64,000 nt of DNA from Girardia tigrina (lineage: Eukaryota), in assembly GCA_001938485.1 (NCBI GenBank), contig MQRK01246099.1:1-64000 (forward strand), in the 5' to 3' direction. Position numbers and translations under genes: made by a program. The notes beneath the pieces were generated by a model. That model worked only from the letters and a program-made list of their open reading frames with translations, was not told the DNA's origin and did not search any database. Below, piece after piece: positions 1-64,000 of the stretch. Each line of letters starts with the position of its first letter. Positions within the stretch are counted from its first letter, which is position 1.

Positions 1-135
1 TTAATAAAAAATTATCAATTTAGAACGATGTCGAATGACGAGAGTTTTGCTGAGAGTTGTCCAAAAGACAATTCTGATTGTAATGAAAATAAAAGTTTGA
101 AAACCCATGTTGGTGTTCTCAATAGGATAATTTGA
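1..135 (+). mobile_element. Fragment of TGTGAGG-family LTR carrying the LTR-internal micro-ORF (28-135)
   Basis: AGAACG-ATG followed by MSNDESFAESCPKDNSDCNENKSLKTHVGVLN, homologous to the LTR segments at 13681, 34104(-), 60930 and 61865. Confidence 0.6.
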
Positions 136-707
136 GTATTTGTAAATATATGTATCACTTTCAAGCCATTACATTGTTTTGCATATGTATAATAATTTAA
201 ATAAACTGAGTAGGTACTTAGGCCAACAATTTAGGTATTGGCTATATGAGCTAATTCAATTTTTATATATATTTATTATTTTCAGATTTTCAAATTGTTA
301 AAATACATATTCTATAAATACAAATATATCTTTTTTTGATAAACTTCAATCCACATGAAAATATTTTATTAATAAAAAACATTAATTCATTAAAATATAT
401 ATTTATAGAAAATATATATCGTTGGATCAACTGTCATATTCAGGTCACTGATTATTAATTTAATTTACTTATATATAAAAATGCAAAAATAATAATTATG
501 TAATTGCATAAAATCAAGCTAATTAAAAAGGTTGTTCTGGGTGAGGGAGACTGTTTAGTCGATAATAATCTGACTATGGGACACATATCACAGGTTTACA
601 TGACACTTGTTGAAGGCATACTTGCATTACATGACATGAATAGTCAATGGCACAGCGTATTCCCACAACTTCAGAGATTGGAAGGAATATGTGTACTTCT
701 TCATCCT

Positions 708-1731
708 TGTGAGGAATATTTGGTGTGTGGATGTTTTTGTGTAGTGCTTGTATGTTTAAATGTTGTGTGTTGATTTGGGATTGTGCCTCTCCTAATCAGA
801 TGGATGATTAATATTTTAATTCTTATTATCTTAAACTAATTTATTTAAATTTAGGTTTAATATTCAAATTTTTAATTTTTATTATTTCAACTTTTAAATA
901 ATTTTATTCATTTTATTTTTGTAAATTTTTAAATAATTAAAATCAAATTAATGTTTAAAAATAATTATAAAAGGTAATTTTATAATATCCAAAAAAATTT
1001 AAATTAAATATTTAAAATAAAATAACTTCCTTCAAGTTAGTTCAGATTGTAAGGAGGAGTTTTAAAACATTGTGTGATGGAATTAATTGAAAGTAATACT
1101 ATTGATCGTCATAAAGATGATCAGAATTGTGTATGTTATAAATGTTCTGTCAAATGTGTGAGTTCTCTTAACAATCCTGTTTTGGATTTCATCTCAGAGT
1201 GTATAAAATTAGATACCTCTCTAGATGTTTAAAGGCTATTATTATTAGTTCAACATGTAACCGACTTTGATATAATTTCAGGAATTGTGTTTTAAAATTG
1301 TTCTCCTATTGAAAATTCAAATGTACTTGAAACTAATACTTAAGCCATCCTTTTATCAAAACAAACCATCAATATTAAAACGTTAATAATTCAACTTATT
1401 TTACTTCCCATAAAATTATTGTTTAAATTATTATTTAATTTTTTAAAAATTCCAACTAGAGTGTCTTAAAACTAGAAATCGAATGACTAAAAATAACAAA
1501 CTTTTTCTCAAGAATAAATAATTTTTATTATTTATTAACATTCTGGATATATATAATCAATAAATTTATAAAAATTTCTCCAATGAATACATTGACGGCG
1601 AAACACCAATTTTTATGTGCCATAGAAAATCAAACGTTTAATTATTCAACAAATTGAATCTCATTGAGGCAAACAGAAAGAAGATAGGTTTTAAATAATT
1701 ATATTATAATCTTTAAATAGATATCCTCATA
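708..1731 (+). mobile_element. Degenerate solo LTR, TGTGAGG family
   Basis: Starts TGTGAGGAATATTT and shares the GGATTGTG..TCTCC...CAGATGG block with 13394 and 60523; possible end ATATCCTCATA; no TSD recognised. Confidence 0.55.
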
Positions 1732-2079
1732 AAATGAGTGGACTTTAAAGGATTTTAGTATTATACTTAGGGATTTTTTAAAACACTCAACACAAATACC
1801 TAATTTTAAAACATCCAATACTGTATTTTATATTTATTTATTTAATTAAAAACCTTTTATTTAATATGTCCTGTATTTGAATTTAATATATGAAAGAATT
1901 ATCCATTACAAACAAAATTGGTTTAACGTTTTTTTAAAATACCACAATTAATATTATGTTCGTAAATAATTACCTCTATAGACTAACCTTTTAAGTATCA
2001 GATTTATCTTATGAAAGATTTTAACTTCTACCTATAAATTTGTACTTAAATCAATAAAAAGTAAGTTATTTATACAATA

Positions 2080-2740
2080 ATAGGATGATTCAAAAGTTCT
2101 TTCGTTTTTCCACTCATATTTTCAAGATGACAAAGCATGTAAACAGAACACATTTACTCTTCGAAATAGAGGTTTTTATTTTCGATTGTCTACAACCATC
2201 TTTCAACCATTTGCTCGATTCCACGGGTATGCCACCCTTTCTATTTGGAAGCAAAGAAATCGAGGTATCCTTGGTCAAACTCTTCTACTGAATCAAAATG
2301 TTGCCCTTTGAGAAAATGTGCCATTGCCCGAAAGAGGTTGTCGTCACTGGGAACAAGGTCAGGAATGTAGACAGGGTGTAGCAAAACTTTTATTCCTAAC
2401 ATCTCTTTCATTTTACCACGATTCAAACGTGCATTGTAAGTCGGAATATTGTATTGTTGTAGAAGAACTCAGTTGTAATTGTGGAATGCCGGATAACGCT
2501 CACAGAGAATGGCGTAGACTCTGTCCAGCTGCTGAGTGTAAAGGTTGGTATTCCTAATTCGCCCTTCCGGAACTAGCTTAAAGTTGATCACTTGCTCGAA
2601 ATTCAACCATACATAGAGCATAACTTTGCAATCGAAGAGTCCTTGTTTAACCCCGGGTTTGGCGGGAATACCAGGTAGATCCACTGATTCTACTTGTGGG
2701 AATAACGGTAAATATCCATTTTTCATCCCCCGTCACGATT
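2080..2740 (-). mobile_element. Mariner (DD34D) transposase fossil with one TIR
   Basis: KVMLYVW and HPVYIPDLVPSDDNLFRAM (YSPDLAPSD motif); frameshifts and stops; TIR-like TAGGATGATTCAAAAG at ~2081. Confidence 0.85.
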
Positions 2741-2812
2741 ACTTAAATTAATATTTAAATTAAAACTTAATTTAATTATCATTTACTTTACTTAAACAAT
2801 GAATTTTATGAA

Positions 2813-3023
2813 TTATCCACAGACTTTTGTAAGAGTTAAAATTTTAAAATTGAATGTTCTTTACAAAATATATTAACAAAATTAAGAGATTTATTTAGCA
2901 CAAAGACTTATAAAAAGTATATATCTAGTCAAAATTTAGGCTTGCCACCTTATAAACTCATGGGAAACCTTAATTGGGATAACTGTGATTTTTTTACTGT
3001 CCACAGACTTTTGCACGCTACTG
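2813..3023. mobile_element. Orphan Tc1-type IR/DR terminal repeat
   Basis: TCCACAGACTTTTG occurs at ~2816 and ~3000; ends ...GCACGCTACTG followed by TA. Confidence 0.5.
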
Positions 3024-3149
3024 TATATAGTACAATTAACAAATCATTTACAAATTATTTTATTGATTTTTAAATAAAAAGAAAATTCTTAGAAAATAAA
3101 CCCAATTCTACTACATTAAATATTTATTAAAATAACAAAATATTATAAA

Positions 3150-3970
3150 TACTGTCATATTTCACATCAGAACGTATGAGAAACGGCTTTCAGAAATTAC
3201 AGTTAATTTACTTTGATAGTTGTTAATCCTCACATCTAACCTGACCTTCAGTTGACGATACTTTTTCTTGGACGTTATTTGTTGTCCGGATCGAAATCAG
3301 AGATATAAAGCATTTTGAAATTCATTTTCTTTAATAAGTACGTCGAAAAATATCTAGATTGTTGGATGTGTCCGTTGAAATAAAGATTGCAAGCTAAAAT
3401 GCCAACCTTCCACCGCGTTTGTTATTCTAGTTAAACTATCAAATATTACTTCATAATGATTCCATAATTTGGTAAAAATTAATTTTTTTCCCGCTTCAAT
3501 TTATCATCTGATTTAAAGTAGCTTAAAATACCTTCGAAAGAACTTCCCGTAAATTCAAACTGTTCTAAAACCTCTAAAACTCCTCTAACTCCTCGGATAT
3601 TGGAATGAGAAAAAGTACACACAACATTTTTGTACAAATGGCAAATATTTAATTTGTTTCGTAAACACTTTTTAAAGCCAGTTCACTAATGTTTCTTAAA
3701 ACTGACTGTAAGAAGTGAAAAAAACAACCCAATAAACTTACAATTGGAAAGGAAATTTTGAATGACTTCATATCTTCTGTTTCAAAATGAATAAGTGTTC
3801 TGGTAGAAGAAATACATGAAATTAAAAGTTTGAGAGCTTCTAACTTTCTCATATAGATTTTTTGACTTTTTCAAGGTTACCAAATAAAATATTTAAAAAA
3901 TAAAATAATTTTATGAAATATTTGATGAAATGTCGTATGATGAAATGTCATATGTTGAGAGTCATTGAAC
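3150..3970 (-). mobile_element. Mutator-like (MULE) transposase fossil
   Basis: GCFFHFLQSV, KLWNHY and RITNAVEGWH motifs across frameshifts; TGATGAAATGTC subterminal repeats near 3922-3950. Confidence 0.85.
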
Positions 3971-4117
3971 TAAATTTTTGACTGCTTCATGTACATATAA
4001 AGAGTCTATTTTTCATACCGCTATGAGTGGATTATCAATTATCAATAATGCATTTTATTTAGCATGCACTGAATGTTATGTAACGACTTGGGCCAATTCA
4101 AAATTATAAATTCCAAG

Positions 4118-6332
4118 CAGGGACGTAGATAAGGGGGGGGATATAGGGATCGATCCCACCCCGAAATATTTTAAAAACATTTTAAAAACTAAACATTTAC
4201 TAAGAAATACTAAATATACAAAAAATAATTTCCATTAAATCATTTCTATTTAATAAAATTCTTGATGGTTTAAAATTTAATAAAATAATTTACTCTATTA
4301 TTTCTCCGATAAAAATATTGTTAATAAAAAATTTAATCTGAATTAATAAAATTCTATTTCAGCAACATCATCATGAAGAGGCAAAATTATATCACCGATT
4401 TTTTTGCACTGAGAACAAAGAGATCTAAATACATTTCTGCAGGCAGTAGTAATTCAAATTTAAACTCAGTATCGACTTCAACTTTTATATCATCTATTCT
4501 TATACCAACTATAAATGATGCACCTAACTCTTCTCCTGTCGCAAACACTTCAGACCCTGTGTTGCTTGACAATTATCGTCCCAGTTCACTTCAATCAGAT
4601 ATCAGTATTTGAGACTTTGATTTGTATGCTCAATGAAAGGACCGAATATTCATCTATTGTCATGAAAAAATGTACTATTGTCACTGTAGATTCCTAATTC
4701 CTTTTACATTTTCTCTATCGGTAAAAGAAATTTAGATTTTCAAGCAATGTATTGTGATAAATCCCCATGGTTGACATTTTCTCACAAGTTATAAGGTGTA
4801 TTTTGTAAACCATGTGTCATGTTCACAATGAATGTCCTGGAAAAGTAGGTTGCAGTCATCAAAGCGCATTGTTTATGAACTCTTTTAGCAATTGAAGTGC
4901 GAGGAATATATAAATAAACACACATTCAAACACAAAACATCAAACATTCAAATATTCCTCACAGGAAGGATGTAATTTAACATTTCAGAGGACACGAAAA
5001 TACGAAGTACCATAAAGATTGATCTCTGAAAGCAAAATTCTTTCTAGAAATCTCTACAAAAAGTAAATTGGATTTTATTCACAAAATCGAAAAACGATCC
5101 AAAAAACAATCTGAGGAACGCTGCTTAAGCTTTGAAACAATCATAGAGAAAATCTTGTAATTATGACGATATGAATTGTCTTTACGAGGACACGAATATT
5201 CAGAAGCGGTTATTATGGATGAAATAGCTAAAACCGATGGCATATTTCAAGGTATATTGCGATTTTTCCTAAATCTTCCACTTCTTTATGAAAGCTTTAT
5301 TTCTGCTCCCAAAAACAGCTCGTTTATTAGTCTTAAAACTCAAAACTGAGGCTCTCAGGAAAAATTGGGAAAAAAGTAAACAACTCTCAATGCTTCTCTA
5401 TTCTGGTTGATGAATCCTAGGACTGCGCTGGAACTAAACAACAATCTTTCTCATTAAGGTAATAATAAAATGGCTACTTATTTTATGTGTGATTTCTGAA
5501 TAATTATTTATTTAGGTACGTTGATAAAGACAACTTACGTGAAGATTTTTTCGATTTTTCTCAATTAGAAGATCAATCAACCAAGAGAATAACTCACACT
5601 ATAACAACGGAACTTATAAAAATTTAAACTGATATGAGCTATGTACATGAACAAGGTTACGATGGTGCTAGTGTTATGAAAGGATGTGTGTTAGGTGTTC
5701 TAAAACATATTTGGAATATTAATCCTAAAGCCATTTACTTCCATTGCGCCAGCCATAATCTCAACCTAGCTCTTGTTAAAACATCATGTCCTTGGTGTGC
5801 AGTGTTTCTCAATCTTTCCAAAAAGATCCATTATTCTCAAAAAAATTCTATCTGAGAAGAATAAATCGATGCTCATTACTTGATGTGAATCTTGATGGAT
5901 TGAAAATCATGATACCATAATTCAATTTAATAAACATTTTGAGCCATTTATCGATGATCTGAAACATTTATCAGAAGACCACGATACAGTATGCAGAAGT
6001 TCTTCCGTCTACTATAAATAAAAGCTTCTTCGACATATCATTAATTGTTGCCAAAGATGTTGCTTCGTTAATTATTCGACTTGCCAAAACCTTACAATCC
6101 GAATCCAAAGATCTAGCAGCATGCGTTGTTCACACTAAATCTACTTTGAGCATAGTTAATCAATCTCGTGAGCACAGTCAAGAAACTTTTCATAAAATAT
6201 TCTCAGGACATGTTGGACTTTTAGCGCGTAAATTTTCAGATCATGTAGGAATTTCTTAACAGTTCTCATCGTCAGAAGACTATTATAGAACGACTGTTTA
6301 CAACGTATTTCTTGACAAAGTTAGAAGACAAA
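4118..6332 (+). mobile_element. hAT (ZMYM1/DUF4371-type) transposon fossil, interrupted by LTR insertions; possibly resumes near 8431
   Basis: CAGGGACGTAG-type terminus; TTF-finger remnant GVFCKPC; ILVDES, LR|YVD, REDF, QGYDGASVM and YFHCASHNLNL motifs. Confidence 0.85.
4898..4963 (-). mobile_element. 66-bp internally deleted solo LTR, TGTGAGG family
   Basis: Termini TGCGAGGAATAT...ATATTCCTCACA; flanks TGAAG/GGAAG; removal restores the hAT FSNWKD motif. Confidence 0.65.
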
Positions 6333-6333
6333 T

Positions 6334-8430
6334 ATGTGAAAATAATATCCAATTTACCTTTTGTAGAGATTTCTAGAAAGAATTTGGCTTTCACAGAGCA
6401 ATCTTAATGGTATTTTGTATCTTAATCACGAGAAAATATTTTCAATATTTGAAGCTCTTATTCCTTTCCACTGCCATGAAGTCACCGTTATCAACTTTAA
6501 AAAGCTTGACTAAATATATGAAACCCCTATCGATAAGCGGTAATTGCCATTGGTGCTTTACATTTACCTGGAAAAGTAGATTCAGTGTCTCTCCAAAGAC
6601 CAGCCAGTGACAGCCTTTCAAACATTTTGTCAATTTGATATCCACTATTTGGGAGGAACCACTGATTGAATCCACTGACTGGGAGGAACTACTACCGGAA
6701 ATAGAATTCACATTAAATGTAACTTTCCAGAAAACAATAGGGAAGAGCCCAGTGGAAATTATATTCGGTAAGAAAATATACAGAGAAGGATGGCATAGTC
6801 AAAATATAAAGCTACAGCAAGAAAAAGAAGACACAACGTCGAAAAGAAATTTTGAAATTGGAGATGAAGTACTGGTCAAGGTGGAAACGGGGATAAAGAG
6901 TAAAGATAAATATGAAGGACCGTATAAAGTGATAGAAAAAACATATGACAGAAGGTATAAACTAATAAATGAAGATGGAAGAATTTTAGATCGAAACGTG
7001 GAAAAATTGAGAAAATTTTTAAAGAAGGGGGATATGAAGGGTTATTTGTACGTTTCGTCAAAATAGTTTATTATTTTTTTTGTTTTGAAAATTTAAAGGA
7101 AATAAATTAGAAAATTAAAATGCAGAGTAAAAATATGATAAAATAAATACGTATTTAAAATATGTTTACATTAATAACAATTAATATATTTTATAAGTGG
7201 AATAAGTTTAAATAAAGTTTAAAATAAATAATTAACGGATTAATATTTTTAGAAATAATTTTTTTTAATAAAAGGGCTTATTGTAAATTTAAATTAATTA
7301 GTTTTTTATGATAAAGTTTCGTAAGAATTTAAAATTATTTTACATTTTAAATTTTGTAAAATTTTTTGTAAAAAAATGCAAAATTATTTAAGGTTTAGAA
7401 TTTGTAAAATTTTTGCAAAAAAATGTAAAATTATTTTTAAGGTTTAATTTTCGTAAATTTTCAAAATTTATTCGAAGAGAGTTGTAAATTAATTTTGGAC
7501 GAAATAATTGAATTAATTTGTTTAAATATGTGAATTGTTGATATTAATAAAATTTTTGTGGTGTTAAATTATGATTTCAGAATGTGATAATAATGAAAGT
7601 GGCATAAACGCTAATTACATAGATAATATTTTTACTAATTAAAATGAAATAATTTTTATAAAAAGTACAATGATAAAAATAATAAAAGTGTAATGATAAT
7701 ATTTTATTAATTAAATTGAAAGAACTTTTATAAAAAATCACAATTAAAATAATAGTTTCAGAGTAAAAAAATTTTGTAATGAAAATTTTGATATATCTTG
7801 TAACACTTTTTAAAATAAAAATCATAATGTTTATTGAATTTAATTGTCAACGGAAAGTTTTATTAAAAAAATAATTTGCTGAATATTTTAAAATCAAGTT
7901 CTAAAATAAAAATCATAATGTTTTATTGAATTTAATATTCAACGGAAATTCTCATTAAAAATAATTTATAATTGAATTTTTAAAATTAAAGAAAAATTAT
8001 TTAGGAATTGAATTTTTACACGATATGTCCATTAAAATAATTTTAAAGATCTAAATTTATATTTCAAATTAATAAACATTGTAAAAATTAATAAAACAAA
8101 AACAAAATAGGATTTATACAAAATTGAATAAATTAACATATACACATCGATATTATTATTTATATTTAGAATTTCAAAATCTGGTTTATGTAACTGAAAT
8201 ATTATTCCTCATAAATTTGTTTGAGTAATGAAAGTTGTATTAGAAATAAAGATTGCAAATTATGACTTTGAATTTTAATCACAAACCAAATATAAATCAT
8301 ACAGTAAAAACTAAAAAACCCGTATGTACAAAGAAGTGTAATAGTAAAATAAAATAAAGTATTCAGAATTTTAATCTACAGGTGTGAACTTATATAAATT
8401 AATCTGTTTAATTATACATTTTATTCCACA
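6334..8430 (+). mobile_element. Ty3/gypsy remnant: integrase C-terminus (6635-7066), PPT and AT-rich LTR-like sequence
   Basis: WEELLPEIEFTLN, GKSPVEIIFG, FEIGDEVLVK and YEGPY (GPY/F); PPT AAAGAAGGGGGA at 7021-7032 followed by TATGAAGG. Confidence 0.8.
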
Positions 8431-8676
8431 GATTAGAAGATTTCAAATGAGAATTAATGGACAATCTTTTAAGAATTAACCAAATGAAAGAACTTTCAAA
8501 GAGCAGAACTAATATTAAGAGAATTTATATAAATAGAAAATAAATTATTTACTATTTAAGTTTTGTTACATAAATATAATCTTTATTAGAATTTGCAAAA
8601 ATATTTTATTTTTAAGAAGAGATAAAGTCTGAGCAGAATTTATCATTTCATACTAAAATTTATTAGACTAATTAAC

Positions 8677-8885
8677 ACTAGAAAGACGGCGGCGGTCAAA
8701 AATTCAGGCCTATTTTTATACGCACGGCTTTAGTTTTCCTACGAGTGTACAATGAGTTTTGTTTATTGTTGTCTGCTTACATCCCATTTAGAATTACAAA
8801 ATTAGTCACGCGTATAAATGTGCTGGTCTAAAATGAAGATTCTGCTAGCATTCATTTTTCCGACTGCCATCCTTCTGACATTTAA
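8677..8885. mobile_element. Possible piggyBac-like MITE
   Basis: TTAA-CACTAGAAAGACGGC start; imperfect inverted end GACTGCCATCCTTCTG...TTAA. Confidence 0.3.
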
Positions 8886-9368
8886 AGTTTTTAAACTTTT
8901 TGTGTTAATTGTACATAACTTAATTTAAAACTACAAAAAATTATGCAAAGAAATATCCATAATGGATTTTAAACTAAAGTTTTATTTTCATCGATTTTTT
9001 AATTGGAGCTTTTTAATTAAAGCTTGATATAATTCCATCAAACATCTAACAAAAAAATTTATAAACATTTTTTAATAAAATAAATTTACTTTTATTTTCT
9101 TTATCAACTCAATTACATCAATAAGTAAGTTACAAAGTTTTCATCTTTAACGAAATTTGTATCTAAATATAATCAAAAATATATAACTACAGAAAAATAA
9201 AGAAAAAAATAAGGAAATAATTATAAGAACAATATAAATAAGGGAAATAAATTTATAAATAAGATTTGTATAAATACATTGAATTTAAATGAAAGTCCCT
9301 ACACTTAATCAATTCAATTCGATAAATGTGAGATAGTTAGTGTCTTCCCAAATTATTTTATGTATATA

Positions 9369-9714
9369 ACTAGTAAATCAAAAAATTAACATTTTATCCA
9401 TTCTTTATGCAGAAAAACTTCTACTTTGCCAACAAATTTTTTAAAATTAAAAAATTTAAAATTTAAAAAATTTTAAATTAAAAAAACAATAAAAATTAAT
9501 ATAAACAACTTATAATTTCTAAATAGATATCTTGCAATTAATTTTGTTTTGGAACTCCGAATTTTCCATTTTTAACCATTTTGGGATCTTAAAAAGCTTT
9601 TTTCGATAAAATATTTACATAGTCATTTATTGTCATCGAAAATGAGTAAGTGTGCTAAGTTTGAAGAAAATCGATTGAGTAGAAAACCTTCGAAAACAGG
9701 TTTTTAAATTCCAT

Positions 9715-9753
<39 letters not shown>
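9369..9753 (-). repeat. Non-autonomous Helitron/DINE-like repeat with (TA)n
   Basis: Homologous to 15540-15882(-) and 52323-52804(+); ACTAGT at one end and (TA)n at the other. Confidence 0.55.
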
Positions 9754-9757
<4 letters not shown>

Positions 9758-10543
9758 CTAGAATTGATAATGGCATTTTTAATAATAATGAAAAGAAAGG
9801 CCATTTTTTAATATTAAATTTATTCCCAATACAAANNNNNNNNNNNNNNNNNNNNNNNNNNNNNNNNNNNNNNNNNNNNNNNNNNNNNNNNNNNNNNNNN
9901 NNNNNNNNNNNNNNNNNNNNNNNNNNNNNNNNNNNNNNNNNNNNNNNNNNNNNNNNNNNNNNNNNNNNNNNNNNNNNNNNNNNNNNNNNNNNNNNNNNNN
10001 NNNNNNNNNNNNNNNNNNNNNNNNNNNNNNNNNNNNNNNNNNNNNNNNNNNNNNNNNNNNNNNNNNNNNNNNNNNNNNNNNNNNNNNNNNNNNNNNNNNN
10101 NNNNNNNNNNNNNNNNNNNNNNNNNNNNNNNNNNNNNNNNNNNNNNNNNNNNNNNNNNNNNNNNNNNNNNNNNNNNNNNNNNNNNNNNNNNNNNNNNNNN
10201 NNNNNNNNNNNNNNNNNNNNNNNNNNNNNNNNNNNNNNNNNNNNNNNNNNNNNNNNNNNNNNNNNNNNNNNNNNNNNNNNNNNNNNNNNNNNNNNNNNNN
10301 NNNNNNNNNNNNNNNNNNNNNNNNNNNNNNNNNNNNNNNNNNNNNNNNNNNNNNNNNNNNNNNNNNNNNNNNNNNNNNNNNNNNNNNNNNNNNNNNNNNN
10401 NNNNNNNNNNNNNNNNNNNNNNNNNNNNNNNNNNNNNNNNNNNNNNNNNNNNNNNNNNNNNNNNNNNNNNNNNNNNNNNNNNNNNNNNNNNNNNNNNNNN
10501 NNNNNNNNNNNNNNNNNNNNNNNNNNNNNNNNNNNNNNNNNNN

Positions 10544-10578
<35 letters not shown>

Positions 10579-12159
10579 TTATATTCGCTAATGCTTTGAT
10601 CAGATTTTTTGCAATGGATTGTATATAATTTGTTTGTTATTACAGATTCATTTTTAAAAAATGTATTAACCGACCGTTTCCGAGATTGGTCTAAGTTGAA
10701 TATCTTAATTTAGATCGATTGGATCAAAGTCCAAAATTAATTAACGATTATCGGGTTGAACTCAGAAATAATTCTTTCATTCAATGCTCTTTTTCTTTCT
10801 TGAAATATAATTTTTCGTTTTCGTCTTTCAGCTTAAAATTTTCTTCTTTTATATTTTTTCTCCATACATCTATCTTATTTATAAATTTCTTTTCCTTGTT
10901 TATATTGTTCTTTACATTATTTTTTATTTTTAGTCTTGTATTTACATTTTTTTTCATTATTTTTCTGTATTTTATATTTATTTTTTGTAGAAGGTAAAGA
11001 AATTCTTTTTTGACATATTAATTAAAAAAAATTTATTTTTTAAATATTTTTTCCATCATCAACAAAATGACAAATTTTATACTCGGAGTTCAAAAAAAAT
11101 TTTTTTAACTGTATTTAACTGGAACTTCATGAGATGACAAAGTCTACATTCTATGTTTAAATACAAATATTGGAAAACATATTTGAATTTATTGATCAAA
11201 CTTTAATATCATTTAAAATGGTGAATAAGAAAATAAATTATAGTGTTAAAATCTTTTTTAATCTACTAATTTTTATCAAAGCTTTATTAAATTTATATTA
11301 AGAAATTTTTAAAATAAACTGTGTGATTTAAATTAATAAAAATTATAAATTTAAATTCAAATGTCGCGTTTTCCTCACTGAACAACATTTTTGTGACCGA
11401 ATAGTTGCAGCGTTCGCAGGGCATGGTTTATGACGTCATTTTCTAATTGATCCGTGCTCGATATGTATACATTATATTTATATTTTATTTACACTGTGTT
11501 GAACGAAGAGAGCTTCAAAGAGACAGACGACGACCCTTCAGCGTATTCGGGGGGACGGCCCGCGTCGAGTCTAAAAGGTTCTTCGTAACCGATTAAAAGA
11601 TTTAATTTGAATTTATTTACGGTTTCACTTTTTTACTCCGACTATAATACATTGGCTCTCTACTCGCAATTATTTATATGAGTAATAGATTAATTTGTAA
11701 TATTTATTAACCTTACATTATACTACTTATATCACAACAAATATAAAGAAGCTATAAACCAGCAACACTATTGACATTATCAAGTAAGGTACTTCAACCA
11801 CTCATTACTTATATTATTAAATTTTAAGGACGGAACTCAACATTGTTCTACATTGTTCAACATTGTATGAAAGAATTGCAATTATCAAAACTTTAATATT
11901 AGATTCTCGAAAATAGAATGCTAAAACGATAAATTATTGCGGAATTTAATCTTTATTTACATTAAAATAAATCCAAATGTTAAACTAAATGTATTTACAA
12001 AATTTACAATTCTTAGATTACATTTACAAGTTACCTATATAAAAAACTGATTACTATAATTTTTATTCAAATATCGAGTTCGTCCCTTGAGATTTTAACA
12101 TCTCTTTAAAAATCTATTTCATTCTCAAGATCAAAACATCTTTTCGAATCAATTTACAA

Positions 12160-12522
12160 ATGATAACGCAAGACTGCATATAAGTTTGACCACTCGCTAG
12201 AAACTCTTATCACTGGGTTGGGAGGTTTTGTCGCACCCATCGTATTCTCCAGACTTGGCCCCATCGGATTTTCATTTATTTAGGTCACTGCAGAATTCCT
12301 TAAACAGAAAAACATTCGCCAGTGATGATGAAATCAAATTGTTCCTAGACGGCTTTTTTGCTGACAAAGGCAAAGATTTTTATGAATCAGGAATAATGAA
12401 GCAACCGGAAAGGTGGAAGAAAGTGATTGAAAAAAATGGACAGTATATCGTGTAAACATATTCCATGTCATTTTTTGATAATAAATACTTTAGTAAAAAA
12501 CGCAATGACTTTTTGGCCAACA
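12160..12522 (+). mobile_element. Mariner (DD34D) 3' fragment with right TIR
   Basis: HPSYSPDLAPSDFHLFRSLQNSL and ERWKKVIEKNGQY; TIR-like CGCAATGACTTTTTGGCCAAC. Confidence 0.9.
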
Positions 12523-12639
12523 GAAATTTTTCAAATAAACAATTAATCACAATTATTAAAGATGAAAAAGAAAAGAAATCATTAATTGTGTTTAAATCTA
12601 TTTTAATCAACTATTTTTAACCAAAGCTTAATTACTAAA

Positions 12640-13150
12640 TTTATATCTAGAAATTTCCCAAATAAACATTTTGATTTAATTAAATAAAGAAATTTTGTTT
12701 GAAATTTTATTGAAATTTAATTTTCACAAAGTACAAATAAAAATTAATCACAAAAATGAGCGTTTGTTTGAATAATGTTACCATAGATAAATAAATGACA
12801 ACAATTCAAATTTTCTATCGGCAATCAAAAAAATGTTTCTTCAAATAATATGGAGAACACAACAAAAACACTAAACAAATGAAGAAGATTATAAATTAAA
12901 GGATGAAATTTTCTCTGTTTCTTATGGTAATTAAATTTTCTAGTTTCAAGAATAATTAAATTCAGTTTTCTTTTAATGAGACACTCTAAAGGACGAAATT
13001 CCTGAACTGCCTTTGACGGATGAAGTAACGGTTCGCTGTGGATTCTGTCAGCAATTTTAGTATTGTCGCTAAATAAAATATCACAGAAACATTCACAATT
13101 GTTTGACGTTTTTTAAAATAATCAGTATTAATTTATTTATATATTTTCGT
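12640..13150 (-). repeat. Dispersed ~480-bp repeat, copy 1 (copy 2 at 45185-45650), with decayed ORF
   Basis: Long identical blocks shared between copies, e.g. CTGAACTGCCTTTGACGGATGA and AACGGTTCGCTGTGGATTCTGTCAGCAAT. Confidence 0.8.
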
Positions 13151-13393
13151 TAATAGAACTCGCACATTGATTTCAATGTTTATTAGACACAATTTGCATC
13201 ATCCAGGGACAATCTATAGTTGCGCTTTCATTCATTGACATCGTTGAAAAAGATTAAAAAATTTATTCCAATCATCTGCACCGATTTGACACCTGATTTA
13301 TCTTATAATATTTAATAAGAATTTCATTGGATGAAATAAAATAAATAATAATTATATTAAAAATACTAATTTTATCTTTTTTTATAATATTAG

Positions 13394-13784
13394 TGTGAGG
13401 AATATTTTCGAATGGTGTTTATTGTATGTTGTTTTAGGATTGTGTTTCTCCCACCCAGATGGAAGATTGATATTTTAAAACGTCGGGTTGTTTAATCAAT
13501 TATTAAAATTTAAAATAATCACTTTAAAATTAAACTAATATTTCATGAATAATATTTTCTTAAAATAAATAAAATTTATTTCAAATTTAAAGTATAAATT
13601 ATTTTTGTCTTAATTAAATTGTAATTTAAATTTGTTTGAATAATAAGACGTTAAAGAATATTATTAAAGATTATCAATCAAGAACGATGACGAGCTACAC
13701 AAGTTTTACGGAGAATTGTTCTAGTAGCAATTCAAATTGTGTTATAAATAAATGTAAAGAAAACCCTATTAATGTTCTTAATAA
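13394..13784 (+). mobile_element. LTR 5' part, TGTGAGG family, truncated by mariner
   Basis: Highly similar to the reverse complement of 34010-34467; contains the micro-ORF at 13687-13788. Confidence 0.75.
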
Positions 13785-14880
13785 TTAGGTTGATGGAAAA
13801 GAAATGTCGTTTTTTAACCGTCAACTTTAAATGAACATAACTTTATTACTCAAAATAAAAACTATTACATTGAACACACTGTTGCCAACAGGTAACAAGT
13901 TTTTTTTCCAGTTTCATAAAATTCTGGAGTTCTGGAGGCGATTAAGTCGTCCAAGGCTCTTTCAGCAACTCCTTGGTTTCTGAAGCATTTTTTGTGAAAG
14001 AACTGACTGAAATGTTTGAAAAGGTGATAGTCTGTAGGAGAAAGGTCTGGTTAGTTTTGCAACATTTATTATTATCACAAGCGCATTCACTATTTAACAT
14101 CTCTCTTGATCAATGTATTCCTGAGTTCAAACTAATTATTTTCAATAAATAATAATCTGTTCATAAAAATTATTTATTATAAAGAATATAATTGGTTGAA
14201 ATTAAATCTAAAGATTTTTAAAAAAGAACATATTAAATTAATATATTAAAATTTTAAATTACATTAAAAAATAAATAATACATTCAAAAATTATTTTAAA
14301 TCTTTTTACTTTAAAATTAAATTAAATTATTTTTAATTAGTAAGAATCAAAGAAAATACCAATCAGCCATCTTTGTAGGAGAGGCACAATCCGAATCAAC
14401 ATGCAACATGCACAATATCAACACACAATTCTAAACATTTCTCACACGGTGGATGAGGCAAAGTTTCATATCACAGTTCGTTTAACTTCAGCATGGTCTT
14501 TCTTGCAACATGTGCACAAGCGTTGTCATGCAGAAGAATTGGTCCTTTTCTATTGAGTAATGCAGGCCGTTTTTTTGTAGTTCTTGGTGCATTTTGTCAA
14601 TTTGCTGACAATACTTTTCCGCTGTAATTGTTTCGCGTTGTTTTAGGAAGCTGTAATGGATTACAGCGTGTGCGGACCACCAAACAGTTACCATGACTTT
14701 TTTGGTGTAATTTTGGCTTTGAAGCCTTATGGAAATCCAACCACTGAGCTGAACGTCACCAGTTATCGTATAGGATCCATTTTTCATCGCACATTACAAT
14801 TCGAGCCAGAAACGGGTCGCTTTGATTACGCAAAAACAGAGAATAACACACGATAAAACGACAATTTTTTTTGATATTCG
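13785..14880 (-). mobile_element. Mariner (DD34D) fossil split by an LTR insertion
   Basis: TIR TTAGGTTGATGG at 13785; KKVMVTVWWS, ETITAEKYCQQI and LHDNA; YETLPHPP | PDLSPTDYHLFKH split by the 14053-14446 insert. Confidence 0.85.
14053..14446 (-). mobile_element. LTR fragment (TGTGAGA variant) inserted in mariner
   Basis: Reverse complement starts TGTGAGAAATG and shares GGATTGTGCCTCTCCTA..AGATGG with the 708 LTR. Confidence 0.65.
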
Positions 14881-15539
14881 TTTAATTCGTGCGGCACTCA
14901 CTTATCCTATAATAATAAACCTACATTTTATTCAAATCAGTAAAAAATATTTTATGGGCCTGATGAAAAGTAGAAACCGGATTAAAAAAAAGGAAAAATA
15001 TTTTTGAATCACCTTTATAAGTGATTGAGAAGATGCATGGAAGAGGATATATAATCTATATCATTTTCATATAACAATCTCTATCACAGATTGTTATGTG
15101 AAAATGGAAAAATCTTTGACCGAATGTTGAAAAATTTAAGAAATTCTGAAAAAACGAGGAATAGTTCAGTCTTGTCAATTCTTTTTTCTATATGTTCCTT
15201 TGAAAAATTTCCATTTTTTAGTTTGTATTTATTGTTTTAGAAAACATATTTGTATTTATTGCCAATGAATATTTTGAAAATTTATTTATTTTAATACGGA
15301 CTTATTATTTATATCATTTATTAAACATTTTGGTTTTCTTTATATTTAGAACGAAACATGTACTGAACTGTAGCATCTAATAAATTATTATTGTTTGATA
15401 CATCTATTCATTTTTCTCTGATTAAAAAATAATATTTGTACTTATTTCAAAAGATTCAAAAGTAAAAGAAATTTAAATTAATAATATTCATGTATAAAAT
15501 CTTAATAGATATAGGCAGTCTTTTAAACTATATGTTAAA

Positions 15540-15882
15540 ATAGTAAATCAAAAAATTAATTTTTTATATCCATTCTTTATTCATACAGAACGCTACTTTG
15601 CCAAACAAGTTTTAAAATTTAAAAAATTTTAATTAAAAACCAAATTAAAAATTATTATAAACTACTTATAATTTATAAGGAGATATCTTCCAATTAATAT
15701 TGTTCGGGAACTCCGAATTTTCCATTTTTTTTCTAGCTTTGGGACTTTAAAAATTTTTACATAACCATTTATTGTCATCGAGAATGAGTAAGTGTGTAAA
15801 GTTTGAAGAAAATCGATTGTAAGCCTTTAAAAAACAGGTTTCTAAATTCCATGGATACATATATATATATATATATATATAT
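15540..15882 (-). repeat. Non-autonomous Helitron/DINE-like repeat with (TA)n
   Basis: Second copy of 9369-9753 (GGAACTCCGAATTTTCCATTTTT, AAGTTTGAAGAAAATCGATTG). Confidence 0.55.
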
Positions 15883-16745
15883 NNNNNNNNNNNNNNNNNN
15901 NNNNNNNNNNNNNNNNNNNNNNNNNNNNNNNNTATATATATATATATATTATAAAGTAAGCTAATAAAAAAATGGAAAATAAAAGAAAGACCTGAATTGT
16001 CGAAAGTAAATATGACTGTTAAGGATAAAAAATGAAACCGAAATGGTGATGTATAAAATTATTTTTTATTAGATTAAAATATATTTTTCAAGAAATTTCA
16101 AAAAAATCCAATTTAAATAAATTTAAAAATAAAAATTTGTTCTGAAAAAATAGTGAATAACTAAGAATTTTGTTTTAATAATTCAGATTTGTATTATTAC
16201 ATTTTTCTTAAAAATCACTTGTTTTTGGTATGATTGAAAATTCTAATTCAAAGGATTCTTCAATGCGGAATTGTACTAACACTGAAGTCAAATTACTATG
16301 TTTCGGCAAGAGACACATTCAGTTACATATTAAAAATCATGTCAGTAAATTTATAGAATTTATATACTGCCACATTTGTCTTTAAAATGATAACCATAAT
16401 TATTACCTGATTTAAAAATTGTAAAGATTTTCTTAAATATAGAGATTTTAAAAGAGTCAGCTGAAAACTTGCTAAAAAATTTTTTTAAATATTATTTCAA
16501 AAAAGAAATTATATTTATAATTTATATAATAATTATTTATGTTATATAATTTATATATATTTAATTATAAAGAAATTATATAATAATTATTTCATATAAT
16601 TATTTAAAATAATTATTTAATTTACACAAAATTAATTTTTCTTTTTATTTTTAACCAATTGAATTTGTAAAATAAGTTTATTGGAGGAATCTTTTTTTGT
16701 AAAAAAATGCTAATAACAAATTTTTATTAGATAAGTTTCCTTTGG

Positions 16746-17404
16746 ATGTACTCAAATACCAGCTCACTTGAGTCATACTATTTGAATGTACGTTATATGA
16801 ATATTGTCTTTTACACGATTTTAGGCATTCTAGGACTCTTGTTTAATATCATATTATTGTTTGTTTTGTATCAGTCAAAATCGAGAAAACTAAACGAACT
16901 GTTTCTCTTCATTTTAGCTTTGGACGGTTGTCTGTTCTCTGTATTTGATATTGCTATTTCCGTATCAAATGTATTTTCTCTTTCCTTTTTCGAAATAAGT
17001 TCGTATATCAATTGGAACTTGAAATGTAAAATTATTTTATTTTTTGAATATTACTTTATATATTTGAATTTGCACGTTTTTATGTGTCTCACGGCGAATC
17101 GATTCGCATTAATTGTGAAACGAAATTTCCAAATGATTTATATGGAAAGAAAATGTTTTTACATGTCAATTTTGATTGTATTTCCAATTTCCAATACTTT
17201 TTTCACATCTCTCTCGTACTTTTATCCAACTGTTTCCTCAGCTCATTCTTTAGACGTGTTTACATGCTATTTACGAAATATTCCAGTCCTACTAACCCTT
17301 GACTTTTTCCTGTTTCCTTTGTTGGTTATGATGTTATCTTATATCGCCATTATTGTATATTTTATTATACAAAGGAAAAAAGTACAAACAATTATTATGA
17401 AAAA
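16746..17404 (+). CDS. Class A (rhodopsin-like) GPCR, exon 1 (TM1-TM5)
   Basis: N-glycosylation site NTS; TM1 GLLFN; TM2 LALDG; TM3 Cys and ANRF; TM5 FLFPLLVMMLSY; donor AA|GTGAGT at 17405, phase 2. Confidence 0.85.
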
Positions 17405-17592
17405 GTGAGTTATTTTCTGAAATATCAAAAATAATTCGTCATTAAAACGATTAAAAGGATAAATAATTTTATTACAAATAAAAAAATGTTATTTTTTAAT
17501 TTAATAAAATTTTTAATCATTAATATTAAACTCTAAATTATTTTATTTGCTTTTTTATATTTATTTTATATTATTGAATTTATTTATATATA

Positions 17593-17664
17593 CAGTAAAG
17601 ATTCACAAATTGCAACTTCACAAAATGTAACGAAATCTCAGTTGCAATTTGTGAATCTTTACTG
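17593..17664. mobile_element. 72-bp Tc1/pogo-type MITE
   Basis: Perfect 25-bp TIRs CAGTAAAGATTCACAAATTGCAACT; TA on both sides. Confidence 0.8.
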
Positions 17665-18157
17665 TATATATNNNNNNNNNNNNNNNNNNNNNNNNNNNNN
17701 NNNNNNNNNNNNNNNNNNNNNATATATATATATATATATAATTGATTACAATTGAGTAATTGATTGCTTTATTAGTACATGTTGATAAAATAAATTTATT
17801 AATCTTTCTTTTGAATTATTTTTTAAATTGAAGACATTTACCGGTCTTTAATAATTAGTGTCTGAAATAAGAAAATATACCTCAATTCAAAAAGAAAAAA
17901 TCTTCGAGAAGAAAGTTTAACCAAATAATTCAGGAATTATCATCCACCTATTAAATTCAGCAAGAAAATCTATTACAGTTAACAGAAAAATACAATTTTC
18001 TGTCAAGTGCATTGTAAAGATTATTTTCCGATATACAAAACAATTTTGAGTACACTTATTTGGCATTGAGAATTTCCCAAGCTAAAAATAAAGCGAAACA
18101 CAATCAAATAAATTAGTTAAATTATCTCAATTCTTTTTCTCGCATATCAAAACCCTA

Positions 18158-20568
18158 ATCCCAAACAGATTTTTGTTGGCGGAATCACATAAAATACAAC
18201 AGAAGAAGAACTAAAGATTTTCTTTTCGAGTTACGGTTCAATCAAAGACGTAAATATTATAAATTATCGTACCCGATTATCAAAAGGAAGCTATGGATTT
18301 GTGACTTTTGGAAATCTAGAAATATCTGAAGAACTCATCAAGAATGAAGCTGAAACATTGATTTTTAAAGAACGAAAATGAATATTAGGCAAGCTGTAAG
18401 GATGAAACATTTATTTCCCTAACAAGAAATATTTAGAACAGTTTTATATAATGGACCAGTTTTATATGCTACACAAAATGGATTAACTCTATTTCAGGTT
18501 CCTTGGCAAAATTATTCAGTTTTGGCATCTCAGTCTCCACAATATGCAAATATGATGCTACCCGAACCGACCACTGCAATATATTTACTGCAACCTCAGT
18601 ATACTCATCAAACTTCTGGTGCTGTAATTCCTAACCCTAACAATGAACAACAAGTTGCATTTAGACAAAGCACCGGCAATTGCAGCACAGGGGCATGTAT
18701 TAGCTGAATTAAAAGCAGCCTTTTATTCATCTGCACAAGCTCCTAGTAGTAATAGTTCTAATTCTGCTACTGGTGCTTCAGGACACGATTTTTTATATAT
18801 TTCTCACACTAACACTAGTACATCTAAAGTGCGTTTCATAATTATAGACGCACCCTATTTTTTGTAACTTTTACAGGAAGGGGTGGTACTGGATTTTGGA
18901 CCATGCTATAGTTGTATGTAGTAGGTAACGTTATGACAGAAAATTATCGCAGTTTTCATAAATTTCCATTTTCTCCAAAGAGATTTTAGCAAAATACTGA
19001 ATTTTCAGCGTTTCATAATTATAGACGCACCCAGAAATAAAATAATGAAATGAATAATAATATGAAGTTAGACCACAATTCTTGTTTATGACTTGATATA
19101 TTCGCTCTGTTATGCTAATAACCACCACTTTCAACTTTTCGATATCAATTTTGGTCCAAGCTCTGTCGATTGCCGACTTTAATTCTAGAATATTATTGAA
19201 TTGCCGATAATTCGAATAAATCGGACGAACAAGAATACCAAAGAGGTTCTCCATGGGATTGCAGTCGGGTGAACACAATGACCAGTCAAGGACCTGAATA
19301 TTACGCTTTCTAGAACTCACGTGAATTTGGGTTTTATCCTGATGAAATGTAAATTTTATCTGAAGTAGCTTTCGTGTAAAGGACACAAGGTGTTCTTGTA
19401 ATATTTCATGGTACTCTTCACTACTCATTCGAGATGAGGGGTATGCTAATGAATGCCACCTCCAAAATTCCTCTTTGAAAATGTCAATGGCTCTTTCGAA
19501 GGTCTCACCAGTATGTGTTGCAACCATCCGGCTCGTTTAGATTGAACTTTTTCTCGTCACTGTAAATCACCTGAAACAAAAGGTATCCTTCAAGCATGAT
19601 TTGAAATGTAAAAACTCTCATTTACTTACATTTTGCCAATCTGTTTTCATGTTAGCACGATCTTACAATCTTTTATATATACAATCTTTTAATCTTATAG
19701 TGATCTTGTAGCTTTGGTGCAGCTTTCATTTTCGCTCTGACAATGATGGAACTGCGATAGAGGGTTCTCCTGATTGTTGTTTTCGCACAGTAATACTGCT
19801 CTTACGCTTGATCTCATTGCAGCTCATGTGAGAATTTGAGGCAGCAAAATAATTCGTCTCTCATCTCGAACAGAAAGCTTCCTCTTCCTTCCAGTATGTT
19901 TCTTCATACCAAAGCTTGTTGGACTTTTAAGGTAATTACGCACTGCGTGATCTGATCTGCTCAACATCTTCGCTATAGCCCTCCCTGATTTTCTTTCACA
20001 TTACAAAGCAGCGATTTGCCCTTTTTCATATTCAGAAAGCTTCACACCTTTTGGCATGTTTTCTACAAAGCAACAACAACATTAACGGATAATTTAATCA
20101 ATAAGAAACTGTACTCACGTGGTTTCTATTTATAGACATGACCTAAATGCATATCTGATTTGATAAGTTTTAGGGAACATTAATTTTGTTCGTATATCTC
20201 TGAAATAATTACATATATCTGTTGTTATAATTCATTCAATCTGGGTGCGTCTATAATTATGAACCGCTGAAAATTAAATCTTAAATCTCTCTGGAGAAAA
20301 TGGAAATTTATGAAAATTGCGATAATTTTCAGTTATAACGTTACCTACTACATGCAACTATAGCATGATCCAAAATCCAATACTACCCCTTCCTTTATAA
20401 GTAACAATAAATATATTGCGTCTATAATTATGAAACGCTACTTATTTCAAATAATGATTTTTCAAGTGGCAATGTAAAAACAAATATATTTGAACAAATT
20501 GATTATTACAAAAATATTTTGGTTCGCGGTAGTTTGCAATACGCAACCAACACCAGGAAAGCATAAGA
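18158..20568 (+). pseudogene. boule: Intronless boule/DAZ-family RRM pseudogene, split by a Tc1 element (18827-20442)
   Basis: IPNR/IFVGGI (RNP2), SKGSYGFVTF (RNP1), EAETLIFKERK/NIRQAVR and YATQNGLTLF; frameshift near 18170, stop at 18190, further lesions; frame continues after the Tc1 TA. Confidence 0.8.
18827..20442 (-). mobile_element. Full-length but decayed Tc1 element with ~210-bp IR/DR TIRs
   Basis: TA TSD at 18825-26 and 20443-44; GCGTTTCATAATTATAGACGCA direct repeats within each TIR; FHQD and WSLCSPDCNPMENLF (DD34E-type). Confidence 0.9.
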
Positions 20569-20754
20569 TTCTGGTCTAAGAAACCATTTGAAGAATTGAA
20601 GCTCCTTTACAGTAATAACCTGTTATTAGACCAGATCAAAAATAAATTTTGTTATAAATGAGCAGAAAAAACAATATACTATTATTAAAACCCTAACGTT
20701 CCACTTTTAATAGGGGGCTAATGTTGTAACGGACATTGTAGTGGGTTGAAACTA

Positions 20755-22092
20755 CAGGGTGAGTCAGAAGTCACCGGGCAGTCATTATATTAGTGATCCA
20801 TGTGTACAAAAATGAGTTTACATCGATCAGTCGGTTGATTTCTTGGTGTAAACTCACTAAGAAGATCATGTGAACACATCTTACAAATAGTCCATTTAAG
20901 TCGATAATTTTATATTTATAGTCGATAATTTCATCATTTAACAAACCTTAAAAATGGCAGAGTCAAATAATTCCAAACTAATAACTGAAGAACGCGTATT
21001 TCTCATAAAAACATTTTATAAAACGGACAACAAAAGTGAAACATGTAGACGATTCCAAGAAAAATTTGGTAGGGCGGTTAAAAGAAACACAATAGCGAAT
21101 CTAATTTACCGCTTTGAAATAAGTGGTTCCTGTGAAGATCTTCCTAGATGTGGTAGACCTAAATATGTTTGCAACTCTGAAAACAGACAAATTATTACAT
21201 ATAGTTTTACGAATAGTCATCGAAGATCCACCAGGCTAGCATCACAAGAGCTTAGCATTTCTCAAACTTCCATTGTCAGGCTCCTGCACGATGCTCATTT
21301 AAAACCTTACCGTCCACATTTACTCCACTCCTTGAATGACGATGATTATGACCGTCGAGTTGAATTCTCTCAGATTTTTCAACAACTTTGCCATGAGGAC
21401 GCTATATTTCTGGCGAAGATTATTTGGAGTGATGAGGCAACCTTCAAGCTTAACGGACAGGTCAATCGTAACAATTCTGTTTACTGGGCCCATGAAAAAC
21501 CGCATGAAATCCTACAAAAAAAGTCAACGCAGTTGGTGTAGCAGTTTGGATTGGAATTAGTGTTTCCGGTCTGGTAGGGCCTTTTTTCTATGAAGGTTCT
21601 GTGACAGGTGATAGTTAAGTGTCAATGCTTAACAATAATTTTATACCCTGTGTGAAGAAATGGCCGCTTGGGGAGATGTGGTTTCAACAAGATGGTGTAC
21701 CTCCCCATTAGAGCATTGTAGCGCGAAACTTTCTCAACGACAACTTTCCAAACAGATGGATTGGTCGCCGTGGTTCCATCGAGTATCCTCCTCGCTCTCC
21801 CAGACCTTACCCATCATGATTTCTTTCTTTGGGGTGTATTAAAGAATTCAGTGCATGCCAAAAAGCCGGGAACAAAAGATCAACTTGTGGCAATGATAAT
21901 GAATTCTTGCACAGAAATTAGTGATGATTTATGCCGAAGTGCTTGCTATTCTGTCGTTCGAAGGACTGCAAAATGCATTGAAGAAGGCGGCCAACATTTT
22001 GAGCATTTACTCCGTTAGATTATGTATACAATTTTAATGTAATAATAAATTGAATTTTTAAAACCTGTGTCGTTTTGACTGCCTGGTGACTT
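20755..22092 (+). mobile_element. DD41D (rosa/Visitor-type) Tc1-mariner element; transposase pseudogene at 20954-22018
   Basis: IIWSDEATF, FQQDG and SPDLTHHDFFLWG with 41 residues between the 2nd and 3rd Asp after frameshift repair; left TIR CAGGGTGAGTCAGAAGTCACCGGGCAGTCA; right TIR truncated. Confidence 0.9.
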
Positions 22093-22094
22093 GC

Positions 22095-22314
22095 AGTTGC
22101 ATGTAGTAGGTAACGTTATAACAGAAAATTATCGCGGTTTTCATAAATTTCCATTTTCCCCAGAGAGATTAAAGATTTAATTTTCAGTATTTTATAATTA
22201 TAGACGCACCCAGATTGAATGGATTATAACAACAGATATATGTAATTATTTCAGAGATATACGAACAAAATTAATGTTTACTGAAACTTATCAAATCAGA
22301 TATGCATTTAGGTT
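22095..22314 (+). mobile_element. Partial 5' end of a second copy of the 18827-20442 Tc1 family
   Basis: Reverse complement of ~20140-20360. Confidence 0.8.
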
Positions 22315-24476
22315 AATGATCGCGGTTTCCACTTTATTTCCCATAAACACAATAAATTTCTTACATATTGTAAAGGACAAGTAGGAAGTCACACCCATCC
22401 TCACATTACCAAACTGAGAAATGTGTTGAGCAATAAAATTATCAAACTTCGCCGACAAATCCAGTATTCCCATGTATTTTTCGTCACACCCATCTTCACA
22501 TTACCAAACTGAGAAATGTGTTGAGCAATAAAATTATCAAACTTCGCCGACAAATCCAGTATTCCCATGTATTTTTCGTTATGAGGCGATCCGAAATGCT
22601 CATCCTCTCCACGAAACGCTATTACACGTTACTAAGAAATTGGATTTCGGCTGCTATTCTCTTCAGAATATCCTTCCAGTATTGATATACAATATCAACA
22701 TGATTTTTCAATTGAAAATATAAATTGCCTTTACATTCTCGATTCATGAGCAACCACAAACTCAAATATGTTTTGTGCTCAAATATGTTTTTATGAAGCC
22801 CTACACATTTATTCCCATTGTTCCAATCAACAAAACCTTTGTCCAGTGAAAAAGAGCTTGAATCTATGGTACCTTACATACAGCATATACAACAGAAGAC
22901 CATCCCTGTTGATGGCGAATAAATAAGCCCCTCTCTATTCTGCAATCTGAGTTCAAATAATATATTTGAGAGACGCGTTGTACAATTTCCGAACTGGCGG
23001 ACAGAATCAGCAAATTCACCGATGTTTGAGGAAGGTGGTTTTCTGCGATGTATCTCTCAGGACAGACAATACATGTGTGTTATATTTAGCTGGATCACTG
23101 TTACTGAAACTAGTTATTTTTAAATTAACACACATTGGCCCAGAAGCTGGAAGGACTGTAGTATTACCAGAGTCAAAAATCAGATTAGATGAAACTGACA
23201 GTAGAGGCGATGTCAATGAAGATGAAAGGATCTATGAAGAGCCATCTTTCAACATGGGGATGGGATTTCGATTGCTATCAAAGAAGGTTGTCAACTTTGA
23301 GATCTTTCTCGATTTGAAGTGTATCACTAAAATTAACAGTGGATATGACCCATATCCACTGTTAGTTTTAATCATGCATCTCATATCAATTTTTACAGCA
23401 CGATTTAGTTCTATGTTTTTAGTTCTGTTAATCAGTCTTTTGTATGTTGTCCAGTGGTGTACCGAGCGTATCTGGCGCCCGGGGCAGAAAGGCCTGTCGG
23501 TGCCCTCTCCAATGATGCATGTAATTCATAATTAACGGTTTTCTTCGAAAATAAGACCAGGTCTTACATTCGAAGAAACACCATTTTTAAAAGTAATTTG
23601 TATTCCTAAAATAAGACCACTCATATTATAAAACTTTTTTTGAATCAATAATCGTTGATTTTAGTTTTCAAACTTCAAAATATTTGTTAATAACAGATCT
23701 TGTCTCTTCAACTGGATCTTCCTGTCCTACACTGAAAATTTTTCTAACAGACAATCTGTTTCGTTTCATAAAATTTCAATTCACCTGTTGCTCACAGTAA
23801 AATTTGCAATTGAAAGAGAAAATGCGATTTTATTTACTTGATTGCTCAATATACTGTATGATAAGTCTTGTTTTCTTTTCGTTCCGTGCATAACTACTTT
23901 GCAAGATCTTCTTCAAGTTTAGGAAAAAAATGTGTTCTGTCAGATCCTACTTTAAATGTTGGACATTTATTTTTATAATTGCATATCTTTTCTTCTTGTT
24001 TTTTTCCAATCACGCACTATTATATTCGATATGTTATAATTTCTAGCTTTTTTGAATATATTGTTATTATTTTGTCTCAGAATATCAAGAATCTTGATCT
24101 TTATTTCAGTACACTATGACTTCCTATGCATAGGATAAGAAATGCAATAGCTATAAATAATGAATAGTCAAACATAAAAAAATTGAAAAATGAAGAATTA
24201 AAAAAAATATTAAATTTACGTAGTTCAATATGAAAATAACAAACATACTCATTTTAATAACTCATTGTGTGTACGCCACTGATGTTGTCTATGATATTAA
24301 TTAACAACTGGACAGTACAACTGTAGTGAGATTGTAATGATTGACTTCATTTTAGATGTTCATTGCTGTGCTTTATTTTGTAAACAAAAAATCCAAAACA
24401 TCAGCAATGCTCAAAGTCTCTGGAGCGCGCGTCCCTTCGCCATTGCGTACCTTGCATAATAGTTAATCTGGGACTA
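22315..24476 (-). mobile_element. hAT (ZMYM1-type) fossil with an internal ~95-bp tandem duplication and a nested MITE
   Basis: AFRGEDEHFGSPHN..YMGILDLSAKFD and YSPSTGMVFCCIC; terminus-like AGTCCCAGATTAAC at ~24476. Confidence 0.75.
23452..24281. mobile_element. Non-autonomous hAT element containing pogo-like remnants
   Basis: TIRs CAGTGGTGTAC / GTACGCCACTG; 8-bp TSD ATGTTGTC at 23444-51 and 24282-89. Confidence 0.9.
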
Positions 24477-25182
24477 CATTAAAAGAATTTTCAAAGGAAA
24501 TTGAATTCTAATATTAATTTATTTTTTAATTAAAATTGTTTTTTAACTTTTGATAATCCAGAATAGGTAGGAAACTTTAGAAAATTGACAGAAAAGGGTG
24601 AAATATAGTTTCATTATTATGTAACAAGAAACAACATATGAGGGTATCCCGAAAAAAATTTATTATTTTACACACTACACAAGTGTACACTAATGCATTT
24701 TCAGAGAAGGATGTAAGAACAATGGAAATTTATCTGAAACGAAAATTATAAATGCTTTTAATAATATTTTAATATTATATTAAATCAATATTGATAATAT
24801 TTTAAGTTCTTAAATCACAATTTTATTGATTCAATTCGCCTTTGCTCACATTTGTTAGTTTAAGTTGCATTTTTGTAAATGAATTTTAAAATTTTCATTC
24901 ATTTCCTGTTCAGTTAATTGTTTTCCAAGAAATATTTATTTAGAAAAGTAACAAAAAAATATTTTGAGTTAAATTTATTTTAAAGATTAAAAAATGAAAA
25001 GAAAGAAAACTGAAATAATGTAATTTAAATAAAGCAATATTATTTTGTTCACATCCATATTGTTTGAATTGATGTTAAGAGAGAGCACCTATGTCAATAG
25101 GGGTACCATCTCCAGAGATAATGCGGATCGGAATTCAAGAATGCTGTAAATAAGATAACCACACTGAACAGGAAATTTCTTT

Positions 25183-25420
25183 TCAGAGATATTGGATGTC
25201 ACTGTCCGAATCCGCGTCACTGTCGCTATGAGCAGCAGTTGCACTAGCGTTGATATCTCTCACAATATCCGCTTCAGTTGGCACGTCTGTAATGATGAGG
25301 TCTTTGTCAATGTCGACATAATCACAGAAGTAGATGCTTTCAGGAATGAGACAGGCCTGAGCCAAGCGTTCCCACAATGTGTCACCGTTGTAGGCGGAAG
25401 AGACCAAGCCCTCTTCAGGT
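25183..25420 (-). mobile_element. Tigger/pogo transposase acidic-tail fragment
   Basis: FCDYVDIDKDLIITDVPTEADIVRDI...DSDADSDSD resembles Tigger C-termini. Confidence 0.5.
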
Positions 25421-26569
25421 TCAGTCCCAAATTTTTGTTAAACCCGAAACCCAGTTAACATTTCAAATAATTTCTTGATAGTTTTGCAAAACATTAAAAT
25501 TTTTAAATAATAAAAATAGTCTAATTAAAAGAAGTTTAATTCTTGGAATCGACAAAAGAATTATTTCAATGAATTTAGGCCCTTTAACTTATCAAGCCAA
25601 ACATCTATCAGTCTGAATGTATGAAAGATTTAAGATACCAAAATTGACATGTTTGAAATCAAATTAAAAAAATGAAAAAGACATATCATTATTTAAATAT
25701 CTATCTAAGGAAGACGTCATATAAAAGCCACACAATATCTAAATTTATTGTAGAGTCTACAATTAAGATTGTCCAAATTTCATAATATGAACTAGATTAT
25801 TTATATTTTAGAACGACTAATGACAGATTTAATAATTATGAAAATAAAAGCTATTTATTATTTAATTTATTCTCAAAGTGATAAGTTTCATCATTACGGC
25901 ATCTTCAGTGTAATAAAAATAGGATTAATTACTATTTATATAGTTAAAGAACTATAAAATATGAGTACTGTTGAATCCATTTACTTAAAACTGAATAGTA
26001 AATCAAATAAAATTTCTTGAAATTAATGTTGTTTTAACCTAAATTAACCTAAAATTACCGTACTCAGAGAGAGTAAAAAATTTCACTCAATTTTTATAAC
26101 ATGGAATAACTGATTTGTAACTAACAAATGCCGTAATTATTTTTTCTAAAAAAATCAAAAACACTTTCTTCGAAAATGGTGTCTTCAAAAACGATTTCTT
26201 CGAGTGATCAATTCCTTCGAAAAAAACTTGTTTTAGAAAATGACTTTTTTTGGTAATTTGGGCAATCGGTAATTTGGAGATTCGTTTTCGAAAAAGTTAC
26301 AGTGAATCAGTGTATCAATTCAAATGTCACAAATTCGAACATTGGAGAGATAAGTCGTCATGTCCGTATTAGAATTACTCAACCTAATCAATTGAGTAGA
26401 AATAGTTCGGTTTTAAGACATTAAAATTTTCAGGGTAATCAATAACCGTGATAAAGATTTTAGAGTTATTTTAAATAATTTTGACAGAAATAAAAAAAGG
26501 ATTTTTGCAAAAGCATGGTTAATAAAGCATCAGAAACCATGCTTAAACATACAACGATATTCATACAAT

Positions 26570-27520
26570 CAGTGGCGTACCGAAGTGGGGGAGGGGGCGG
26601 GGAAGGCACCTGCCCCGGACGCCGGAGAATGAGGGGCACTAAAATCAGCATCAAAACGGCAGATTGAATCGTGCGCTGGATTTACATGTGTCATGCAAAT
26701 TATTTATCAATTGTAAATCAATTTTATTTATTTACTTATTAATCTCCAAATTTATTACGTCAAGCAAAAACTTAAGTGGAACTAAACATTGCAAAAGAAA
26801 GCGACAACAAAAAACAGGTGCTAAAAAATGTGACTCATTTATGCAGCAGTTTTTAAAACAATGATCAGAACAGGAAATTGACAGCCATGGATATGGATAA
26901 GCTTGGACAAAACACTATAACTGATCCATCGGAATGCCTAAATCAGCTGGACGACCTTGATGACATATTCCAGCAAGACCTCTGATGATATCCAACAGCC
27001 CTGTGCCGTACTGGCTGAGTTTTATGAAACTGATATAGATGGTACTAAACTGTTTGCAGAAATCAGTGACTGCAATAAGTTGATGAAATCACGGTCAGAT
27101 GCTGCCCCAAGAAGCCCATTGGAATTAATTTCATTCATTATTTCCTATGACATATTTTCAAACCTACGGATTGGTTTGAAAAGGAAATTGACTATTTCTG
27201 TGTCACTTGCAAGCTGTGAGCGTTCATTTATCAAACTAAAACTAATTTAAACTTATTTGAGATTTTTAATGGGACAGAAGCGTTGGTTTGACTTGGTACT
27301 ACTAAGTACAGAGATGGAGCTAGTCGCATCAATTAACTTTTTTGATGCAATTGAAAACTACAAATGCAAAATCACAAAAAGTTAGTTTTTAATAAAATTT
27401 TATATTTGTTACAGATTTCTTTTGTTAACTTCGTAAATTTTGTAAAATTTTTGTAACAAGTAAATTTTGTATGAGTGTTCTTATATGTGGGGTTTCCTCA
27501 TAAATAAAACCTTGGTTTTA
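26570..27520 (+). mobile_element. Internally deleted hAT element
   Basis: CAGTGGCGTACC terminus; dimerisation-domain remnant TISVSLASCERSFIKLKLI. Confidence 0.8.
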
Positions 27521-28439
27521 TTTTCATGCACTTAAAAATTGTTTTGCAAAAATAACAATTTTTATAATAAAAATAATCAAAAGAATACAACTGGTGCAAA
27601 TAAATTTCTTTATTTAGTTGCATATATATATATGAAATATGTATATTTACAAAAAATTATATTAAATTAAATTTAAAGAGAATTAATTTATAAAAAGAAG
27701 ATTTAAATTTGAGTGGAAATCATTTGATCTTGGTTCGCTTAAAAATGAAAAAAGAAATTCATTTAAATAATTGATGACTCATCGAGTCATTTTTAAATGA
27801 CTGATTTAGTTGAATGTTCGGTGTGTTTCGGGGTCGGTGTGTGTGCTAGTTGTTGAATATCGTTTCGAGTGGAAAGTGAGAAAATGGTGATTGGATCAAA
27901 TCACTCGCTATGAGTGGTTGACCAATCAGAGGAAGCTGAGAAAAAAGGTGATTTTTTTCAATCATTTTTCAGCATTTACGAATTATTATTCAAACTTCGA
28001 CATCTTAAATTTTTTGGTTGACGCTTTGTAGACATAAATTCGATTTATATATTTTTCGATTGCCCTTAAACAAATTGAATGCAATAAAATTACGTTGTCT
28101 GATTTTTGAACGAACAAATTATTTTCAATTTTTATATTATTAAACTACTTGAACGAATTTTATTTTAATAAATTAGTATTTAAGTAAAATTATTTTTGAT
28201 TACCTGAATCGTGTTTGAGTAGACTGTATGAACTACTTGATTTTCTGAATTGTGTTTGATTCGAATTTAGTTTATGAATTATTATTATTTGGAACGCTGA
28301 AAAGTTTTTTGTAAATTTGATTGAGGGAATTTTTATTTTTAAATTTTGTGAACATTATTTTTTGATTAAAATTTGAAATTGAAGACTGTTGAATTATAAT
28401 GATAATAATGAATTTTCTAAACAACGATACTATACTATA

Positions 28440-28530
28440 ATTGGTCCAGCACGAAACTTCTGAGCTTAAAATCACCCTTCAATGATACGCCTTTGCTACC
28501 ACCTTCTGGTCTTTCAGGTACAACAAAAAT
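28440..28530 (+). promoter_or_regulatory. Degenerate LTR-element leader: half-tRNA-iMet PBS plus acceptor-end mimic
   Basis: ATTGGTCCAGCACG...GAGCTT...CCTTTGCTACCA...CTGGTCTT, collinear with 31620-31710. Confidence 0.5.
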
Positions 28531-28815
28531 AGATTGTTAAATGAAACATTATTTCGAAACCGGATTCAAAAGATGTTTCTAAGAGTTATATATTTTTTAA
28601 TTTTTTATAATGCTACAATAAACAATGCAAAAAACATTTTTGACAAGAGGTTTCATTAAGTAAAGTATAAATGTATTTATGGCGAAGGGTCAATTCCTGT
28701 TTAAGAATAAATTCTGTCAATTAAAACAAAATGCATTATAAATATATATTTTTTAATTTATATTTATATTTGTTCATTTATTTGTTTTTAAGTCTTTATT
28801 TATTTAATAATTTAG

Positions 28816-29074
28816 TAGTCACCATTCAGTAGCATTCTCAGCAGATTCCTTAAAGCTCGTAAGGTCCATGTTAATAATGGTATTCGTATTTACTTTATGC
28901 TATATTCCTTACATAATTTGGGAAGTATTTGGTATAATGAATCCAATTTTTCTCCTCATATCCAAGTTGACTGCTCATTCAACTGTTCTCACTGATCCTC
29001 TTGTATATATTGTCAGTAACAGTAAATATCGAACAATTGTACTAAAAAAAATTTTTAAAAGACATTTGTATTAA
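28816..29074 (+). CDS. Class A GPCR, exon 2 (TM6-TM7-helix 8)
   Basis: TTTAG acceptor in phase with exon 1 (AA|T = Asn); FTLCYIPY, TDPLVY and NSKYR; joined CDS 918 nt, 305 aa. Confidence 0.85.
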
Positions 29075-29169
29075 ACGTTTCCTATATATTAGCTGCTTGT
29101 AATATTTTTTGTTATTTACAATGAGATTACTGATATGTGATTACAAATATAATTATAAAAGAATATTTA

Positions 29170-29460
29170 AATTTGGTGAATATAGTTTGACGGAATATTC
29201 ATTATTTTCACGCACTTTTGAAATAGTTTTTTACTGCCATTAATTAAATCGTGTTCATGCGATTTTTGATTATCATAATTTACTATTATAAAATTAAACA
29301 AATGGTAGAAAAGGATCCTTGAGGAACGCTTTTGCAGAATATACATTGTATTAAAAACACTGAAATGATTTCCAATACTTTTATTGACATCACAATTTTC
29401 TTAAGGACAATTCTCCACAAAACTTTCGGAGTTAGATATTGTTCTTGATTGATAAATTAA
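29170..29460 (-). mobile_element. Diverged LTR fragment with decayed micro-ORF
   Basis: AGAACAATA (decayed AGAACGATG) followed by SNSESFVENCP*ENCDVNKSIGNHFSVFN. Confidence 0.5.
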
Positions 29461-30694
29461 AATTCTATTTCTAAACATCTAATATTTCGAAAAAATTAAA
29501 ATTACAATTCCTTACTAAAATATTTTAAAAAATATTTAAACTCATTTTTAATATATTATCTATGATTAAATAATGATTAAATGAAGAACTCGATTTTAAA
29601 TAATACTTTTGAAGAGTTTATAAGCTTCCAAATAGAGTTTAGTGGTGACTTCTTTTTCATTCTTTTGTACAATTTTCTAAAATTCTATCTTCTATGGGTT
29701 TTTCGTCCTTTCCTTGAAAAATATTAGGTAATTCCATTTGAGACAGGTCCTATAATCAGACATTGAAATCTTCATTTGAGTTTATTTGGTACGAACATGT
29801 ACAGTAACTCATGGTCTACGATTCATTGTAGAATCTTTAAAAAATAATTGTTTGAAAAAATGAATGATAAAGGTATTTTGAAAAAATGAAAACTGAAATC
29901 ACTCAAAATATCATATCCTAAATCTTAGCCTAAGCGTCATTTTTCGAAATTTAACCGATCGTAAAAACAAAATATATTTGAAAAATATCGAGTTATTTTA
30001 TCATGCTTTCATTAATATTGTATATATTTTGATACGACCTTTTTATCCTTATATATAATTAAACTTCTTTTATAGCTGTTTATAACCCCCCGGGCTTGTC
30101 CCCTGGATCCGCCTTTGATTTTTATATAATTAAATATACATTTATATAGTATATTGGTTTAGTAATTTCATCTTCTTTTTCCAGTACTTACAGGAAAGTC
30201 TAGCTATAAGCGACTGCCTCCTGCGGGTTGGTTTGGAAGAAGGAAAATTATTTTTTATTATTTATATTGTTATTTAAAATTTATAATTTATTTTCATTTA
30301 TTATTAAATTTCAAAATGTAAATTATTGTCGTATTTGGTAAGATCAATTGATCCATAACACCAGGGACTATAATAATTCTTATTATAAAAATTCAATTAT
30401 TATATAAATTCAATTTTAAATTAAAAACTTACTATTTGTAATATTCAAAGTATTGTTTTGTTAGTCTGATTGCGTCATCATACAATCCATACACTATTCG
30501 AAAATATGGAAACTATCACGAATAGTAATCCAAAATAATATAATAGAGAATAATCTACAACCAAAGTTATTCGATTTTTTTGTCAGATAAAAAGATTCCT
30601 AATCCGACTGATAATCATCATCAGATTGTTTCAAAAACTGAACATATTAATATATATAAACAATAATTTATTTGAATAGAACATTTACTGAAAC

Positions 30695-30950
30695 ATTTAA
30701 ACTTATTTGAGATCTTCAATGGGACAGAAGCATTGGTTTGACTTGGTACTACTAAGTACAGAGATGGAGCTAGTCGCATCAATTAACTTTTTTGATGCAA
30801 TTGAAAACTTTTGCAAATGCAAAATCACGAAAAGTTGGTTTTTAATAAAATGTTATATTTACTACAGATTTCTTTTATTAACTTTGTTAGTATTACAAGT
30901 AAATTTTATATGAGTGTTCTTATGTGCGGGGTTTCCTCATAAATAAGACC
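30695..30950 (+). repeat. Second copy of hAT 3' segment 27245-27510
   Basis: Near-identical run TTTAAACTTATTTGAGAT...GGGGTTTCCTCATAAATAA. Confidence 0.85.
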
Positions 30951-31613
30951 ATCAATAACAAAAAAATATTTTACTAAAGATCATTTTACGAAACATTCCT
31001 ACGAACTGTTCAGTACTTATTACCTGATTGTTATTCAAGTAACTTACTAATATTGATTGTTCTCTTGCAACTACTGTTTGGAATTCAAATTGCGTATTAA
31101 TAATATATGTTATTATCATTATTTATATTTCAAATTTAAATTCGATCCCAAATTACAATTTCGAAATAAAACAAAAAATTCTTCTCCCCAATTCAAAAAC
31201 ATACACAAAAATCAAAAATGCCATAAAATAATAAAAAAAATAATGATTAACTAAAAAGAAAATAAAATATGGATACATCTCTAACCAAAACAACATTTCA
31301 TACACTAAAAAAATATTATGTTGAATATAAACTGTCACGACAAACACAAATAAAATTCGAATTTGAGGCATGTAAAACAATTTTTCGATGGAGAGTGATG
31401 TATTGGGAGTGAAATGACTCGCTCTGACAAAATGACTAATCAGACAAAGTCGGGGTAGAGATAAATTTTTATTGCTGTTTATTGAAAGATTTAACTTTTG
31501 TCTCAAAAAATTTATATCTATAATTAAGTTTTTAATTTCTTTGGTCTCAGTTATTGATTGAAAATTCATATTAAATTGATTTAAAAAATGATCTCGAAGA
31601 ACAAAATTTTAAA

Positions 31614-31710
31614 CTCACAATGGGCCCAGCGCACAGAGACCGAGCTTTTAAGTCTTCTAAAGAGTGCATCTGCTACCATCATCCGGTCTTCGGGTAATTC
31701 AGGGATCGGT
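31614..31710 (+). promoter_or_regulatory. LTR end (CTCACA), half-tRNA-iMet PBS and tRNA acceptor-end mimic
   Basis: ATGGGCCCAGCGC at 31620-32 is complementary to the tRNA-iMet anticodon arm; TCTGCTACCA at 31669-78 equals the tRNA-iMet 3' end. Confidence 0.65.
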
Positions 31711-32145
31711 CAGAATAACTTATTTTCCTATTTTGTTTGTGATGATTATTCCATTTCTTCTTTTTACTTTTTCTGTTAATTGTTGTATTAAATTATATTT
31801 TACAATACCAAGATTATTATTCTATTATCTAATAGTTAATTGTAAAGTCAAAAGGGATTTTGGATTCTATTTGATTACGTACGAAGTTCCTTTTTATTTT
31901 ATAATTATACAATATTATATATGTATTACGGAAGCGAGTTAATGAGATCAATGAATCTTATTAACTCGACTACGTAATCTCGTAACAAAAAAAATAATAT
32001 GATCAAAGTAATAAACGAAACTATAGATGTAATAATTATTTAACACTCTAACGGAAAGAATAATAAAAAAAGTATATTCTAGATCACAATAAAAAAAGGA
32101 AAAGGTCCGTCAAGGGATTGTTAAATAATCAAATTTCTTTCCTTT

Positions 32146-32358
32146 GATCGTTAATAAAACAGTCGATGGATGACCAATTAAATAGGAATATTTCTTGTTA
32201 ATCGTCAATGAAACAGTTATTTGATGGTTATTTAAAATAGGGATATGTTTTGTTGATCATCAAATAAACGGATAATGAATCACAATTAAATGGGAATATT
32301 TTCTTGATCGTCAATAAAACAGTTACTAGAGGACCAGTTAAATAGCAATATTTCTTGT
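32146..32358. repeat. Minisatellite of four ~54-bp units
   Basis: Consensus-like GATCGTCAATAAAACAGT...AATTAAATAGGAATATTTCTTGTT repeated. Confidence 0.8.
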
Positions 32359-32535
32359 GTTCAGGAAACGAGAATAATATTTCTCGGATTCGAATTAATA
32401 TTACTTAAAATGAGAGCCAATTTAATATTACTTTATAATATTTCTGATCGATTTCTTGATCAGATTTGAAATTTAAATATTTTGCTAATAGCAATATTTT
32501 TATTATTGCTATTCAGCATTAATCGTCGAAAAAAA

Positions 32536-32946
32536 ATGTCCGGACAATCTGACGAAACGCTGCAACAGATTATAAGGTGCGGGCATTGCAATTTTGGTCG
32601 TCTGCTGCCTGATCATCGTATTACTGCTCGTTATCCTCTATTTGATTATCGAGAAATACTTTTGTAAAAAACAACAAAAAAAATAAATGAAAAATTTAAA
32701 AACTCTAAGAAAAATAATACACACTAAATAAAAATAAAAATAAATAGTTACAGGCAAAAAATTGTCATAGACGAAAATAGAGATTTTAAACGCACACACC
32801 CATTATTCAGAAGGTATAGAAAGTCGGTAAAAAGCCAAAGTCTGCAACAATATGCATGTTTCAATATAGATAATTTAAAGTATACACAGAGTGTTATTGC
32901 TTTCGAGGTTGGAATGAGTCCTAAAATTTTTTGTGATTCCGAATGA
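32536..32946 (+). CDS. Candidate two-exon 106-aa ORF of unknown function (32536-32663 + 32754-32946)
   Basis: AAAAA-ATG start; GT..CAG intron joins TT|G in frame; CGHC motif; the intron is A-rich, so support is weak. Confidence 0.3.
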
Positions 32947-33929
32947 TCCCGATGATTGTTGTTTTACAATTGGATGATAAATCCAAGTTCCATAGTAACT
33001 GTAAAAATCTGTAACTTTTTGCAATGAAAAATTGTGATTCGAGTATTTTGTTGATATAAAAAATTATTTAAAAATGAACTTGTCATCAAATTACGATAAA
33101 TACTTCAAAGAAAAATTTGAAATGTGTTTCATTGATTAAGTTTATGAAATGGAAGTCTGTAAAATAATATTGTACTTTGTATCACTTTTTATTTACTGAA
33201 AAATGATTTGATTTATCAATTTTGTGAGATAAATGAAAATAAAGAGAGGGTTGAAATCTATAGAAAAAACTGAAATAAACACATATTTTGAAGTTGAAGA
33301 TTTCCAATGAAAGACGTTGAGAATTAAAAATAGTGATTAGATGTTCTTAGAACTACTCAGAATTATTATTAGAAGTTAATTCCGACATCAAATCAAACTT
33401 TTATTATAAAACAACTTTTTCAAAAAATGTGATTACCACTAATATTTAAAAAAACTTTTTTTGAGAAAAAATTTGTTTTATAAATCTTAAGCTGGTATAT
33501 ATAAAAATATTTATAATATTAATATTCATTTATTTTCATTATTATTTTACCATTAATAAATTTTATCAATTTAAAATTAATTACAACATTAATCAAAATA
33601 AATATATAATATAATTATTAAAATAAACTAACAGACCGATAAAAGTGAACTTATATGTGAGTTAGCTTAATTTTATCTACAAATAGGACCACATTATAAT
33701 TAGACTAAAGAAGTTTTTTTATATAGAATAGAAATTACTATATTTTATTTTCTTTTAAGTTATTGAAAACAATATATTCGAGATAACGATAATACTTAAT
33801 ACTAGTATAATGTATTTTAACGTAATAACCCAAATCAAAATATGATAAAAGAAATCGTTAGAACAACAAATAATAAAATCTAACCACATTACTCTGAAAA
33901 TGATAGTCTGTCTTTAAAATAGATTATAA

Positions 33930-34467
33930 CTCTTTAACAGAAACATTGATAGAGCCAAATACAGGAGTTTAGCGATTGATCAATAAAATTCTCGCGATTG
34001 TAGGAATAATTAAGAACATTAATTGGGTTTTCTTTACATTTATTTATATCACAATTTGAATTGCCACTAGAACAATTCTCTGTAAAACTTGCGTAGCTCG
34101 TCATCGTTCTTGATTGATAATCTTTAATAATATTCTTTAACGTCTTATTATTCAAACAAATTTAAATTACAATTTAATTATTACAAAAATAATTTATACT
34201 TTAAATTNNAATTTAATTATTACAAAAATAATTTATACTTTAAATTTGAAATAATTTTTATTTATTTTAAGAAAATATTATTAAAATATTATTTATGAAA
34301 TATTAGTTTAATTTTAAAGTGATTATTTTAATTTTAATACTTGATTAAACAACCCGATATTTTAAAATATTTAAAATATCAATCTTCCATCTGGGTTGGA
34401 GAAACACAATCCTAAAACAATATACCAAACAACACACAATAAACACCATTCAAAAATATTCCTCACA
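33930..34467 (-). mobile_element. LTR 5' part, TGTGAGG family
   Basis: CCTCACA at 34461-67; near-copy of 13394-13784; micro-ORF MTSYASFTENC... Confidence 0.75.
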
Positions 34468-34489
34468 ATAAAATTTGAAATAATACCCT

Positions 34490-36030
34490 TCGGTGTTAAA
34501 CCGTCGCGTCAGCATTTGAATGTTTCTCACCTTTCCGATATTCTATTTTCATGTCAAGACCACTAAGAAAATTTATCCATGTTTGAAACTGTAGTATAAT
34601 AGGGTTTTTCGTAGTCATTATAAAAGTGATAGCTTTATGATCCGTTCCTAACAGAAATCTTTTCCCCTACAAAAAATGTTTAAAATGTTGAGTGAAATAA
34701 TAAATTGAAAGCAGTTCTTTCCTTGTTATGCAATACAAAGTTCATGTTTATTCCTTTAATGGGAACCATATGCAATTATTCTTTCTCTTCCACATATGTC
34801 TTTCTGTGATAGCACCGCTCCTATTGTATCAAAACTTGCACCTGTATCGATTATAAAGTCTTTTGAAAAATCAGGGTATGCCAAAATTGGTGTCTTAATT
34901 AATTTTTCTTTTAATTTTTGAAAAGCTTTGTTGTCCATTATTCAGTTCAATTAAGTTTTTATCCTTGCTCTTACCACATAAACCTTCTAAAACCTTTGCA
35001 TATCTAGCGTAATCCTTTATGAATTTCCTGTAGTAATTCGTCAAACCCAGAAAGCTTCTTAAATGTTTGATACATGACGGGTTTTGAAATTTTCTAATTG
35101 CATCAATCTTTGTTTTATCTGTCTCAATACCTTCTTTAATTATGAAATTTTCGTTTTTCCCACTAGGAATTGACATTTCTCTGGATTTATTCTCAACCCG
35201 GAATCTTTAATTTTCTCAAAAACGTTATGTATTCTTTGAAGATGTTCTTCTCTATCTTTTGCAAAAATCAAAATATCATCCAAATATACAACTGCTTCTT
35301 TCCAATTCAAATCTCCTAAAACTTCCAACATTAATTCTTGAAAGGTTGCTGGAGCTGCTGCGATTCCAAAAGGCATTCTTTTAAAACAATATTAACCATT
35401 CTTTGTTGAAAACGCTGTTTTAATCTTTGATTCTTATTCTATTTCAACTTAATAATATGCATTTACCAGATTGTACTAAAATGTTTTACTAAATTAAATG
35501 TTGTACTAAATTGTACTAAAATGTTTTGCTCCATTCAATTTTTTAACATGTCATCTACATTTGGCAAAGGAAATGCCGGTCTTACCGTAATTTTATTCAA
35601 CTGTCGAAAATTGTCACATACTCGGATGTCTGGTTTCTCTTTTTTCCATACACACACCAGACGGTAGTTCCATGGAGAACTACACTTTTCAATTATACTG
35701 TTTTCTTTAAAATCTCTAATGACATCATCTAGTTTCTCTTCAAAATGTTTTGACAGTCGATAAGGCTTCACTAAGACTGGTTCTCAACGAGTTTCTATTT
35801 TGTGTTTCGTTAACGAAGTTTTCCCAACATCCCACTTGTTAGCCATGAATATTGATTTATATTCTGTTAATAGTCTCATTATTTGGTTGTCAACTTTGGT
35901 GTTATATATTTCTTTAATTCTCTTTAGTCTGTCATCATCTGTTGGACTATCTATAATCATCCATATGTCACTTGAATCTATAGTTTTCTTCTTTAGTTTT
36001 ATTCCAAATTTGTCTAAAATGTCAAATCCT
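34490..36030 (-). mobile_element. Ty3/gypsy pol fossil (RT and RNase H)
   Basis: DIRVCDNFRQLN, MPFGIAAAPATFQ, YLDDILIF, LRSFLGLTNYYRKFI, PILAYPDFSKDFIIDTGAS and RTDHKA; many frameshifts. Confidence 0.95.
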
Positions 36031-36396
36031 TGTCACGACCCTTCTGAGTTAGAACATTTTTGATGACTCTTGAGCCTCCAGTAGTTATTAAGTGTCAACC
36101 ACAACCCATTCTGATTTAATTTTGATTTTAAACGTTATTGTGTGAAAGTATCGAACACCTCTCCTTACTTGACATCTGACCAGCAGTGCCAAGCTCAGAG
36201 GGTCTGCGGGTTCGGTTCAAGACAGGAAGGGCTGTGCACCCCCCGCGAAGCTCAGCGCCGCTCGGGGCTGATTTCATGTTATGTACATTATTATAGACTC
36301 ATTATTGTATTAACAGTATTCTCTGTGAATGTGTCGCTCATGCTTGTCATTAGTTTATTGTATGTATTGTTAGACTTGTCACATTGTGTCGTGATA
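36031..36396. mobile_element. Possible solo LTR of another family
   Basis: TGTCACGAC...GTCGTGATA inverted termini; truncates the pol fossil; no TSD found. Confidence 0.4.
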
Positions 36397-37424
36397 TATT
36401 AACTCGTATTTCATGTTGGGTTACACTGTCATTTTGTTTATCATAATAACACTTGTCTCATCATTTGTCTTTATTATATCTCCACGGATTTACCTAGATT
36501 TAACAATTTACAGAAATCATTGTTATAAATTTATTCATTCATATTTGCATTAAATAATTCAATGATTAAGTCTTATTCATAAATGTATCTGATTCGGTTA
36601 GCGTTTAACGGTTCAATAAATCTTTACTGTAGGTTTATCATAACAACGTTTATTGATTGTTCTGCACCAACGATCATATTATTAACCAAGAACCGCATCG
36701 ATTTATTTACACATGACGTAAAACTCTCTCGGATGTTCAGTGTCGACTCTTTAAAAAATAACTTTACCTTTGATACTAACCGATAAGATCACAGGTTTTC
36801 ACCAAATGAAAAGTTTTCGTTAGTGAAGTCAGCCGAAGTCCATCTGAGAGCTCATTTATTATCTTTACCTACTTCGATCTACTGGAAGATCATCACAAAT
36901 AAGTTAAATGTGTACTATTAGATTTTCAAAATATACGGCTGGTACTTTCGCTTGTACAAAATAATTTCAAACAAGCGACAGTCAATAATTATTTCATAAA
37001 AGGATTGTTTGAGTAGAAATTCAAAAATGTTCACAATCAATTTCAAATGTTGTTATTTTCCCTTTGATTAAAAGACAGACGTTTTTTACAGAGATCATTA
37101 ATTTTCAGAATGAATAGCTATTTCCTTTCTCAATATTAACATACTTTTAACTTAACAATTTATTTAATTATTTTAAAATAAAAATTCCTTTTTCAAAACT
37201 AATTCAGACGAAATTATATAATAAAGTTAAGTACTATACATAAATTTTCCTAAAACAAGAGACAAATTGTTTTAGGTAACCTTGCATATATAGTCATTTA
37301 GACAAATTAAGGAAAATATTTATGAACTATTAAATTACATTCTGCAAAAATCTATGAAATTTGAAATTCATTTTAGTCAAGTGTCTGATCTATAATTAGG
37401 AAAACCTTTTATATTTAAATGTAC

Positions 37425-37495
37425 TAATAATAATAACAATAATAATAATAATAATAATAAAAATAATATTAATAATAATAATAATAATAATAATG
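37425..37495. repeat. (ATA)n microsatellite
   Basis: Visible TAA/ATA array. Confidence 0.9.
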
Positions 37496-37964
37496 GTTCG
37501 ATACAATCCCCAGGTTTTCATAGAGACAAACCTGTGGTAGCCGAGTAATGTCGCATTTGGTGTTGTTGCTGTTCGTGTTGGGCACATTTTATAGATAACC
37601 TTTTTTTCAGATTTTCATCATTTTTTCGACTTTAGTAATAGAGTTTTTTATTTTATTTTAAATGGTTAAAAATGATTTAGATCAATAGAAATATAAAATA
37701 CAAGATCAAGCCTTTCAAAAGGAAAATTCAAATTTAAAGAAAATATTGTTCACAAACATTTTAACAAGGAATAAATTCTCAGCAAAATTCATATAGCAAA
37801 TCGTTAACTCTACTTCGTTAATATTTTAACAAATAATCCGTAAAAAATTCGGACAATATTGAAATTTCGTTTTAGCAAAATATCCGAAAAAATTCTTTTC
37901 AGAAAAATTATTCAACAAAATAAATTTTAATAAGAAATTTAATAAATAATGGAAAATTTTTATT

Positions 37965-38150
37965 AAAATCAATAACGCCGTTAAAGTCAAATTTTATTTA
38001 TCGCAATATATTTCGGTAGATTTTCCACCATCTTCAGGCTGAATTAACAACAATTTTACTGTCTTATATTATATAATATATAGCAAAATGATGATTATGC
38101 AAACGTCTTGCATAATAACTAATTAAATATTCTTAACAAATTGGAAGATC
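37965..38150 (-). mobile_element. Penelope-like terminal fragment
   Basis: Homologous to 50722-50925, which includes the end of the GIY-YIG ORF. Confidence 0.65.
38003..38039 (-). ncRNA. Minimal hammerhead ribozyme-like motif
   Basis: GC-CTGAAGA-T-GGTGGA-AAA-TCTACC-GAAA-TATATT-GC. Confidence 0.6.
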
Positions 38151-38189
38151 GACAAGATTCTCTACCTGATAAAGAAATTCTATGAGAGC

Positions 38190-38800
38190 TTAATTGCCTT
38201 TGTGGGGGATTGTGAGTTTCTCATGGAAAGAGGTTTCATACAGGGATGTGTGATGGGACTTTGTCTTTCTAACTTGGTCTTCGATGAAGTTATCAAAACG
38301 GCGATACTGAAAGAATTTGGGAAAGGAATTACGATGATCCATGAGCATGGTGATGAATTTCGAGTCAATAGATTTGCTTATGCGGATGATCTATGTATCA
38401 TCGAATCTTATATAGATCGTGCCTGTAAAAATCTGGATATATTTAGAAGCACATTTTTTTTATTTCGAATGACTATTAGTACATCTAAGACGAAGTCAAG
38501 TGCCTAACTGATGACTTGGATATTGACTAGATGTGGTAGCTGCAGTCGGGATATCGATCAGCGGTTGCGTTGTGGAATAAGTAAGTTAAGAGAATTTCCA
38601 ACTGCGATACAAAGTAACCGAATTCTTATTCCTAAAGGAAGACTAATCGAATCAAGAAGATCTGGTCGAATATCAGAAATGCTTAAATGAGAGAGGAATT
38701 TTCGACACTGACGAGAAATTCAAACACCTAATCAAAGAAACTGTGTCTGAAAAACTGAGAAAAATGATTGAACAAGGAAAGGCGTGCCCGAAAATGCTCC
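38190..38800 (+). mobile_element. Non-LTR retrotransposon RT fragment (RTE-like)
   Basis: RGFIQGCVMG, FAYADDLCI and TISTSKTK. Confidence 0.8.
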
Positions 38801-39189
38801 AAAATGCTCCATTTGATTAAAATCATATTTTGTATCTATAATTTTAAAATTATTGTCAAACTGAATTTACTAATTGGAGAACTCTAATTAGTGAAAAATC
38901 AATAGATATAAGCAATCTTTCATCTTTATTATTTCATATTTCTACTAATGTAAAAATTGTATTGAAGAAATAAATCTTATTTAAAAACAATTCTGTTGGT
39001 TTTTGATAATTGAAATTAATTTAAAGTAAAATTTTGTTGAATAATTAAACTTCTACGATCAAATATTTAGTTTAAAGCATCAGTTAATCTTAAATCTAAA
39101 GACCTTACCTTTCTCTGAACATCACCAAGAAAAGCGATCCAGAGAGAAATAAAAATAATTTTTGTTTGGTTTCCAAAAGTTTAATATAC

Positions 39190-39475
39190 TTCTCCGGAGA
39201 CCCAACAGTACGATTATGGAAATTGCACATGATGCACTGATCCAATGGTTGAAAAATGCTTGTTGTATTTGGTGGAAGAAAGATTATCGCATCATTGGGA
39301 TGTTCAATATGCGGATGACATATTCACTTTGAGCTCGAGACTTTGATCTAGCAAATATTTTTTAACTTCTGGAATAAAATCAGGAATATAATATCGATTA
39401 AATCATTCTGAAAATTGAAGTAGTTAAGCACACTTTCTTGTTCGCCATCCAATGAACTGGAAGCTTCTTATTACT
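39190..39475 (-). mobile_element. Tigger/pogo transposase fragment
   Basis: KLPVHWMANKK, FIPEVKKYL and IFLPPNTTSIFQPLDQ. Confidence 0.85.
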
Positions 39476-39544
39476 TAATATTCTTTTCTAAACCGCATAA
39501 AAACATAATCTACTGTACTTAGTTAGATATTTAGAAAGTTCTAT

Positions 39545-39643
39545 GCCCTTACGGGCACGGGTTTTAAAATACGGGCACGGAAACGGGCTGGACGGGCAAA
39601 ATTTTACGGGCAACGGGCACGGGCAGGATACGTGCTGCACCCT
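39545..39643 (-). mobile_element. hAT-type terminus with ACGGGC subterminal repeats
   Basis: TAGGGTGCAGCACG end; multiple ACGGGC(A) units. Confidence 0.55.

Positions 39644-64000: not shown

What the first reader, a model, noticed from the sequence alone, without database searches (positions are those of the whole stretch)
31614..31710. Bipartite tRNA-iMet site: half-tRNA PBS plus a sense mimic of the acceptor end, in three diverged leaders
Seen: immediately after an LTR-like end (CTCACA) lies ATGGGCCCAGCGC, and ~37 nt later TCTGCTACCA. The same ordered blocks recur at 28440-28530 (ATTGGTCCAGCACG..GAGCTT..CCTTTGCTACCA..GGTCTT) with a diverged spacer, and more weakly at 55816 (ATGGGCCCAGCAC..CTCTGACTAC). 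Known: animal tRNA-iMet contains GTGCTGGGCCCAT (anticodon arm), begins AGCAGAG and ends CTCTGCTACCA; copia and Ty5 prime with 5' half tRNA-iMet (copia PBS GGTTATGGGCCCAG). The first block here is antisense and the second is sense to the tRNA, so this is not a tRNA pseudogene. Inference: the element RNA pairs with both the anticodon arm and the first 6-7 nt of the tRNA, displacing and mimicking its 3' half including ACCA, with a primer ending at the anticodon rather than at the copia site. The only LTRs in the window with a matching terminus are gypsy-linked, and half-tRNA priming in gypsy would be unusual.
Basis: partly seen in the sequence, partly recalled or inferred. Interest (0 to 1): 0.78.

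Follow-up and report, generated by a model that had tools for sequence, protein, structure and literature searches.

The report
Retrotransposon end grips and gates primer
The two tRNA-like blocks are real but sit inside the end repeat of a BEL/Pao jumping gene that has an ordinary tRNA primer site; one block likely folds back to cover that site, and the other is predicted to grip the far half of the same primer tRNA.

Summary
The motifs are real; the half-tRNA-primer reading is not supported. Window 31075-31717 is a solo LTR of a BEL/Pao family (neither gypsy nor copia). Both blocks lie inside its last ~100 nt; 'CTCACA' is not the LTR end. Where the element continues, an ordinary 18-nt PBS for the intact 3' end of host tRNA-iMet follows the true end (34 junctions, control 0).

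Block 2 (TCTGCTACCA) is best read as a cis anti-PBS. It extends a 17-bp hairpin over the PBS (89% of cells paired) and changes together with a PBS variant. Block 1 is an exact 13-nt antisense to the tRNA anticodon arm. It occurs 1,233 times in the genome (control 1), survives unalignable spacers, is accompanied by a D-arm-antisense block, and sits downstream of the PBS in a sister family.

25 of 35 junctions carry a 3-nt insert in the PBS; exact reversions recur, as copying of an intact primer predicts.

Likely mechanism: the tRNA docks by its 5' half, opens the covered PBS and primes from its CCA end (inferred, not shown). The third site (55816) is an LTR scrap beside mariner DNA. Precedents exist in Ty1, Ty3 and HIV; my searches found none for BEL/Pao.

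The parts
31075..31717 (+). Solo LTR (643 nt) of a BEL/Pao family; starts TGTT, decayed end GAATA; flanks ACTAC/ACTTA (3 of 5 match)
   Evidence: Profile of family LTRs matches 31075-31715, E 2e-34; colinear blast to L004 LTR; flanks read
31417..31445 (+). Decayed CCAAT-box palindrome of the LTR promoter region (function inferred)
   Evidence: Same palindrome upstream of the motif in many relatives; window letters
31620..31632 (+). Block 1: antisense to tRNA-iMet nt 23-35 (anticodon and 5' strand of the anticodon arm); 12 of 13 match, the change allows G-U
31633..31668 (+). Variable spacer (19-38 nt across the family); its 3' end carries a short D-arm-antisense block, weak in this copy
   Evidence: Spacer lengths; D block at least 6 of 7 pairs in 49 of 93 ends versus 6 of 93 and 0 of 93 in controls
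31669..31678 (+). Block 2: anti-PBS, complementary to the element's own primer-binding site; also complementary to tRNA nt 1-6
   Evidence: Covariation count; folds
31678..31714 (+). Terminal hairpin of the LTR (17 bp with a GNRA-type loop in intact copies; decayed here)
27619..28513 (+). Second, older LTR of the same family; blocks at 28440-28453 and 28494-28501; 3' arm of the hairpin and true ends not recognisable
   Evidence: Profile hits 27619-28106 (E 2e-16) and 28363-28513 (E 3e-5)
37495..37590 (-).
   Evidence: Profile hit E 0.014; weak (E 0.22)
55811..55834 (+). Isolated scrap with block 1 only, probably an LTR remnant abutting a truncated mariner
   Evidence: E 0.011; mariner homology starts about 55843; transposase at 56158-56460

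Best explanation
The site is the 3' end of a BEL/Pao solo LTR whose family has an ordinary 18-nt tRNA-iMet PBS after the LTR; block 2 likely folds back over that PBS, and block 1 with the D-arm block is predicted to bind the 5' half of the primer tRNA. Shown from sequence: LTR boundaries, family, PBS, complementarity, conservation and covariation. Inferred: in the element RNA the hairpin plus anti-PBS keeps the first 10 nt of the PBS paired; an intact tRNA-iMet docks through its anticodon and D arms; its acceptor strands then swap partners with the like-sequence anti-PBS:PBS helix (tRNA 3' end onto the PBS, tRNA 5' end onto the anti-PBS), probably with help from Gag; reverse transcription starts at the tRNA CCA end. 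The extra grip would compensate for a covered and often interrupted PBS.
For: LTR ends: 7 of 60 copies had both ends recognisable; 5-bp flanks matched fully in 4 (two are duplicates), 4 of 5 in 1, 3 of 5 in 2; two-LTR element L223 has AAGAT on both sides. PBS: 34 junctions, control 0, antisense to the host tRNA gene; window-type ends L204-L206 also lead into it. Family: Ub-DUF1759-protease-RT-Peptidase_A17 in L226. Anti-PBS helix: 89% of cells paired, pair 9-70 is C-G in 16 and U-A in 6 of 31 distinct rows, slid controls 34-47%; 29 of 34 single folds pair it. Block 1: 33 of 39 LTR ends chosen without the blocks carry it with at most 3 mismatches versus 0 of 117 upstream windows; column conservation 79-96% versus mostly 36-79% in flanks; it lies 219 and 408 nt downstream of the PBS in a sister family. 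Other iMet-PBS families with at least 10 nt exact antisense: 3 of 15 here, 2 of 55 in metagenomes, 0.05 expected each. Exact PBS reversions nested at 3 places in the insert-bearing clade.
Against: No RNA probing, priming assay or transcript ends; the R/U5 border is unmapped (AATAAA not enriched). RNAalifold returned a different, weak structure, although the named structure scores -39.5 versus -6.6 on the same alignment. Eight of 31 rows break pair 9-70 and 9 of 31 break pair 14-65; rows are related, so shuffle controls overstate significance. Block 1 shows no G-U bias (C>T 33 at 5 sites, G>A 29 at 4 sites), so trans pairing rests on conservation alone. The anti-PBS raises the PBS opening cost only from a median 9.6 to 14.0 kcal/mol. 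The fully exchanged complex is a pseudoknot that the folding program cannot score; co-folds gave mixed states. 53 of 55 metagenome families lack a long block, so it is not needed in general.
Confidence: 0.62

Rival explanations
1. The hairpin and anti-PBS are functional RNA structure, but block 1 is kept for another reason: a self-complementary GGGCCC dimerisation loop, an upstream AUG that tunes translation, or a DNA-binding site.
For: Block 1 contains a 6-nt palindrome and starts with AUG, preceded by A in 76 of 84 copies; it is out of frame with ubiquitin-gag in the sister family; no G-U bias.
Against: Seven further bases outside the palindrome match the tRNA; a separate D-arm block lies in tRNA order; another family keeps a 13-nt D-arm block instead. 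The frames after the AUG were not tested systematically for conservation.
Confidence: 0.17
2. The blocks are relics of primer read-through: reverse transcriptase once copied the whole tRNA into an ancestor, and the pieces are inherited without present function.
For: Metagenome locus L284 has an almost full-length antisense tRNA-iMet directly after an LTR-like end, while its relative L249 has only the 18-nt PBS, so the route seems to exist.
Against: An exact 13-mer persists across dozens of unalignable spacers (100 of 138 matches listed) and at different positions in different families; neutral relics would decay with the spacer. It may explain origin, not retention.
Confidence: 0.1
3. Ty3-like bridging: the blocks lie in R, so the copy at the 3' end of the RNA binds the tRNA 5' half while the PBS binds its 3' end, circularising or dimerising the genome.
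For: Ty3 and Drosophila gypsy have second tRNA sites near the RNA 3' end (PMC5371799, PMC1635307; passages read). The R/U5 border is unmapped.
Against: In the sister family block 1 sits in the leader, present once per RNA; the anti-PBS needs the PBS next to it.
Confidence: 0.08
4. One reading: a 5' half of tRNA-iMet ending at the anticodon primes at block 1.
For: Block 1 ends exactly at the anticodon and is often preceded by CA (6 of 30 carriers); copia and Ty5 use internal tRNA ends (PMC5371799, passages).
Against: The LTR continues about 85 nt past block 1; a full PBS follows the true end; PBS reversions fit an intact primer; none of the first 30 carriers of the exact 13-mer read as a PBS directly after an LTR end, though 10 were judged by eye.
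Confidence: 0.03

Closest known systems
Ty1 extended primer interactions (boxes 0, 1, 2.1 with tRNA-iMet; PMC3592414, passages read)
   Same: Same primer species; a short or split PBS is backed by extra template blocks that pair with the tRNA outside its 3' end.
   Different: Ty1 is a copia-type yeast element with a 10-nt PBS. Here it is BEL/Pao with an 18-nt PBS; the blocks lie upstream inside the LTR, include the anticodon arm, and sit beside an anti-PBS.
Ty3 bipartite PBS and Drosophila gypsy second tRNA site (PMC5371799, PMC1635307; passages read)
   Same: Second binding sites for other arms of the primer tRNA; Ty3 pairs the D arm with LTR sequence.
   Different: Those sites lie kilobases away near the RNA 3' end; here they are within 100 nt of the PBS in most subfamilies.
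HIV-1 A-rich loop:anticodon and PAS interactions (PMC7793103 abstract; PMC11181671 passages)
   Same: Template sequence just 5' of the PBS pairs with the primer's anticodon region.
   Different: The HIV contact is a short loop interaction (recalled); here it is 13 contiguous pairs that would open the anticodon stem, plus D-arm pairs. Retroviral U5 hairpins that cover part of the PBS are recalled, not read.
Imperfect PBS of mouse ERVs ETn, MusD, IAP (Cullen and Schorn 2020, PMC7472051; passages read)
   Same: The commonest PBS is imperfect, perfect ones recur across the tree, and escape from 3' tRNA fragments is proposed.
   Different: Here the imperfection is mostly one 3-nt insert matched by a compensating change in an anti-PBS, in an invertebrate BEL/Pao lineage.
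Copia and Ty5 half-tRNA priming (PMC5371799, passages read)
   Same: Antisense to the tRNA-iMet anticodon arm.
   Different: There it is the PBS right after the LTR; here it is inside the LTR and a normal PBS exists.

Membership tests
BEL/Pao LTR retrotransposons (Belpaoviridae) | Pao-type RNase H region (Peptidase_A17) and DUF1759 gag | tested here: met
   PF05380 E 1e-37 and PF03564 E 2e-9 in L226; also L183, L229, L235; 47 of 47 homologues carry PF05380
BEL/Pao LTR retrotransposons (Belpaoviridae) | Order gag-protease-RT-RNase H-integrase | tested here: met
   gag-PR-RT-RH in L226; integrase-side matches lie downstream in L229, L219, L222. No single copy was read complete.
BEL/Pao LTR retrotransposons (Belpaoviridae) | Direct LTRs with TG...CA ends and short target-site duplication | tested here: met
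   L223: 444-nt LTRs 98% alike, 5-bp duplication
BEL/Pao LTR retrotransposons (Belpaoviridae) | Window solo LTR belongs to these carriers | tested here: met
   Window-type ends L204-L206 lead into the same PBS; L219 has a Pao-type integrase fragment in sense, E 3e-7; L220 has a ubiquitin-like start read by eye, no Pfam hit
BEL/Pao LTR retrotransposons (Belpaoviridae) | Lineage (Sinbad, Suzu, Pao, Bel, Tas, Flow, Dan) | not tested
   No named references in the homologue list
Half-tRNA-primed elements (copia, Ty5) | Anticodon-arm PBS directly after the 5' LTR | tested here: not met
   Block lies inside the LTR; 18-nt 3'-end PBS follows
Half-tRNA-primed elements (copia, Ty5) | Integrase before RT | tested here: not met
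   Protease leads straight into RT in L226
Ty3/gypsy | Gypsy-type pol | tested here: not met
   Pao-specific domains in the carriers
Ginger DNA transposons | Terminal inverted repeats, 4-bp duplication (PMC2836005, passages) | tested here: not met
   No inverted copy of the end within 20 loci; two inverted pairs (L049, L066) are separate copies; duplications are 5 bp
Elements with extended primer-template pairing (Ty1, Ty3, HIV type) | Physical pairing of the tRNA outside the PBS | not testable with these tools
   Only complementarity, conservation and computed energies
Self-priming elements (Tf1 type) | Primer is the RNA's own 5' end; no tRNA-length PBS (recalled) | tested here: inconclusive
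   Start site unmapped, but the PBS matches the tRNA over 18 nt and reverts to the tRNA form in copies whose anti-PBS keeps the variant

The most novel reading that the evidence does not exclude
The LTR end is a lock that tells an intact primer from its fragments. The PBS is covered by the anti-PBS and split by a 3-nt insert that falls at or beside positions 10-11 of an 18-nt 3' tRNA fragment, where an Argonaute would cut. Only a whole tRNA-iMet, gripping by its anticodon and D arms, opens it by strand exchange. This would be a structural counter-defence of a retrotransposon lineage against tRNA-fragment silencing, with modules that move between LTR and leader.
Probability: 0.2. Interest if true: 0.8.

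Novelty: new variant of a known kind. Interest (0 to 1): 0.5.

Why it matters
How BEL/Pao elements select and anneal their primer seems barely described: the two BEL/Pao papers I searched never use the words tRNA, PBS or primer binding, and five library searches pairing BEL/Pao terms with primer terms gave 0, 0, 2, 4 and 2 listed papers, none on this by title or abstract start (subscription journals are mostly missing). This family offers more than a thousand natural copies with three tRNA-antisense modules, a covarying anti-PBS and a split PBS that keeps reverting. [quoted passage not shown] It is a variant of known primer-template biology, not a new priming mode.

Tried and rejected
tRNA gene or known RNA family: none in the window or by Rfam over 27000-33000 (three chance hits). 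Minus-strand element using TGGTAGCAGA as its PBS: rejected, since PBS and gag follow on the plus strand. Ginger or MITE with inverted ends, and SINE head: rejected. Left end shared at 27235 and 30687: that repeat reads by eye as a hAT transposase end, not the LTR. Poly(A) site at the CA before block 1: AATAAA not enriched (16 of 93 versus 8-15 in upstream windows). G-U bias in block 1: none. PBS-pairing probability alone does not discriminate: many unrelated families also score above 0.6. RNAalifold structure: weaker than the named one; it probably forbids pairs broken in several decayed copies (my inference). Sequencing runs: only contigs with small shares were offered; they cover a young LTR end in four runs but cannot show start, end or strand, and nothing was laid on the window copy (no proof of absence). 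Viral contigs: none of 63 hits reached 16 of 18 PBS matches. A search for PBS junctions 8-36 nt after block 1 found none, so five carriers near another CAACA-type end stay unclassified. Ty1, Ty5, RSV and Schorn 2017 primary papers were not held. No supplements were consulted. Small-RNA test for tRNA halves: not run.

Full report
Observation. The three sites are in the sequence as described. Block 1 is at 31620-31632 and block 2 at 31669-31678. By a dinucleotide model the window should hold 0.005 near-matches to the 13-mer, and TGCTACCA within 40 nt has p about 2e-4. The window has no tRNA gene and no Rfam family at the site. The third site fails: its second block is mariner DNA, shared by 11 of 11 mariner relatives inspected, none of which has block 1.

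What the repeat is. A genome search gave 40 matches. In the 20 loci fetched, the conserved stretch stops about 95 nt after the start of block 1, mostly at a GGAACA-type end, followed by unrelated flank. Upstream, copies share a CCAAT palindrome, a TGACTCA palindrome and a TGTT start. Seven of 60 copies had both ends recognisable; their 5-bp flanks matched fully in 4 (two are duplicates of each other), at 4 of 5 in one and at 3 of 5 in two. L223 has two 444-nt LTRs, 98% alike, with AAGAT on both sides. The window copy is therefore a solo LTR, 31075-31717. A second old copy spans about 27619-28513.

The real primer site. The family end followed by TGGTAGCAG occurs 34 times, control 0. Three tRNA-Met(CAT) genes lie in L180; the canonical PBS is the exact antisense of the last 18 nt of that tRNA with CCA added. 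Ends of the window's own type (L204-L206) lead into the same PBS. Downstream ORFs give ubiquitin, DUF1759, aspartic protease, RT and Peptidase_A17 in that order in L226; integrase-side matches lie further down in other copies; 47 of 47 homologues carry the Pao domain. The carriers are BEL/Pao and run on the plus strand. All copies read are broken or gapped.

Block 2 is an anti-PBS. On 34 junctions (31 distinct; 4 of 38 left out for N, truncation or indels) I counted a structure of two helices: a 17-bp hairpin and a 10-bp helix between block 2 and the PBS. 90% of cells pair; sliding partners by 1-3 columns gives 34-47%. In the outer helix most changes are G-U compatible, and one pair is C-G in 16 rows and U-A in 6. 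G-U tolerance makes the fold specific to the plus strand. Against: 8 rows break that pair, 9 break another, rows are related, and RNAalifold returned a weak different fold. The named structure scores -39.5 against -6.6 on the same alignment and 29 of 34 single folds contain the helix. The anti-PBS adds a median 4.4 kcal/mol to the cost of opening the PBS.

Block 1 is under strong constraint. The exact 13-mer occurs 1,233 times (control 1); 138 have CTGCTAC 18-45 nt downstream (control 0), across dozens of spacers that do not align. Among 39 ends picked only by terminus or PBS (16 of 55 dropped by a hairpin-likeness filter), 33 carry it with at most 3 mismatches versus 0 of 117 upstream windows, and 33 bind tRNA nt 8-37 better than all 40 shuffled controls. 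In 84 of 101 ends, a set partly chosen with the blocks, its first 12 columns are 79-96% conserved and the spacer is 19-38 nt. The match stops at the anticodon: the next base is A in 76 of 84, which cannot pair with tRNA A37 (its t6A modification is recalled). A D-arm-antisense block precedes the anti-PBS (49 of 93 versus 6 and 0). The three blocks follow the tRNA order 35 to 1. No G-U bias was found in block 1.

The modules move. Of the first 30 exact carriers, 16 match the hairpin profile at E below 0.01 and about 5 more look like truncated family ends; 5 lie about 17-25 nt before another CAACA-type end; 3 belong to a sister ubiquitin-gag family; 1 looks like chance (the last groups judged by eye). 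In the sister family the block sits 219 and 408 nt downstream of a normal PBS (L405, L124). Among iMet-PBS LTR ends, at least 10 nt of exact antisense to the tRNA 5' half occurs in 3 of 15 clusters in this genome (one is this family) and 2 of 55 from metagenomes, 0.05 expected in each. So the feature recurs but is not general.

Split PBS. Of 35 junctions on a tree built without the PBS, anti-PBS and hairpin, 25 carry a 3-nt insert after the eighth PBS base and 10 are canonical; the tree needs 6 changes, at least 4 forced by well-supported branches. Canonical forms are nested at three places in the insert-bearing clade (5 of 28 rows), and 4 of these 5 keep the variant anti-PBS. Exact loss of the insert is what copying of an intact tRNA 3' end predicts; recombination with canonical copies is not excluded. 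Cullen and Schorn describe the same pattern in mouse ERVs (PMC7472051, passages). The insert falls at or beside positions 10-11 of an 18-nt 3' fragment; a random position would do so about one time in six, so this is only a lead.

Mechanism. Shown: anatomy, family, complementarity, conservation, covariation. Inferred: closed hairpin over the PBS; docking of whole tRNA-iMet by anticodon and D arms; exchange of the acceptor strands with the like-sequence anti-PBS:PBS helix; priming from CCA. Co-folds gave docked-but-closed, PBS-annealed, mixed and unbound states; the fully exchanged state is a pseudoknot and was not scored. I put 0.62 on this account. That block 2 pairs with the PBS is more likely (about 0.8) than that block 1 binds tRNA (about 0.7). 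L284, an LTR-like end followed by almost the whole antisense tRNA, suggests primer read-through as an origin.

Comparison. It works like Ty1 boxes, the Ty3 and gypsy second sites and the HIV-1 anticodon contact (passages or abstract only). It is a BEL/Pao member and not a half-tRNA-primed element. Searches pairing BEL/Pao with primer terms showed no description, nor did word look-ups in two BEL/Pao papers; the library lacks most subscription journals, so this is weak evidence of novelty. The scan's own index had no look-alike.

Verdict. Real feature, wrong first mechanism. New variant of a known kind; interest 0.5.

Noticed in passing
L226:1531-2151, L233:2848-3420, L227, L231, L222, L223, L236, L183, L191; sister family L393, L405, L124: The first ORF of these BEL/Pao elements carries a ubiquitin-like domain (PF00240, E down to 1e-20) ending in GG in front of the gag-like region, a junction that host deubiquitinases might cut. 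'Ubiquitin' does not occur in the BEL/Pao survey PMC3118150; no wider search was made.
   Followed up: partly
L224:1745-2185, L230:1297-1707, L201:2404-2961: Hsp90 fragments (PF00183, E to 1e-54) lie between the PBS and gag in some copies; in L201 Hsp90 and ubiquitin pieces share one frame. Looks like host-gene capture into the leader.
   Followed up: partly
L049:7761-8666: A 302-aa ORF of tandem ubiquitin-like domains lies between two inverted ends of this LTR family.
   Followed up: no
L284 (metagenome): An LTR-like end followed by an almost complete antisense copy of tRNA-iMet; the related end in L249 has only the 18-nt PBS. Possibly primer read-through fixed in a genome.
   Followed up: partly
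L117, L119, L121, L128, L143; metagenome L293, L304: Another LTR family here (Pao domains in L196) and two foreign ends carry an 11-14 nt exact antisense to the tRNA-iMet D arm within 30 nt of the PBS.
   Followed up: partly
window 27235-27511 and 30687-30950: Two 87%-alike pieces that read by eye as hAT transposase C-termini, each just left of a family LTR; whether this is target preference or a local duplication was not tested.
   Followed up: no
L389, L390, L399, L410, L411: Block 1 lies about 17-25 nt before a CAACA-type repeat end without the hairpin; upstream sequence is GC-richer and looks like coding cargo. No PBS junction found.
   Followed up: partly
window 16731-17405 and 63339-63638: ORFs with weak matches to a rhodopsin-family receptor (E 8e-5) and PP2C (E 0.002), below curated cut-offs.
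   Followed up: no
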